Origin: a virus
Taxonomy: Duplodnaviria; Caudoviricetes
Virus record (IMG/VR): IMGVR_UViG_3300031993_000053
Location: 9,502-73,501 of that record
DNA length: 64,000 nucleotides
Strand: one strand, 5' to 3'
Shown here piece after piece: positions 1-64,000 of this stretch. The position numbers were made by a program, and so were the translations under genes. The stretch's first letter is position 1; every line of letters starts with the position of its first letter. The notes beneath the pieces were generated by a model. It did no database searches, was not told the DNA's origin, and saw only the letters and a list, made by a program, of their open reading frames with translations.

Positions 1-2
1 AC

Positions 3-191
3 CTTGATAGACTTGAAAAGTTAGAGAAAGCAAACAAACTTATATTAGATAAGGTTGTTGATGTTAATAGAGAGGTAGTATTTAGAAACAATTATAGGGA
101 CTATTTAAACCATATGATAGTAAAAACATATCCTCTACACTACATTTTATCAAAGAAAGAGTGGGAGTTTTTAAAAGAGGTGTTTGGATGA
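3..191 (+). CDS. 5'-truncated small phage protein (LEKLEKA...VDV...EFLKEVF family)
   Basis: Own translation LDRLEKLEKANKLILDKVVDV...KKEWEFLKEVFG*; TGA overlaps next ATG (ATGA at 188-191). Confidence 0.6.
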   Translation, partial: LDRLEKLEKANKLILDKVVDVNREVVFRNNYRDYLNHMIVKTYPLHYILSKKEWEFLKEVFG

Positions 192-787
192 AACTATTAT
201 TATATTGCACTAAAGAAAAACCGTATTTAATTGGTGGTTATCATACACCTTATTATTTAGATAAAGGTGGTAAAAAATCAGTTATGGATGATAGAGATGA
301 TATATTAAATGGCAAAGTCGTGGCAGGATGTGATTTTGAGTTGGAAGAAATATTTAATGTTGGCGATGAATATGAGGGACTACAATTATATACAGAAACA
401 TTGAGTATTGAAGAAATTTTAAAAAAATCCTGTTTATCTTATAAAGATTATTTAGTATATGTATTATCTACTGAGAATTATGGTTATGCAATCCACATTA
501 AGAATTTGAAGATATTTGATGAACCGAGAGAACTGAATGATTTTGTTTTGTTAAATAAATATAGAGAAGATTTAAAAGGAACACAATATAATGTTTTAAC
601 AAAAGCACCACAAAATATGTGTAAAGTAGCCTATTCTAAAAATTGCATAAACAAATATAATTTTAATGATATTTACAAAGGTGAATGTGTTTTAATCTCA
701 ATTCGTCCTGAATGGTTATGCAAAATACTTAATGGTGAGAAAACGATTGAAGTAAGAAAGAAAGTTTTAAAGGAGATGAAAGATTAA
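188..787 (+). CDS. ASCH/PUA-like domain protein, circularly permuted
   Basis: ASCH N-terminal motif VLISIRPEW..KILNGEKTIEVRK is at the C-terminus; protein starts at LLLYCTK; true start likely ATG188. Confidence 0.7.
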   Translation: MKLLLYCTKEKPYLIGGYHTPYYLDKGGKKSVMDDRDDILNGKVVAGCDFELEEIFNVGDEYEGLQLYTETLSIEEILKKSCLSYKDYLVYVLSTENYGYAIHIKNLKIFDEPRELNDFVLLNKYREDLKGTQYNVLTKAPQNMCKVAYSKNCINKYNFNDIYKGECVLISIRPEWLCKILNGEKTIEVRKKVLKEMKD

Positions 788-1099
788 TGAAAAATAAAGA
801 TACAATTAGTCCTGCATATTATCTTGTAGTAAATCCTAAAGATTATAAGGAACTAAATAATAGATTAGAGAAATTAGAGAAAGCAACAAAAATCATAAAA
901 GATAAAAAAGTAGATGTACAGTTTTTTACTATTTACTTTTAATTATTACGATAAAATTAAAGAAGATAACGAAAAGAATGATAGAAACAGATGTTTTGTT
1001 AACTATAATACTTTTCAGCGTTATAAAATTACGAAAGAAGAATATGAATTACTAAATGAGGTATTTAATGAAAAAAGAAATAATAACTACTCCGACTGA
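787..1099 (+). pseudogene. LEKLEKA-family small gene split by a +1 frameshift at a T6 run
   Basis: Frame from ATG787 reads ...RLEKLEKATKIIKDKKVDVQFFTIYF*; the +1 frame continues FLLFTFNYY...KITKEEYELLNEVF, matching the paralog at 3-191. Confidence 0.5.
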
Positions 1100-1162
1100 T
1101 TTAAAATTCTCATTGTTGAATTAATTTTTACAATAAGGCTTATTTTAGAAAGGAATATTTAA

Positions 1163-1288
1163 ATGATTTATGCTATTATGATTTTTATTTTATGGACTTG
1201 GAATTTGACAGCTACATGGGTGAATATTGTTTGTACTATTTTATGCGGACTCGCATTATTATATGAAGGAAAGGACGACTTTAGTTAA
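1163..1288 (+). CDS. 41-aa hydrophobic (membrane) peptide, not in ORF track
   Basis: AGAAAGGA RBS; MIYAIMIFILWTWNLTATWVNIVCTILCGLALLYEGKDDFS*; stop overlaps next ATG. Confidence 0.5.
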   Translation: MIYAIMIFILWTWNLTATWVNIVCTILCGLALLYEGKDDFS

Positions 1289-1527
1289 TGACTGTAGAAA
1301 GTATTTATTATAATAAAATGTTTGGTGATAAAAGTCTTAATTATAGACTGACAACAAGAACTGAAAAAATTTATAGCGGCGAAATAAACACACGTTATTT
1401 TGCTCACTTTGATGATAATTTTTTTGAAGTAAGTAAAGAAGAGTATGATTACTTATTAGCTGAATTAAATAATAATCAAAATTTATTAAAAGATATATTT
1501 AAGAAAGTTAAAAAAGATGAAAAGTAA
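1288..1527 (+). CDS. hypothetical protein
   Basis: ORF track; coupled to upstream ORF. Confidence 0.6.
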   Translation: MTVESIYYNKMFGDKSLNYRLTTRTEKIYSGEINTRYFAHFDDNFFEVSKEEYDYLLAELNNNQNLLKDIFKKVKKDEK

Positions 1528-1776
1528 ACTAGCATTAGAAAGAAAGTTTTAAAAGAGGTGCTAAAATGAAACTAAATAAATCGCATGTATATTTGTTGAT
1601 ACGTAAAAATAAAATGAAATTGATTCGCCATAGAAAATATATTCGTAATAAATTATCAGATAAATTAATAGATTTAACATTGATGTTTCTCACTAAATCT
1701 TATAATTACGGAGCCGAAATCGATGATGAATCTTAGAAGGCGACTCTTAAATCTGGCTATCGCCCAGCACAAGAGT

Positions 1777-1810
1777 AACGGCTTAAATTGTTATATAATT
1801 ATGATATAAT
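1777..1810 (+). promoter_or_regulatory. AACGGCTTA-box / extended -10 promoter
   Basis: AACGGCTTA at 1777, TGATATAAT with TATAAT at 1805-1810. Confidence 0.75.
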
Positions 1811-1836
1811 ATAATAAAATAAAGAAAGGAAAAAGT

Positions 1837-2073
1837 ATGACAAGTAAAGAAATTTTTGGTAAGTTATTTGATAAGAAAAGTAAAGATGACAAATTATCAG
1901 ATCATTATGAAGAAATAACGGCACTTAAAAATAAAATAAGTTTTATGGCACGTTATTTAGGTAAATTAAAAGATTTGGAAGATATTTGTAGAGCCAATAT
2001 AAATATTGTTTCGGATCCTAAAATTAAAATTGCTTTACGTGAAATCGATAAAATCTTAGACTTTAAGAAATAA
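1837..2073 (+). CDS. hypothetical coiled-coil protein
   Basis: ORF track, AGAAAGGA RBS. Confidence 0.7.
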   Translation: MTSKEIFGKLFDKKSKDDKLSDHYEEITALKNKISFMARYLGKLKDLEDICRANINIVSDPKIKIALREIDKILDFKK

Positions 2074-2120
2074 TATGGAGCCTTTTGAAGAGGCGCCAAC
2101 AAAACAGTTAGGAAATAAAT

Positions 2121-2651
2121 ATGAACTTTTTAGACTTTTTAAAATCTGAAGACATGATTGTTATTCATATATATAATCGAGACTTATGTGAAAAAGTAGC
2201 AAATACTTTAAATAAACTTATTGCTGATAATCATATTGCTAAAGATATAAGAGGATTTCATAAAATTTTACAGCCCTGCTATGATGCTAGTTGGTTTGAT
2301 GATTATGAAGATAAAACTTGTTTAGCTAATACTGGAGAGTTTTGCTCTTTAGAACTTGCTAAAAATGAAGGCTATAAAATTTTTAGGATTGAAGACGTTT
2401 TTTGGAAAGATAGCAATGGTAAATTATACTTTAATGATGAAGTTAATTATGTTTATTTAAAAAATATTTGTAAAGCAATTCCTGAAGGCAAAGGCGATAA
2501 AAATTTTATGAGTGATAATGGTAAAGATAAAGAATACACACGAGTAAAAGCAATTTATACTGAAGCTGTTAATCGAGGAATTCTTACAGTTGATGAGGCG
2601 GAAGAATTATTAAATAGAGTAAAGTTAGTATTAGATGAAGTAATTTTATAA
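2121..2651 (+). CDS. hypothetical protein
   Basis: ORF track, AGGA RBS. Confidence 0.7.
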   Translation: MNFLDFLKSEDMIVIHIYNRDLCEKVANTLNKLIADNHIAKDIRGFHKILQPCYDASWFDDYEDKTCLANTGEFCSLELAKNEGYKIFRIEDVFWKDSNGKLYFNDEVNYVYLKNICKAIPEGKGDKNFMSDNGKDKEYTRVKAIYTEAVNRGILTVDEAEELLNRVKLVLDEVIL

Positions 2652-2672
2652 GTTTATTAGAAAGGAATAAAT

Positions 2673-3293
2673 ATGGATTTTAGTGATTTATCAGTAAAAA
2701 ATAAATATGCTATTTATTGTCTAAATCAAGGTGTTTATAATGATCTTGGTGAATTAGGTGAATTAGATGAATTAGATCATGGTTGGTTCAAATTAGATGA
2801 TGATAATGATTTAGTTAATCCAGAATCAACATTGCAATTTGTTTTAACTGATACAGGTAAACTTGTTACACTTGATAAAGTGAAAAAATTAATTAGTAAA
2901 GGCTATAAAATAGTATATCCAATATTAAATGATAAAGGTATACTTAATATTTTTTCATTTATTCCTTTAACTTATGAAAAGTATAGTAAATTATATAATT
3001 GTTTATATAGTTTAATTGATACTAATTATTCTCATAATATAATTAGGGTTACTTCTGTAGATGAGTTTAGATCAATTATATTGATGATTATGGATATAAG
3101 TAAAGATAAAAATACTGGAATGAAACCTGATATTATTAAACGCATGTTTGATAAATTAAATAATGGTGAAGCTATTTATATTCATATTGATAATCTTGAT
3201 GAGTATACAGATATAACAGATGTAAGTATTTATGAAGTTGATTTAGATGGAACAAATCGTTCTGATTATAAATTATATAAGGTGATAGTATGA
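2673..3293 (+). CDS. hypothetical protein
   Basis: ORF track, AGAAAGGA RBS. Confidence 0.7.
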   Translation: MDFSDLSVKNKYAIYCLNQGVYNDLGELGELDELDHGWFKLDDDNDLVNPESTLQFVLTDTGKLVTLDKVKKLISKGYKIVYPILNDKGILNIFSFIPLTYEKYSKLYNCLYSLIDTNYSHNIIRVTSVDEFRSIILMIMDISKDKNTGMKPDIIKRMFDKLNNGEAIYIHIDNLDEYTDITDVSIYEVDLDGTNRSDYKLYKVIV

Positions 3294-3580
3294 AACGATT
3301 TTTATTCGAATGCGGACATGTAAGTGAAGGTGATCATTGTAAAATTTGTGGATGCGAACGAATTCAGTTTCAGATCCATAACATCCGAGACCACCTTGAC
3401 GGTCGGCAAGCGATGTGTGGAAAGAAAATTATAAAATCAAGGTGGGACCTACCCGGGTTTGTATATAGACCAAATGAAAAATATGATTTGTTTTTGTTTG
3501 GTAATAGAGATAAAGCATTTGGAACTGGCGTAGTTTATAAAATTGGTATTGATGGAGATTCAATAAGAGAGGACAAATAA
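3290..3580 (+). CDS. small Cys-rich (Zn-ribbon-like) protein
   Basis: ECGH...CKICGC motif. Confidence 0.55.
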   Translation: MKRFLFECGHVSEGDHCKICGCERIQFQIHNIRDHLDGRQAMCGKKIIKSRWDLPGFVYRPNEKYDLFLFGNRDKAFGTGVVYKIGIDGDSIREDK

Positions 3581-3581
3581 A

Positions 3582-4373
3582 ATGGAATTTGGTACAGATG
3601 CTAAAAAGGTATTAGACAAATTAAATAAAGACTTAAAAAAAGCTTTAGATATATTGCCTGAAGAAGATCATTTAAAAGATCCTTTTGATTATTTTCCATA
3701 TGATAAAGAAACTGCTAAAGATATTAGTCCTAAAGTTGGTGATCCTACTATTACTCATTATGATTATGGTTCAGGCAAGCCATTACCTATTGATGATATT
3801 TGTGATTCTGAATATACTTTTAGTACACCGTTTGATCCTATTAAACTTGTTTTACCTGATATTGAAGAAATAAACAAGAAAATGTTTGATAGTTTGGTTT
3901 TAACTAAAAAGTTTAAAGATAAATTAAATCTTGAATGGGAAACTGATTATGCTGATAGAATTTTTATTGTCCGAGATGATAAAGGCAAATATTATAGATT
4001 CACACAGGATTTAATAAATAATGATTTTTTATGTACAAAAGATGACTTTGATAATAGATGTTATAGATTAGCTGATACATTATTTGTTATAGATTCAATG
4101 TCTGGTTGGAAAAAAGTCTATAATTATTATAAAGAAATACAAATATTACCAATAAGACAAATTCAAGAATATTTTTTATTTAAAGACGATGAATTTTCAA
4201 CAAATTTAAATAAACCAAAAGTTATTCAATTTATTGATAATTTTAATATAGCAGCAAATAAAACTGAAGTTCGATTATTTCGATATTCACTAAATAATTT
4301 TGATGAAGTAAATGAATATATTAAACAGCGCAAGAAAACAAACCCAAATATAAAAGTGGTAAGAGTGAAATAA
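3582..4373 (+). CDS. hypothetical protein, paralog of 4375-5262
   Basis: Shared C-terminal block (F.IDS..G...(Y/W).YYK ... V(R/K)(V/I)K). Confidence 0.7.
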   Translation: MEFGTDAKKVLDKLNKDLKKALDILPEEDHLKDPFDYFPYDKETAKDISPKVGDPTITHYDYGSGKPLPIDDICDSEYTFSTPFDPIKLVLPDIEEINKKMFDSLVLTKKFKDKLNLEWETDYADRIFIVRDDKGKYYRFTQDLINNDFLCTKDDFDNRCYRLADTLFVIDSMSGWKKVYNYYKEIQILPIRQIQEYFLFKDDEFSTNLNKPKVIQFIDNFNIAANKTEVRLFRYSLNNFDEVNEYIKQRKKTNPNIKVVRVK

Positions 4374-4374
4374 A

Positions 4375-5262
4375 ATGAATGAAGATGATAAAAAAGAATA
4401 TATAATTTCAAGCTCAAGTGATTCAACAAGTGATTCGGGAACTCCGACTTCGTCAGGAGTCTCTGATAGTATAATTAGTAATACTGATACTGGTACTATT
4501 ATTATCGATGATAAATTAAGCTCTGGTTCATATAAAGAGTTTAAAGGAATATTGGACGATACAACTACTGGTGGGGTTATACATGAAAAAATTATGACTG
4601 GTGTACCAGTCTGGGATGAAAAGTGGGAAGGTGAATCTGAATCTACATTTGAAGTAAAAGATCCATATGAATATAATATGTTAGATGTTATGTATTTAAC
4701 TAATAAAAAGATTGATTCATATTTTTTAGCAACAAAAGAACCACTTGCTGATAAAATTGTTTGGATGGTATTAGATCGAGATAATGGATATGACTATTTT
4801 TCAACACATTTACCAGAAGGTGAAACATCTCCTTATAAATATGAATTTGCAATTAAAAAAGAAGATACTGATGAATTGATGTATAATTTAAAAAATACTT
4901 GGTTTGTTATAGATTCAGTTGCAGGTTTATATAAATTATGGTCATATTATAAATATATAGTAAGTGAAGTATGTGGTAAATTAAGATATATAGAAAGTTT
5001 AGAAAATGATTTACATGAGCATCAAGAATCACTTTGGAATAGTGTAGATTTAAAAAGTTGGCCAACCGCTTTTGAAAAATATGATTTAAAATTAATGGTT
5101 AAATTTAGAATTGAATATGTAGCATATAAAATTGGTGATGATATACCAGGTAAATTAACATTGTTATATAATTCATTAATTGGTAATCATAATCTAAAAG
5201 ATTGGATTGATAATTATGTTAGAAAATTTAATAAAAATGATAAAGTAGTAAAAATAAAGTAA
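4375..5262 (+). CDS. hypothetical protein, paralog of 3582-4373, Ser-rich N-terminus
   Basis: ORF track; shared C-terminal block. Confidence 0.7.
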   Translation: MNEDDKKEYIISSSSDSTSDSGTPTSSGVSDSIISNTDTGTIIIDDKLSSGSYKEFKGILDDTTTGGVIHEKIMTGVPVWDEKWEGESESTFEVKDPYEYNMLDVMYLTNKKIDSYFLATKEPLADKIVWMVLDRDNGYDYFSTHLPEGETSPYKYEFAIKKEDTDELMYNLKNTWFVIDSVAGLYKLWSYYKYIVSEVCGKLRYIESLENDLHEHQESLWNSVDLKSWPTAFEKYDLKLMVKFRIEYVAYKIGDDIPGKLTLLYNSLIGNHNLKDWIDNYVRKFNKNDKVVKIK

Positions 5263-5294
5263 CGGCTTAATTATATTTTAAATTATGATATAAT
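5261..5294 (+). promoter_or_regulatory. AACGGCTTA-box / extended -10 promoter driving tRNA
   Basis: AACGGCTTA 5261, TATAAT 5289-5294. Confidence 0.75.
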
Positions 5295-5309
5295 TAATTA
5301 TAAAGATTT

Positions 5310-5384
5310 AGCGGAGTAGAGGAAAGGTACCTCGTGAGACTCATAACCTCAAGGTTGGTGGTTCGAGTCCACCCTCCGCCACCA
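5310..5384 (+). tRNA. tRNA-Met (CAT), initiator-like
   Basis: Cloverleaf AGCGGAG/CTCCGCC, D-stem GAGG/CCTC, anticodon loop CTCATAA, T-loop TTCGAGT, encoded CCA; A1.C72 mismatch and A11-U24. Confidence 0.93.
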
Positions 5385-5404
5385 TTTGAAATTTATAAAG
5401 AGAA

Positions 5405-5580
5405 AGTAAACTCGCAAAAACTTTGGCAATAGAGAAAGTCCGCCATGATTAGTAAGGTTAAAAGGGGACGTTACCTCGAGAGTGGGATGGGCTAAGAAGA
5501 CCACATTAAAGAGTGTTCGGACTGTGCGAGACAGCTGGCGTCGAAGCCGATAAACTGGCACGAGGTTAAGTGCACTTTAA
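5405..5580 (+). ncRNA. candidate structured RNA downstream of tRNA
   Basis: GC-rich island in AT-rich DNA, no plus-strand ORF in the track; nested helices CTCGCA(5411)/TGCGAG(5525) and AGTCCG(5437)/CGGACT(5518). Confidence 0.45.
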
Positions 5581-5597
5581 AATGAAAGGAATAAAAT

Positions 5598-6170
5598 ATG
5601 GGAAATGAATTGAAGCGAACTAAATTAGGTGAATGGTTATTTAATTCAGTAAATAAAGTGAGTCTTTATATTGCATATCATAAAGTATTATTTTATATTT
5701 TATCATATACATGGGGACTAATTACAACACTATTTGGTTGGATTGTTTATTTATTTTTAAGAATATTTTTTAAAAATAAAATTCAATTAAAAGGAAAATT
5801 TTTTACAGCAAGATATATAATGTTATTTGATGAATGGGGTGGTCTTGAACTTGGCACAAATTTTATATTAGCTGGTAATATGGGAAAATATTTTACCGAG
5901 CATACAAAGTGTCATGAACTCGGCCACACTTATCAAAATGCGGCCCTCGGGCCCTTTGCTATAATATTTATCTTTATTCCTTCTGTTATACAATATTGGA
6001 TTCAGCGACTTAGAAAAGATCAATCTAAGAATAAGCCTTATGATTTAATTTGGTTTGAAGGTTCAGCAACTTATATTGGTGAAACTTTATTATCAAATTT
6101 AGAGCATAAAGATTATCATTATTATAATGAGCAATATCAATTCAATAACAATTATGGAGCAAATATATGA
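5598..6170 (+). CDS. membrane-anchored zincin-like (HExxH) protein
   Basis: N-terminal TM segment; KCHELGHTYQNAALGP; second acidic motif WFEGSA. Confidence 0.65.
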   Translation: MGNELKRTKLGEWLFNSVNKVSLYIAYHKVLFYILSYTWGLITTLFGWIVYLFLRIFFKNKIQLKGKFFTARYIMLFDEWGGLELGTNFILAGNMGKYFTEHTKCHELGHTYQNAALGPFAIIFIFIPSVIQYWIQRLRKDQSKNKPYDLIWFEGSATYIGETLLSNLEHKDYHYYNEQYQFNNNYGANI

Positions 6171-6574
6171 ATATAGCAGATAAAGAAATAAAAAAATTTT
6201 TTGACGATCTTTTAAATAAATATATAGAAGAATATATAGAAGAAGACTTAAATTCTACTGTAAATGCTTATAAATATGAACCAAATAATTTTGATGAATT
6301 AATGATGGATGGATATTGTTATCATATTTTAAATAAAGAAGCTTTAGATTATTTTCTATTTCGTAGAAAAACTTTTGAAAGTATAGATCAAATTAAATTT
6401 TATCAAGATCTTTTAAATTGTAATAATTCAATAGTATTTTATTATAATCAAAAATTAAAAGTGTTTCAAACGTTTATAGTTGGAAAAGTTGATATTAAAG
6501 AATTAAAAATATATTTAAAAGAATTAACAGAAAGAGAAGATATTAAATTAATTAAGGTAGGAGTCAAAACATGA
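6167..6574 (+). CDS. hypothetical protein
   Basis: ORF track, ATGA coupling. Confidence 0.65.
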   Translation: MNIADKEIKKFFDDLLNKYIEEYIEEDLNSTVNAYKYEPNNFDELMMDGYCYHILNKEALDYFLFRRKTFESIDQIKFYQDLLNCNNSIVFYYNQKLKVFQTFIVGKVDIKELKIYLKELTEREDIKLIKVGVKT

Positions 6575-6825
6575 AAAAATACATAGTAAGAGTTCAGTAT
6601 ACAGAAAGGCATGATTTAGTTGAACTAATAAAAGCTAAAGATGATTATGATTTAGAAAAAATTTTATATAAAAATTATAAAAATTATTTTGATTTAATTG
6701 ACGGATTTGAATACGACAAAATTAAAAATTATATGTTTAGAAAAAAGAACCAACCGTGGCTATTATGTGGGTCATGGATTGGTGCTGATTGTTTAAAGGA
6801 GTTATATGAAAATAGAAATAACTAA
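6571..6825 (+). CDS. hypothetical protein
   Basis: ORF track, AGGAG RBS. Confidence 0.6.
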   Translation: MKKYIVRVQYTERHDLVELIKAKDDYDLEKILYKNYKNYFDLIDGFEYDKIKNYMFRKKNQPWLLCGSWIGADCLKELYENRNN

Positions 6826-7507
6826 AGACCCTTATTATGAAGGAGATTATATTTTTGATAACGATTTATTAGAATTAAAAGAAAATTCAATAACTTGTTT
6901 TGTTGGTTGTAATGGTTCAGGCAAAACTACATTACTTCATAGAATTAGGGATTACTTAAAAAAGGATTGTAAAACAAATGAAATCAAGCATGATTTTTAT
7001 GGGCATGCTTTTGATAAAGCAGTAAAAATTCTTTTTGATGAAGATGATTCTGAACCGGATTTATATTTTTTAGATTTTGATAAAGATAGTAATGTAACTT
7101 ATACTGAGTCTGACTATTTTATGAATGCAGCTGGTATTGCATATTCATCAACTGGTGAAGGAATAGTTGATCGTCTTGGTAAAAATATGCAACTATTAGG
7201 ATCAACTATTAAAGATTTACATGATACTAAATTAATAATATTTTTTGATGATTGCGATGCTGGAACATCTATTGATATGATTAATGAAATTAAAAATGTA
7301 CTTAAACATATTATTAATACTTGCAAGAAACAAAATATAACTTATTATATTTTATTAACTTCAAATTCATATGAAATGGCAAGAGATTTAAACTGTGTTA
7401 GTGTTCATGATTTTAGTGAGCAACATTTTAAAGATTATGAAGATTATAAGCAATTTGTTTTAAAAAGTAGAGAAAGAAAAAATAAGAGGTTTAAAGAAAA
7501 TGATTAA
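6806..7507 (+). CDS. stand-alone ABC-type ATPase
   Basis: Walker A GCNGSGKTT, signature-like SSTGEG, Walker B IIFFDDCD. Confidence 0.8.
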   Translation: MKIEITKDPYYEGDYIFDNDLLELKENSITCFVGCNGSGKTTLLHRIRDYLKKDCKTNEIKHDFYGHAFDKAVKILFDEDDSEPDLYFLDFDKDSNVTYTESDYFMNAAGIAYSSTGEGIVDRLGKNMQLLGSTIKDLHDTKLIIFFDDCDAGTSIDMINEIKNVLKHIINTCKKQNITYYILLTSNSYEMARDLNCVSVHDFSEQHFKDYEDYKQFVLKSRERKNKRFKEND

Positions 7508-7880
7508 AGATTATTTTGAAAAACTTGATGACTTTGTTTGTATAAATATAAATGAACATGAATTATCATATTCAAGCGATCATTGTAAAGATATTGATGA
7601 AGTAATAAATTGCTTAGCATATCTTGAAAAATTTAAAAATATTGAAGAAGATTTTGGTTTAGATTTATTAGAAATTTTAACAGCAAAAGTTGTTTATATA
7701 AAAGTTATTACAAACATAGCTCCACTTAAACGAAATAAAATTGTAAAAGTAAAAAATTTTAAATTTGATTTTAATAATAAAATTATGCAAATATTCTGTG
7801 ATGGTGGCTTATATAATGAAAGCTTTGATAATTATAAAATAACTTGGTCTTTTAATAAAGGAGATTTAAAAAATGACTAA
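7500..7880 (+). CDS. hypothetical phage protein
   Basis: ORF track; coupled. Confidence 0.65.
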   Translation: MIKDYFEKLDDFVCININEHELSYSSDHCKDIDEVINCLAYLEKFKNIEEDFGLDLLEILTAKVVYIKVITNIAPLKRNKIVKVKNFKFDFNNKIMQIFCDGGLYNESFDNYKITWSFNKGDLKND

Positions 7881-8322
7881 TATTGAATGCGATAATTTAA
7901 TAAATAATTCTCTTAATGATATTTTTAAAAATCATAAAGATAGTAAAGAAGTTATAAATAAATTAGATGGTGAGCTTGATCTTCACCAAAAATTAATTTT
8001 ATTAAGCTATTATTTAAAATATAAATTTGTTAATAAACCAGATAATGAAATTGAATATAAAAATGAAGATAGTTTACCAAATATAATAAAGGAAATTATT
8101 CCATTTATAGTTCATGATACTGCTGATACTGTTTATACTTACAGAAAAACTTCTGATAGTATTTTAATAAAAAATGTTATTTTTGAAATTTATAAATTAT
8201 TTGAACTTGGTAAAACAAGATTTAATAGAACTACTATTACAATGACAAATGATACCTATAAAACGGCAATGGACTTTTTTAAAAGAATTTTAAAAGATAA
8301 TGGCTTATTAAAAAGGCAATAA
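7873..8322 (+). CDS. hypothetical protein
   Basis: ORF track; coupled. Confidence 0.65.
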   Translation: MTNIECDNLINNSLNDIFKNHKDSKEVINKLDGELDLHQKLILLSYYLKYKFVNKPDNEIEYKNEDSLPNIIKEIIPFIVHDTADTVYTYRKTSDSILIKNVIFEIYKLFELGKTRFNRTTITMTNDTYKTAMDFFKRILKDNGLLKRQ

Positions 8323-8361
8323 AAAGCGATAAAAATATAATTATTAAAAGGAGAAATTATT

Positions 8362-8649
8362 ATGGTAAATTTAGTTATTAATGCTGACACAAAAAGAAAA
8401 TATGGAACTGCATTAGGAACAATTGCAGATTCTAAACCAACAAGTAGATCATCAACGGGAGTTAGAGGTGTTTATAAAGTTTGGTATAAAGATTTATATC
8501 AAGCAAGAATTCAAATTAATGGTAAAGAAATTATTTTAATTACAACTCCTGATTTTGAAGAAGCAGTAAACGTTAGAAAAGAAGCTGAAGAAACTTATTA
8601 TAAACCAATTGTTGATAGAGCAATTAATAATGGAGATTTTATTGCTTAA
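8362..8649 (+). CDS. stand-alone AP2-like DNA-binding protein
   Basis: STGVRGVY...YQARIQINGKEI.L....DFEEAVNVRKEAE pattern; no HNH domain. Confidence 0.75.
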   Translation: MVNLVINADTKRKYGTALGTIADSKPTSRSSTGVRGVYKVWYKDLYQARIQINGKEIILITTPDFEEAVNVRKEAEETYYKPIVDRAINNGDFIA

Positions 8650-8906
8650 TGGAATTTAACATTGGTGATAAATTTAAATTAGTTAAAAACTGTTTGGGGG
8701 AAACTTTAAATACAACCATAACTATTTTAAATGAACCAAATAACAGAAATATGGTTTTAGTTAAATCCGAATGGTTTGTTATAAAAATTGAAGGTAAAGT
8801 TAAAAAGACTGATGAATCATGGCTTGGAGTAGATTATTTAGAAGACCGATTAAATAGAGGATATGCTATTAGAGTAGAGAAAAAAGGTAATAAAGATGAA
8901 AAATAA
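8649..8906 (+). CDS. hypothetical protein
   Basis: ORF track. Confidence 0.6.
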   Translation: MEFNIGDKFKLVKNCLGETLNTTITILNEPNNRNMVLVKSEWFVIKIEGKVKKTDESWLGVDYLEDRLNRGYAIRVEKKGNKDEK

Positions 8907-8967
8907 ATGGCATAAAATATATTTTGATATATATAATTAAATTATAGCGAAAGGTTATTGATATAGA

Positions 8968-9234
8968 ATGAAATTAATTGATGATATTGAAGATTTAAAA
9001 ACATTACAAGCAACAATTGATCATCCAATTGGACGATATAGAATTGCAAAGTTAATTGAAAAATTAGAATATATTAAAACTCTAACTGATTTGTTTGATA
9101 AAGAGGTTAGCCGTGCTTATTTTCATGTTAAAAGAATACATAATATTCCATGGTTATTTTTTAGGGATAAAGAATTAATGTTATTAACAGAAAAGCAAGC
9201 AGAAAATATTAATAAAATTATAAAAAGTAGGTGA
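8968..9234 (+). CDS. hypothetical protein
   Basis: ORF track. Confidence 0.6.
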   Translation: MKLIDDIEDLKTLQATIDHPIGRYRIAKLIEKLEYIKTLTDLFDKEVSRAYFHVKRIHNIPWLFFRDKELMLLTEKQAENINKIIKSR

Positions 9235-9238
9235 TGAT

Positions 9239-9574
9239 ATGATTTATCAAGTGTATATGGGTTCTGATGTAATTAATTCATCAGTTCCACCAGAAAATAA
9301 AATTGGACAATTTAATTCTTATGATGAAGCATTAAAACAATATAGAAAATGTCAAAAAAGATGTAAAGAAATGTGTGAAGAAGAATGCTATAAATATAAT
9401 AGAAATTATTGTTATATGATTGAAATTAATCCAAATAAAAAATTATATGGATATATAAAAGGAATGAAAATTGATAATGGCTATGATTCGCGTACTGTTA
9501 TGTGGAATAGTTATTCAGCATATCCAAGTATTCATAATATGAGCCATAATGAAGAAGGATACAGCAAATATTAA
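9239..9574 (+). CDS. hypothetical protein
   Basis: ORF track, AGGTGA RBS. Confidence 0.6.
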   Translation: MIYQVYMGSDVINSSVPPENKIGQFNSYDEALKQYRKCQKRCKEMCEEECYKYNRNYCYMIEINPNKKLYGYIKGMKIDNGYDSRTVMWNSYSAYPSIHNMSHNEEGYSKY

Positions 9575-9585
9575 GGAGGACATAA

Positions 9586-9915
9586 ATGTTTTATTTAACT
9601 GAAGACGGAACTTTATATGATAATACAAAAGATGAATTACCGAATCTTGAACCTCATATAAGAGCTGCAAATAATATTTTTAAGTTATTGCAAATGTATG
9701 ATTTTGTTTATACTCAATCTGAAAAAGGTGAAGATGTTGGTTTTGTTACAGAGACAACACAAGATTATTTTGTTGTTACATTTACTCATAGAAATACAAA
9801 AGTAAAATTTAAATATGAGGACGATAAAAAGTTAAGATTAATAAAAGAATTATGGACTCGTACTAATGCTAAAACATTTAGAAGATTTTGGATTAGTGAA
9901 GACTATTTAAAATGA
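9586..9915 (+). CDS. hypothetical phage protein
   Basis: ORF track, AGGAGG RBS. Confidence 0.65.
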   Translation: MFYLTEDGTLYDNTKDELPNLEPHIRAANNIFKLLQMYDFVYTQSEKGEDVGFVTETTQDYFVVTFTHRNTKVKFKYEDDKKLRLIKELWTRTNAKTFRRFWISEDYLK

Positions 9916-10068
9916 CTTTGTGGAGATGTTATTGTCAATTATTAAGGTTTTAAAAAATAAAGCTCCCAGAAACTAGTTATTTTTGTCAGAATGTCAGTGA
10001 AAATAAGGGGTTTTATTTTTGCCTAAAATATGATATAATATTATTACAATAGAAAGGATACAATAAGT

Positions 10069-11775
10069 ATGAGCACTAAATTAGATAAAATTATTAATAG
10101 TGTTAATACAGCAGAATTAATGACAAGAAGTTTGAGTGAATGGAAATCAATACTTGCAAGAGAATGTCAAGTATTTGTAGTTAATGAAAACTATCTTGCT
10201 AAAAGATTTGATCAAATTAATTATAAATTTTGTGAAGTCGATGAAGCAAGGCAGGTATTAATTGATAATCTATATGCACTCCTTCGTTATAAATATTTTA
10301 CTAAAATTGATGATGAAGCTGAAAAGCGAATTACTGAAATTGTTAAATTTTTTACTACTAATTTAAAAACATCTTTAATAAGAGCAAGTTTTGATTTTGA
10401 TACTGATGCTGAAAAAATAAGCTTTTTAGAAAATGGACAAGTAGCATTCAGAAATGGAGTATTTGATTTTAAAAAAAATGATTGGCTATTTAAATATACA
10501 GTTATTAATATTCCTGAAATATCAAACAATATCTATGTTTATCCAACTCAATATATAGTTCAATGGTATTTTAATTTTAACTTTGATCCATTTCCATTAA
10601 ATGTTAATGAATTTTCTGTTGAAGATTTTTTAGATTTTATGAAAGATTGGAATAAAGAAAATAGAAATTATTGCTTTGAATTATTATATAATATGTCACA
10701 TGATGAATCTCATAAATTTAGTATAAAAAAGTTTAAACACTTATGTGAGATATTAGGATATTCATTATTACAAACATTTAGTCAAAACTTTGTTTTATTA
10801 ATTGGATCTGGACAAAATGGTAAAAATTCATTATTTGATGGCTGCTTTACAAACCGTCTTGTTCCAAGACCAGCAGCAAATAGTTTAGATGAAATTGAAG
10901 AAGATAAATTTGTTACTGGAACTTTAGAAAATGTTGCTCATAATATTTTCTTAGAAACATCAGCTAAAACTTATACAGAGTCTAAAATGATTAAAGCTTT
11001 AACTGGATCAATGTATCAAACAGTTCAAAACAAAGGTGTTTCTAAATATTCATCTATTATAAATTGTAAATATATTTTTGCTGGTAATGATCAAGATAAA
11101 ATTAAATTTTCTGATAATACAAATGGTTTTAGAAGAAGAATAAATATTTATGAAATCTTTTATCGCTGGGATCCAATGAAAAATTTCTTAAAGCGTGGAG
11201 ATTATTTTGATACGTCTTTTTCTGATGATTTACATGAATTAAAAAATGATATACTAAATACAATCGTATATATTTATTTTGGTATTTATGGTATTTTATC
11301 AGCAACTAAAAACTTTGAAGGTAATTTTAAATTTACAGCAAATGATTGGAAATTAAATTATTCTGATATTGATTTTGATCTTAAAGAATGTATTGAAAAT
11401 GTTACATTAGAAAAGATTGCAACATTTATTAAATCAAGCACTAAAAATTATTCTGATGGACGATCTTTACTTTATGATTTAAATAGAGAAAAATTATATC
11501 TATCTAAAACAATTAAAAATGTTGGCGTTCATAATTTTGAAGATATGGTTAAAATGTTTAGTGTAGATGAAGAATCTTGCTTGACATATTTTTCTGAATA
11601 TGATGTTTATATTGATTTAAAATTATTGCAATCAATTTGTAATTATAATGGACCTTCGGCTAATTTTATATCATCAATTAAAAAATTATATCAATTAACA
11701 GATACAGTTCAAATCGGTTCAAGACCATGTATTAAAGTTGGATTTGTTAATAATAAATTAAGGGTGATTGTATAA
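10069..11775 (+). CDS. SF3 (D5-like) replicative helicase
   Basis: D5-N-like VAFRNGVFDF; Walker A LIGSGQNGKN; motif C IFAGND; NGFRRRI. Confidence 0.85.
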   Translation: MSTKLDKIINSVNTAELMTRSLSEWKSILARECQVFVVNENYLAKRFDQINYKFCEVDEARQVLIDNLYALLRYKYFTKIDDEAEKRITEIVKFFTTNLKTSLIRASFDFDTDAEKISFLENGQVAFRNGVFDFKKNDWLFKYTVINIPEISNNIYVYPTQYIVQWYFNFNFDPFPLNVNEFSVEDFLDFMKDWNKENRNYCFELLYNMSHDESHKFSIKKFKHLCEILGYSLLQTFSQNFVLLIGSGQNGKNSLFDGCFTNRLVPRPAANSLDEIEEDKFVTGTLENVAHNIFLETSAKTYTESKMIKALTGSMYQTVQNKGVSKYSSIINCKYIFAGNDQDKIKFSDNTNGFRRRINIYEIFYRWDPMKNFLKRGDYFDTSFSDDLHELKNDILNTIVYIYFGIYGILSATKNFEGNFKFTANDWKLNYSDIDFDLKECIENVTLEKIATFIKSSTKNYSDGRSLLYDLNREKLYLSKTIKNVGVHNFEDMVKMFSVDEESCLTYFSEYDVYIDLKLLQSICNYNGPSANFISSIKKLYQLTDTVQIGSRPCIKVGFVNNKLRVIV

Positions 11776-12464
11776 TGGATGAAAATAAAACTCAAACAAT
11801 ATATGTTCCTGTTAATGCTGAAGATGAACAAAGAGAATATCTTGCAAAATTAAATACTGATCCTGAATATTCGCTTGAAGTTGATCCTACTAATAAATAT
11901 TCTTTATCTAATGATCAAAAGAGTTTTGTTAAATTATTTCTTCAATATAATAATATTCCAATTGTTTGTGAATTATTACATATTGAAGAGAGTGTAGCAC
12001 GAGGATATTTATTACAAGTTGATATTCAAAATGAATTGAATCGTATTAAACGAGCAAGATATCATCGACAATTTGCAAATAAATTGTTAGATGTAAATCA
12101 AGTTGGTGGATATTTAAGTAGCTTGTTAACAGATGAAAATGTTCCAGTTTATGAACAGTTATCAATGAAACAAAAATTACATGTAGCTGAATTAATTATT
12201 AAAATAAATGATATGAAAAATAAAGCTATAGATAATCCAAGAGATTTTATTGAAACAAAAGCTGTTGAAGAACAAGTTAAAGAAATGTCTCCAAAAGATA
12301 TTAAAAAATTAATTAATTCATCGCAAGATAAAAAAACTAGTCTTGAAAAAGAATTAATTATTACTCAACTAAATAAGGATAATGATTTGACTGATGAAGA
12401 TATTGAATATTTAAGATCTTTATCTCTTGATGAATTAAAGAAGTTAAATCAAGGTGAATCATAA
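11775..12464 (+). CDS. putative terminase small subunit
   Basis: LSNDQKSFVKLFL... HTH-like pattern followed by 'KLLDVNQVGGYLSSLL' and 'KLHVAELI' helices typical of TerS. Confidence 0.45.
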   Translation: MDENKTQTIYVPVNAEDEQREYLAKLNTDPEYSLEVDPTNKYSLSNDQKSFVKLFLQYNNIPIVCELLHIEESVARGYLLQVDIQNELNRIKRARYHRQFANKLLDVNQVGGYLSSLLTDENVPVYEQLSMKQKLHVAELIIKINDMKNKAIDNPRDFIETKAVEEQVKEMSPKDIKKLINSSQDKKTSLEKELIITQLNKDNDLTDEDIEYLRSLSLDELKKLNQGES

Positions 12465-12709
12465 TGTATATTACACAACAAGCATTAGATATTGCAGGCG
12501 TCACTTATGATGAATATTTAACTTGGTGTGAAGAAAATAACAAACTACCATACAAAGAAAAAGTTAGAAATGAATTTTTTAAACGAATATTTGATGGACG
12601 AATTGTTAGAGATAGTAAAACTCAACGGCTTATTAATAAGCATAGAATAGGATATAATAATAGTGATGAAGATGATGAGGAGTATTATTATGAAGACACA
12701 GACTCATAA
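12464..12709 (+). CDS. hypothetical protein
   Basis: ORF track. Confidence 0.6.
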   Translation: MYITQQALDIAGVTYDEYLTWCEENNKLPYKEKVRNEFFKRIFDGRIVRDSKTQRLINKHRIGYNNSDEDDEEYYYEDTDS

Positions 12710-12896
12710 ATTATATGTTTATAAAAAGAAAAAATTAAGGCCAGCTCTTGTTGTTGAATTAAATGAACAAGATATAACACGATATATGAATGATTTATAT
12801 AATCAATTAGATAAAAATGTTGATAATAAATATTTATATATTAAGCCACAAGTTTTAATTTTAAAAGAAGGAATTGAAAAAATAATTATTAATTAA
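12690..12896 (+). CDS. hypothetical protein
   Basis: ORF track; start moved to ATG12690 after GAGGAG. Confidence 0.5.
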   Translation: MKTQTHKLYVYKKKKLRPALVVELNEQDITRYMNDLYNQLDKNVDNKYLYIKPQVLILKEGIEKIIIN

Positions 12897-12901
12897 TTTA
12901 G

Positions 12902-12930
12902 TAGACACTTAAAGAAAAGTATAGTATAAT
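12902..12930 (+). promoter_or_regulatory. canonical sigma70/sigmaA promoter
   Basis: TAGACA-N17-TATAAT. Confidence 0.8.
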
Positions 12931-13067
12931 ATAAATAGAAAAAATGTATAATTTTTTCCGTTTGCAAGTATCTTGTCCTCAAGATACAAACTCCTTTCTT
13001 TAAGTGTGCTATGTTATTAATTTAATTAATAATGTAGCATTTTTTATTATAAAAATAAGGAGAACGT

Positions 13068-14180
13068 ATGAAATTATCACATTCAAAATTATCTTTAATT
13101 TTAACTTGTCCAATGAGTTATTATTTAAATTATAAACAAGGAATTAAATTAAAAGATGAAAAAGCAGCATTTGCTATTGGTTCAGCCGTTCACTGGGGTA
13201 TTGAACATAACACCGAAGATTTAACAGATTATTATAAAGAAAAAGGAATTTTTCAATCTGATTATGGTAAAGATGAACTTTTAGCAGAATCAATGGTTCA
13301 TGGTTATTTAAAGCATAAAGATGAACTATTTAAGGATTTATTACAAGATTTAGAAGAACCAGATAAACAATTAGAATTATTAGAAGAAATTCATGAATTA
13401 GAAATTACAGCACCATTAAAAAGTAATAAATATAAAGAACCTCATGAATTTTTAGGAATTATTGACTTATTGTTATTAACTAATAAAGGATTTATTATTG
13501 TTGACTATAAAACTAGTTCACAAACGCCAGATTGGGATAAATATTTAGAGCAAATTTATCGATACATCTTTTTGGTAAAGCATGAATTTCCAGATATTCC
13601 AATTTATAAAATTGGTATAATTAATCTTAAAAAGTCAATGATTAGAATCAAAAAAGATGAGAATAATGAAAGTTTCTTATTAAGATTACGTAGAGAATAT
13701 GATATTAATGAAGATTTAATAAATAGTCATATATTTATTAGGCAAGATTTAGATGAACAATTAATTAATGATTATATTGAAAATCTATCTAATATGGCTG
13801 ATATGGCACAATTTATTGATGAAAATGAAGCTTACTATATTAATTATCCTAATGCTATGGGAATTATTTATGGTAAATCTGATTATTATAATATCTTCTT
13901 TAATACTCAAGATTGTTATATATTATATAAAATTAAAGATAAAACTTTAGATGAAGATGGTAATATTTTAACTGAACGTGATTGTTTACCAATTGATATG
14001 AAGGTAATTAAATCAAAAAACGTATTAAACCATTACGATATGTTCATCGAAAAATATCCAGTAGATCTAACAGATAAAGAAGCAGTATTTAATTACTTTA
14101 AAAAGAATTTTATAACTGATGATTATCTATTAGAAAAATATTGGGAATTATTTGAGGTGGAGATGCGTAATGCCAGCTAG
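13068..14180 (+). CDS. PD-(D/E)XK exonuclease (RecB/Cas4-like)
   Basis: LSHSKL...CP...Y; GSAVH; GIIDLL; IVDYKT; Q...Y. Confidence 0.85.
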   Translation: MKLSHSKLSLILTCPMSYYLNYKQGIKLKDEKAAFAIGSAVHWGIEHNTEDLTDYYKEKGIFQSDYGKDELLAESMVHGYLKHKDELFKDLLQDLEEPDKQLELLEEIHELEITAPLKSNKYKEPHEFLGIIDLLLLTNKGFIIVDYKTSSQTPDWDKYLEQIYRYIFLVKHEFPDIPIYKIGIINLKKSMIRIKKDENNESFLLRLRREYDINEDLINSHIFIRQDLDEQLINDYIENLSNMADMAQFIDENEAYYINYPNAMGIIYGKSDYYNIFFNTQDCYILYKIKDKTLDEDGNILTERDCLPIDMKVIKSKNVLNHYDMFIEKYPVDLTDKEAVFNYFKKNFITDDYLLEKYWELFEVEMRNAS

Positions 14181-14514
14181 AAATATTAAAGTTTTATCAC
14201 AAGAAGAATTAGATTATTTAAATTCAATTTATACATTTGAATATGAAGATAATATGGTTGCTGTTATGTGTAAAAATAGAATTGCAATTCATAATGCAGA
14301 TCAAAAGTTTACAATATCAACACCAATTAGTAAAATAACGCTAACTCTTGATGCTATTGAATATTGGAAAAGGCAAAGACATAATCATGTAAGTTATTCT
14401 TTATTTGATATCCAAAATACAATGAACTTATTAAAAGTTATTTATCAAGAAGTTAATTATGAAAACGTTATGAACTATTTAAGAAATGACATAAAACAAA
14501 TTAAAAACATTTAA
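14170..14514 (+). CDS. hypothetical protein
   Basis: ORF track; GAGGTGG RBS before ATG14170. Confidence 0.65.
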   Translation: MPARNIKVLSQEELDYLNSIYTFEYEDNMVAVMCKNRIAIHNADQKFTISTPISKITLTLDAIEYWKRQRHNHVSYSLFDIQNTMNLLKVIYQEVNYENVMNYLRNDIKQIKNI

Positions 14515-14528
14515 GGAAAGGAGAAATT

Positions 14529-15626
14529 ATGTCAAAAAAGATTAAATTAGGTTTATTTGCTGAACCAGGAACTGGTAAATCAGTATTTGCATTTGGTGCT
14601 TCTAAGCCATTCTTTATTTGTACAGATGGCAACTATGAATGGTTAGAAGATTGGGGAGCTAAAGAAGAAGATCATAAACAAGTCTACTCTTGGGCTGAAG
14701 CTAAAAATTTAATCAATGAAATGGTTAATACTCCTAAATATAATAAGTATGATACTATTGTTATTGATTTACTTGAAGACTTATTCAAGTGGTGTGAAAA
14801 AGAATGGGTTGAAAAGAATAATCTTCAACATGTTGGTGATTTAGGATTTGGTAAAGGTTATGATATTACAAGAAGTGAATTCTTTATTGAAATTTGTAAA
14901 TTACTTAACTTAGATAAAAATGTTATTTTAATCATGCATGGACTTGCTAAAACAGTCAAAGACCGTCGTGGTGTTGAATATACTAAGTATGTTCCAACGG
15001 ATAAGATTCCAGAAAAGTTATTAAATCAAATTGAAGGCCGCGTTAGATATTTCTTACGTGCATTTGCTGTAACAGAAGAATCTTCTGATGGTAAATTAAT
15101 TGTCAATCGTTATTTAAGTTTAAGTCCAGATGGAACAACTGAATATGGTATTACAAGAGGATTAGATTCAACAAAGATTCCAAGATATATTCCACTTGAT
15201 TGGAACACTTTCTATGCTATTGCAACAGATCCTAAATATAGACCAGAAGGTAATACTAATCCGATTAAAGATTCTGCTGAGCCAAAAGTAGAAGTTAAAC
15301 TTCCAAAAGTTAATAAACAAAATCCAGTTGAAGATTTAGTTGATGAAGTAGAAACTAAAACAGCAAAAGTATCAACAGAAACTAAACCTGAAGAAAACGT
15401 AGCAAGTTATACTGAAACAGCTGAACCAGGCGAACTTGAAAAGTTAGCAAATGCAGTTGATCCTTCAACAATTACTGATGAACAAATTGTAACACCAGTT
15501 GCTGATAAAGCAGGCGAAGCAGAAAAACCAGCTGAACCAGAAAAGCCAGTCGATAGACCAATGACTAATGCTGAAAAAATTGCGGCTCTTAAAGCTAAAA
15601 TGAAAGCTAAACAATTAGGAAATTAA
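14529..15626 (+). CDS. AAA_24 / Sak4-like ssDNA-annealing ATPase
   Basis: AEPGTGKS Walker A, TIVIDLL Walker B, GKGY; acidic Pro-rich tail. Confidence 0.8.
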   Translation: MSKKIKLGLFAEPGTGKSVFAFGASKPFFICTDGNYEWLEDWGAKEEDHKQVYSWAEAKNLINEMVNTPKYNKYDTIVIDLLEDLFKWCEKEWVEKNNLQHVGDLGFGKGYDITRSEFFIEICKLLNLDKNVILIMHGLAKTVKDRRGVEYTKYVPTDKIPEKLLNQIEGRVRYFLRAFAVTEESSDGKLIVNRYLSLSPDGTTEYGITRGLDSTKIPRYIPLDWNTFYAIATDPKYRPEGNTNPIKDSAEPKVEVKLPKVNKQNPVEDLVDEVETKTAKVSTETKPEENVASYTETAEPGELEKLANAVDPSTITDEQIVTPVADKAGEAEKPAEPEKPVDRPMTNAEKIAALKAKMKAKQLGN

Positions 15627-15646
15627 TTTAAAGAAAGGAAATAATT

Positions 15647-16198
15647 ATGAACGAAAATACAATTAATTTTGATCAATTAAATAGTTTATTAAATAGTGTT
15701 AAGTTAGATGATGTTAATGCAGAATCTAATGAAAATCAAAATAATAGTCTTCCTGATGGTTATTATTTATGCGAAGTAGCAAAAGCTGAACTTACAACAA
15801 GTAAATCAAGCAACAAACCAATGGCAGCATTTAGATTTAAAGCTGTTGAAGATGGTATTGGTACTGTTATTGAAAATGGATTTACTAAAAAAGTTAATAT
15901 TGAACACACTGCAAATAGAGTATTATTTAAATATTATGTTTTAGGAACTGAAGAAGATGTTAAAAAGTTTGTTTCAGATATGCTTAAATTTGAAGAACCT
16001 GGTAATGAAGGTGTTCCTCTACTAGATAAAGAAGTATTCTTAGATGGCGAGGTTTTAGGTGATGCTATTGAAGCATTAGAAGGTGCTAGACTCTATGTTC
16101 AAGTATCTAATACTGTTAAAAAGTCTACTGGTGAAGCTCAAACTTGGTATAGTTTAATCTCTTGGAAGCGTGCTAAAGGATTAGAATTGCCTCTATAA
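15647..16198 (+). CDS. DUF669-like single-stranded DNA-binding protein
   Basis: LPDGYY...KAELTTSKSSNKPM motif; follows Sak4-like gene. Confidence 0.7.
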   Translation: MNENTINFDQLNSLLNSVKLDDVNAESNENQNNSLPDGYYLCEVAKAELTTSKSSNKPMAAFRFKAVEDGIGTVIENGFTKKVNIEHTANRVLFKYYVLGTEEDVKKFVSDMLKFEEPGNEGVPLLDKEVFLDGEVLGDAIEALEGARLYVQVSNTVKKSTGEAQTWYSLISWKRAKGLELPL

Positions 16199-16200
16199 TT

Positions 16201-17091
16201 ATGTCTGCAAGAGATACATTAAAATTAATAAATACTACTAATCTTATTAGTGCTGGCTTAAAATATTGTTTGGTCAGCACTGATAAATTACCATTTAAAA
16301 TCAATGGTAAAATTTTACAACCTAATAATATTAATGATTTTGTATCTCTTAAAGAATTAGAAGATTGTAAAATTTTAGATGATTTTGCTGGTATTGGTAT
16401 TTCTATTCAAGGAAGTAATATTTGTGCAATAGATGTAGATCATTGTTTTTCTGTTCCATTTGATCAAAAATCGGCCGATAGGCGAGCTCTTGATGTTATA
16501 GAGAAATTTAAAAATATTGCATATATTGAATTTAGTTTTAGTGGGACAGGACTTAGATTATTATTTAAACATCCATTAATTGAATGTTATAGTAGATTAT
16601 TTTATATTAAAAATAGTAAAAATCAAATTGAATATTATGAGCCAAGTAAAAGTTATAGATATGTAACGCTTACTGGAAGGAGTATAATTAATAATAATAT
16701 TCATGAATGTCCAGATTCCATACTATATAATTTTCTCAATACTTATATGCTTAAGCCTATAAAAGATGACAGAAGCGAAATTTTAAGCCCTAAAATTGAA
16801 ACTAGATCTTTTGAAGAAATATTTGAAAATGTTAAGTATCATTATTTAACAAATCATGTATTTCAAGATAGATGGTTTGGAAAGGCACCTGGTGCTGGAA
16901 AAGATGAAAGTGAAAGAGATTATTATATAATAAATTATATTTATACAAATATTACACAAGATAAAAAAATGATTAAACAAATATTTGAATCAAGTCCTTA
17001 CTTTAAAAGTAAAGATCATCAACATGTGTATAAATGGAATTATAATGATAACCGTTATCTTAATTTCATTTATGATCAAATAAGGAGATAA
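16201..17091 (+). CDS. primase-polymerase (AEP superfamily)
   Basis: AIDVDHC, YIEFSFSGTGLR, IEYY...RYVTLTG, C-terminal DESERD helical domain. Confidence 0.8.
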   Translation: MSARDTLKLINTTNLISAGLKYCLVSTDKLPFKINGKILQPNNINDFVSLKELEDCKILDDFAGIGISIQGSNICAIDVDHCFSVPFDQKSADRRALDVIEKFKNIAYIEFSFSGTGLRLLFKHPLIECYSRLFYIKNSKNQIEYYEPSKSYRYVTLTGRSIINNNIHECPDSILYNFLNTYMLKPIKDDRSEILSPKIETRSFEEIFENVKYHYLTNHVFQDRWFGKAPGAGKDESERDYYIINYIYTNITQDKKMIKQIFESSPYFKSKDHQHVYKWNYNDNRYLNFIYDQIRR

Positions 17092-17092
17092 T

Positions 17093-17419
17093 ATGAATAA
17101 TAAAGATTTTGAAAAATTAGTTGATGAACAATTTGAAATGTGTAAATCTGTTTTATGTAATAAATCTAAAGAATATGATTTTGGCGAAGATAGATTACAT
17201 AGTTTTAAAGTTGCTAGCCAGCTTTTAAAAAGCACGCCAGAAGAAGCTTTAATGGGATATTTAACTAAACATATTATGAGCTTATATGATATGGTGCCAG
17301 AAATTGATAAGTTTAGTTATGATAAATTTAATGAAAAAATAGTCGATATTTTAAATTATTGTTTATTATTAAAAGGTCTTCTTTATGAAAGGAAAAAGAT
17401 TGATGAGTCAAGCAGATAA
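17093..17419 (+). CDS. DUF1599 / nucleotide-modification-associated (MazG-like) protein
   Basis: KSKEY...DRLHSFK...TKH..S..D...EKIVD..NY pattern. Confidence 0.65.
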   Translation: MNNKDFEKLVDEQFEMCKSVLCNKSKEYDFGEDRLHSFKVASQLLKSTPEEALMGYLTKHIMSLYDMVPEIDKFSYDKFNEKIVDILNYCLLLKGLLYERKKIDESSR

Positions 17420-18242
17420 ATATTTTATTGAAGAAACTTTTGATCTTTTAACAAAAGGATTTAACGATAAAGATTTTAATGTTAGGCCACATTGGTCTGA
17501 TGGAACTCCTGCTCATACAATTAAAACTTTTTGTAGAATTAATAGATATGATTTATCAAAAGAATTTCCGATCCTTACATTAAGAAAAGCTCCATTTAAT
17601 TATGCAGTAAAAGAAATATTATGGATTTTTCAAAAAAAATCAAATAATATAAATGATCTTGATAGTCATAATTGGGATTCATGGGCAGATGAAAATGGAT
17701 CAATTGGAAAAACATATGGTTATGTAGCAGGCGAAAAATATGAATATCCAGAAGGATTAATGGACCAAGTTGATAATGTTCTTTGGTGCTTAAAAAATAG
17801 ACCAATGGATAGGCGAATGATAATTCAATTATTTAGACCAGAATATATAAAAGAATCTGGTTTGCCGCCATGCTTGTGTTCATATTTTTTTGATGTTGCT
17901 GGAGATAAATTAAATATGACTGTTATTATGCGTAGCTGTGATATGCTAAGTGCAGCAGGAGCTGGTGAATCTGATGAAATTGGAATGGCAATTTTACAGC
18001 ATATGTTTGCGCAAGTATCTAATTTAAAAGTTGGCGAATTAGTAGTTATTAAAAATAATTTTCATGTTTATGATAGGCATTTAGATATTGTTAAAAAAAT
18101 ATGTAATAATAAAGCCTATGTAGCACCAACATTTTGGATAAATCCAGAAATTAAAAATTTTTATGATTTTAAGCCTGAAGATTTTAAACTTATCGATTAT
18201 AATTATACAAAATTAGAAGAAAAAATTGAGGTAGCAATATGA
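17403..18242 (+). CDS. thyA: thymidylate synthase superfamily enzyme (N->D variant; possible dCMP (hydroxy)methylase)
   Basis: RRM, LPPC (catalytic Cys), RSCD, HVYDRH; specificity Asn position reads Asp (GAGESDEIG). Confidence 0.85.
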   Translation: MSQADKYFIEETFDLLTKGFNDKDFNVRPHWSDGTPAHTIKTFCRINRYDLSKEFPILTLRKAPFNYAVKEILWIFQKKSNNINDLDSHNWDSWADENGSIGKTYGYVAGEKYEYPEGLMDQVDNVLWCLKNRPMDRRMIIQLFRPEYIKESGLPPCLCSYFFDVAGDKLNMTVIMRSCDMLSAAGAGESDEIGMAILQHMFAQVSNLKVGELVVIKNNFHVYDRHLDIVKKICNNKAYVAPTFWINPEIKNFYDFKPEDFKLIDYNYTKLEEKIEVAI

Positions 18243-18655
18243 AAATTAAATTATTAGGTGATACTAAATGTCCTGAACGTAAAAGAAAAAATGATTGTGG
18301 TTGGGACTTTTATCTAAATGATTTTGTTTGTTTTCATAAGGGTGAAACAACAACTGTTGATACTGGCGTTTGTGTTGAGATTCCTGAAGGTTGGGCTGGA
18401 TTATTTGCATTAAGAAGCTCAATTTGTAAAACTGGTTTAACTCTTCAAAATCCATTAGTGGATAACAATTATAGAGGTGAACTTCATCTTTTAATAACGA
18501 ATAATACAGATAAAGATTTTTGTTTTTATAAGGGTGATAGAATTGCATCATTATATTGTTTTCCATACTTAACTGAAGATTTAGAAATTGTTGAAGAATT
18601 AAGTGAAACAGATCGTGGAGATAAATGGAACGGAAGTTCCAATCAGATAGCTTAG
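18239..18655 (+). CDS. dut: trimeric dUTPase family protein
   Basis: Motifs CGWDF, RSS, VDNNYRGE, GDRIASL, RG..WNGSS. Confidence 0.85.
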   Translation: MKIKLLGDTKCPERKRKNDCGWDFYLNDFVCFHKGETTTVDTGVCVEIPEGWAGLFALRSSICKTGLTLQNPLVDNNYRGELHLLITNNTDKDFCFYKGDRIASLYCFPYLTEDLEIVEELSETDRGDKWNGSSNQIA

Positions 18656-18701
18656 AGGCTCTTAGCTTCGCTAGAGCTCCTAAACTATTTATATAAAGCC
18701 A

Positions 18702-18730
18702 TTTACAAATTTGATAAAACATGATATAAT
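18702..18730 (+). promoter_or_regulatory. canonical promoter upstream of GIY-YIG/pol
   Basis: TTTACA-N17-TATAAT with TG extension. Confidence 0.8.
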
Positions 18731-18869
18731 ATTTATATAGCCAAGACACAATTAATAAATAAAGCTTTAATTATAGCATATTATGTGAATGTGTCTTGGC
18801 GGATAAAACCATATAATATGCTATCATTAAAGCTTTATTTTTAATTTATAGAAAGGTTATATAAATATT

Positions 18870-19715
18870 ATGGAAAAAAATGGTTGCTACGTTTATAAAC
18901 ATACTTGTATAATTACTGGAAAATCATATATTGGTTGGTGTTCAAGAAATCCAAAATATCGTTGGGGTAAAAATGGTTCAAATTATTTAGTAAAAAGTGG
19001 GGATAGATTATTTGACCATAAAAAATTTGCTCCTGCAATTTTAAAATATGGATGGAATAATTTTACACATGATATACTATTTTATAATCTTACTGAAAAA
19101 GAAGCATTAGAAAAAGAAAAAGAAATGATAATAAAATATGATTCTTTTAAAAATGGTTATAATAGCACTCTTGGTGGTGATGGTAGTACAGGTAGAAATC
19201 ATACAGAAGAATCTAAAAATAAAGTATCTGCAACAAAACTTAAATCGAGTAAAATTATTTATTGTTATAATAAATTTGGTGAATTAGTTTGCGCTATGAA
19301 AGGTTATAAACAAATTGCAAAATATTTAAATTTACCAAGCGGAGGAATTGCTGATTGTTGTATAAAAGTTAAAGACCAACATAATTCACATAGAACAGCA
19401 TATGGATATGTATTTGCAAATATAAAATTAACTAAAAATGAAATCAAAAAACGATATGAAAGTTATAAAAAGAAATTTGATTGTATTTATATGTATGATA
19501 TTATTAGTGAAAAATTAATAAATAAATTTTATTCCTATGAAGAAGCGATTAAAAATTCTAATATATGTAGAAGTAGTATATCAGGGTGTTGTAATGGTAG
19601 AACTCGTTTTGTAAAAAATTATATTTTTTCATTTAAAGAATTATCTAAAAATGAATTATTATTAAGAAAAAAATATTTTAATATAAAACATAAAAGGGAG
19701 TTGAATAATTATTGA
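18870..19715 (+). CDS. free-standing GIY-YIG homing endonuclease with NUMOD repeats
   Basis: CYVY...SYIG...R...; GYNSTLGGDG; NUMOD3 GRNHTEESKNKVS; two NUMOD1-like repeats. Confidence 0.92.
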   Translation: MEKNGCYVYKHTCIITGKSYIGWCSRNPKYRWGKNGSNYLVKSGDRLFDHKKFAPAILKYGWNNFTHDILFYNLTEKEALEKEKEMIIKYDSFKNGYNSTLGGDGSTGRNHTEESKNKVSATKLKSSKIIYCYNKFGELVCAMKGYKQIAKYLNLPSGGIADCCIKVKDQHNSHRTAYGYVFANIKLTKNEIKKRYESYKKKFDCIYMYDIISEKLINKFYSYEEAIKNSNICRSSISGCCNGRTRFVKNYIFSFKELSKNELLLRKKYFNIKHKRELNNY

Positions 19716-21521
19716 ATTTAATTATCTATGATTTCGAAGTGTTTAAACGAGCGTGTTTGCTAGGAACAATTATAGTAAAAGAAACGGGAGAAGAAAAATT
19801 ATTTCAAACATGGGATTTAAATACGATCAAACAATTTTATTTAGATTATAAAGATGATTCTATTTTTGTTGGATGGAATAGTAAATATTATGATGATTTA
19901 ATTTTAGAAGCAATTATTAAAAATAAAGATCCATTTGAAATATCTAAAAAAATTATCGAAAATCATGAATCATTGTGGTGTAATTTAAAATTTTATACAT
20001 ATGATGTTATGAATACTGGATTTGCTAGCCAGATATCATTAAAATTAACTGAACTTATATCAGGCGATTCTGTTGAAACAACAGAAGTTGATTTTAATCT
20101 TGATAGGGATTTAACGGAAGAAGAAAAAAAATTAACTGAAAAATATAACCAAGCTGATTTAAAAAAGACCTTTTATAATTTTAAAAAAATATATGATCGT
20201 TTTGAATTAAGACTTGGAATTATTAATGATTGGAATCTTAATTTAATGAAATGTTTAAACATGACTGGTGCTCAAATAGCAGCAGAAGTGCTTCAAGCAA
20301 AAAAAGATCCATCATTAGAATTTAAACCAGTCAAACCAATTTTATATGATAATTTACAAGTTGAAAATAAACAGGCTTTAAATTATTATTTAGAAGAAAA
20401 ATTTAGAATTGGTAACTATTTTGAAACAATAAAAATTGGAAATGCTGAGTTAACTCTTGGCGCAGGAGGCTTACACCAAGCCATTAAGAAGTGTTATTAT
20501 GACCGCTTAATGTACTTGGATGTGCGGCTTCGGCCGCAAATGAGTTAGCGGATATTATAATTTAATAGAAATTAATTTTGATTTGTTTTCAAGAACTATC
20601 TCAGAAGAAGGCAAACGTCGTTATAAAATGATGTATGATCAACAAATAGAACTTAAAAAAATTAATCCAGATTCACCTAAGCGTAAACAATTTAAAACAA
20701 TTTTGTTATCTGTTTTTGGTGCACAATCTTTTGAGGGATCTGCATTTTATGACCCATATATTGGTAAATTAATTCCAATAACAGGCGAATTATTTATGAT
20801 TGACTTTCTTGAAAAAATTCACCATTTATGTACAATAGTTCAAACAAACTCTGATGGTGCAATGATTAAACCTAATTCTGATGAAGCTGAAAAAGAAATA
20901 TTAAATATTTTAAAAAGTTGGCTAGATCGAACAAAGTTTGTAATTAAACCAAAATATATTTATGACCTTGTACAAAGAGATGTCAATAACTATGTTTATA
21001 GAGATGAAAAAGGAAATCTTGAAGTTAAGGGTGAAGCATTAAAAAATTATAATTTTGATGATAAAGAATATTCAGCAGGAACAATATTTAATTGTAAAGA
21101 GCCTTCAATAATTGCTAAAGGTGTTGTTGATTATTTAATGTATGATATATCACCTGAAGAAACTGTTGATAAATATAAAGAAGATTTAAGATTATTTCAA
21201 TATGCTTGTAAAAAAGGTGGATATAATTATTTAACATATGATACTGTTTATTATCCATCGCGAGAAACTAGTTCATATGAAATACAAAGCCCGAGTCGTG
21301 TTTTTGCTTATAATTCTAATACTGAAGCTGGTATGGTTTATAAGCACGGTATAAATAAAAAATCTGGTAAAATATCTCAAGCTAAAGTATCTAATTTACC
21401 AGATAATGTATTTATTTATAATGATAGTATTATTGGAAAGTATGAAGAATTAAAAGATAAAATCGATTGGCAATATTATGTTGATCGTATATATGAAAAA
21501 ATAGAAAATTTTATATCATAA
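19712..21521 (+). CDS. family B DNA polymerase, interrupted in motif A by a 22-nt insert
   Basis: Exo motifs YDFE, GWNSKYYD, YNQAD; removing 22 nt restores LDVSGYYNLIEINFDLFSRT; motif B KTILLSVFG; motif C QTNSDG; reconstructed length 595 aa. Confidence 0.88.
20522..20546 (+). other. candidate translational bypass element (GUG take-off, GUU landing, UUCG hairpin)
   Basis: GAT GTG|CGGCTTCGGCCGCAAATGA GTT|AGC GGA TAT; stem TGCGGC/GCCGCA. Confidence 0.65.
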
Positions 21522-21533
21522 GGAGAATTAAAA

Positions 21534-21926
21534 ATGGCAAAAATTAATTTAGAATCAAAAATGGCCAAATTGTATGAGTTACAAACTCAATTAAAACGTG
21601 ATTTAGAAGATCACAAAAAATTAGTAAAACAATATAAATTATTAATTGATATTGTTACAAAATCAAATAAAAGTAAAGATTTACCAAAAGATTTTTTAGA
21701 AGCTATTAAAAATTATTGTAAACAATCTGATGAAATTGTTAAAAAGATTAATTTACGTTTAACTTATATTGCAACATTAACAGATTGGTATGAAAAGAAA
21801 GATGAAAAATCTGTTATTGTTGATCAAGTTGTAACACTAACTTTTGAATCTCTTGGTATTATGGATGAACCTGTTCCTGCTCAAGAGCCAGCCGAGGAAC
21901 AACCAATTGAGGAAAAAGCTGAGTAA
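21534..21926 (+). CDS. hypothetical coiled-coil protein
   Basis: ORF track, AAGGAG RBS. Confidence 0.7.
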   Translation: MAKINLESKMAKLYELQTQLKRDLEDHKKLVKQYKLLIDIVTKSNKSKDLPKDFLEAIKNYCKQSDEIVKKINLRLTYIATLTDWYEKKDEKSVIVDQVVTLTFESLGIMDEPVPAQEPAEEQPIEEKAE

Positions 21927-21940
21927 ATTCTCAGCTTTTT
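21913..21940 (+). terminator. intrinsic terminator
   Basis: AAAAAGCTGAG-taaatt-CTCAGCTTTTT. Confidence 0.8.
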
Positions 21941-21941
21941 A

Positions 21942-21970
21942 TTTACTTTTTTGTTGATTAGTGGTATAAT
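21942..21970 (+). promoter_or_regulatory. canonical promoter for terminase
   Basis: TTTACT-N17-TATAAT with TG extension. Confidence 0.75.
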
Positions 21971-22147
21971 ATATTTATAGGAAGAAGAAAAAAATAGAAA
22001 AGGACTAAATAAAGCTATAATTAGAGTGTTATCAAATCAAGGACTTTTTTCTATTCAAATCTTCCTTTCTATATGAATATATTATTCCTGCTAATTATAC
22101 AACATAGATTTGATAACACCCTAATTATAGTTTTTTAATTTACTTAT

Positions 22148-24184
22148 ATGAAAGATAGAAATTGGTGGAAAAAATTAACAGAAATAGAGCGACTTTTATA
22201 TAGAGAATTATACAAAAAAGACGCTTACGAATTTGTAAAAGAATTTTGGAGTGAAGTAGATCCAGTTAAATTTGTTGATAGCGTTTTAGTTAAATTTTTA
22301 TGTGAAACATTTCAATATATGGCTCGCCCATGGATAGAATATAAAGGGCCTGAAAAAGAAATTTCGGAAATAAAAATTGATGAAGAAACGGATGTTATTG
22401 ATGTTAGAGAAGACAAAAATCAAATAAATATATCTCTTCCACCTCGTCATTCAAAATCAAAAATATTTAATGTCTTATGCCCAACATGGCTATTTATTAA
22501 TACACCAATAAAAGTTGCTTCAGTATCACATACTCAACAACTTGCTGGATCAATGAATATTCAAAGACAAAAATTATTAAATTCTGAAAAATTTAAATTC
22601 TTTTTTCCAGAAATATCTCTTTTAACAAATACAACTTATTCCCTTCGCGATAATCGAAATGGTGAAATGTATAGTATTCCTAAAAATGCTATTACTGGAT
22701 TTGGTTGTTCAGTTATGATAGTTGATGACTTAGTTAATGTTATGCAAGCTAAACGTGATGCGGCTGAAATGAATTCAAGTTGGATAACTTATACCGAGAC
22801 TTTACCTTCACGTATTGATGATGTTAGTAAATATATTTGGTTCAATATTATGCAAAGAATTGCACCAAATGATATTACTGGCCGTATTTTAAGCAATCCT
22901 AAACTTGCTGAAGCTTATACTTTTGTTGTTTTACCAGCTCAATTTGAAAAACATACTTATCTTGTTTGTCCAATTTCTGGTGATGTCTATGAATTTCAAA
23001 AAGATGATTATTTATGCCCAGAACGATTTGGAGATTATTCTTCAATTAGACAAAATGTAACAACGGATGTTTGGAATGCTCAATATTTGCAAAAGCCAAT
23101 TGCTGGAGATAGAACAGTTATAAAAGAAGATATGATTATAGAAAAGGATGCTTGTGATTGTCCTGAAATTGATCAAGCTGATATGATTTATGCCTCGCAT
23201 GACTTCCCTGTTAAAGATAAAGATACATCTGACTTTTTGGGTTCTGTATTAGCATATCGTGTTGGAATGAATTTATATATAAAAGATTGCTTAGAAAAAA
23301 GAATGGCCTTTGTTAGTCAAGTTGAATATGTTAAATCACTTGATAATGTCTATAAAGGTTGCATACAAATTATAGAAGATAAAGCTAACGGAACCGCAGT
23401 TATAAATCAACTGCAGGATGCCGTTGCTGGCCTACAGGCCTTTCAACCAGGAACTCAAAGTAAAATGCAAAGATTAGAATCAGCTTCACTTTATATGCAA
23501 AATGTTATATTTATTAGAAATGGATTTAATAAATTAACAACATCATATTATTTGAGTGATTCCATCAATAATCTTAAAAAGCGATTACTTAACTTCCCAT
23601 TTGTTCAACATGATGATATAGTTGATGCCTTCAGCCAATTATGTTTATTTGTCTTCATGGATCGTAAATATATGGTCTATGGAAGATCATTTAATCAAGA
23701 AAATATTATTGAAGCCACAAAAGATTATTCATATTCTACTATCTTCTTTAATAAAGAAGGAGACATTTGGAAAGTGCTAGATATTGCAATAGAATATGGA
23801 GCAATAACTAAATTAATTGTTTTAAGAGAATTAATATTTAAATCATCTCTTTCTGATGGTCTTACTAAATTAAAAGAGTTCGCTCCTGATAAAAATGTCT
23901 TTATTGATGCCTCATATTCAGAAGCTTTATCTGGAATGTATACAAAAGATGTTGTAATTGAAAAATATGTTGATGAAGACTTTGAAAAATCAGTTGCGCA
24001 ATTAAATATGGCCTTTGCTAATAAAACAGTATTAATTGATAAACAATGTAAATTAGTAAAGGCGGATATTGATAATTTTAAATATGATAAGACAAAAGAT
24101 GAGCAAATGAAATTTAAAACAGAAAAAGACGGATTTGTTGCATGTATAAGAAGCGCAATGAAATATTATGGTGGTATAATATAA
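22148..24184 (+). CDS. terL: terminase large subunit
   Basis: PPRHSKS, IVDDL, W.AQYLQ.P, HDF..KD, IEDKANG, HDDIVDA. Confidence 0.92.
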   Translation: MKDRNWWKKLTEIERLLYRELYKKDAYEFVKEFWSEVDPVKFVDSVLVKFLCETFQYMARPWIEYKGPEKEISEIKIDEETDVIDVREDKNQINISLPPRHSKSKIFNVLCPTWLFINTPIKVASVSHTQQLAGSMNIQRQKLLNSEKFKFFFPEISLLTNTTYSLRDNRNGEMYSIPKNAITGFGCSVMIVDDLVNVMQAKRDAAEMNSSWITYTETLPSRIDDVSKYIWFNIMQRIAPNDITGRILSNPKLAEAYTFVVLPAQFEKHTYLVCPISGDVYEFQKDDYLCPERFGDYSSIRQNVTTDVWNAQYLQKPIAGDRTVIKEDMIIEKDACDCPEIDQADMIYASHDFPVKDKDTSDFLGSVLAYRVGMNLYIKDCLEKRMAFVSQVEYVKSLDNVYKGCIQIIEDKANGTAVINQLQDAVAGLQAFQPGTQSKMQRLESASLYMQNVIFIRNGFNKLTTSYYLSDSINNLKKRLLNFPFVQHDDIVDAFSQLCLFVFMDRKYMVYGRSFNQENIIEATKDYSYSTIFFNKEGDIWKVLDIAIEYGAITKLIVLRELIFKSSLSDGLTKLKEFAPDKNVFIDASYSEALSGMYTKDVVIEKYVDEDFEKSVAQLNMAFANKTVLIDKQCKLVKADIDNFKYDKTKDEQMKFKTEKDGFVACIRSAMKYYGGII

Positions 24185-24384
24185 TCCAAATAATGATAGG
24201 ACCAGGTTGTAGCTTTAAGTCCGTTTCATTATTAAAAACTTAAACAAAATTTCTTATGAATAGCTATGACCTCATAAGACATATGAGTTAAGACCTGTTA
24301 GGTTGGTTAGATTGTCTAGGCTCATTTATAGAGGAGCTCTGGCCTTGCCAAGAGCCTCTCTATATTATTTAGCAGGAAATAATA

Positions 24385-24660
24385 ATGAGTAAAACTAAAT
24401 CAAAAAATTCTTGTCATTCATATTTAAGAGCAGTTCAAAGATGTGAATGGGATAAATTTACAGCAAAAAGAATGATGAAAAATGCTTCAAGATATGGTAA
24501 AAGTTATCAAAATCTAGAAGCTTGCGAACTAAGAGATTTTTTAAAAAGAAAACAAGATAAAACAAATAGAAGAATAAAATATTATGCTGGATATATTTTT
24601 GTATTCGCAAAAAATAGTACAAAATGTATAACAGTATATCCATATAAAGAAAGGACTTAA
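24385..24660 (+). CDS. small basic hypothetical protein
   Basis: ORF track, AGGA RBS. Confidence 0.6.
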   Translation: MSKTKSKNSCHSYLRAVQRCEWDKFTAKRMMKNASRYGKSYQNLEACELRDFLKRKQDKTNRRIKYYAGYIFVFAKNSTKCITVYPYKERT

Positions 24661-24665
24661 ATAAA

Positions 24666-25046
24666 ATGGTTGTTAATGTTTTAGGAACAGAATATGAAAT
24701 TATTTTCGAAGATTTTGGTAGAGATAATCGTGATGGTTATTGTAGTGTAATTGATAAAAAGATTCATATTGATACTCAAATAACTAATGAAGATAGAAAA
24801 AGAATTGTTTTAAGACATGAAATAATGCACGCCTTCTTTTTTGAAAGTGGTTTAGAAAATTATTTTTATGATGAACAATTAATATCTTTTATAGCATTAC
24901 AATTTGATAAAATTGAAAAAGTATTTAAAGAAATAAAAATTGATCAAGATAAAATAGATCTTGATCAATGTAGAGTATGCTGCACTGAAGACGAAAAGCC
25001 ATGTGATTCATGCATACATAATCCATTAAATAGAAAGGAAAAATAA
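24666..25046 (+). CDS. HExxH metallopeptidase-like phage protein
   Basis: VLRHEIMHAFFFESGL; C-terminal CxxC...CxxC. Confidence 0.7.
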   Translation: MVVNVLGTEYEIIFEDFGRDNRDGYCSVIDKKIHIDTQITNEDRKRIVLRHEIMHAFFFESGLENYFYDEQLISFIALQFDKIEKVFKEIKIDQDKIDLDQCRVCCTEDEKPCDSCIHNPLNRKEK

Positions 25047-25047
25047 A

Positions 25048-25275
25048 ATGGATGATATTAATATAATTGTTGAAAGAGTTGTAAATGTTAAATTACATAA
25101 TAGTGATTTAATAAATTATAGAAATTGTAAATTTGAAAAATATATTGATTATAAAAATAAGCAATATTTTAAAGTTATATCAGATGATGAGAGAGAAGAA
25201 TTTATAATGCTAGTATGTATAGATCAAATTGAATATATTTATTATTCATTTAATATTAGAAATATTGAACAATAA
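25048..25275 (+). CDS. hypothetical protein
   Basis: ORF track. Confidence 0.6.
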   Translation: MDDINIIVERVVNVKLHNSDLINYRNCKFEKYIDYKNKQYFKVISDDEREEFIMLVCIDQIEYIYYSFNIRNIEQ

Positions 25276-25330
25276 AAAAAAATAAAAGAGAAGCTTTAAG
25301 CGTAAGCTAAAGCCTCTCTTTTTTTTTTAT
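25275..25330. terminator. bidirectional terminator between convergent modules
   Basis: A-run, GAGAAGCTTT...AAAGCCTCTC hairpin, T-run. Confidence 0.85.
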
Positions 25331-25340
25331 TTATATTAAA

Positions 25341-27482
25341 TTATTCTGCTTTCTTATATGCTACTAATACACCTTTTAATCCTGCTTTGAAACTATCAAC
25401 ATCACCATTAAAACTATCATCTCTTACAAATATAACTGCTTCATCTGTTGCAATTAAGAATTGTTTATCATCCATCAACCAAGCATTAGATTGTGTTGTT
25501 GGTATATATTTAGTAGATATATATTTAAATGTTGTATAATCATCAGTTAGAATACTTGGCACATATATAATAAATAATACATATTCAAATCCTGCATCCG
25601 TTATATAAGTAGTATTTCTATTAGTTAAATCAATATAATCAGTATCTAGGAAATTCACAGATTTAGCCACAGATAATACTTGTCTTAATACATTACCACA
25701 AGTATTTAATATAACTGCATCTTGAGTTTCACGAGCAGTTTCTTCAGCACTTAAATCATCTTGCTTAACTAATTCACTTGGAGTACCTTCAGTGTAGTTA
25801 TATAAAGTATCTACAAATGCTTTATAATCAACAGGATAGAATATTAAATTGCCTTGTGGAACTCCTGATGTGCCACTGTAATCTTGACTACCAAAGTCAT
25901 CAATATTTAAATTACGTGAGAATGGAGTACCTTGTTCGGTTGTTGGAGTGGCAAGTTTGTAGTAGATTGAGCCACTTGGAGGAGTCGTATCACTGCCGTT
26001 CTTACATCTAATTTGACCACTTGTTGCAACCGTAATTTGTCCATTACTATTAAAATTAGATGGAGATACACTTTCATATAAGCAAGTAAGTTGTGTTTTA
26101 ACATTATCGTTAGCAGGTTTCTCAATTGTACTTATTACATCATTACAATACCACCTTGAATTAGCACTGCTATAACTCCAGTTTGGTTCTGATAAAACAC
26201 CAACCAACCTATGTACTACACCATCAGGTGCCTTGTAATCTTTTACATTACCAGCAGAGAGTAATGTCTCAGTTCCAGTATCAGTATTTGTTAATACCTC
26301 ATATGGATAATATTGGTCATAGCCTGACTCATTTTCATAATAAATAGAAATCGTAACATCATCCTTATTTGATAAAGCATAATTTATTCTTATATAAATA
26401 CAATCGCTTGGCACATAAAATGTTCCTGTGTATTCTAAATTTGCAGTATATGCTCCATAAGTTATAAATTTCTTATCTTTATCGAAGAAGCAAATATTAA
26501 CTTCGCTTTGTCCACCACCAATAATTTTATATGCGTGATAAGTATTATTTGGTATTACTTCAATATAATCAGAACAACCAAATCCAGATGCACTATAAGT
26601 TTCACCAGTTATGCCTAATAAATAATTATCAATTCCTTGTGACTTATCAAATTGTTCTCTACCGATTGCCTTAATATATCTACTATTAGCATTTACAAGT
26701 GTACCTTCATTATGTGCAAGACTTCCTTGATAGTATCTATACCAATTTTCTGGATGAGATAATAAGTAACTTGGTATATTTTCATTACCACCGAACCATT
26801 TAGTCAAATCAATTAGATATACATCTTTATATTCAATAACATCATCAACTTGTGATTGTTCATTAGTAATGATATAAACTGTTGCTTCATTAGTTGACTC
26901 TGTAGATGTAAATACACCAAATACAGTAGTCCAAACATTAGCAGACAATGTAGTAGTAGAAAATGACGCTGAAGTATTGCCACTTTGAGAAAACATAAAT
27001 GAATTTGATTGATGTGGTTTGATTGTTGCAACGCCTAAATATTTATGCCCTGATATTGATGGATAATAACTATTTTGTATTAAACCAAAACCACTATCAC
27101 TTTCTGTACAAGTACAAGTTGCAACACCATCATTAAAAGTTGCAGTACCAAGTCTTGTTTGCCAATAATCACTCGTTAATATATTAACTAACTGATTTAC
27201 TACAATCGTATTACCTCTCTTCTCATTTAATAATGCTATACTACCTGTAGCAAAATCACTTTGTGTACCATTTGCTGTGCCTGTTGCTTGGAATAGGAAT
27301 GGCTCATTTTGATCAGCACCACTTTCTGCATTATATGGTGTTAGATTATCAGCTAAATCTGCTTCACCAGCCCTAAGCTGATCGTAAGATCCATCTTGTT
27401 TGGCTAAATTACCATATGTACCATCAGCTACATAATCTAAAGCTCTTTTTAAATTATTTCCATCAATAAATTTTTCAGCCAT
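25341..27482 (-). CDS. tail fibre / receptor-binding protein (paralog 1)
   Basis: Shares SG..Q..PF.FQ.TGT, GN..VVNQ, LATPTTEQGTPF, PQG..IFYP.DY with 27632-29926. Confidence 0.7.
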   Translation of the reverse strand: MAEKFIDGNNLKRALDYVADGTYGNLAKQDGSYDQLRAGEADLADNLTPYNAESGADQNEPFLFQATGTANGTQSDFATGSIALLNEKRGNTIVVNQLVNILTSDYWQTRLGTATFNDGVATCTCTESDSGFGLIQNSYYPSISGHKYLGVATIKPHQSNSFMFSQSGNTSASFSTTTLSANVWTTVFGVFTSTESTNEATVYIITNEQSQVDDVIEYKDVYLIDLTKWFGGNENIPSYLLSHPENWYRYYQGSLAHNEGTLVNANSRYIKAIGREQFDKSQGIDNYLLGITGETYSASGFGCSDYIEVIPNNTYHAYKIIGGGQSEVNICFFDKDKKFITYGAYTANLEYTGTFYVPSDCIYIRINYALSNKDDVTISIYYENESGYDQYYPYEVLTNTDTGTETLLSAGNVKDYKAPDGVVHRLVGVLSEPNWSYSSANSRWYCNDVISTIEKPANDNVKTQLTCLYESVSPSNFNSNGQITVATSGQIRCKNGSDTTPPSGSIYYKLATPTTEQGTPFSRNLNIDDFGSQDYSGTSGVPQGNLIFYPVDYKAFVDTLYNYTEGTPSELVKQDDLSAEETARETQDAVILNTCGNVLRQVLSVAKSVNFLDTDYIDLTNRNTTYITDAGFEYVLFIIYVPSILTDDYTTFKYISTKYIPTTQSNAWLMDDKQFLIATDEAVIFVRDDSFNGDVDSFKAGLKGVLVAYKKAE

Positions 27483-27484
27483 AA

Positions 27485-27625
27485 TTATTTAGCCTCCTTT
27501 TTAGTAAGCTTTCTATAATATTTTTCATTTTCTTTATATATAATAGCTTCAGAATAAACTTTACCCGTTCTTAAATCTTTAACTCCATAAGGGCCTTTTA
27601 TTTTAATAATTTCAGTAATCGTCAT
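27485..27625 (-). CDS. 46-aa protein between fibre genes (not in track), possible fibre chaperone
   Basis: MTITEIIKIKGPYGVKDLRTGKVYSEAIIYKENEKYYRKLTKKEAK* exactly fills the gap. Confidence 0.6.
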   Translation of the reverse strand: MTITEIIKIKGPYGVKDLRTGKVYSEAIIYKENEKYYRKLTKKEAK

Positions 27626-27631
27626 AAATTA

Positions 27632-29926
27632 TCACGCTTTCTCGCACGCTAGTAATACGCCTTTAAGACTTACTTTAAATTCGGTTGCATCAGTATAAGA
27701 TACGTCATTGATTCTAATTGCGTTTGGCGTTGCTTCAAGAATTGCGATAGCATTACTATTAGAATAATATAAACCATCAGTTGATTTCATTTTATATTTT
27801 GTACATATTGCTTTTGCAACACTGCCTGTTGCTACGCCTTTTACATTTGTAGAATATGCTATGAAAACGTGAGTTGCTGTCCCATACGTTCCAACATAAG
27901 TCCAAGTTAAATTACCTAAATCCACTACAATAGTATTATCAAAATCTAAACTTTCCTTAACACTCAAGCATTGTCTTAACGTTCCACCAATAGCGTTTTG
28001 TAAAATTGTGTCTTGATTAGTTCTTGCCGTTTCTTCAGTAGTTACATCACTCTTTAGTGCAAGATTAGTTACATCACCATTTACATAGTTATTTAAGTCA
28101 TCAATAACTAATGAGTAATCAGCAGGATAGAATATCTTACAACCTTGTGGTACTGATACTAAATCATTATTAGTATCACGCCAAGCCATTGTACCATAGT
28201 CATCTACATCAATTACCTCATCAAATGGTGTGCCTTGCTCTGTTGTTGGTGTAGCAAGTTCGTAACGTAAATTACCGCTTGGTGAAATACTATCACTACC
28301 ATTATTTACAAATATTCTTGCAACACTACCAAACGCAGACCAATAGGTAGTTAATTCACCAATATTTAATTCATTATATACTTTTGTTGTTGTAGTATAA
28401 GTATTACTTATTGATGAGCCTTTGTCCTTAACACTTAAAGGAGCATACCAACAAGTGGCACCAGAGTAGTAAATCCAAGTTAATTCGGCTAAATCATCGG
28501 TTTTACCACCATGTGTAATTTCACCACTAGGTATTTTCTTATCCCACTTACCTAAATCTTCTGTACCAGTATCATAGATGTGTTTTACAAATGGTTTATA
28601 TTCACCATCACGTTCACCGTCCCAATGTAAGTTGATACAAATATCGTGGTTGTATGTTGTACCATATGCACTGCCCATTCTAAACTTCATATAACAAGAA
28701 TTAGATGGAATAGTAATATATGTATTTCTATTCACATTAGATAAAGAAGATACTTCATTGCCATCATTATCGTAAAACCAAATAATATTTATATTTGAGT
28801 TTGTTCCACTATAAAAATAATATTGTGCATTTGGAATTACACGAATCATATTTTTACTAGCAACTCTATTTATTGATTCTTCCCATTCTTCATCCCATTG
28901 ATTAAATTCAATAGTTTCTAGGTATCTACCATTACTATTCTCTAGTGTACCTGCGTTAAAACTTAAATCACCATTAAAGTAATTTATCCAACTTTCAGGG
29001 TGGTCTAATAAATCTTGTGGAATATTACCGTTAAACCATTGAGTAAGGTCGATAATATCAGTGTCAACTTTATAAGTGCCAGCAGTAAGACCTGTTTTTA
29101 ATATTACAGAAACTAAAATATTTTCTGTACCGTTTCCCTTAACATAAGTTCCGGTGCCACGTGTATAATTTATACCTGAAAAACTATCTCCAAAGCAAAT
29201 GTTTGGATTTGGATTATGCGTTGTATAGAAAAATCTATGACCAACTGGAACTTTTGCATAAGCATTATCAACATTTGATGTTAATACTATGCTTGTATCT
29301 TGTTGAATAGTATCAGTAACAGTAATTGTAATACTGTTGTCTGCATTCTTAACCCAAGAATAACCTGTGCCACTACCACTTGATAAAATCTTGCTTTTGT
29401 TAAACTTTTGATTTACCACAACACTATTACCCTGTTTTTCTAGGTTTTTGCCTTTTGGTGCAGTAGGCGTTGCAGTTGTGTTGTTTTCAGTTCCTGTACC
29501 CTGAAAGATAAATGGTGTTTCTTGGGTACTACCACTATTCTCACTTACGTTTTCTAGTTGGCTTGCCATTTGTGATTTAGCAACAGGCGTTCTACCATCT
29601 ATAATCTTATCTAATTCTTCAGTAATAACTTTATTTTGAACAGGATTAGTTGATTCTTTACTCATTTCTGTATCAACTGTAACTGTTCCAGTTGGTACAT
29701 CTGCTTTAATTACATCTCCATCTTCATTGATACCTAAAATTTTAATAGCATTTCCAGTATCAATGTCTGAACCTTTAATCGCATCTGATGGTTTTTCCCA
29801 AGTATAACCGTTATTTCCATCTGAAACTGGAACTGTACCTGCTTCAGATGTGCCAACTTTTACTGCGTCTTTTGTTTTTTCATTTGCTTCTTGAGCTAGT
29901 GCCCATGCAATAATATCTCTTGGCAT
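27632..29926 (-). CDS. tail fibre / receptor-binding protein (paralog 2)
   Basis: VDTEMSKESTNPVQNKVI fibre motif; shared blocks with paralog 1. Confidence 0.7.
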   Translation of the reverse strand: MPRDIIAWALAQEANEKTKDAVKVGTSEAGTVPVSDGNNGYTWEKPSDAIKGSDIDTGNAIKILGINEDGDVIKADVPTGTVTVDTEMSKESTNPVQNKVITEELDKIIDGRTPVAKSQMASQLENVSENSGSTQETPFIFQGTGTENNTTATPTAPKGKNLEKQGNSVVVNQKFNKSKILSSGSGTGYSWVKNADNSITITVTDTIQQDTSIVLTSNVDNAYAKVPVGHRFFYTTHNPNPNICFGDSFSGINYTRGTGTYVKGNGTENILVSVILKTGLTAGTYKVDTDIIDLTQWFNGNIPQDLLDHPESWINYFNGDLSFNAGTLENSNGRYLETIEFNQWDEEWEESINRVASKNMIRVIPNAQYYFYSGTNSNINIIWFYDNDGNEVSSLSNVNRNTYITIPSNSCYMKFRMGSAYGTTYNHDICINLHWDGERDGEYKPFVKHIYDTGTEDLGKWDKKIPSGEITHGGKTDDLAELTWIYYSGATCWYAPLSVKDKGSSISNTYTTTTKVYNELNIGELTTYWSAFGSVARIFVNNGSDSISPSGNLRYELATPTTEQGTPFDEVIDVDDYGTMAWRDTNNDLVSVPQGCKIFYPADYSLVIDDLNNYVNGDVTNLALKSDVTTEETARTNQDTILQNAIGGTLRQCLSVKESLDFDNTIVVDLGNLTWTYVGTYGTATHVFIAYSTNVKGVATGSVAKAICTKYKMKSTDGLYYSNSNAIAILEATPNAIRINDVSYTDATEFKVSLKGVLLACEKA

Positions 29927-29928
29927 AA

Positions 29929-30267
29929 TTAAACTCCTGTATTAACAAGTCTAGCTTCAACTGTTACATCTCCACCTGATACACTAGTTAAACTAACTTT
30001 TATATTTGCAGTAGCTTCAATTGGAATTTCAAATAATCCAGTTGAAGTAATTGTTTCATTTATTGAAAAGTCAGATAATTTAATAGCAGCAATTGATTGA
30101 TATTCAGTTGAATTAAATATATTATTAGCTTCAATAGTAATAGTCAAACTTGTAGCAGTACCACTTACATTAAGTGATAGTGTATCACAATTAGTATTAT
30201 TTAAAATGTCTGCAACTGTTGCACTTGTTGCACCATCAATTATTTTTTTAAATTCTTTTACAAACAT
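29929..30267 (-). CDS. small beta-rich virion accessory protein
   Basis: ORF track; context. Confidence 0.55.
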   Translation of the reverse strand: MFVKEFKKIIDGATSATVADILNNTNCDTLSLNVSGTATSLTITIEANNIFNSTEYQSIAAIKLSDFSINETITSTGLFEIPIEATANIKVSLTSVSGGDVTVEARLVNTGV

Positions 30268-30276
30268 AATTCACCT

Positions 30277-30519
30277 CTATGCTTCGATTCCTAATAAATC
30301 ATCTATTTCTGAATCTGTATATGGAATTGCTCGCTGTTCATTTATTGCATTAACAATATTTGATTTATCTTCTGTTTCTAATTCCGATAAATCTCCAATA
30401 TTAGTGGTATTATCAGCAGCTTCTTGCATAGCTTCTCCAATTCCATCTTCAATATGATTCATATTTGTAGCATTTAATGGAGTAACATTATTTACCCATG
30501 TTGTTTTTGAATAAGGCAT
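30277..30519 (-). CDS. small baseplate/fibre-associated protein
   Basis: YSKTTWVN..TPLNATNMNHIEDGI motif; KSNIVNAINE fibre repeat. Confidence 0.65.
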   Translation of the reverse strand: MPYSKTTWVNNVTPLNATNMNHIEDGIGEAMQEAADNTTNIGDLSELETEDKSNIVNAINEQRAIPYTDSEIDDLLGIEA

Positions 30520-30534
30520 AATTTTTATTTCCTC

Positions 30535-30672
30535 CTACTCATTTAAATCAGTAACGATTGTAGTTTCTGAGCACAAAACTTGTTCGCCGCAGGTATTCGA
30601 ACCCCAAATACCCGCGACATTATAAGCATAAAATAATTCATTTTCTTTTTCAATAGTAGTTTCTGTACTCAT
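30535..30672 (-). CDS. 45-aa protein (not in track)
   Basis: GAGG RBS; MSTETTIEKENELFYAYNVAGIWGSNTCGEQVLCSETTIVTDLNE*. Confidence 0.55.
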   Translation of the reverse strand: MSTETTIEKENELFYAYNVAGIWGSNTCGEQVLCSETTIVTDLNE

Positions 30673-30682
30673 AATTTAACCT

Positions 30683-32629
30683 CTATTTTTCCCAGTAAAT
30701 ATCAAATTCATTATCTGGATAATGATTAAATAAATATCTTATAGCACCAGTTTTTGATGTAAAGTCATAATAACCTTGACCCCATAAACCAGTTGATGGA
30801 TTATATCCAGCACCAACTAACCAATCTTTTCTTAAAGGTCTATAAGCTATAACATATAATCTATTATTTTCATCTTTATAAATACCATGAACATCAAATC
30901 CTTGGCTAGTCTTTTCTAAAAATTCTTCAGAATCTTTAACTTTAGAATCTTTAACTTTAGAATCTTTAGTAGTTTTAAAATGTTTTAATTCAGCTGGATT
31001 ATCATTTAAATATTCTTTAACATATCCAATAGCTTCATGGCGATCTTTAATTCCATATTTCATTAAAGCTTCTGCAACTTCTTCAATAGTTGTAGGCCAA
31101 TCTTTAGAATAAACAATATCATCAATTAAATCTTCTTCAAGCCAAGCTGGTTTTTCATCTTTAGCTTTAATTTTAGCGATAGAGTCTTTAAGAATTTTCT
31201 TAACTGAATCAAACTTACTATTTCTTGATTTAATAACACCAAGGCCTTCTGTCTTTAAAATAATATTATAAAAATATTGTAATAAATCAGAAACTTTATA
31301 ATAATCATATTTATATTCTTTTTCCATAATTTTCTTAATTGATGGAATAAATTTTTCATTTACATATGGAGTATTAAGTTCATTTCTAATTACATTAATT
31401 GCTTGTTTAGCAAGCTCTTCACTAGAAACTCTACCCTCATCTATATCATTAGTCATTTGCGGTAGCCATTTACTTAAAATATTAGCAATAGATTTTTGAT
31501 TGTATCCTATGCTTAAAAGGCGTTTCCTTTCTTCAGCTTCTTCTCTTAATTGTCTTGGATCAACAATTGCATCATTAAAGTAATATGGTAATTTTTGATT
31601 TAATTTTTTAATTACTGTATTAATTGCTTTTTCAGTATTCATATTATTTGTTTCAACTTGCTCTTTTACTTTTTCAACAGCTTGTCTATATGTTCCACCA
31701 TTTTCTTCAGCAAGTTTAGTTAATACTTCAATAGTATCTTTTGGTAATTTTCCACTTTCAACTTGTTTTGCAATAGTTTCAACCATTGAATTAATACCTT
31801 TTTCTTTTACAATCTTTGGTACACTCTTATACAATTCTTCAGCTGTTTTTGAACTTGCGCGAAGACTTTCTTTTTGAGCTTCATTTAATTCATGGCCATA
31901 TTCAGTATATCTTTGATTTGGATCAGATTTTATCGCTGAAAGAGCACTTCTAAGTCTAGCACGTTTATCTACTAACTTATCATATTCTTTACGTTCAGCT
32001 TCAGTTAAAGGTTCAACATTACGATGTTTATAAATTAACTTTGAAATTTCATCTAAAACAATCTCTAATTCGTTATTTATTGATTTTACTTTTATTGTAT
32101 ATTCTTTATATTCTTCTTCATCCTTTGGATCATATTTACCTTTAAATCTGTATCCACCTTTATCTTCTCTATAATATTCTTCTCTATAATCTTCAAGACC
32201 ACTTAACCATGCTTCTTTTGGTGATTCAAAATCAGATCTTAATAATACATATATATTTTTATCAGTATCATCATAATAAATAACCATATCATTTTCACGA
32301 TTACCTTTTGAATAGATACCTAACATATCACCTTTTTGATTTTTCTTAGCTTCCATATTTTTTGCTTTTTGATCTTCAGAAATAATTCCAAAATCATTAC
32401 CAAAAAATTTATCTAAGTTAACTTCAACATCTGATTTTGTCCAGTCATGGTTTAAATTATCATAATTATATCCATAAAGAAGAGTCTTTGCTTCAGGATA
32501 TGCTTCTTCATAATCCTCTTCAGTAAGTTCAATTTTATCAGCAGGATTTTCTTCCTCTTGAACTTCTTCAACTTTAACTTCTTCTATTTCATCATCTTTA
32601 ATAATATCTTTATTTTTAATTATTTTCAT
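30683..32629 (-). CDS. multi-domain acidic protein with KDS repeats (candidate internal virion polyprotein)
   Basis: TTKDSKVKDSKVKDS linker; C-terminal GYN...G.WGQGYY module. Confidence 0.7.
   Translation of the reverse strand: MKIIKNKDIIKDDEIEEVKVEEVQEEENPADKIELTEEDYEEAYPEAKTLLYGYNYDNLNHDWTKSDVEVNLDKFFGNDFGIISEDQKAKNMEAKKNQKGDMLGIYSKGNRENDMVIYYDDTDKNIYVLLRSDFESPKEAWLSGLEDYREEYYREDKGGYRFKGKYDPKDEEEYKEYTIKVKSINNELEIVLDEISKLIYKHRNVEPLTEAERKEYDKLVDKRARLRSALSAIKSDPNQRYTEYGHELNEAQKESLRASSKTAEELYKSVPKIVKEKGINSMVETIAKQVESGKLPKDTIEVLTKLAEENGGTYRQAVEKVKEQVETNNMNTEKAINTVIKKLNQKLPYYFNDAIVDPRQLREEAEERKRLLSIGYNQKSIANILSKWLPQMTNDIDEGRVSSEELAKQAINVIRNELNTPYVNEKFIPSIKKIMEKEYKYDYYKVSDLLQYFYNIILKTEGLGVIKSRNSKFDSVKKILKDSIAKIKAKDEKPAWLEEDLIDDIVYSKDWPTTIEEVAEALMKYGIKDRHEAIGYVKEYLNDNPAELKHFKTTKDSKVKDSKVKDSEEFLEKTSQGFDVHGIYKDENNRLYVIAYRPLRKDWLVGAGYNPSTGLWGQGYYDFTSKTGAIRYLFNHYPDNEFDIYWEK
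30930..30968. repeat. 15-bp tandem repeat (about 2.6 copies) encoding KDSKV
   Basis: GAATCTTTAACTTTA x2 + GAATCTTTA. Confidence 0.85.
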
Positions 32630-32631
32630 AT

Positions 32632-33144
32632 TTAATATCTCCCTTGTTTATTTGGACAATGATTTTGTGGATGAACAACTGGTCCAGATGTAACAACAAA
32701 AATTGATGGTATAGCTTTAGTTTTAAGTAATGCCATAAGTGATGTTCCATATGAAGTTTGATTCCAAAATAGAGCATCAGCAGAATCTAGCATTGTTTTT
32801 GTTAAATCATAAGATTTACTAAATCCTCCAATTGTTGCACTTGCAATAACTCCTTTTGTTGCACCACCACCAGCAATTGATGCAAGTGAGTCACCAGAAG
32901 GAGTTTGTTGTTGTTGCGATATTAATGTTGCATAATGAGCAATACAATAACTCATTGCAAGTTCCCAGTCTGTTCCAAAAATTGAATAAAAGATTTTATT
33001 ATTAGCCATAGGATATAATTTATCGAAGTATCTTTGTCCTTCTTCAGTTGACATAAAATTTGCAAACTGAGGCATCCAAAATGTAAAATCAGCTTTTGTA
33101 TATTCTGGATTTTCTTTATTAATTGTAACTCCTATAAGTGCCAT
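32632..33144 (-). CDS. DUF4054-like head-tail adaptor
   Basis: F...MPQFAN...AHYATL...FWNQTSYG motifs. Confidence 0.8.
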
Positions 33145-33157
33145 AATAAATCACCTC

Positions 33158-33541
33158 TTAAAGAATAACTATATTTCCAGTGTCTAGATAATCTTTAAGC
33201 ATTTTTAAATGTTCTTGTTCTTCTTCAAGAATATGTTCATATAATGCTTTTTCATCATCATTAATTGAATTTTTAATTGCATTTTGATATAAAGTAATTG
33301 CTTCTTCCTCACTTTTAATTAGAGCTTCTAATTCTTGTCTTGGTTCAGCATCTTTTACTTCTTTTTTACTTAATTGATTGATTCTTGCTGGAATAACTTT
33401 TTCATAATTACAGTCATCACAACATTCACCATCTTCTTTTACTGGCCAAGGATTATTTCCATAACCTTCAAATTCTTTACCACAGATGCAGCATTTTTGT
33501 TTTTCTGCATCTTTAATTTTTTTAATTGTATAAATAGCCAT
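33158..33541 (-). CDS. Zn-finger + ferritin-like half-domain protein
   Basis: CCICGK..EGYGNNPWP....CCDDCN; EEEAITLY...EEQEH. Confidence 0.7.
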   Translation of the reverse strand: MAIYTIKKIKDAEKQKCCICGKEFEGYGNNPWPVKEDGECCDDCNYEKVIPARINQLSKKEVKDAEPRQELEALIKSEEEAITLYQNAIKNSINDDEKALYEHILEEEQEHLKMLKDYLDTGNIVIL

Positions 33542-33554
33542 AACTATCACCTAA

Positions 33555-33917
33555 TTATAAATTTTCTCTACACCAGCGAGAATCCCACTTACAAATAGTA
33601 CGACCATTAAACATTCTATATAATACACCATCTTTTACAAAATAGCTATCATTAATATCATTATCAGTAATTTTAGCTTCAACATCTAATGTAACTTTTC
33701 CTGTTGCTTCAGATAATGTAACTGTAACAGACTTTTTATCATCACTTACAACTGGTGTAGCAGTTGCATTTTTAGCTGATACAACAAATGAATTAAATGG
33801 AAATCCTGCAAGAGCCGCAAATTCTAATTCAGCAGTTGCATCATCGTCAATAGTTGTTGGATTTTCTGCATCAGCAGTGCAATTTACTAATTTAGTAGTA
33901 ATATCATAAGTTGCCAT
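33555..33917 (-). CDS. Ig-like/beta-sandwich virion decoration protein
   Basis: ITTKLVNCT...AELEFAALAGF...VTVTL..ATGKVTLDV pattern. Confidence 0.5.
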   Translation of the reverse strand: MATYDITTKLVNCTADAENPTTIDDDATAELEFAALAGFPFNSFVVSAKNATATPVVSDDKKSVTVTLSEATGKVTLDVEAKITDNDINDSYFVKDGVLYRMFNGRTICKWDSRWCRENL

Positions 33918-33931
33918 AATTTATTCTCCTT

Positions 33932-34234
33932 TTATTTAATAATAAGTGCAATTAAAGCACCGATTATTCCACCAACAACAACTGTAATAATAGTTCTAAC
34001 TATTTCACGTTTATAATATTTTGCGTTGTCTAGTGGCTCACTTTCTAATTTTTCTAAGCGTTCATTTTGTTTCTTTTGAACTTCGGTCATGTTTTTCATA
34101 TTAATAGCTAATTCTTTTACACAAATTACTAGCTCATTAAATGATTCTTGTTTATCTTCAACTTTATCAAGGCGCTCTTTAATATTGTCAACATCTTTTT
34201 CAATACTAACAATTCTTTCAGTCATATTTTCCAT
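33932..34234 (-). CDS. XhlA-like coiled-coil + C-terminal TM protein (lysis-associated)
   Basis: Coiled coil, then IITVVVGGIIGALIALI. Confidence 0.65.
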   Translation of the reverse strand: MENMTERIVSIEKDVDNIKERLDKVEDKQESFNELVICVKELAINMKNMTEVQKKQNERLEKLESEPLDNAKYYKREIVRTIITVVVGGIIGALIALIIK

Positions 34235-34245
34235 AATAGAACCTC

Positions 34246-34554
34246 CTAGCCTTTTTTAACCATATTATAATTTTCAACAACAGTTTTAATTATTTTTGTT
34301 AATACTTTTACTAAAAGATTAAATGGGATATTTAAACTTTTACATTTAGATTCTACCATATCTAAAACTATTTTTAATTTTTCTTCGCCATGACCTTCTG
34401 GATAAATTTCTTCTGCTTTGTGTACTCCCTCTTTAATCGTTTCCATTATTTCACTAATCCAATGATTTTTAATTACATTAACTAAAATGTAAACGATTAA
34501 AGCAACAGCAAATACACATAGACAGATAAATAGAAATAGTTCTAATCCTGTCAT
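34246..34554 (-). CDS. putative holin (LL-H-like)
   Basis: N-terminal TM; V..AE..Y..G.GEEKL..V. Confidence 0.65.
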   Translation of the reverse strand: MTGLELFLFICLCVFAVALIVYILVNVIKNHWISEIMETIKEGVHKAEEIYPEGHGEEKLKIVLDMVESKCKSLNIPFNLLVKVLTKIIKTVVENYNMVKKG

Positions 34555-34566
34555 AATAATCACCTA

Positions 34567-35103
34567 TTAAGCTCCAGCTTCTTCAAATTTTGGTTCGCCT
34601 TCATCAATTGGTTTAAAATCAATTCTACCAGCAGTAAATACCCAAGTTTGAGTTGCAGCATTTTCACCAAATACTTGATCTGGAATTTTATTAATCATAC
34701 AATCCGTACATTCAATAAATGTTGTAGCAACCCCATCATATGTAGCAGGAAGACCAACTGAAATATGAATTCCTTTAATATATTTATATGTTCCAACATT
34801 TTCTATTGCACTTTCATAAGCATTTGAAGCTAAAATTAATTTAATAATTTCATCTGCAACTTGTCTAATTGTTAATTCAACAGTACCAGTTTTGTTTAAG
34901 TTTCTATTATGAACCCATGAACCAGTAACATCTCCCTCAGTAGTAAATGCTTCAACAGAACGAGTAATTTTAATTTCACCTAAATAAGATCCTTGACCAT
35001 CATTACCAGGACCACCAATAACAAATTTAGATCCAGCATAATCACCAATGCTAGGAATATCAATAGCAACTTGATAATCAGCTAATGAATATCTATTAAT
35101 CAT
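34567..35103 (-). CDS. tail tube protein (DUF3277-like)
   Basis: G..EI.I.R..EAFTTEGDVTG...N...TGTVELTIRQ; follows sheath. Confidence 0.75.
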   Translation of the reverse strand: MINRYSLADYQVAIDIPSIGDYAGSKFVIGGPGNDGQGSYLGEIKITRSVEAFTTEGDVTGSWVHNRNLNKTGTVELTIRQVADEIIKLILASNAYESAIENVGTYKYIKGIHISVGLPATYDGVATTFIECTDCMINKIPDQVFGENAATQTWVFTAGRIDFKPIDEGEPKFEEAGA

Positions 35104-35118
35104 ACTAAGTTCCTCCTA

Positions 35119-36297
35119 TTAAAATACTTCTCCAGAAATTACAATCTTTCTGATAGAATATGAATCAGCAATTAATACAAATACTTTTGGTAATTGACGA
35201 GCAGCTTTTTCAGCTGGTGTTAATGTTGAGAATGGTAGCATACAAACTTTATATCCAGTATTTAATACTTCATTTGTACCAACAATACGATATCCTTCAT
35301 AATATAAATCTGGATCTGTCCAAACTTTTCCAGGATTTAAATATCCATTTGATACAAATGAATTTAATTGAGCTGAAATAGTATTTAATACTAAAGCTGA
35401 ACCAGTTGCATTATATTTAATTTTACTTGCAAGTAATGCAACAAGAGAATCTGTTAAAGCTTGATGTAATACTAATAACATAAATTGATTTGTTAAATCA
35501 TAACCAGCTGTATCATTACCACCTAAATTTTTAATTTGTGATGCTAATTTTGATACAATATTCATATCTAATAAAATTGCTTCTGTTACAATACTATTTT
35601 CTTTAAATACATAACCAGCAATACTTTCGTCAAAAACTTCTGTTGTAAAAGCATAGTCTTGAGCTGCATTTGATTTATATACATTTAATTTTGTATAATA
35701 TGCAAGAACAGCTGCACCAACACCTAATTTACCATATTTTAATACATAATTTTCAATTGATACAACTTTTACACCTTCATTAATATATGCAGATAAATCT
35801 GATGTTGTACCATTTACATATGGAATTTCACAAACAAATATTTTTTGATATATTTTTTCATTTTCATGAGCTGTATTCCATGCACTAAAGATTGTTCTAA
35901 ATAATGTATCACAATTTGTTGCTGCAGTTTTAGCTGTTACACCAACCATAATATAATTACTTGGTAATTTTTCTAATTCTGCATTTACAGCTGCTTCAGT
36001 AGGAGTATAAGTTCCACCTGATGTTTGAGAATTTGCATAAGCACCAAAATCAGATTTAATTACATATAATTTACTACCACCATTATTAAAAAATGAATTA
36101 ATATATGTAGCAATATCACCTAAATTTGCATCTGTTGCAGATATTGCTTCTTCTAATAAATAATATGCTGGAGTAAGAGTTGCTGTTGCACCTTCAACAA
36201 AATATAATAATGCAGCTGTATCATAAGTTCCAAAACCATGCGATACACTATGATTTTTAATTGTAATATCAACAAAGTTAGTTAATTTTAAATCCAT
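35119..36297 (-). CDS. tail sheath protein (DUF3383-like)
   Basis: Size, position, KIKYNATG...G...PG...GY...R.AR C-terminal sheath pattern. Confidence 0.7.
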   Translation of the reverse strand: MDLKLTNFVDITIKNHSVSHGFGTYDTAALLYFVEGATATLTPAYYLLEEAISATDANLGDIATYINSFFNNGGSKLYVIKSDFGAYANSQTSGGTYTPTEAAVNAELEKLPSNYIMVGVTAKTAATNCDTLFRTIFSAWNTAHENEKIYQKIFVCEIPYVNGTTSDLSAYINEGVKVVSIENYVLKYGKLGVGAAVLAYYTKLNVYKSNAAQDYAFTTEVFDESIAGYVFKENSIVTEAILLDMNIVSKLASQIKNLGGNDTAGYDLTNQFMLLVLHQALTDSLVALLASKIKYNATGSALVLNTISAQLNSFVSNGYLNPGKVWTDPDLYYEGYRIVGTNEVLNTGYKVCMLPFSTLTPAEKAARQLPKVFVLIADSYSIRKIVISGEVF

Positions 36298-36312
36298 AAT
36301 AAATCTCCTTTA

Positions 36313-36846
36313 TTAATATCCTTCATCTAATAATTGATGAACACCATTTAAAATATCTTTTTTAAAATCATCATCAGCTATTAAATTAGTTAATTTATTT
36401 TCATAATACCAATCCATAAAATCGCCATCATCTTCATAAACTTCTTCTAAAGTTTCATATCCTTGAATATTGCCCTTGCCATCAAACATAAAATATTTAT
36501 GCCAACCTGGATTAAAATCACCATAATATACTTTTTGAGCAATAGTAAATGGTTTTTCATTACTAAACCAATCATCAAACTCATCAATACTTACTGGATA
36601 ATCATAATTATTTTCTTCGCAATATTCAACATAATCATTATAAGAAGGTGACTCAATTTGATCTCTCAATATATTAATCATTCCATTTTTAAAATTAACT
36701 GCACCAGCAGATTCATATGCTGTTAATTGGAAGCATAATTCTTCAGGACTAATATCTATATCATTATCAGATAGCATATCTTCTAAATATTCTTTATCTT
36801 CAAATTCAATTTTAAGATCAGTATCTTTAATTATTTTCTTTTTCAT
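36313..36846 (-). CDS. acidic protein inserted in tail module (candidate internal protein)
   Basis: MKKKIIKD start; YCEENNYD...DEFDD...YGDFNP...YF.FDG.GNI module. Confidence 0.65.
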   Translation of the reverse strand: MKKKIIKDTDLKIEFEDKEYLEDMLSDNDIDISPEELCFQLTAYESAGAVNFKNGMINILRDQIESPSYNDYVEYCEENNYDYPVSIDEFDDWFSNEKPFTIAQKVYYGDFNPGWHKYFMFDGKGNIQGYETLEEVYEDDGDFMDWYYENKLTNLIADDDFKKDILNGVHQLLDEGY

Positions 36847-37390
36847 TTTTATCTCCTGTTATAATAATAAGTTCACCAGTTTTTTCAATAAATGGAATAT
36901 TAGAAATTGCTTTAATATTATATCTAACAATAATAGTAATTTCTAAATCACATCTTGGCCATACAGTATTATTAAGAAATTCATTAATCGTTTCTGGAAA
37001 AGATATATTTTTTGCCCATATACCTTTTTCATATAAATCCATTATAACGCTTTCCATTTTAAATCTTGAAACTAATTTTTGTGATAATTCATGGCAATGA
37101 TTTCCATAAATTTTTAATAATAATTTATATTCACTAACATTGTCTGAAGAATCATTTGGATTTTGTAATATTATATTATTTTCAGAATCTTTATTTTCAA
37201 GAAGTTCAAAAATTATAAATCCATCATTTAAATTTAGTGATGTTGATTCATTATCAGAAATTAATTTACTTAATGCTGGACCGCGAACACTTACCGCATT
37301 AATAACACTATTTCCATTTAATTCAGATTGTGTTATAATTGCTTCTCTTATTTTTATGATTAAATCTGTATATGTAATATAAGGAATCAT
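36827..37390 (-). CDS. putative tail terminator/neck protein
   Basis: Position; E.LNNTVWPRCDLEI motif. Confidence 0.55.
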   Translation of the reverse strand: MIPYITYTDLIIKIREAIITQSELNGNSVINAVSVRGPALSKLISDNESTSLNLNDGFIIFELLENKDSENNIILQNPNDSSDNVSEYKLLLKIYGNHCHELSQKLVSRFKMESVIMDLYEKGIWAKNISFPETINEFLNNTVWPRCDLEITIIVRYNIKAISNIPFIEKTGELIIITGDKNEKENN

Positions 37391-37797
37391 ATAATTTTCT
37401 CCCCATTAAGATATTCTAAATATTCTTTAAAATCTACATAATTATTAAGATTAATCATTCTAAGAGTAGCTTCTCTTACACCCCATTCATCATAATCATG
37501 AACAGCATCAACATGTAACCACCTATTTTTATAAAATATAAAATCACCAATACCAATACGATATATGCTTCTACAATAAAATTTATATTCCATATTTTCA
37601 GTATTACCACTAAGTGATTGTTGTAATGTTGATCCTTGTGTTTGAAGAGATCCATTAATTATATTTTTAGTAAATTTTGTTATAATTTTTCCAAGAGCAT
37701 TAACTTGAACCCCAGAAGTAACATACCAGTCATAGTTGAATGCAAATTCGGCAATTGCATCATTAAAAAAGTTAACATCTATAACATGGTTTTGCAT
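37387..37797 (-). CDS. putative head-closure protein
   Basis: I.GSLQ...GD.I.Y.N.W..V...DY..WG pattern. Confidence 0.6.
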   Translation of the reverse strand: MQNHVIDVNFFNDAIAEFAFNYDWYVTSGVQVNALGKIITKFTKNIINGSLQTQGSTLQQSLSGNTENMEYKFYCRSIYRIGIGDFIFYKNRWLHVDAVHDYDEWGVREATLRMINLNNYVDFKEYLEYLNGEKII

Positions 37798-37803
37798 AAT
37801 TAG

Positions 37804-38691
37804 TTATCTCCTATTTTTTAATGCAATAACTGATCTACTTCCTTGAACGGTTGGAACTCCTTCTGGTCTACTAATATGAAAAGCATCAAAATATAATTTA
37901 TTATATAAATCTTTTAATGTTTGATATTCACTATTTAATCCTGCCGCTAAATAAACATTCATATAATCTAAATATAGATGCATGAATTCTTTTAATTGTT
38001 CTTTATTAAATTCACTAATAAATTCTTCTGCATTATTATAATCATTTTCCATATTTTCTTTTAATGCTGTATATTCATTTAATAATATTTTTTTAGCTCC
38101 AGCTTTCTTTTCAGGATCTCTTGATTCTAACCATTGAGCTGCTTTAGCAATATTATCAGCTGAAAAATATGGATCTGGTTTTAATGAATAGCTCATTGTT
38201 GGTTCTGCAATAGGAACATCTTCAATTTTAACATCTTCAACTTCATCAGTAATTTTAAAGATTTCTTTTATTTGAGCTAATTTATCAGATAATTCTTTTA
38301 CTTTATCTTGATATTTAGGATCTTTTGCTTTTGCAACTTCATCAATTAGTTTTTGATAATCATTAATAATATTTCTTAATGCAGTTGGATGGAATTTTTT
38401 ATACCATTTATCATGATTTAAATCTGCTTCCATATCCATTTCAATATTTCTAATTTCATAATCTAATTGCTTAGGATCAACAACTTCACCTTTTTTAATA
38501 GCTTCTTTTATTTTACTAACATGAGAAATCATATTACTTTTTGGAGTGATAGAAAAACTTGAATCATTATATTTTTTAGCAATATTCATTGCTTTATATG
38601 CTTCGTTAAAAATCTCTTTTTTAGATTTATTTTCTGAATCATTAATTTCTACTGTATATCCATTTTTAAATTTAATCTTATAATTTTTCAT
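37804..38691 (-). CDS. hypothetical helical protein after capsid (candidate internal protein)
   Basis: MKNYKIKFKNG..VEINDS start; NDS/EDV linkers. Confidence 0.65.
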   Translation of the reverse strand: MKNYKIKFKNGYTVEINDSENKSKKEIFNEAYKAMNIAKKYNDSSFSITPKSNMISHVSKIKEAIKKGEVVDPKQLDYEIRNIEMDMEADLNHDKWYKKFHPTALRNIINDYQKLIDEVAKAKDPKYQDKVKELSDKLAQIKEIFKITDEVEDVKIEDVPIAEPTMSYSLKPDPYFSADNIAKAAQWLESRDPEKKAGAKKILLNEYTALKENMENDYNNAEEFISEFNKEQLKEFMHLYLDYMNVYLAAGLNSEYQTLKDLYNKLYFDAFHISRPEGVPTVQGSRSVIALKNRR

Positions 38692-38711
38692 TAGTATCTC
38701 CTTAATTTAAT

Positions 38712-38760
38712 AAAAGGGCTAAACAGACTAAACCAGTTAGTCTAAATTTAGCCCTTAAAC
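38712..38760 (-). terminator. terminator/hairpin downstream of capsid gene
   Basis: AAGGGCTAAA-CAGACTAA...TTAGTCT-AAATTTAGCCCTT. Confidence 0.7.
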
Positions 38761-38792
38761 TGTTTATAAAATTTTATTTATTTTATTTTAAA

Positions 38793-39917
38793 TTAGTCAG
38801 TGAAATCCCAATAAGTTACAACACCTAATTCAGCAGAATTTGTGTTATAAGGTAATTGAATTTCAGATACTTGACCAACGAAAGCAGTTGTATAACTCAT
38901 CTTGTCGATGTTAGGTAAAGTAATGAAATGTTGAATTGGATAAGGAATATCGATTCTTACGAATTGTTTATTCTTACGATATGCAACGATACGGCCTTTA
39001 CCAGCAGCACCTAAATCATTTAATGCAGGACGACCTTCAATAGTAATCTTAACTTCTTTACCAGATTGAGCCATTGCTAAGTTATGTTCAAGAATGAAGC
39101 TATACAAGTTGCTTGTATATAATGGACTTGAACGGCCAACTAAATCGCTCATAACGAATGTTGGAACTAAGAATGTATCTGGAATAATGTTAACGTTCAT
39201 GTTAGAGTCTCTTAAATAAGTTTCAATTAAACCATTAAAGAAACCAGTAACAGCATCATCAGTTAAACCAGCAAAACCTTTATCAGTTGTAGCACTGTTA
39301 ACAATTGTATTAACTAATACATTATCGCTATTAAATAAACCTTTAGCATTATGAATGCCAGTGTAAGCAACATCTTGAACGAATAAATCCCAACCAGCAA
39401 CAATTGCATTGTTGTAGATATCTTGAATTGATTTTTGAAGAGTGATCTTCTTCATCTTTTCTAATTCAACAAAACGTAAATCATAAGCAACTTCATATGT
39501 ATAAACGTTAACTCTCATTTGGTTAAGACCAGCATTTACTCTTGGAATGTAGTTAGCATTATTACCAACAACATTTCTAAATTCATTCATAATACCAGCC
39601 CAGTTAACTGTATAGAATTCTACATAATCAACGAATCCACCACCAGTGTCAAATGGAATATCTTTTTGCCATGTAACAAAGTATAATGGTTCATATAATT
39701 GCTTATGTAATTTAGCTAAAGTAGTAGATAAGAATGCGAAGTTAGCATCATGAATAGTGCTGTCACCAACAAAATTCTTTCTAATCTTTGAGCTATACAT
39801 ATCACTTAAAGAAATAGTTTTTCCTCTTTGAGATGCAGAAACAGCATCAGCGAAAAATTTAGAAGGGATATCTGCAACAGGTGTGAAAGCAGAATTTGTA
39901 TTCATATTTGTCATCAT
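38793..39917 (-). CDS. major capsid protein (DUF2184-like, HK97 fold)
   Basis: HDANFAFL...L..L...LYEP; Y..YDL..VELE; GLFN; PD..LVP. Confidence 0.85.
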   Translation of the reverse strand: MMTNMNTNSAFTPVADIPSKFFADAVSASQRGKTISLSDMYSSKIRKNFVGDSTIHDANFAFLSTTLAKLHKQLYEPLYFVTWQKDIPFDTGGGFVDYVEFYTVNWAGIMNEFRNVVGNNANYIPRVNAGLNQMRVNVYTYEVAYDLRFVELEKMKKITLQKSIQDIYNNAIVAGWDLFVQDVAYTGIHNAKGLFNSDNVLVNTIVNSATTDKGFAGLTDDAVTGFFNGLIETYLRDSNMNVNIIPDTFLVPTFVMSDLVGRSSPLYTSNLYSFILEHNLAMAQSGKEVKITIEGRPALNDLGAAGKGRIVAYRKNKQFVRIDIPYPIQHFITLPNIDKMSYTTAFVGQVSEIQLPYNTNSAELGVVTYWDFTD

Positions 39918-39932
39918 CTTTATTTCCTCCTA

Positions 39933-40451
39933 TTATTTAATAACAATCTCAGCAATATATTTTGGACTAGATTGAGTTCCTTGGTTTTCATAAACACCTG
40001 TAAAATACCAACCAGGAACATCAGTAGCACCACTTTCACCATGAGTAGTTAGGTGACCATATTTAGATGCTGTATTTAAAATAACTGCAACAGCTGCACC
40101 TTCTTTAATATTAGAAGTTGTAGGAGCATCTAATTCTACTGCTAAGTAACCTTTTAATAATAAATTGAATCCTTCACCAACTGCAGTTTCAACTTCTACA
40201 CTTGGACCAGCAGGATAAGTTGTAGCTAATTTAACGTTAGTTCCAACTACAAGACCAGCAATGTCACCAACAGCACTAATTGTAGATGTAGGAACTTTAT
40301 ATTCACCAGCAACAGAACCAAATACAACAACATCACCGAAATGAGCCGCTACAGTTCCACCTAGCATACCACCTTGAACATCATACTTATCAGAAACAGT
40401 TGGAAAACCCTTTAATAATTTTTGAATAGATTTGTTAATAATTAACCCCAT
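39933..40451 (-). CDS. capsid cement/decoration protein
   Basis: GFP.VS...FGD.V...G; immediately upstream of MCP. Confidence 0.7.
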   Translation of the reverse strand: MGLIINKSIQKLLKGFPTVSDKYDVQGGMLGGTVAAHFGDVVVFGSVAGEYKVPTSTISAVGDIAGLVVGTNVKLATTYPAGPSVEVETAVGEGFNLLLKGYLAVELDAPTTSNIKEGAAVAVILNTASKYGHLTTHGESGATDVPGWYFTGVYENQGTQSSPKYIAEIVIK

Positions 40452-40456
40452 ATATT

Positions 40457-40981
40457 TTATTTTCCTCCATATCTTTTTGCCCATGCAAGAGCAATTTCAT
40501 CAGTTTCGTCATCTTGACTATCTTTTACTCGTTTTTCAACGGCACCGAAAGATTTCTTAGAATCATGAGTCATTTCATCTTCACATTGATCATCAATGAA
40601 GTCTTCTTCTTCGTCTTCCTCTTCAGAGATTTCAACATCATCTTCTTCATTTAATTCTAATAATTGTTCATCTTTCTTTTCTTTTTCTTCCTCTTTATCA
40701 TCTAAATCAGCATCTTCATCGTCTTCATCTTTTTCAACTTTTTCTTTTGCTTTTTTAGACTTAGGATCTTCAACTAATGCTAATAAATCTTCAAATTTCT
40801 TAGCTAATTCCTTTAAAGCCTTTAATTCTTCTTTAGTAAAATCAGCTTCTTTTTCTTCGTCTTTTACTTCTGGCTTTACTTCAGGTGATTTAAATCTTGG
40901 CTTTAAAGCTAAAGAATCTTTTTTGTTAACAATAAATGTGTTACCTTTATTATCAGTAACGCGAATAGCTTTAACTTTCAT
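40457..40981 (-). CDS. scaffold protein
   Basis: Very acidic; THDSKKSFGA...DEIALAWAKRY C-terminus. Confidence 0.7.
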   Translation of the reverse strand: MKVKAIRVTDNKGNTFIVNKKDSLALKPRFKSPEVKPEVKDEEKEADFTKEELKALKELAKKFEDLLALVEDPKSKKAKEKVEKDEDDEDADLDDKEEEKEKKDEQLLELNEEDDVEISEEEDEEEDFIDDQCEDEMTHDSKKSFGAVEKRVKDSQDDETDEIALAWAKRYGGK

Positions 40982-41008
40982 TTTTTCCTCCATTTTAAAT
41001 CTAATTAT

Positions 41009-41037
41009 ATTATAGCGTATTAATTTAATTTCGTCTA
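41009..41037 (-). promoter_or_regulatory. canonical promoter for scaffold-cement-capsid
   Basis: TAGACG-N17-TATAAT on minus strand. Confidence 0.7.
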
Positions 41038-41537
41038 CTTTCTGACAAAATAATTTTACATTTTATATAATTTTTTAATTGCCTTAAATCATATAAATAT
41101 TTATTTTCATCTTCAACATTTAATAAATTTGCAAGGTTAGCACTTGTAGTAACAATTTGTTCCATTTTTGATTTAACATAAATTTCAGTTTTAATTGCAA
41201 ATTCATTTAATCTTTTCATTATGTCATCTTTAGTCCAATTATAAGTTAATACACCATCTATTATTTTGTCAAGCTCATTATCTAAATTAGTAGAAATATA
41301 ATACATACAATTATCAAGAATTGGCCTTGCTGGAATTGTAAGCGTCCCATGTTCAGTTAAATACATAATATCACCAACTTCCATTTGGATTTGAGAAGTT
41401 GTTTCATCAGTATTTAAAATATTTACTGTAACAGATTTAATTGCATCTTCAGTAAATATACCAAACTCAATACTAATTCTTGATAAAAAATCTATTGTAT
41501 TTAATTGTTTTTCAAAATCAGTTAAATCAACGTTCAT
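41025..41537 (-). CDS. HK97 gp10-like neck/tail-completion protein
   Basis: EHGT.TIPARP.L motif. Confidence 0.7.
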   Translation of the reverse strand: MNVDLTDFEKQLNTIDFLSRISIEFGIFTEDAIKSVTVNILNTDETTSQIQMEVGDIMYLTEHGTLTIPARPILDNCMYYISTNLDNELDKIIDGVLTYNWTKDDIMKRLNEFAIKTEIYVKSKMEQIVTTSANLANLLNVEDENKYLYDLRQLKNYIKCKIILSESRRN

Positions 41538-43914
41538 CTGCTAATAACCACTGATTATAAATATCTTCATAAGTATAATCAGTTAATTCTGCTAATTTTT
41601 CAAAAACTCGCTCTCTAATAATAGAATCAGCATCTCCTCCTAAAAGTTCGTAAACATCTTTATAATTATCTAAACAATCAAATAAATCTTGGAATGTGAC
41701 ATCATCATTTAATGTTTTACCAACTTCATCAGTAGGATATTGTGACATATACCATGATTTAATGTTTAAACTAAGAGGATCACTATCTTTAACTTGGCTA
41801 TCTTCTTCGTCAAGTGTTTCATTACAACTTTCTAGTTGTTTTTTTAACTCCTCACGAAGTTTTTGTTTTTGAGCTGCATACTCTTCTTTGTTTTCGTCTT
41901 TAACTTTATCGTTTAAATCTTCTAATTTTTTAAGTTTTTTCTCTAAAAGTTTTTTAGAATTTTTATAAAATTTTTCACGATAATTAGTAGAATCTTCAAC
42001 AACAAATTCAGTAGTTGCAATCTCTTCTCGTTTTAGATTCGTGTATTTTAATAAATACTCTACTACTTGATTAAGATTATCAAAATCATTAAATTCAATA
42101 ATCTTATTACCATCTTGAACTGGTGCTACATAATTATCATATGAAGTTCCTTTAATTTTTCCATTTTCACGGTAAACGACATATTTTTTAGTATCAACAG
42201 AATCTTTGGTACTTTCTACTTTTACTTTAATCCACTCATATTTACCATTTGAAGCCTCAACTTTTTCTGCATATTCTCTTGTAAATTTAGGAGCTTCTGG
42301 TTCATACAAAAATTGTGCACGGCCATTTCCAATCCAATATAATGCTTTTCCATCATGTTGAGTAGTTCCTTTTGCATAAATGACATATCGCGAATTGTCA
42401 ATTTCTTCTTCTACTTTTTCTTCTGGCTTTGGTGGATTATTAATAAAATTAGAAATATCATCTTTTGAGTATTGTAAAAATACTGCTGAATCATCATATA
42501 TAATATCGAAATCTAGATCATCTAATCTAGCTTCTCTAACTGCTCTAGTTGCATCTTCATAAGAAGCAAATTGAGCAATAATATAATTTTGTCTATCATA
42601 ACTATATTCTGGATTTAATTTACTATCAATAAATTCTTTATAATCAATTTCTTCAATAGAATCTTTAAATGCAACAACAACCATATTATCGAATGTTCGC
42701 ATTAATTTTCTATATTCAATTTCATTAAGTAAATCTCTTTCATAATATTCATTAATCATGTCTCTAATTTCTTTTAATTTATCTTTACTTTCAGTATTTA
42801 AAAGCATCTTTCTAAATTTTGCATAGTCAACAGGATTATCTTGAGTTTGTTTTTTACCTATAAAATAAGCATTAACTTCATTAACTTTCCAATCACCATC
42901 ATCTTTAGTATATAAAGATATTATAAATATATCATTATAATCATCAAATGTAAAGAAATAATCTTTTCGATAATAACCATCACCCATTTTATTCCAGCCG
43001 TCAATTTTTTCTCTAACTGGCTTAAACCCCATTTCTTTAATAGGATTAATTATATCTTCAATACTAATATCTTTATCTACATGCTTAGAAATAAAATTAA
43101 AATATTTACTAAGTTGTTTTTTATCATTTGCTTCTAAAGATTTAGAATCAGAAAAAACTAATCTATTTTCTTTTTTAACTAAACTAAATGTTACCTTAGC
43201 ATTAAATTTTTTAGCAATATCTTTTGCAACATCCATAACATGATCTTGCGCAATATTAGAAATCCATAAAGTATTTTCATTAGAATATTCTGTATTTAAG
43301 TCAGCATCACGTACATATTTTTCAACTTTTTCTAATTCATCTGATTGACCAATTACTCTTAATTCAATATCACTATTATCTTTAATTTTACTATCAATAA
43401 TTTTAGCAATACCAGCTCTACCTTGTTCACATAATGCAACATGATTTCCTCTAATATTAATTTGTTCTGGATTTTCACCTTCTGTAACATCGCAATCATA
43501 TCCGCATGAAAGTTCAGTACGAATTCCATTTTCAATATCATCAATAGTTTGAGCATCAGTAATAACAAGATCACCAATCATAACATCTTGGCCATTAAAT
43601 TTTCCTTTACGAATATTTCTTGTATGACCAACTGAAAGTTCAGAATAATTTTCTGGAGTTACACTTTCATCTGGATGTTCAACAGTAATTGGTTTATCTT
43701 CAAATGATGCAAGAGTTTCAGCTGCAAATACTTGCTCTGGTTTACGATCAACCATAATAGGTTCATCAGCACCATTAAAATTAGGATAAACTTCTGATTT
43801 TAAGTATTCCTGTTTACCAGTACGAGCAAGAATTGCATCTTGACAAATTAAATATCCTTCTGGAGTTTTATATTTATGTTCACTTAATTTTGTTTTTGTT
43901 AAAATTTTTGCCAT
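41527..43914 (-). CDS. DUF2213-like prohead protease fused to a long multi-domain extension
   Basis: TPEGYL.C....ARTG.Q.Y; ELSCGYD; NHVALC..GRAG; then about 600 aa of KDS/EDS-delimited modules. Confidence 0.85.
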   Translation of the reverse strand: MAKILTKTKLSEHKYKTPEGYLICQDAILARTGKQEYLKSEVYPNFNGADEPIMVDRKPEQVFAAETLASFEDKPITVEHPDESVTPENYSELSVGHTRNIRKGKFNGQDVMIGDLVITDAQTIDDIENGIRTELSCGYDCDVTEGENPEQINIRGNHVALCEQGRAGIAKIIDSKIKDNSDIELRVIGQSDELEKVEKYVRDADLNTEYSNENTLWISNIAQDHVMDVAKDIAKKFNAKVTFSLVKKENRLVFSDSKSLEANDKKQLSKYFNFISKHVDKDISIEDIINPIKEMGFKPVREKIDGWNKMGDGYYRKDYFFTFDDYNDIFIISLYTKDDGDWKVNEVNAYFIGKKQTQDNPVDYAKFRKMLLNTESKDKLKEIRDMINEYYERDLLNEIEYRKLMRTFDNMVVVAFKDSIEEIDYKEFIDSKLNPEYSYDRQNYIIAQFASYEDATRAVREARLDDLDFDIIYDDSAVFLQYSKDDISNFINNPPKPEEKVEEEIDNSRYVIYAKGTTQHDGKALYWIGNGRAQFLYEPEAPKFTREYAEKVEASNGKYEWIKVKVESTKDSVDTKKYVVYRENGKIKGTSYDNYVAPVQDGNKIIEFNDFDNLNQVVEYLLKYTNLKREEIATTEFVVEDSTNYREKFYKNSKKLLEKKLKKLEDLNDKVKDENKEEYAAQKQKLREELKKQLESCNETLDEEDSQVKDSDPLSLNIKSWYMSQYPTDEVGKTLNDDVTFQDLFDCLDNYKDVYELLGGDADSIIRERVFEKLAELTDYTYEDIYNQWLLADER

Positions 43915-43917
43915 AAT

Positions 43918-45927
43918 TTATTCCTCATAATCGTGTTCAAAAACTTCATTCCAATCTATTTTATTTGCTTCTGAATATGCATAATCTTTAAAATAATCAA
44001 AAAATTTTTGTGAGTATTTTTTATATAATTCTTCAACAATTGGAGAAAGTTTATAATTAAGTTCTGGCTTATAACCAAGAAGATCATCATAAATATATTC
44101 TTCAAGTTTATTATCATAATAACGACCAAGAGTATCGCCATCTGTAGCTGGTAATTTTATCATTTCTTGATATTTAGAATCTTCTTTTAATAATAAATTT
44201 TTTATAAGTTCAGCTAAAGGCTCATCATACTCATAATCACTAGGATAAATTTCAAACTCATATTCTATTTCAGTTTCATAGTAATCTTCATCCCATGGTT
44301 TTGCATTATGAGGAGAGGCATCAGCTTTGACTACCATATCTTTATATATAAGACCAAAAGACTTACCATTAAACCAATAATCGTTTTGATAATCTATCTT
44401 GCTATCATTAATATTATCTTCAATATATACATCTTCAATAGAATTAGTTAATATTTCTTTCTTATACTTTTTAAAATATTTTTCAGCATTTTCTTTTGTT
44501 AAATGGTCTTTATGCTTAATAGTATATCCCATACCATTTTTAATTTTTTCTAAACTAGCACTATATCCAGTATCTTTATCCCATCGATACTCAGTATATA
44601 ATCCATCTTTTTCAAAATATTCAATTACTAAAGATGAGTCTTTTATATTTCGTTTATCCCAATAAGAATAAGCAATAGCAGCCCGCTGCTTTTCATCTGG
44701 ATATTCTTTAGCGGTTTCTTTCATAAAGCGGGCTATAAAATCTTTTTTTGATTCACCTTTTTTAGGTTTAACATCTTTAATAGAATCATATCCTTTAGCA
44801 TGACCTATTCTATAGGCTAATTCTTCAGCGGCAGCTTTATCAAATTCTTCTTGCTTTTCAAATTCTTTTTCATCAAAATCATCATGCCAATCATTATGAT
44901 CAAGTATAGTTTCTATTAATTCATCACTTGTATCACAAACTTCAATAAGTTCACCATTATCATCATATACAACAAACTTGCCGCTATCAATTTTAAAATA
45001 AATATCAGCAGTTTTATAAGTAGTTTCATCTACTTGTTTAATATCTAAACCATATGGTTCATCTTGTAAATAATCAATAACTTCTAATAAATCTCCATCT
45101 ATAATATATCTTGGTGCTAAAGAATCTTTTATATATTTATCAACATATTTTTTAGCATTATCTAAATGTTTAAAAGATTTAATATATTTACCCGATGGAG
45201 AATATAAATCCCATGGTTCTTCTGGTACATAATAACCATATTCTTTTGCTTCAGCAAAATCTTCATCAATTTCAATTATATAGCCTTTATAATGGTATAC
45301 TTCATATCCATCATTTATTTTTTTAGAATCTTTAACTTTTAATTTATTTGGAAGCTCAACTACCATAACAACATTATTTTCCCACTCTAATGGTTCAGTA
45401 AATCCGTCTTTCTTTAAAGCCTCTTCAATTCTTGGTAAGATATTATCTTCATAATAATCAAAGCCTGCACCAAATTCACTAGATAGCCCTTCCATCATAT
45501 AATTCATATCTTCTTCATAATCAATAGTATAATTTTCATATTCATCATATAATTCTAAAAAGTCACCATTTACTCTATATTTAAAATTAAATTCTCCTTC
45601 TGATTCTACACCTTCAATTTCTATTGGAGCATTTAATTCAGTAAGTAGCTTATCTAAATTAGGTAATTTTAAAATAGCGTCTTCAAATTTAGTTTCTTTC
45701 TTTATAATCATATCTTCTCCCATCTCACGTTTATAAAATTTCATAAATTTATTAAACATTTCTTCAGAAAAAATAATATCCATTTTATCTTTATTTTCCC
45801 ATTCTTTAAAATCTTTTGTTGTCATAAATTTATTATATAATTGATTCATTTTATTATTAGAGATCCTATTTAACTCAGCAAGTTCTTTCCAATATTGACT
45901 AATTTCATTAAAGCTATTATCTTTCAT
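43918..45927 (-). CDS. acidic multi-domain protein (candidate internal virion polyprotein)
   Basis: KDS/NDS linkers; PKKGESKKDFIARFM...YPDEKQRAAIAYSYW module. Confidence 0.7.
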   Translation of the reverse strand: MKDNSFNEISQYWKELAELNRISNNKMNQLYNKFMTTKDFKEWENKDKMDIIFSEEMFNKFMKFYKREMGEDMIIKKETKFEDAILKLPNLDKLLTELNAPIEIEGVESEGEFNFKYRVNGDFLELYDEYENYTIDYEEDMNYMMEGLSSEFGAGFDYYEDNILPRIEEALKKDGFTEPLEWENNVVMVVELPNKLKVKDSKKINDGYEVYHYKGYIIEIDEDFAEAKEYGYYVPEEPWDLYSPSGKYIKSFKHLDNAKKYVDKYIKDSLAPRYIIDGDLLEVIDYLQDEPYGLDIKQVDETTYKTADIYFKIDSGKFVVYDDNGELIEVCDTSDELIETILDHNDWHDDFDEKEFEKQEEFDKAAAEELAYRIGHAKGYDSIKDVKPKKGESKKDFIARFMKETAKEYPDEKQRAAIAYSYWDKRNIKDSSLVIEYFEKDGLYTEYRWDKDTGYSASLEKIKNGMGYTIKHKDHLTKENAEKYFKKYKKEILTNSIEDVYIEDNINDSKIDYQNDYWFNGKSFGLIYKDMVVKADASPHNAKPWDEDYYETEIEYEFEIYPSDYEYDEPLAELIKNLLLKEDSKYQEMIKLPATDGDTLGRYYDNKLEEYIYDDLLGYKPELNYKLSPIVEELYKKYSQKFFDYFKDYAYSEANKIDWNEVFEHDYEE

Positions 45928-45985
45928 TTTTAGTAGCCTCCTATTCAAATTTAATTTTATCACAATTATTTTAAATTATCTACTT

Positions 45986-46792
45986 TTATATAGAATAATT
46001 TGAAGAAATTGTTACAGATTTATTATAAACAGTTAATACATCAACAGTAAATTGATATACATTATTTTCTTTAGTATTTTTATTTTCTTTAATAACGCTT
46101 GAAGAAAATGAATTTATTTTTACTACAGCCGGATGTTTATTAATAATATTTATAATTTCTATATCTATAATTGCTTTATCTCGTATTTTATCTAAAAGAG
46201 GTAAACCATAATTTAAATTATAATATAATTCACCTTTTATTACAGCAAGTCTTTGAGTTAATGATTTTCCAACCATTTCTTGATTATCAATTATATAATT
46301 ATCTGCAGGAATTTTTGATCCAGATCTTTGTCTATATTTTAATTCTAATTCATTTATATAATTACTAACACCAAGACCGCTAAGAGTTAATAAGATATAA
46401 TTAGTAGCGCTCATTGTAAAAGCTATATCTGTATCAACTGATCCAACAACATCTCCTTCAACTAAATTATTTATAACAGTATCATTTTCATCAACTTCTT
46501 GAAATAAATAATGAATTGTTCCAACTCCATCAACCATAAAACTTGCTCCTTGATTTTTAGACCTTGGATAAGTTGATTTAATTGTTATGCTAGTAATAAC
46601 TCCGCCAGATGTTGTTACTGATGTTATACCGCAAACAGCAAGCGGAAATTCATTACATAAAAAATTTTCTCTTGTTATAGAATATACGGCAACTTCTTCA
46701 TCAATTTGATTAACATCACTAACTCCAGCTGAACCAAACCAAACAATATTATATGTACCATCAGGATTTTTAATTATATTTCTTGTTCTCAT
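45986..46792 (-). CDS. baseplate wedge gp25-like (DUF2634-like) with internal insertion
   Basis: MRTR.....GTY start; L.QRL....GE..Y...YGLP. Confidence 0.65.
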   Translation of the reverse strand: MRTRNIIKNPDGTYNIVWFGSAGVSDVNQIDEEVAVYSITRENFLCNEFPLAVCGITSVTTSGGVITSITIKSTYPRSKNQGASFMVDGVGTIHYLFQEVDENDTVINNLVEGDVVGSVDTDIAFTMSATNYILLTLSGLGVSNYINELELKYRQRSGSKIPADNYIIDNQEMVGKSLTQRLAVIKGELYYNLNYGLPLLDKIRDKAIIDIEIINIINKHPAVVKINSFSSSVIKENKNTKENNVYQFTVDVLTVYNKSVTISSNYSI

Positions 46793-46794
46793 AA

Positions 46795-47463
46795 TTATTC
46801 CTCCTGATCTGTATTTTCAGAAAATACATAATTTCCACTATCAAATATAGCACTGCTATCAAATGTTCCAACAACTGGTTCGCCTATACTTTTAATATAT
46901 TCTATACCAAGACTTTCAACTAATAACTCATCGGATAAAACTAATTTTCCAAGAGTTGTTGGATTTAATGCTGTTCCATATTTAGTTGAATCAGTACAAA
47001 TAATAGTTGCACTAAGTGGAACTAAATTACCACTACTTAATGTTTGTTTATATAATATATTTTTTGATTTATATAAATCACTTAATTCTTCATTTGTTCC
47101 TTGATAATTTAACCTTGTAATTATAACTTGCAAATAGAATTTTAATTCTGCATTTGTCATAGTTATAGTTTCTTCAGTATTACTATATTTAATTTTTTTA
47201 GTTCTACTTACACCATAAAACGAAGCTAATATATCAAGTTCAGCTCCATATATTGAATCAGGATCATATCCTAATCTTGAAAAATATAAATCGTCACCTT
47301 CAAAAATATCAAAAGAATAAATTAATAATTTTCCAACATCATTTAAATTATTTAATATTGCAATATATATTTCTTCTCTATCAATTATTCCATATGAATT
47401 TTTAAGAAATAATGACATTTTATCTAAATAATAATCTTTTAATAATAATTTGCTATCAATCAT
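46795..47463 (-). CDS. DUF2612-like baseplate wedge protein
   Basis: G..LDIL....GV.R; LK..I...N..GT. Confidence 0.7.
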   Translation of the reverse strand: MIDSKLLLKDYYLDKMSLFLKNSYGIIDREEIYIAILNNLNDVGKLLIYSFDIFEGDDLYFSRLGYDPDSIYGAELDILASFYGVSRTKKIKYSNTEETITMTNAELKFYLQVIITRLNYQGTNEELSDLYKSKNILYKQTLSSGNLVPLSATIICTDSTKYGTALNPTTLGKLVLSDELLVESLGIEYIKSIGEPVVGTFDSSAIFDSGNYVFSENTDQEE

Positions 47464-47468
47464 AAGTA

Positions 47469-49022
47469 TCACCCTATAATTAAAGTGCAAATTATATTAC
47501 CACTTTCTATTGTATAACTAAAACTAGCAGTAGTATAATGAAAATATGTAACAGGAAGAATACAATAATTTTCACCATTATCTTCAAGTCCATCAACTGT
47601 CATAGATTGTGCTATATAACTAGTTGTATTTAAATCGGCTTGTTGTAATTCTGTTATAACATCATTATTTATTAACTTTTGACCAATTTGAATATTATTT
47701 AAATAATTAATTAATATAGTTTTAATATATTCTTCTTGCTCATTTTCAGCTAAATAATTTACATAAGTTATCTTTTTACCGCTATCAGTTGTTAATGAAC
47801 TATTAGTATATAATGAATCACCAGCAGCAAGATTAGTGCTACTATATAATTTAGTAGTTCCATCATCATTTGTCCATGATAAATATCCTGTACCATTTCC
47901 ATATAAAACATATTTAACACTTGGATTTGAATCATCAATTATAAAACTTACATTATATCTTGGCAAGCACATATATTTTATTATAATATCATTATTTTCT
48001 GGACTACATTTTTTCCAATATATTGTATTGCCTTCGACCGTTTTGCTTGTTGCAATTCCAGTTGTTGTTCCGCTTGCGCTTTGAGTTATAACACCTGGAG
48101 TCAATCTATTATTTATAATTTGTGCAATTTCATCCTCATCAATAATTGTATTTGGCTTATATCTTAATGCAATATATACATTATGACCAGCAACTGTAAT
48201 AGTTCCATCAGTCATATCATCAATATTAGCTGTTGGAGATGCTGAATTATTACTAAATATATAACAATCATCAATATATTCTAAATTATATAAAGCAGAA
48301 AATAGTCCTTCTTTAGTTGTATAACTATTTATACCAGACATTCTTTTTTGTCTTAATCTAAGTGAAGTATCAGATTCCGCAATATTGCCTGGAACTGCGT
48401 CTTCTGCTTGATATATTTTATATGTTCCATAAGTCATTAATATAAACGAACCATTATTTTGGTTAAAAGTAAGGCTGTTCCATGCAATATCAGTTACGGG
48501 GTCAGTTATACTTTGCCCCGTACCAGCAGCAGTAATTGGCCCAAATTCATCACAAATAAAAGTTTGTAATGTAATTTCTTCATTAGCAAGAGTTATATTA
48601 TTTGATGGTGTAAAAGTCCAAATATAACCATTTGTATCTTGCACTTGAATATTATTATTACGTAAAATTGTTACACTATTACCGCTAACATTTTTAATAT
48701 AAATGTTAACTTTTGATTGACTTGCTGGTTTTCTTTTAATATTAGTAAGTTGACACAATATATCTAAATATTGTCCAATAGCAGTATTAGGATTTAGATT
48801 ATTAGCAATATTTCCAAGAAGACTATACATATTATCAAATATTAAAGTTTCCATCATTAAATATTGAGCATCAGCTGATGCTGCATTTAAATCAATATCA
48901 CTTCCATATATATCTCTCATTTTATCAGAAAGAATTTTTACCATCTCTCTTTGGCTAGCTCTTTGAAATCCATTAGTTGGACTAATAATTGCTAATTGAT
49001 CATATGTAAATTGTTTTGCCAT
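47469..49022 (-). CDS. baseplate J-like protein
   Basis: A.GQYLD.L......R..A..S.V; ESD..LR.R; NN. Confidence 0.85.
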   Translation of the reverse strand: MAKQFTYDQLAIISPTNGFQRASQREMVKILSDKMRDIYGSDIDLNAASADAQYLMMETLIFDNMYSLLGNIANNLNPNTAIGQYLDILCQLTNIKRKPASQSKVNIYIKNVSGNSVTILRNNNIQVQDTNGYIWTFTPSNNITLANEEITLQTFICDEFGPITAAGTGQSITDPVTDIAWNSLTFNQNNGSFILMTYGTYKIYQAEDAVPGNIAESDTSLRLRQKRMSGINSYTTKEGLFSALYNLEYIDDCYIFSNNSASPTANIDDMTDGTITVAGHNVYIALRYKPNTIIDEDEIAQIINNRLTPGVITQSASGTTTGIATSKTVEGNTIYWKKCSPENNDIIIKYMCLPRYNVSFIIDDSNPSVKYVLYGNGTGYLSWTNDDGTTKLYSSTNLAAGDSLYTNSSLTTDSGKKITYVNYLAENEQEEYIKTILINYLNNIQIGQKLINNDVITELQQADLNTTSYIAQSMTVDGLEDNGENYCILPVTYFHYTTASFSYTIESGNIICTLIIG

Positions 49023-49031
49023 AATCTCCTC

Positions 49032-49760
49032 CTATAAATTGACTATAAATAGATAGCCATACATATTATCAGACATGCTAAAATTAGAATTTCCGCTCCA
49101 AATAGTTAATGTATGATTATCATTATTATATTTATAATTGATCGTTGTTGTTACAACTGATCCAAGTTCTCCTTCTTCATATATAAATGTGCCAACAGTT
49201 TTATAAGTTATATCATGATTTAATCTATATAAAGTTATTAAAGTATTACAATATCCAAAAGTAAATACTCCAAGTCCTTGATTTTTAACTAAATCAACAT
49301 TACTAAATACAAACCTATTACTATCGCTCTTAGTTACGCCTAATAATTTTGGTCCTAATTGAACACTATTTGTACTTACTAATACTGCTGAAGATTTACT
49401 ATGTAATGAAGGATTTAAATTTTTAATTGGATTATTTTTACTAGTTTTTAAATTAACATCAAAATTTAAATCAGTATAAATAACTGTAACAATTTGATCA
49501 TCTATAAAATTTTCTTCTTTAAAATAATAACATTGTTGAAGTCTTGAATTTTCATTTTTGCTAAGTGGAAGAGGAATAATATTAATTAATCCATATCCAG
49601 TATCAGAATCAAACTCTTTAACAACACCCTTAAATAAAGCAATTGTTGCAACATGTAATTCATTTTTAAATGACTGCTTAAATAAATTTAAGACATCAAC
49701 AAGACTCGTAGTTTGGTCAAGCCTATTACTATTTTTTATAATAATTTCTTCATTATTCAT
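49032..49760 (-). CDS. baseplate spike (Gp138-like N-terminal OB fold)
   Basis: LHVATIA....V..FD....; V.V.YTDL...; LHSKS.A. Confidence 0.65.
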   Translation of the reverse strand: MNNEEIIIKNSNRLDQTTSLVDVLNLFKQSFKNELHVATIALFKGVVKEFDSDTGYGLINIIPLPLSKNENSRLQQCYYFKEENFIDDQIVTVIYTDLNFDVNLKTSKNNPIKNLNPSLHSKSSAVLVSTNSVQLGPKLLGVTKSDSNRFVFSNVDLVKNQGLGVFTFGYCNTLITLYRLNHDITYKTVGTFIYEEGELGSVVTTTINYKYNNDNHTLTIWSGNSNFSMSDNMYGYLFIVNL

Positions 49761-50815
49761 TATACTGCACCTCCAGTCACACCAGTTAAAATTTCAAGTG
49801 CAACAGCAGTGATAGCTAATTCAAATGTCTGGCCTCTATTTTGAAAATGATAATTAATTGTTCTTATCATATATTGTCCTGTTGGGCTAAAGAAGTTAGC
49901 ATTAAAAGTTGATGTAACATCTTCTGCATTTTGAATAGAGGCATCTAATAATTCATTTGGAAAAATAATAATATCACCAGGTTTAAAATTTATCATTGGA
50001 AGAAGTGATGCTTTAAGACCAGCAGATGATATAGTAGGATTTCCTTTTGTAAGAATTATCATATTAGGATCAATTGCAATTTTTCTTTTATCAGCAATAG
50101 TAGTACAATCAATATAAAAATCGTCATCGCTTGCATCTGTTGATAAATAAAAGTCTTGATTAGATTGTGCTGCAAGTTGTTCTACTAAATTACCAACTTG
50201 CCCATTTAAATTTTCAACTTCTTTTGTAAAATAATATCTAAGAGATGGACTAATTTTTATTTTATCCATACCAGATTGATCTGATAAATATTTAATTGCA
50301 GCATAAATATTAATTCCAGAATTAAGCGATAAATTAATTCTTGATTGACTAAACTTTGCAACATATGAACTAGCATAAGTTATATAAGTATCAGTATCTT
50401 TTCGTGTGTTAATTTTTTGTGATATATAACTAACTTCACCTTTAAAATATCGCTCTGGTTCAATATCTTTTCCATACCCAGCATAAATTTCTATATCATA
50501 AAATTTACCTGCAACAAGTAAAATTAATAAATCATAAGGCATATTAGTAATTGTAACCGTGCCTTTATCTTTATTTAGTGCTAAATTTTTTGAGCCAGTA
50601 ATAGAAATATTAAGTTCAGGATTACCATTTTTAAATATAATCTCTTCTCCATTTATTTGCGACCTTAATACAACTTTAATATTTCTAATCCAAGTAGTTC
50701 TAAGCAAACTTTTCTTATCAATTGATTCTGCTAATACAGCTTTATCAAGTGAATTTTTTGTTTTAGTCTTTCCTTTAAAACCACCACCATCATCAAAAAT
50801 AATTTCATCTTTCAT
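49760..50815 (-). CDS. baseplate hub protein
   Basis: I.I.AGY......F.GE; N...LT.G.P......GL....LLP....PG. Confidence 0.7.
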   Translation of the reverse strand: MKDEIIFDDGGGFKGKTKTKNSLDKAVLAESIDKKSLLRTTWIRNIKVVLRSQINGEEIIFKNGNPELNISITGSKNLALNKDKGTVTITNMPYDLLILLVAGKFYDIEIYAGYGKDIEPERYFKGEVSYISQKINTRKDTDTYITYASSYVAKFSQSRINLSLNSGINIYAAIKYLSDQSGMDKIKISPSLRYYFTKEVENLNGQVGNLVEQLAAQSNQDFYLSTDASDDDFYIDCTTIADKRKIAIDPNMIILTKGNPTISSAGLKASLLPMINFKPGDIIIFPNELLDASIQNAEDVTSTFNANFFSPTGQYMIRTINYHFQNRGQTFELAITAVALEILTGVTGGAV

Positions 50816-50817
50816 AA

Positions 50818-52812
50818 TTAAGCCTCAAGTCTCGAAACATATTTTGATATAGTATCTTTTAAATTATTTTTAACAGTTTCAAAAGATCCATAGCTTACTA
50901 TTAGCATACAATTATTAATATTTGACGCTTCAATAATTGAACTAGTATAGCTAAGAGTAGTTTTAGATAAAAGATCATTTGTTGTATCGCTCCATGTTTC
51001 CATATAATTTTGAATAGTTACACTTAATACATCTGCTTCTAAAGCTGGATTATATAAATGAATTTCATATGTTCCAGTTTTATCAACAAATATGGCTTCA
51101 TCACTTGTAACAGAATCTAAGCTCGTACAAGTAAGAGTTCTATCATACGCATTTCTTAAGCTACCATTTGATCCATCTAAATTATCCCATGTATTTCCAG
51201 TTGTATTATATATTTGTGGAGCACATTCTAAATATTCTATTTTAAATTGTTGTTCTTTCCATACTTTATCTTTACTTAAATATTTAACCGTTTCATATTT
51301 ATATTTTTTAGTAAAAGTTAATTTATAAGCATTGCCACCAATATTAATTTGACATTCAGTAGATGGAGTTTCAGACATATCTGGAAGTTGATAAAAACGG
51401 CAATTATTAGCAACTTGATTTAATGTAATATTACATTCATTTAAGAAAGTTTTTAATCTTCCAAGTTCATTATAATTTAATTTAGTAGTATCTTTACTCA
51501 TTGCTAAAAAGATTTCTTGCTTTTTGGTATCATCTAATATATATCCATAACCACCTGATCCACTACTTGTATATCCATAGTCAACAGTTATATTATATTT
51601 TCTAGCAATTTTAGCCCATTCATTATCACTTATTCTATTACCTGGTTCTAACCAATTTTTAAGCCCGTCAATAATTTTAAATCGTTTTTGTTCTTGCCGA
51701 ACAGCAGTAATAATTATGCCTGTTACAAGAATACAAATTCCTACTGCTATACCAACAATTAAACCAATTGGTCCTGCGCTTGAACTTGCTGCTGCAGTAG
51801 TTCCAGCTACACCTAAATACGTTGCAAGAGCTCCAACACTAGTAATTACTGACGCCGCAGCAAGACCAGCCATTGTACCACCAATTACACCCATAATAGC
51901 GCTTGATCCAATATTTCCAGCTGTATCAAGACCCGCTCTTTTTAAGGCCGCTTTAATATACTCTTCTAAATAAAGAGGGTCATTTTTAGCTATTTGGGTA
52001 AGAATAGCTGAATAAGATTTATCTTGTGTCTTATAATAAATAGATGAATCTGTTTGAATTTGTTCTGCAAATAAAGTTGCTGCAACAACAGTTGATCTAT
52101 TTATAAAAGTATGTGATTGGCATAAAGTATTTAATATAACTTTATCCCAAAAAGATAGCACATCTTCTTCACTTACCATCTTACCAAATAAAATATCACC
52201 TAAATTTTGAGCAACTGGTGAAGCAAGACTTGCCTCATTATCTTCTGCAATTTCTATATTGATATCACTTAAATCATAATTAAGTGAAATAATTTCTTTA
52301 AATGAAAATGAATAGGCCATTGATGATTCAGACTCTTTCCATGTAATTGATTCAAGCGCCATTTGCGGTCTAACTTTGAATCTTGTTGCACCTTTTTCAC
52401 CTTCAATATAAGTCATCAAATCACATAGTATGCCATTGTCTTTTATATATTCAAACGTCTTTTGAATATTTTCAAGACGGTCACCATTTTCATTAGTTCC
52501 AGGGACATAGGCATATGAATCCATAGTATTTCTTTCATATCCATATACACTAAATGATCCAGAAATAGAATAAGTATCTGGATCTCTATACATATGATCT
52601 GATAATGTATCACCATTAAAAATTGGCTGGCTAGCAATTTTTGCACTTGCTGTAAGATCACGTTCTGATATTGTATCTAAATGTAATATAATATCTCTAT
52701 ATCTAGTTTTTTCTGTTTTTCTTTCTGTAGTCCCACTATTAGTATTAGAAAGATTAACATCAATATTTTCAGGGAGACTACATTTTATGACTAATTCAAA
52801 TCCTCTACTCAT
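50818..52812 (-). CDS. Dit-like/tail initiator protein with internal hydrophobic hairpin
   Basis: I.SQPI..G..LSDH....P...SISG N-terminal Dit-like domain; about 60-aa Gly/Ala hydrophobic stretch. Confidence 0.6.
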   Translation of the reverse strand: MSRGFELVIKCSLPENIDVNLSNTNSGTTERKTEKTRYRDIILHLDTISERDLTASAKIASQPIFNGDTLSDHMYRDPDTYSISGSFSVYGYERNTMDSYAYVPGTNENGDRLENIQKTFEYIKDNGILCDLMTYIEGEKGATRFKVRPQMALESITWKESESSMAYSFSFKEIISLNYDLSDINIEIAEDNEASLASPVAQNLGDILFGKMVSEEDVLSFWDKVILNTLCQSHTFINRSTVVAATLFAEQIQTDSSIYYKTQDKSYSAILTQIAKNDPLYLEEYIKAALKRAGLDTAGNIGSSAIMGVIGGTMAGLAAASVITSVGALATYLGVAGTTAAASSSAGPIGLIVGIAVGICILVTGIIITAVRQEQKRFKIIDGLKNWLEPGNRISDNEWAKIARKYNITVDYGYTSSGSGGYGYILDDTKKQEIFLAMSKDTTKLNYNELGRLKTFLNECNITLNQVANNCRFYQLPDMSETPSTECQINIGGNAYKLTFTKKYKYETVKYLSKDKVWKEQQFKIEYLECAPQIYNTTGNTWDNLDGSNGSLRNAYDRTLTCTSLDSVTSDEAIFVDKTGTYEIHLYNPALEADVLSVTIQNYMETWSDTTNDLLSKTTLSYTSSIIEASNINNCMLIVSYGSFETVKNNLKDTISKYVSRLEA

Positions 52813-54152
52813 GATATATCTCCTATTGCAAGTGCAACTTCTTTCATTGCTTTTTCATTATTAGATTCAAACACTTCATTCCATTCATTAGTATCAACAC
52901 CAGAGACATTATTGCTTTGTGTAACATTAATATTAACTGTTTTGCCTCCACTTGCAGCAGAATAAGATAGTCTATCGGACATAACCCCGACACCTACCGC
53001 ATCAGCTGAATTTGCTGATTTTCCAGCTCCAAAAAAGTTAACTAGCGCTGATACAGCTTGCATTAATTGCATCATAACATTTGCAGTGGTTTTAATAAAA
53101 GTAAATATTGCATCTTTATTCTTTGCGAACCATGTTAAAAATTCCATTGCAATCTTTTGCTTGAACATATCAAATTCTAATTGGAATTGTTGGACTTCTC
53201 TTAACACTCCATTTTGATTCATTTGTTCATACCAATTTTGGTATTTATTCATTAGCTCTTGGAACATTGCTCGCTGTTGAACATTCATATACATCAAGTC
53301 TTCTTCATTTGACATATTTAACATGCCCATTGTTCTAGTTAAGGCATAATTTTGACTTGCTGATATGCCGTATCGCATTTGTTGTTCACGAGCGGCCGCA
53401 TTAGTAAACAAACTTGTTCCCATTGAATAAGTTGCCATACCACCTTGCTTACTAAGTTCTGAACCAACTCGATTCATAACATCATTTAACATACTCTTAA
53501 ATGATAAGTCTATGCCCATAGTTGTTTTTAACATATCATTGAACTTACCAGCAATTTTTTTAACCTTATCAAATATGGCTTGAACAACCATTATTGCAAT
53601 TTGGCCTTTTGCATATTGTTTATTTGCTGCACTTGCACCAAATTTATCTTTATTTATTTGATATCTATGTTCATTAAGGTCGGATAAATTTCCGAACACT
53701 GATTTTCTATTTTTAAATAAGTCTTGAATAGCTCCAGCAGTTTTAGAATGAGTTTCAGCCTCTTTAGCTTTTTGCTCTTTTTCTTTTTCTTTAGCTTCTG
53801 CTTCTCGCTCTTCATCAGTTTTTAGTAATTCTTTATTTGCTTCTATTTGAGCTTTTAGCTCTTTGGCTTGTGCTTTTAAAAGCTCCAAGCGTTTTTGACC
53901 GATTTTGGTTTCACCAGTTCCAGTCATTTTAATCGCATTTATAGCTTGATTAATTGATTTATATTGTTTTTCTAATTTATTAGCATTATTTAAATAATTT
54001 TTAATTTGATTTCCAATTGTCTTAATATTTTTTTCATCTAAAATATTAGTTTTGCCTAACGCTTTAAAAGATTTTTGGAGGTCAGCAATATCTTTCATGA
54101 CTTTCCCAGCATTAGTTTTTATATCAATTTCAGCTGTAACTTTTTTTGCCAT
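52809..54152 (-). CDS. tape measure protein (short, 447 aa)
   Basis: Helical; follows tail-assembly chaperones. Confidence 0.7.
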   Translation of the reverse strand: MAKKVTAEIDIKTNAGKVMKDIADLQKSFKALGKTNILDEKNIKTIGNQIKNYLNNANKLEKQYKSINQAINAIKMTGTGETKIGQKRLELLKAQAKELKAQIEANKELLKTDEEREAEAKEKEKEQKAKEAETHSKTAGAIQDLFKNRKSVFGNLSDLNEHRYQINKDKFGASAANKQYAKGQIAIMVVQAIFDKVKKIAGKFNDMLKTTMGIDLSFKSMLNDVMNRVGSELSKQGGMATYSMGTSLFTNAAAREQQMRYGISASQNYALTRTMGMLNMSNEEDLMYMNVQQRAMFQELMNKYQNWYEQMNQNGVLREVQQFQLEFDMFKQKIAMEFLTWFAKNKDAIFTFIKTTANVMMQLMQAVSALVNFFGAGKSANSADAVGVGVMSDRLSYSAASGGKTVNINVTQSNNVSGVDTNEWNEVFESNNEKAMKEVALAIGDIS

Positions 54153-54172
54153 AATTTACTGACCTCCAATCT

Positions 54173-54415
54173 TTATTTATTATCTAAAATTATTTGTTTA
54201 TTATATAATGTTACCATTGCAACTTCATATAAATTTAAAACGTCATCAATATCCAAAACATTTTTTATTTCATTATAAGTTGCAAACTTATTAGTAATCA
54301 GCATATATATAATAGGATGAACACCTTTTGCTTTATGCAATTTCAAATCGTCTCCAGCTGGACTTATATAGTGTTCATTAGTTATTTGCTGGATTCTTGA
54401 AAAAGTGGTTTTAAA
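54173..54415 (-). CDS. tail assembly chaperone GT extension via -1 frameshift
   Basis: Slippery T-TTA-AAA at 54409-54415; -1 frame open to ...ATYNEIKNVLDIDDVLNLYEVAMVTLYNK...*; no own ATG/RBS near its start. Confidence 0.75.
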   Translation of the reverse strand, partial: FKTTFSRIQQITNEHYISPAGDDLKLHKAKGVHPIIYMLITNKFATYNEIKNVLDIDDVLNLYEVAMVTLYNKQIILDNK

Positions 54416-54696
54416 ATATTACCAAAAAACCATTCAATAATTTGGTTCATTGCAAGAAGGTTAGTTTCAATGTTTTCAGGCATATATACATCTCGACCAG
54501 GAATTTTAACTTTGAACCACTTATCATTAATTTGGACTTCTGTATTTTCTAATATAAAAGAATAAATTTCTTTTGTCTTTTTAAAATTTTCTAAGTCCAT
54601 AGTTGTCGCAAGACTTAGTAAATCGACAGGTGAAATTTTAGCTGGCCTAAAAGATAATTCAGGAAGGGCTTCAATATTAAACACTTCTTGTTTCAT
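54382..54696 (-). CDS. tail assembly chaperone G
   Basis: Position before TMP; frameshift signal near 3' end. Confidence 0.7.
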   Translation of the reverse strand: MKQEVFNIEALPELSFRPAKISPVDLLSLATTMDLENFKKTKEIYSFILENTEVQINDKWFKVKIPGRDVYMPENIETNLLAMNQIIEWFFGNILKPLFQESSK

Positions 54697-54706
54697 ATTT
54701 CGCCTC

Positions 54707-55114
54707 TTAGTAAGCTAAGTCACCAGATTTTTTAGCTTCTGTAGCTTGTGGATCTTTATCAGCTTCAGCTTTCATTCTCTTATAATTAGCAATTTCAACA
54801 CCTAAACGTTTTTTAGCTTCTTCAGATTCTTTCTTAGTTGTCATACAATCAACAAGATCAGTTGGCACTTCTTCATATTCTTCACCAAGAGTTAAAATAC
54901 CGTTTTTAACAAGTGATTTAACTGAATCCCAATTCTTTAATTCATTTGGATAAACACCGATGCCTTTATGAACTAAAACTCTTGTTCCAACCCATGCTGA
55001 CTTAACATTTAAACGATCTGCAACGTGAGCATCTTTATTGCTCATATTAATTGATTGTAACCCTGCAGTAACAGCTACATCAATTTTACTTTGAATACGA
55101 ATGTAATTTTTCAT
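54707..55114 (-). CDS. hypothetical virion-module protein
   Basis: ORF track, GGAGG RBS. Confidence 0.65.
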   Translation of the reverse strand: MKNYIRIQSKIDVAVTAGLQSINMSNKDAHVADRLNVKSAWVGTRVLVHKGIGVYPNELKNWDSVKSLVKNGILTLGEEYEEVPTDLVDCMTTKKESEEAKKRLGVEIANYKRMKAEADKDPQATEAKKSGDLAY

Positions 55115-55131
55115 AATTTTTCTTGTCCTCC

Positions 55132-55392
55132 TTAAAATTCTTCGTTTTCTTCAAGTATATCAACTAGATAGACATGCATGACTTTTCCATTTAACATAGT
55201 AGTTCTATTTCCTGGTCTACGCAACGCTCTATAGAGTTCAATTTTAACTAAGTTATATGATGCTGGTGAATAGTCTAATTTTTTGTATTTACATATTTGA
55301 TGTATATTATCAAACATTGCTATTTGATATTCATCTGAGGCATCATAAAATACAATAACATACCTTCCTTTAAATAATTTTTCTTTCGCCAT
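55132..55392 (-). CDS. hypothetical protein
   Basis: ORF track, GAGG RBS. Confidence 0.6.
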   Translation of the reverse strand: MAKEKLFKGRYVIVFYDASDEYQIAMFDNIHQICKYKKLDYSPASYNLVKIELYRALRRPGNRTTMLNGKVMHVYLVDILEENEEF

Positions 55393-55395
55393 ATG

Positions 55396-57045
55396 TTATT
55401 CCTCAGGCGATTCCGTTTCACTTGTTTCTTCTATATTTTCATTAATTTCAGTTTGTTCTTGTTCTGGCGAAGCAGAACCAAGATCTTCACCTTGACCTTC
55501 TGCTTCAGGATTTAAATATTCCAATTTTTCTGGCATTTCACTTGATCCACCAAATTGACTTCCAACAATATCTCTTGGTGTATTTCCAGTTTTGCCAGCA
55601 TTCTTTAATATATCCAAAATTTGATATTCTTCTTCTAATTTTAACGCATTTAAATTTTCTTCAGTAAAGTTAATATTAACAACATCATTTTCCATAAAAT
55701 TTTTTATAGACATAGCTGTTTGATATTTTGATATAATTCCCATATCAGCTAACTTACTTAATAGTCCAACATAATTATTAATAGCTCCAACTTTATCATT
55801 ATTTTCTTCTTTTTTAATTAAGCTATTAAAATCAAAATCTGCTGGACCTTTTATATCATACATATAGAACAATACAATTAACAGCTTTTGAATAACTGGT
55901 CTTACATATGTATTGCATCTATTTGTAATTGTAACGCTATATCTTTTAAACGCATCAGACTCTTGACTAAGTCCACCTTTTAAATCACCATATAAAATGC
56001 CTTGCATTTCAAGTGCAGCTGAAATTAACCACATGTTCTTTTCAAGAAGTTCTGCCAAACCAGATATGCCTTGTAAATTAAATTGTTGATATGTATCATC
56101 TTTGTCTAGGAATGTTAATGAGTTCGATGATCGAGCCCAATTAACCATCTCTAGTCGTTTACGCAACTGCTCTTCATTACCAGAATCAGTTCCCATGAAG
56201 ACTCCGCGCATACCAGACATTTGAACGACTTCTATCAAGGCCTTATTGATTAAGCTTGTAATAGACGCTTTCAATTGGTCATCACGTGCAAGCTCATTTA
56301 TAATGTGAGCACCTTCAGCATAACCCCAACCTTGAAGTGGACCTGATTTAACAAGTTGTGGAGCAGTTCTGTGTTCATAGCGAAGCACATAGCTGTGGTG
56401 GACATTTAATGTCCTTCCATCCGCAAATGTGATGCTATACATCTTTGGTTTGCCAAAATCTATATCCTTCATATTTGTAACAGTATCGGTATTTGTTACA
56501 GCAACACCATACCATCTATCTGTTACATACATTCTCATTCTTGCACCTTTAATTTTTTCTCGCTTTAAAGGTTCAGCCATTTCTTCATCTGATACAGTAT
56601 CAAACATCATAACAGCAACCGAACCACCAAATAAAGCTCCCCACATTAAAAGGCGAATTAAATCTGATTTATAACGATCATATCCTTTATATATTTTTGA
56701 ATAGTCTTGATCGCCATGAATTGATATTCCGCAGTTAATTTCATCTTGTGCTGGTTTATCAATAGCTCTTCTAAATACCCATGAGTCATTATATAATGCA
56801 AGCCATAATGTCCAGTTTAAAGTATCATTATTAAATCCATATGTATTAAATGAGGCAATCTTATCGTCAGTACCAACAGATGTAATAATGTTACCATAAT
56901 GGTCTGAAATCGAAACAGTTTGAGATTTAGATGCTGTATCCCTGACAGCTTCTAATGTATCATGTAATTGGTCTTCTAAACAGTTGGATTTAAATCCTCT
57001 ATCAGCTTGAGCTGCATAACGAGCCAAATCTTCTTTTAATCCCAT
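55396..57045 (-). CDS. portal protein (DUF1073-like)
   Basis: LY..SW..RR.ID.PA.D; R...G..GGS; L....GL; LYG....GL. Confidence 0.9.
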   Translation of the reverse strand: MGLKEDLARYAAQADRGFKSNCLEDQLHDTLEAVRDTASKSQTVSISDHYGNIITSVGTDDKIASFNTYGFNNDTLNWTLWLALYNDSWVFRRAIDKPAQDEINCGISIHGDQDYSKIYKGYDRYKSDLIRLLMWGALFGGSVAVMMFDTVSDEEMAEPLKREKIKGARMRMYVTDRWYGVAVTNTDTVTNMKDIDFGKPKMYSITFADGRTLNVHHSYVLRYEHRTAPQLVKSGPLQGWGYAEGAHIINELARDDQLKASITSLINKALIEVVQMSGMRGVFMGTDSGNEEQLRKRLEMVNWARSSNSLTFLDKDDTYQQFNLQGISGLAELLEKNMWLISAALEMQGILYGDLKGGLSQESDAFKRYSVTITNRCNTYVRPVIQKLLIVLFYMYDIKGPADFDFNSLIKKEENNDKVGAINNYVGLLSKLADMGIISKYQTAMSIKNFMENDVVNINFTEENLNALKLEEEYQILDILKNAGKTGNTPRDIVGSQFGGSSEMPEKLEYLNPEAEGQGEDLGSASPEQEQTEINENIEETSETESPEE

Positions 57046-57056
57046 ATTTAATCACC

Positions 57057-57560
57057 TCATACTTTCCAACTTGTAGTCAAATTTATAAAATTTTCCATAG
57101 CTGAATAACTACTAAATTTAATATAAAAGTTTGTGCTTGATGGTTGATCTATTGAATATCTATATGTTGAAGATGGTAAAGCTGGAAAATGTAACCAAAG
57201 TGTATGGTCTTTAATTCCATCTTTTGCTACTAAATCATCGACAGATGCAGCTTGAATTTCACCAGTATAACTTCCACCTTGTCTAAACTCATAAACAACA
57301 TTTATTGTTCCTGCAGGATATGTAACAGTTAATCTATCAATATCAATAGTAGGAGTTCCAAATACAACTTCAACACTAATAACATTAGGAATCATATCAT
57401 GCGCAAAATCCCAATTGCTAAAATAATCACTTAAATAAGCAGCGCTTTTTGTTCCAGTTGTTTTTAATATTTCAGATATTCCAAATGTAATTTTTCTAAT
57501 TTTATTATCACCAAATTTAACAATACTATTTAATGAGCTACTTCCAAATTTTGCTGCCAT
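57057..57560 (-). CDS. tail-fibre-associated hypothetical protein
   Basis: Follows fibre-like gene. Confidence 0.5.
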   Translation of the reverse strand: MAAKFGSSSLNSIVKFGDNKIRKITFGISEILKTTGTKSAAYLSDYFSNWDFAHDMIPNVISVEVVFGTPTIDIDRLTVTYPAGTINVVYEFRQGGSYTGEIQAASVDDLVAKDGIKDHTLWLHFPALPSSTYRYSIDQPSSTNFYIKFSSYSAMENFINLTTSWKV

Positions 57561-57563
57561 AGT

Positions 57564-58517
57564 TTAGTACCAAAAATATAGATATCCAGATTTTGTTGAT
57601 ACACTTCCTGGAGGATAAGTTGAGCTATTTAGTATAACGATTCCAATTTGTCCGCTTGTTAAATTAGGTAAATCATTTGGTGTATTATAATATTTAACTG
57701 TATTAGCAAGAGCTGCAACACCAGCTATAATTGATGACGGATTTATCCATTCAGGATTACCATCATTATTTCCAAGTATTTGGCCATTAGTTCCAGCTGC
57801 AACAAACCCAGTTGTTGATGCAGCAGTTTGAACTAATAATTGTCCTTTAGCTCCTTGCGGTTTATTTGAAGCATATCCAACACCAATATCAGCAGGATTC
57901 TTCCATATAGGAACAGCTTTGTTTGATGTAGTAGAATCTTTTTTAGTTGTTAAAATTTGGTCATTAATTCCAGCATCTGTAAAAGCTGTAGTATCAGCTG
58001 CTGTTTGATATGGAATTTTACCACTTGCTCCAGCAGCTAAATTTGTAGCTTTAATTGCAGTGCCAACATTTAGATTATCAGTTTTGACCCATGTTGGAGC
58101 TTGAGTTCCGCTTGAGTATACTTGCTGTAATAAATAAGTTCCAGCAATTGTTTGTGGCGACAAATAACCAGTAACACCAGAATCGCTTTGATAAGGAATA
58201 GAATATTTAACTGTACCAGATAAGCTTTTGGCAACTACGTTCGCAAAAGCTCCTTTAATAAAATCAGTCAAATCTGATTCATTTGTTTCAGTTCCTAAAG
58301 TAATTGTTGCACCACTATTAAGCCATGCAAGCGTATTAGCAAGTGCTCGATTAGCCAAACTAACCTCTCGTAATATAGTATTAAATACACGAGATGGTAT
58401 TGTTGCACCTGATGCAAAACCTTGCTTTTTAGCTGGATTAGTATTGAATGTTGATGATTCATCAAAGCTTGATGTATTATCACTTGACCATATATTAAAA
58501 TTATTTGTTACAGCCAT
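57564..58517 (-). CDS. short tail fibre-like protein
   Basis: N-terminal GFASG..IPSRVFNTILRE baseplate-anchor motif; G.IPYQ...T.F...GT.GQ.L repeats. Confidence 0.7.
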   Translation of the reverse strand: MAVTNNFNIWSSDNTSSFDESSTFNTNPAKKQGFASGATIPSRVFNTILREVSLANRALANTLAWLNSGATITLGTETNESDLTDFIKGAFANVVAKSLSGTVKYSIPYQSDSGVTGYLSPQTIAGTYLLQQVYSSGTQAPTWVKTDNLNVGTAIKATNLAAGASGKIPYQTAADTTAFTDAGINDQILTTKKDSTTSNKAVPIWKNPADIGVGYASNKPQGAKGQLLVQTAASTTGFVAAGTNGQILGNNDGNPEWINPSSIIAGVAALANTVKYYNTPNDLPNLTSGQIGIVILNSSTYPPGSVSTKSGYLYFWY

Positions 58518-58544
58518 AATATTCCTCCTAATAAATTCTAACTA

Positions 58545-58573
58545 TATTATATCATGTTTGTGTTTACTTGTAA
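58545..58573 (-). promoter_or_regulatory. canonical promoter of the virion operon
   Basis: TTTACA-N17-TATAAT (TG-extended) on minus strand, back-to-back with first AACGGCTTA promoter. Confidence 0.8.
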
Positions 58574-58732
58574 ATATCTAACGGCTTAAAAAATAAATTA
58601 ATTTTGATATAATATAAGGTTAGGCCTTTGAGGAACTCTGCTTCGCAAGAGTCTCTCATTTTTTATTAACGGCTTATTTAGCTAATATTATATGATATAA
58701 TATTAGTGTAAAATAATTAAGGAGGAATATAT

Positions 58733-58984
58733 ATGAAATTATTTATTTTAACACATTGTGCAGTTGAGGAAAATTACACACCACAAATATTTAAAACTAA
58801 AAAAGAAGCACAAAATAAAATGAAAGATATGGTTGATAGTCTTGTTTATGAGAGAGATTCAGATGGTGATGTGATTGACCAATACACAGATAATTTTGAA
58901 GTGTATGATAATCGTGCGGAAATTATTTATCCAGATGACACTTATGATTGTTTAGAAATATTTGAAGTTGAAATAGATATTTAA
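58733..58984 (+). CDS. small acidic early protein
   Basis: AAGGAGG RBS; own promoter. Confidence 0.75.
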   Translation: MKLFILTHCAVEENYTPQIFKTKKEAQNKMKDMVDSLVYERDSDGDVIDQYTDNFEVYDNRAEIIYPDDTYDCLEIFEVEIDI

Positions 58985-59134
58985 ATATTAACGGCTTATT
59001 TATATATTATAATATGATAAAATATATGTGATGTTTAGTGAGTTCCATCTATAAATAAAACTCGGGGAAATAATGGCCGTGATTCCCGAAATAAAACACA
59101 TTCGGCTAGCAAAGAAAGGTTAGGTAAAATTATA

Positions 59135-59464
59135 ATGGAAAAGCATGAAATTAAAACTGTTAAAACTAAGGAAGAATTAAAGTCTCTTTATGATGGATGG
59201 GCAATGACATGGGAAGGATTACGAGAACAAGATTTTGAACTCGCATGTCAAGAATGCGGAAGTAAAGAAACAACTGGTTATATTATCAAAGGAAAAACCA
59301 TGAATGAGATTTGCCATTTAAAAGGTAGTAATGCTTACCCAGACGATTTGAATATTTTTGCGATTGATAATTATCATGGACTCGCAATCCAATACGGTGC
59401 AAGATGGATGACCGATATTGTTGATAATAATGGAGCAAGAGAACAATATAATCCTTTCAAATAA
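59135..59464 (+). CDS. small early protein
   Basis: AGAAAGGTTAGGT RBS; own promoter and terminator. Confidence 0.75.
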   Translation: MEKHEIKTVKTKEELKSLYDGWAMTWEGLREQDFELACQECGSKETTGYIIKGKTMNEICHLKGSNAYPDDLNIFAIDNYHGLAIQYGARWMTDIVDNNGAREQYNPFK

Positions 59465-59484
59465 TCCATATATACTTCTTTCTA

Positions 59485-59525
59485 AATAAAGGTTTGAGTT
59501 AACTACTCAGACCTTTATTTTTTAT
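59485..59525 (+). terminator. intrinsic terminator
   Basis: AATAAAGGTTTGAGT-taact-ACTCAGACCTTTATT followed by T-run. Confidence 0.8.
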
Positions 59526-59534
59526 TTACTTTTA

Positions 59535-59975
59535 AAAACGGCAACGGCTTACAAAACCCAACGGCTTACAAATAGTAAGTGATTGTTATTGAATTTGCTC
59601 TTTTTATTAACGGCTTATTTTTAGGTTAATTTCTGATATAATATTATTGTAAATAATTAATAATAAATATTACTTAATTTATTAATTAATAAATTAAGTA
59701 GTAAATATTAACGGCTTAATTATATTATATAATATGATATAATATTATATGTAAAATGAATTAAGTAATAAATTATTTACTTAGTAATAAAGTATCATTT
59801 ATTAACGGCTTAATTAAGTCTTAAAATATGATATAATATTATTGTAAAATAAATTAAATAAATTAATTTATTTTAAATATAGAAATATTATATCTTAGAT
59901 TAACGGCTTTATTAAAAAGTAATTTATGATATAATATTATATGTAAAATAAATTATTAATAATTTATTTTAACTT
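59535..59975. repeat. array of four about 95-100-bp promoter+palindrome units, preceded by three bare AACGGC boxes
   Basis: Units start at 59609, 59710, 59804, 59902; perfect palindrome TACTTAATTTATTAATTAATAAATTAAGTA near 59670. Confidence 0.75.
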
Positions 59976-59999
59976 GCCAAAGAAAGGATGGTTAGGATT

Positions 60000-60284
60000 A
60001 TGGCAAGATTATTAACAAAAAAAGAAGTAGAACAAATTAAGGAAGTTGAAGCTCAAATTGAACTTTTGAAAAAACAACAACAAAAGTACAAGCAAGAGAT
60101 TTTGAAAAGAATGCAAAGTACGGGTCTAAAGAAAGTTGAGATCGATGATGTGACTTTTACAGTCAAAGAAGCTTTTGAAAGAACAGATTTAGACAAGAAA
60201 AAATTAGAAGTTGATTTTCCTGAACTAGTTAAAAAGTATTCAAAGACAACTCAAGTTGCTGAATCACTATTGATTAAACTATAA
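60000..60284 (+). CDS. coiled-coil early protein (Gp157/Gam-like)
   Basis: Coiled coil, then ..T...R..LDKKKL..DFPEL..KYSK.T....L.IK. Confidence 0.6.
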   Translation: MARLLTKKEVEQIKEVEAQIELLKKQQQKYKQEILKRMQSTGLKKVEIDDVTFTVKEAFERTDLDKKKLEVDFPELVKKYSKTTQVAESLLIKL

Positions 60285-60403
60285 GCTAATAGGGGCCCCG
60301 CCCCTTAGCGAATAGTTAACGGCTTAAATCATATATAAATATATGATATAATATATGTGTAAATTAGTGAATAATAAAATCTTAAGAAAGGGTAGGTAAA
60401 TGT

Positions 60404-61492
60404 ATGGATTTAAGATTTATTAAAACTGCTAAGGGTGGCGTAATGAGTATTCATTGCGGCAAAATCGTAACAACCAATATTTTTGATAAAGAAGGTTGGC
60501 TAGAAATTACAACAGATGATGCTAAGAAATTATTTAAATATGCATGTAGACAATTCCGTCATTGTTGTGATGAAAGTGATGAAAGAAAAGTATTAAATGA
60601 TTTAATTGTTGAACTTAAAAAAGTTTATACTAGTATTGGAGTTTTTGCTAAACCATATCGTAGAACAAAATCAAGTGTAAGTAGTTATTCAGTTAAAGAT
60701 GATGGAATTGAATATGATGGAGTAATTGATATCTCTGGTAAAAGTGAAGATGGTCCTCAACCTGAAAAAGCTGAAGTACCAATTGAAAAAAGACGTAAAG
60801 CTGTGTGTGAAAAAATCATTAAATTCTTTAGTGAATTTACATTTGTACCAGCAACAAGATTTGTAAATACTCTAAGTAAGTTTACAACTCAAAAAGACGC
60901 TAAGACATATATATCAAATTATATGAACTTAACAGACCACCCAGATAAAAATGAAATTAATGAAAAAATCAAATCAAGTGAATTTGGTGATATCTTAAAA
61001 GAATTATTTGATTGCCGTGGTGATAAAGTAATCAATAAACGATTAGAAATATATTATGGCCCTCAAGGAACTGGTAAAACAACTGAAGCTATCAATTTAT
61101 ATCCAGAAGCAAATATCACTGTTTGTAATGAATTAATGGACTCAGACTCAATCATGAAAGTATTTGATTTTAATGATGCAAATGGTCATCCCGTATTTAA
61201 GCCAAGTCAATTACAACTAGATATGATTGCTGGCCGCCCCCATATACTTGATGAAATGAACTTACTTCCACTAAATACTTTAAGATTTTTACAAGGTATT
61301 TTAGATAGTAAAGAAAAGATTAATTATGAAGGCAAAGAAATTGTTATTGCAGATGGTTTCAAAATTATTGGAACTATGAACTTAGTTGTAAATGGTCAAG
61401 TTTTTAGTTTACCTGAACCAATTGTTGACCGTGCCCAAAAATTAAAAGAATATACTGCAAATGAAGACCTACTTGCTAACTTTGCTTTCTAG
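60404..61492 (+). CDS. MoxR/dynein-related AAA+ ATPase
   Basis: YGPQGTGKTT, ILDEMNL, IIGTMN, LPEPIVDR. Confidence 0.88.
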   Translation: MDLRFIKTAKGGVMSIHCGKIVTTNIFDKEGWLEITTDDAKKLFKYACRQFRHCCDESDERKVLNDLIVELKKVYTSIGVFAKPYRRTKSSVSSYSVKDDGIEYDGVIDISGKSEDGPQPEKAEVPIEKRRKAVCEKIIKFFSEFTFVPATRFVNTLSKFTTQKDAKTYISNYMNLTDHPDKNEINEKIKSSEFGDILKELFDCRGDKVINKRLEIYYGPQGTGKTTEAINLYPEANITVCNELMDSDSIMKVFDFNDANGHPVFKPSQLQLDMIAGRPHILDEMNLLPLNTLRFLQGILDSKEKINYEGKEIVIADGFKIIGTMNLVVNGQVFSLPEPIVDRAQKLKEYTANEDLLANFAF

Positions 61493-61577
61493 CAAGGTTA
61501 GTAAGATACGGCTTATATAATAAAGAAAAAGTGATAAAATATATATAGAAATTAAGTAAGAAAGGTTAGGTTAGGTT

Positions 61578-63311
61578 ATGCTTAGTTTTGAAAAAGTAAA
61601 TAGTATTTTAGTGACTCTTCCAGTTGGTTATTATTTAGGTAGAAGAATTAACTGTGAATTAGAAGACTCTGACCAATCATATCATGACCCATTTAATGAT
61701 TTGATTGTTATTGGATTTAAACAATTACCATGTGTAGAAATTGAAGGTGACCTTGACGATGAAGAAATTGAAAAAGATATTCGTTGTATGTTATACCATG
61801 AAATATCACATGTATTAGCTACACCAAAAGAAATGTCACACTTTTATGTAAGTGATATTGCTGACAGGGCTTTTAGTATGGCAACTCATACATCAATAGA
61901 ATCATCTGCAAAGGCTAAAAATTATAAAAGAAGAATTAATGATTTTAATGAAAAAGATGTTCATGATATTCTTAATATCTTTGAAGACCAAAGAATTGAA
62001 ACTATATTTGGAAGCTATTTCAAGAATGTAGATTTTCCAAACTATGTTAAAAAAGTAAATCATTACGAAGGTCCAACTAAGCCAGTAGATACATTTGATG
62101 CCTTCTATCAAATTGTAAGATTTAATGATGGTCCAAAAGAATTTGTAAAACGAGTATATAATATTATTAAAGATTTTACGGTTGTAAAAGGTTATGATCA
62201 AGCAAATAGATATTTTGCAAAAGTTATGATATTATTCCTTGATATTCAAGATTATTATAAAATGGATGCAAAATGTGAAGAAAGAATTGCAAGTGAAGCA
62301 GGGGCCCCTACCAAAATTACAATCAAACTTGGTAGTAGCAAAGACACTCCTGATATTGAAATGCCAGATGCTCTAGATATTGACTTAAATAATGTTGAAA
62401 TAGAAATTGAAGATACAGATAAAGAAGAAGGTGATGGTGAAGATTCGCCAGCACATCATGATACTTCTAAAGAAACATCAGAAAAGTCAAAAGAGATTGA
62501 AGATGATAAATCAAAAATCTCTAAAGAAGATTTAGAAAAATTATTAGATGCAATTAAAGATTATTTAGTAAGATGCAAAAAGAGTATTATAGATGAAGAT
62601 ATAAAAGCTGACTATAAAAACGAACCACTAGATAATAAAGTTAAAACAATTATTTTGAATGCTCGTAGAAAGAAAGGTCTAACAGCTTCAAGCACACAAA
62701 CACATTTTGGTAAACTTAATCCAAAATATGTTGGTAGAAAAAGAATTGAAGATTATAAGTGGTTTGATAAATCATTAGATGGCGAAAAGAATAGCTCAAG
62801 TAAAATCCAACTAAATCTATTCGTAGATATTTCAGGTAGCTTTTCAGGTAGTCAGCAAAAGATTAATGAATTATTGTATAGTCTAAATGAATTACAAAAA
62901 CGAAATAAAGACTTCACATGCCGATTAGTGACTATGGGTAACGAGAATATCTTAAGAGATAGAGTTAGTGCGGTAATTTGTAGAGAAGGAAATTATTTAA
63001 AGAATGAAATAATTGATATCTATAAAAAAGTACAAAACAAAAATGCCACTAATTATAACATTGCGGTATTTGATGGTGATGCACAAAGTTTTGATGGAAT
63101 TAGTAGCTGGTCTGCAAGAGAAAGAATGAGAAAGACTCATGAAAAAGCTTGGTCAGCATGGAACCATCCAAACTGTGTAATCATTTCAGACCCATCTAAT
63201 CAAAGAGAATTTGATAAATGGTCACCAATTGCAAAACGAATTTATACATATGACTATGTAAGTAAATTAGAAGATAATATTATTAAAGCATTAGAAATGC
63301 TGTTTAAGTAA
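61578..63311 (+). CDS. vWA (MIDAS) protein with N-terminal HExxH module (CobT-like)
   Basis: YHEISH...NIFEDQRIE; FVDISGSF; VFDGD. Confidence 0.85.
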   Translation: MLSFEKVNSILVTLPVGYYLGRRINCELEDSDQSYHDPFNDLIVIGFKQLPCVEIEGDLDDEEIEKDIRCMLYHEISHVLATPKEMSHFYVSDIADRAFSMATHTSIESSAKAKNYKRRINDFNEKDVHDILNIFEDQRIETIFGSYFKNVDFPNYVKKVNHYEGPTKPVDTFDAFYQIVRFNDGPKEFVKRVYNIIKDFTVVKGYDQANRYFAKVMILFLDIQDYYKMDAKCEERIASEAGAPTKITIKLGSSKDTPDIEMPDALDIDLNNVEIEIEDTDKEEGDGEDSPAHHDTSKETSEKSKEIEDDKSKISKEDLEKLLDAIKDYLVRCKKSIIDEDIKADYKNEPLDNKVKTIILNARRKKGLTASSTQTHFGKLNPKYVGRKRIEDYKWFDKSLDGEKNSSSKIQLNLFVDISGSFSGSQQKINELLYSLNELQKRNKDFTCRLVTMGNENILRDRVSAVICREGNYLKNEIIDIYKKVQNKNATNYNIAVFDGDAQSFDGISSWSARERMRKTHEKAWSAWNHPNCVIISDPSNQREFDKWSPIAKRIYTYDYVSKLEDNIIKALEMLFK

Positions 63312-63322
63312 AGACTCTTGAC

Positions 63323-63412
63323 TTAGTTGAGAGTCTAATAGGTGGAACAAGTAGTGAAATCCTAACCTACCTAACCTAAGCTATTTGTTTCACCTCTTAG
63401 GCTCTCAACTAA
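63323..63412 (+). ncRNA. candidate anti-RBS hairpin sRNA
   Basis: About 31-bp stem; 26-nt loop TGAAATCCTAACCTACCTAACCTAAG antisense to early-gene leaders. Confidence 0.6.
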
Positions 63413-63481
63413 CGGTTTATATAATATATAGAATATGATAAAATATAATTACAATAAGTTAAGAAAGGTTAGGTAAAAGAA

Positions 63482-63760
63482 ATGACTTATCAAGAAATTT
63501 TAGAAAGAGCAAAAAGATTTGACATCCCAGTTTGGCAATTATTAGCGGCAAATGAAGTTAATTGTCAATTTGAAGATTTAAGTAGTGAAAATTTTGAACT
63601 ATTATCTGATTTTGTTTATGATTGGATTATGGATACAGATATGCCTGTAGATGAATTATGCCGATTAATTAAAGATTGTTTAGAAGATAAAGTCTTCACA
63701 TTAGATGACATTAAGAATGACCCTGAATTTGTAAGAGACGAATTAAATGAGAGGATTTAA
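63482..63760 (+). CDS. small acidic early protein
   Basis: AGAAAGGTTAGGT RBS; own promoter. Confidence 0.75.
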   Translation: MTYQEILERAKRFDIPVWQLLAANEVNCQFEDLSSENFELLSDFVYDWIMDTDMPVDELCRLIKDCLEDKVFTLDDIKNDPEFVRDELNERI

Positions 63761-63762
63761 TT

Positions 63763-64000
63763 ATGGCAAAATTTTATGGTCAAGTTTTTGGTGATAGAAC
63801 TGATGTTCATACTTTAGGCTCAAGAGGAATAAAAGTTAGTGCTCAAACATATGATGGTAGTGTCATTATTAGTTTAACTTATAATAAAGATAATGACCTA
63901 TGTGTTGTGCTTGAAACAAATCACGATTCAGCTGATTGTGGAGAGTCGTTGTTTAATGGCACATTTAAAGATTTTAATAAATTATTTGAAAAAGATGAGC
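63763..64000 (+). CDS. 3'-truncated hypothetical protein
   Basis: GAGG RBS; MAKFYGQVFGDRTDVHTLGSRGIKVSAQTYDGSVII...; open to window end. Confidence 0.65.
   Translation, partial: MAKFYGQVFGDRTDVHTLGSRGIKVSAQTYDGSVIISLTYNKDNDLCVVLETNHDSADCGESLFNGTFKDFNKLFEKDE

What the first reader, a model, noticed from the sequence alone, without database searches (positions are those of the whole stretch)
63323..63412. Hairpin RNA whose loop is antisense to the shared leader of five early genes
Seen: stem 63323-63354/63381-63412 with G.U pairs (RNA-level conservation) presents the loop UGAAAUCCUAACCUACCUAACCUAAG. Its reverse complement matches the post-SD motif of early genes: AGGTTAGGTA (59118; 63466), GGTTAGGATT (59990), TTAGGTTAGG (before 61578) and GGTAGGT (before 60404). 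Middle/late genes use plain AGGAG-type RBSs. It lies in the 3' UTR of the AAA-vWA unit. Established: CU-rich-loop sRNAs in Firmicutes repress by RBS pairing. Inference: a phage-encoded multi-target sRNA providing negative feedback that shuts off the early regulon; alternatively the minus-strand RNA is a decoy for a GGUUAG-binding protein.
Basis: partly seen in the sequence, partly recalled or inferred. Interest (0 to 1): 0.82.

Follow-up and report, generated by a model that had tools for sequence, protein, structure and literature searches.

The report
Phage RNA hairpin mirroring early ribosome sites
An uncultured cattle-gut phage and four relatives keep a long RNA hairpin behind an early ATPase/vWA gene pair whose loop is the exact mirror of a private sequence tag in the ribosome-binding sites of those genes, so it is probably an RNA brake on early-gene translation, though no experiment has tested this.

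Summary
Window 63323-63412 folds into a 30-pair hairpin (-47.8 kcal/mol, z -7.2) with a 26-nt loop holding two CCUAACC copies. GGTTAGG occurs 8 times in the window against 1.8 expected. Six copies lie in leaders behind early promoters and two (complementary) lie in the loop.

Four distinct relatives carry the same hairpin directly behind the homologous gene. It shows 97% pairing, 12 pairs with compensatory changes and 21 G.U against 3 A.C cells, so it is a plus-strand RNA. The loops vary from 15 to 34 nt, and all keep CUAACC. In every locus the loop's best partners are the ribosome-binding sites of the vWA and AAA_5 genes just upstream. Relatives without the hairpin lack the tag.

Best reading: an anti-ribosome-site element in the 3'UTR or between cistrons. 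It would work like the icaR 3'UTR or P1 c4 RNA, repressing its own operon and, in this phage, four more tagged early genes.

It is not an intrinsic terminator, and a minus-strand decoy is disfavoured. A separate sRNA, its expression and repression are all unshown.

It matches no Rfam family. The scan has noted similar anti-RBS hairpins in unrelated phages. I class it as a new variant of a known kind.

The parts
63323..63412 (+). Conserved long RNA hairpin: 5' arm 63323-63354, loop 63355-63380, 3' arm 63381-63412
   Evidence: MFE -47.8 kcal/mol, z -7.2. Homologous hairpins in L004, L006, L088 and L007/L050 show 97.3% pairing, 12 pairs changed on both sides and 0/500 shuffles as good. The + strand folds better than the - strand in all five. 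Single copy in the genome.
63355..63380 (+). Apical loop with two anti-tag copies CCUAACC (63361-63367, 63370-63376). CUAACC is invariant in all five members.
   Evidence: A genome-wide duplex scan puts early RBSs at the top of the loop's partners. Loop shuffles reach the observed energy in 2/2000.
63312..63321 (+). Segment right behind the stop codon that can pair with the base of the 5' arm (63326-63336). Possible alternative helix, weakly supported.
   Evidence: 94% of cells paired in 4 distinct sequences, with 2 pairs changed on both sides, but 125/500 shuffles do as well.
61559..61580 (+). Leader, tagged RBS (AGAAAGGTTAGGTTAGGTT) and start codon of the vWA gene. Best predicted partner of the loop.
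   Evidence: Duplex -21.4 kcal/mol, the best non-self hit in the whole genome on both strands, z about -7. Net -19.2 after opening the target.
60385..60406 (+). Leader and degenerate tag (AGAAAGGGTAGGTAA) of the AAA_5 gene
   Evidence: duplex -14.8 to -17.4, net -11.2. The orthologous RBS is one of the top two loop partners in L004, L006 and L050.
63462..63484 (+). Tagged RBS (AGAAAGGTTAGGTAAA) of the 92-aa gene downstream of the hairpin
   Evidence: 10-nt exact complement to the loop. Duplex -15.6, net -14.4. The ortholog in L004 is also tagged.
59113..59137 (+). Tagged RBS of the 109-aa early gene
   Evidence: 10-nt exact complement. Duplex -15.6, net -10.6.
59981..60002 (+). Tagged RBS (AGAAAGGATGGTTAGGATT) of the 98-aa early gene, shown in a 21-nt loop closed by a 7-bp stem
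   Evidence: 10-nt exact complement. Duplex -18.4, net -17.8. Leader fold.
60404..61492 (+). AAA_5 (MoxR-like) ATPase gene, first gene of the regulated pair
   Evidence: Pfam PF07728, E 1.3e-6, above the cutoff.
61578..63311 (+). 577-aa gene with an invariant HExxH motif and a C-terminal vWA fold (DxSGS). The hairpin follows its stop codon.
   Evidence: Invariant columns in the alignment. AlphaFold model pLDDT 74. Foldseek top hits are vWF A1, integrin I domains, Rea1/MDN1 MIDAS and NorD, E about 1e-4. Pfam alone does not call it.
63411..63444 (+). Next early promoter (AACGGTTTA box plus TGATAAAAT), abutting the 3' end of the stem
58615..58624 (+). Extra copy of the tag (AAGGTTAGG), about where a promoter-plus-terminator unit (58580-58665) would start. 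Not conserved in L006.

Best explanation
The hairpin is a structured part of the phage's early plus-strand RNA. It lies in the 3'UTR of the AAA_5-vWA unit, and in two relatives in the spacer before the next cistron. Its large unpaired loop carries CCUAACC. This is the complement of a private tag, (A)GGUUAGG, fused to the Shine-Dalgarno sequence of the AAA_5 and vWA genes. In this phage the same tag sits on four further small early genes.

Proposed mechanism (inferred). The hairpin is made only after the polymerase has passed the whole operon. Its loop then pairs with the tagged ribosome-binding sites. Pairing could occur on the same mRNA in cis or on other tagged early mRNAs in trans. It covers the SD and, for vWA, the start codon, and so limits further initiation. 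This would be a delayed negative feedback. The 30-bp stem probably also serves as a 3' stabiliser or as an RNase III substrate.

Shown: structure, strand, conservation, complementarity and co-occurrence.
Inferred: transcription, pairing in vivo, the sign of the effect, and whether it acts in cis or in trans.
For: 1. Structure under selection. Five distinct hairpins sit at the same place behind orthologous genes that are only 52-56% identical. There are 30 pairs, 97.3% of cells are paired, 12 pairs changed on both sides, and 0/500 shuffles do as well.
2. RNA and strand. There are 21 G.U cells against 3 A.C cells. The + strand folds 8-16 kcal/mol better in all five.
3. Loop kept while the rest drifts. 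Loop length runs from 15 to 34 nt, but CUAACC is invariant.
4. Targets.
- In unbiased scans of whole loci on both strands, the vWA RBS ranks first in the window genome (-21.4, z -7).
- In L006 and L050 the top two partners are the vWA and AAA_5 RBSs. In L004 the AAA_5 RBS ranks first.
- Composition-matched loop shuffles reach the observed energy in 2, 59, 2 and 14 of 2000 trials.
- Net energies after opening the target are -10.6 to -19.2 kcal/mol.
5. The tag is rare and placed. GGTTAGG occurs 8 times against 1.8 expected, only in leaders behind AACGGCTTA-type promoters and in the loop.
6. Co-occurrence. All four testable hairpin-bearing loci have tagged AAA_5 and vWA RBSs. Five nearer relatives without the hairpin have none, and 45 further loci show no analogue. 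The bearers form one clade with 100/100 support.
7. Register shift. In L050 the leaders read GAGGUUAG(A) and the loop reads CUAACCUC.
8. Precedent. The icaR 3'UTR pairs with its own SD and creates an RNase III site (PMC3868564). P1/P7 c4 RNA loops pair with the ant RBS region (PMC12197685).
Against: - There is no expression or end-mapping data. The one RNA run found holds only sparse low-depth contigs and none over the hairpin.
- All bearers form one clade, so the co-occurrence of tag and loop counts as a single evolutionary event.
- The shared core AGGUUAG/CUAACCU never changes, so true loop-leader covariation rests on one lineage (L050). The cross-phage energy matrix is not cleanly diagonal.
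- In L004 the match is only 8-9 nt (shuffle 59/2000).
- A C-rich loop will pair with G-rich SDs to some degree anyway.
- A 30-bp stem is far more than is needed to display a loop, which suggests another or an additional function.
Confidence: 0.55

Rival explanations
1. The element is only an RNA processing or stability element. A long duplex between early cistrons is cut by host RNase III or blocks 3' exonucleases, as at the T7 early R-sites. On this reading the loop's likeness to the leaders has no regulatory role.
For: The stem has about 30 nearly perfect pairs with a conserved internal mismatch and a conserved U.G pair, much longer than is needed to show a loop. In L006 and L007/L050 it lies between cistrons with no promoter behind it. 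From my own knowledge, not checked here: T7 and SP82 early mRNAs are processed at such hairpins.
Against: It does not explain why CUAACC is invariant in loops that otherwise differ in length and sequence. It does not explain why the loop's best partners in each whole locus are the operon's own RBSs, or why the tag exists only in phages that have the hairpin. It is compatible with the best explanation as a second function.
Confidence: 0.2
2. The element is a free-standing trans-acting small RNA that shuts off the whole early regulon. It would be released by processing or by its own promoter, with the operon's own genes being only two of many targets.
For: This phage has six tagged leaders with 7-11 nt exact complements, five of them 10-11 nt and AAA_5 only 7. 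The two tandem anti-tags in the loop could serve several targets. Net energies are typical of sRNA-mRNA pairs.
Against: There is no promoter of the phage's early class and no good sigma-70 match in front of the hairpin, and no U-tract behind it. In L006 and L050 only the two operon genes are tagged, so the regulon-wide role is not the conserved one.
Confidence: 0.12
3. The element acts at the DNA level. GGTTAGG would be an operator for a phage or host DNA-binding protein, and the palindrome would be a cruciform or protein site such as an origin or recombination site.
For: A short word recurs next to promoters. The inverted repeat is present in DNA as well.
Against: G.U cells outnumber A.C cells 21 to 3, and those pairs would be mismatches in DNA. 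The tag is always fused to the SD, 2-10 nt before the start codon, not at a fixed distance from the promoter. The single reverse-oriented site lies exactly in the loop of a covarying RNA helix.
Confidence: 0.06
4. The element is an intrinsic transcription terminator of the AAA_5-vWA unit and nothing more.
For: It lies behind a stop codon. In the window, L004 and L088 a new promoter follows it.
Against: There is no U-tract behind the stem: CGGUUUAUAUAAU in the window and AAUCAAAUAAG in L007. The loop is 15-34 nt, and the terminator scan does not call it although it calls 59484-59520. In L006 and L050 the next gene follows without a promoter, so transcription must read through.
Confidence: 0.05
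5. The minus-strand transcript is the active RNA, showing GGUUAGG as a decoy for a protein that binds the leaders.
For: The loop read on the minus strand repeats the leader tag twice.
Against: The minus strand folds 8-16 kcal/mol worse in all five members. G.U pairs become A.C mismatches. There is no early-class promoter on the minus strand anywhere in the genome.
Confidence: 0.02

Closest known systems
icaR mRNA 3'UTR anti-SD motif of Staphylococcus aureus (PMC3868564)
   Same: A C-rich motif in the 3'UTR pairs with the Shine-Dalgarno region of the same mRNA. There it blocks the initiation complex and creates an RNase III substrate. Here too the element lies behind the stop codon, and its best predicted partner is the RBS of its own gene.
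   Different: There is no sequence relation. Here the motif sits in the loop of a 30-bp conserved hairpin. It recognises a private tag (GGUUAGG) next to the SD rather than the generic SD. It has two RBSs of the operon, and in this phage four more genes, as candidate targets. It is phage-encoded, and nothing has been tested.
c4 antisense RNA of phages P1 and P7 (as reviewed in PMC12197685)
   Same: A phage RNA whose loops are complementary to the RBS region of a target that is not encoded opposite to it. From my own knowledge: c4 is co-transcribed with its target.
   Different: Nothing in the region reached any Rfam family's gathering score, and the seven sub-threshold hits do not include a c4 family. 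c4 lies upstream of its target and controls immunity in a temperate phage. Here the element lies downstream of its targets in a putative early lytic operon.
C-rich-loop sRNAs of Bacillota (S. aureus RNAIII hairpins, RsaE/RoxS); from my own knowledge
   Same: Unpaired C-rich loops pair with SD regions of several mRNAs. For RNAIII this happens with help from RNase III.
   Different: Those are separate transcripts with their own promoters and terminators and carry UCCC motifs. Here I found no promoter or terminator of the element's own, and the motif is CCUAACC.
T4 RegB endoribonuclease (PMC1702504) and, from my own knowledge, T4 RegA translational repressor
   Same: Phage-encoded shut-off of many early mRNAs through a signal at the ribosome-binding site. 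RegB cuts GGAG in early SDs.
   Different: Those act through proteins. Here the proposed effector is an RNA, and the signal is a dedicated tag.
RNase III processing hairpins between early genes of T7 and SP82 (my own knowledge) and PeSL promoter/stem-loop cassettes of T4-type phages (PMC2839356)
   Same: A stem-loop between early genes, and in three of the five members directly in front of an early promoter.
   Different: PeSLs are short terminators repeated many times per genome. This hairpin is single-copy and not terminator-like, and it has a conserved loop with complementary targets.

Membership tests
Any Rfam 15 family | Covariance-model score at or above the family's gathering threshold | tested here: not met
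   Only sub-threshold miRNA-precursor models hit the hairpin (22 bits against a gathering score of 100). That reflects a long hairpin and nothing more.
Intrinsic (Rho-independent) terminator | G+C-rich stem with a small loop, followed at once by a U-tract | tested here: not met
   The loop is 15-34 nt and no U-tract follows the stem in the window, L006 or L007. The terminator scan does not call it.
Intrinsic (Rho-independent) terminator | Downstream genes need their own promoter | tested here: not met
   In L006 and L007/L050 the next RBS follows the hairpin within about 25-35 nt, with no promoter.
icaR-type 3'UTR anti-SD element (works-like, not homology) | Located in the 3'UTR of the mRNA whose SD it matches | tested here: met
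   The stem starts 12 nt behind the vWA stop codon. The best partner genome-wide is the vWA RBS.
icaR-type 3'UTR anti-SD element (works-like, not homology) | Pairing blocks the initiation complex and gives an RNase III substrate | not testable with these tools
   This needs toeprinting, reporter fusions and RNase III assays.
Trans-acting sRNA with C-rich loops (RNAIII/RsaE/RoxS type) | Independent transcription unit with its own promoter and terminator | tested here: inconclusive
   No early-class box or strong sigma-70 match in front, and no U-tract behind. Release by processing cannot be excluded without RNA data.
Trans-acting sRNA with C-rich loops (RNAIII/RsaE/RoxS type) | Unpaired C-rich motif complementary to the SD regions of several mRNAs | tested here: met
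   Six tagged leaders in this genome carry exact complements of 7 nt (AAA_5) and 10-11 nt (the other five). Net energies for the five leaders inside the window are -10.6 to -19.2 kcal/mol.
RNase III processing site of phage early mRNA | About 20 bp or more of nearly continuous duplex in an early transcript | tested here: met
   30 pairs, 97% conserved pairing.
RNase III processing site of phage early mRNA | Cleavage by RNase III | not testable with these tools
   The host is unknown. This needs an enzyme assay or 5'/3'-end mapping.
PeSL cassette (T4-type phages, PMC2839356) | The same promoter plus terminator stem-loop cassette repeated many times in the genome | tested here: not met
   The covariance model finds one copy in the 73.5-kb genome. 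The early promoters recur, but without this hairpin.

The most novel reading that the evidence does not exclude
The phage uses a sequence-addressed RNA shut-off system. A short private tag (GGUUAGG) is inserted into the Shine-Dalgarno region and marks a set of early mRNAs. One hairpin, made only at the end of the AAA_5-vWA operon, reads that tag and closes all tagged ribosome-binding sites after a delay set by transcription. This would be an RNA counterpart of T4 RegA/RegB. Taken with the similar but unrelated hairpins that this scan noted in other phages, it would belong to a widespread and so far uncatalogued class of phage anti-RBS RNAs.
Probability: 0.35. Interest if true: 0.78.

Novelty: new variant of a known kind. 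Interest (0 to 1): 0.62.

Why it matters
How lytic phages of gut Bacillota-type hosts switch off their early genes is largely unknown. The textbook cases, T4 RegA and RegB, use proteins. A conserved RNA that mirrors a private tag in early ribosome-binding sites would be an RNA-only solution with a built-in delay.

It would also give a simple and portable design: a tag plus an anti-tag hairpin, for pulse-limited expression. The claim can be tested directly with reporter fusions and compensatory mutations.

The element also defines a new structured RNA family that is absent from Rfam.

Tried and rejected
- **GenBank phages.** blastn of the region and tblastn of the 577-aa protein found nothing. 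The portal protein has only matches below 30% identity, so there are no cultured relatives.
- **IMG/VR with the single protein.** No relative found.
- **IMG/VR DNA pattern for the hairpin.** There were 26 hits, all chance. None scores with the covariance model.
- **Covariance model over about 1.2 Mb of related loci and MAG contigs.** It finds only the five known members.
- **RNA evidence.** One bovine-gut metatranscriptome run holds 5% of the words. After laying the reads it gives a few contigs at 2x depth at 59.6-60.3, 62.5-62.7 and 63.57-63.82 kb and none over the hairpin. The DNA run may be the source sample. Neither says anything about expression.
- **Analogous device in more distant relatives.** I looked for a complement between the 220 nt behind the vWA gene and its leader. 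Only AT-rich chance matches turned up.
- **Cross-phage loop/leader energy matrix as a covariation test.** It is not cleanly diagonal, because the 7-nt core is shared. Only L050 prefers its own loop.
- **Alternative helix between 63312-63321 and the 5' arm.** It is well paired but not better than shuffles with four sequences.
- **Small transcript at 58614-58665 starting with the tag.** It is plausible in this phage, but the homologous place in L006 has neither the tag nor a terminator.
- **Pfam and PDB sequence searches for the 577-aa protein.** No significant hit. Only the fold search shows the vWA domain.
- **A promoter of the hairpin's own.** TTGACT at 63318 has no -10 at a workable spacing. 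The 9/12 match at 63250-63278 is at chance level.

Full report
**What the window is**

The window is bases 9502-73501 of a 73.5-kb IMG/VR virus record with 28% G+C. The only DNA run that holds it is a bovine gut metagenome.

No GenBank phage is related at the DNA level or through the 577-aa protein. Distant homologues of that protein (26-36% identity) lie on contigs binned with Lachnospiraceae, Acutalibacteraceae and other Bacillota, and one with a Methanobrevibacter MAG. This is a weak hint that the wider group infects gut Bacillota.

The region 58.5-64 kb is a plus-strand block of small genes. They sit behind a private promoter type: an AACGGCTTA box about 26 nt before an extended -10, TGnTATAAT.

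**The observation**

- Positions 63323-63354 and 63381-63412 pair over 30-31 positions, with three G.U pairs and one U.C mismatch.
- They enclose the 26-nt loop UGAAAUCCUAACCUACCUAACCUAAG.
- The fold is -47.8 kcal/mol with z -7.2.
- GGTTAGG occurs eight times in the window against 1.8 expected. All copies lie within 58618-63473. Six are plus-strand copies in leaders, and two are minus-strand copies that form the loop.
- Exact complements to the loop of 10 nt or more occur in the whole genome only at five ribosome-binding sites of early genes. These are window 59117, 59990, 61566 (11 nt) and 63466, and genome 2401, which lies outside the window.
- The common SD of this phage is AGAAAGG. Only leaders directly behind AACGGCTTA-type promoters extend it to AGAAAGGTTAGGTAA.
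- The hairpin starts 12 nt behind the stop codon of the 577-aa gene. That gene follows an AAA_5 ATPase gene and has an invariant HExxH motif plus a C-terminal vWA fold.

**Relatives**

Homologues of the 577-aa protein exist in metagenome assemblies. The four nearest distinct contigs have 52-56% protein identity. They are L004 (=L005), L006, L088 and L007 (=L050). Each carries a homologous hairpin directly behind the gene.

The alignment gives 30 pairs:

| Measure | Result |
|---|---|
| Cells paired | 97.3% |
| Pairs changed on both sides | 12 |
| Shuffles as good | 0 of 500 |
| Pairing with partners slid by 1-3 columns | 35-58% |
| G.U cells against A.C cells | 21 against 3 |
| Plus-strand advantage in folding energy | 8-16 kcal/mol in all five |

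This is a selected RNA structure on the plus strand, not a DNA palindrome or a minus-strand RNA.

A covariance model finds one copy in the genome. It finds none in about 80 loci of more distant relatives, in 26 IMG/VR pattern hits or in MAG contigs. The hairpin bearers form one clade with 100/100 support.

**The loop and its partners**

The loops differ in length (15, 17, 18, 26 and 34 nt) and in most of their sequence. All keep CUAACC.

I scanned each whole locus, both strands, for the best duplex with its own loop.

- **Window genome:** the top non-self hit is the RBS and start codon of the vWA gene itself (-21.4 kcal/mol, z about -7). The other tagged leaders also rank among the top 30 windows, though a few untagged sites score between them.
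- **L006 and L050:** the top two hits are the vWA and AAA_5 RBSs.
- **L004:** the top hit is the AAA_5 RBS, and the vWA and 92-aa gene RBSs are also high.

Composition-matched loop shuffles reach the observed energy in 2, 59, 2 and 14 of 2000 trials. After paying for target opening, net energies are -10.6 to -19.2 kcal/mol, and the loop itself costs 2.6 to open.

The five nearer relatives without the hairpin (L008, L010, L012, L013, L089) have plain GGAGG-type RBSs and no tag. No analogous device appears in 45 further loci.

In L050 both sides have moved together. The leaders read GAGGUUAG(A) and the loop reads CUAACCUC, so complementarity extends on the other side of the core. That is the only real loop-leader covariation. 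The core itself never varies, and the cross-phage matrix is not cleanly diagonal.

**What it is not**

- **Not an intrinsic terminator.** No U-tract follows the stem, the loop is far too large, and the scan that calls the terminator at 59484-59520 does not call this one. In L006 and L050 the next cistron follows with no promoter, so transcription must pass through the hairpin.
- **Not a member of any Rfam family**.
- **Not a PeSL-type repeated cassette**, because it is single-copy (PMC2839356).

**Most likely mechanism**

The conserved targets are the two genes of the operon that ends in the hairpin, so I favour an anti-RBS element in the 3'UTR or between cistrons. The loop appears only after the polymerase has transcribed 1.8-3 kb. 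It can then fold back on the tagged RBSs of the same mRNA, or meet other tagged mRNAs, and block initiation. The effect would be a delayed negative feedback.

The closest tested model is the icaR 3'UTR of S. aureus. It pairs with its own SD, blocks the initiation complex and creates an RNase III site (PMC3868564). P1/P7 c4 RNA is the closest phage case (PMC12197685).

The tag gives the pairing an address that generic SDs lack.

From my own knowledge: CUAA fits the YUNR U-turn motif that speeds antisense recognition. A 30-bp stem is a typical RNase III substrate, so processing or stabilisation is a likely second function and the main rival.

None of the following is shown: transcription, pairing in vivo, repression, or whether the action is in cis or in trans. 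The single RNA run found is uninformative.

**Context from the scan**

Earlier notes of this scan describe conserved hairpins with anti-RBS loops in unrelated phages: marine T4-like phages, a jumbo phage (there behind an early ATPase gene) and rumen phages. I did not test those. If they hold, this element is one more family of a recurrent kind.

**Verdict**

The element is a new RNA family and a new variant of a known regulatory principle. Interest is 0.62.

Noticed in passing
window 1777, 5261, 12624 and ten sites in 58580-63419 (+ strand only): A private early promoter class: an AACGG(C/T)TTA box about 26 nt before an extended -10 (TGnTATAAT), with no TTGACA-like -35. It never occurs on the minus strand. 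Variants of the box (AAYGRCTTA) also precede early genes in relatives L006, L008 and L013.
   Followed up: partly
window 59540-59940: An array of five or six tandem promoters of this class with no ORFs between them. Several are followed by a very AT-rich hairpin (for example 59668-59703, z -4.5). L006 3540-3880 has a similar array. These may be short non-coding transcripts or a promoter stack.
   Followed up: partly
window 58580-58665: A promoter, then a transcript that would start about AUAAGGUUAGG (it carries the tag), then a terminator hairpin with a U-tract. This would give a small RNA of about 50 nt that could pair with the hairpin loop. The homologous place in L006 has neither the tag nor a terminator.
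   Followed up: partly
window 63312-63336: The 10 nt right behind the vWA stop codon (AGACUCUUGA) can pair with the base of the 5' arm of the big hairpin. The same holds in all relatives, with two compensatory changes, but it is not significant with four sequences. A terminating ribosome would cover this segment, so it could couple hairpin formation to translation.
   Followed up: partly
window 59973-60006: The leader of the 98-aa gene shows its SD and tag in a 21-nt loop closed by a 7-bp stem (CUUGCCA/UGGCAAG) that includes the likely start codon at 60000. This would allow a loop-loop contact with the hairpin. The listed ORF start at 59988 directly abuts the SD, so the later ATG at 60000 is the more likely start.
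   Followed up: partly
window 61578-63311: The 577-aa protein combines an invariant N-terminal HExxH...FEDxRIE metal-site motif, a disordered acidic linker (residues 232-310, pLDDT below 50) and a C-terminal vWA/MIDAS fold (DxSGS). It is paired with a MoxR-like AAA_5 ATPase. Pfam does not recognise it. The family is widespread in rumen and gut phage contigs.
   Followed up: partly
window 58546-58574 (- strand): A near-consensus sigma-70 promoter (TTTACA, 17 nt, TATAAT with TG; 11/12) faces the minus-strand portal/structural block. It lies back to back with the first plus-strand early promoter, so this is the divergent switch region.
   Followed up: no
L008 7560-7600, L010 7614-7670, L013 7557-7580: Relatives without the long hairpin have short GC-rich stem-loops with GNRA-like tetraloops (for example GGGGCGAAAGCCC) at the same place behind the vWA gene, again with no U-tract.
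   Followed up: no
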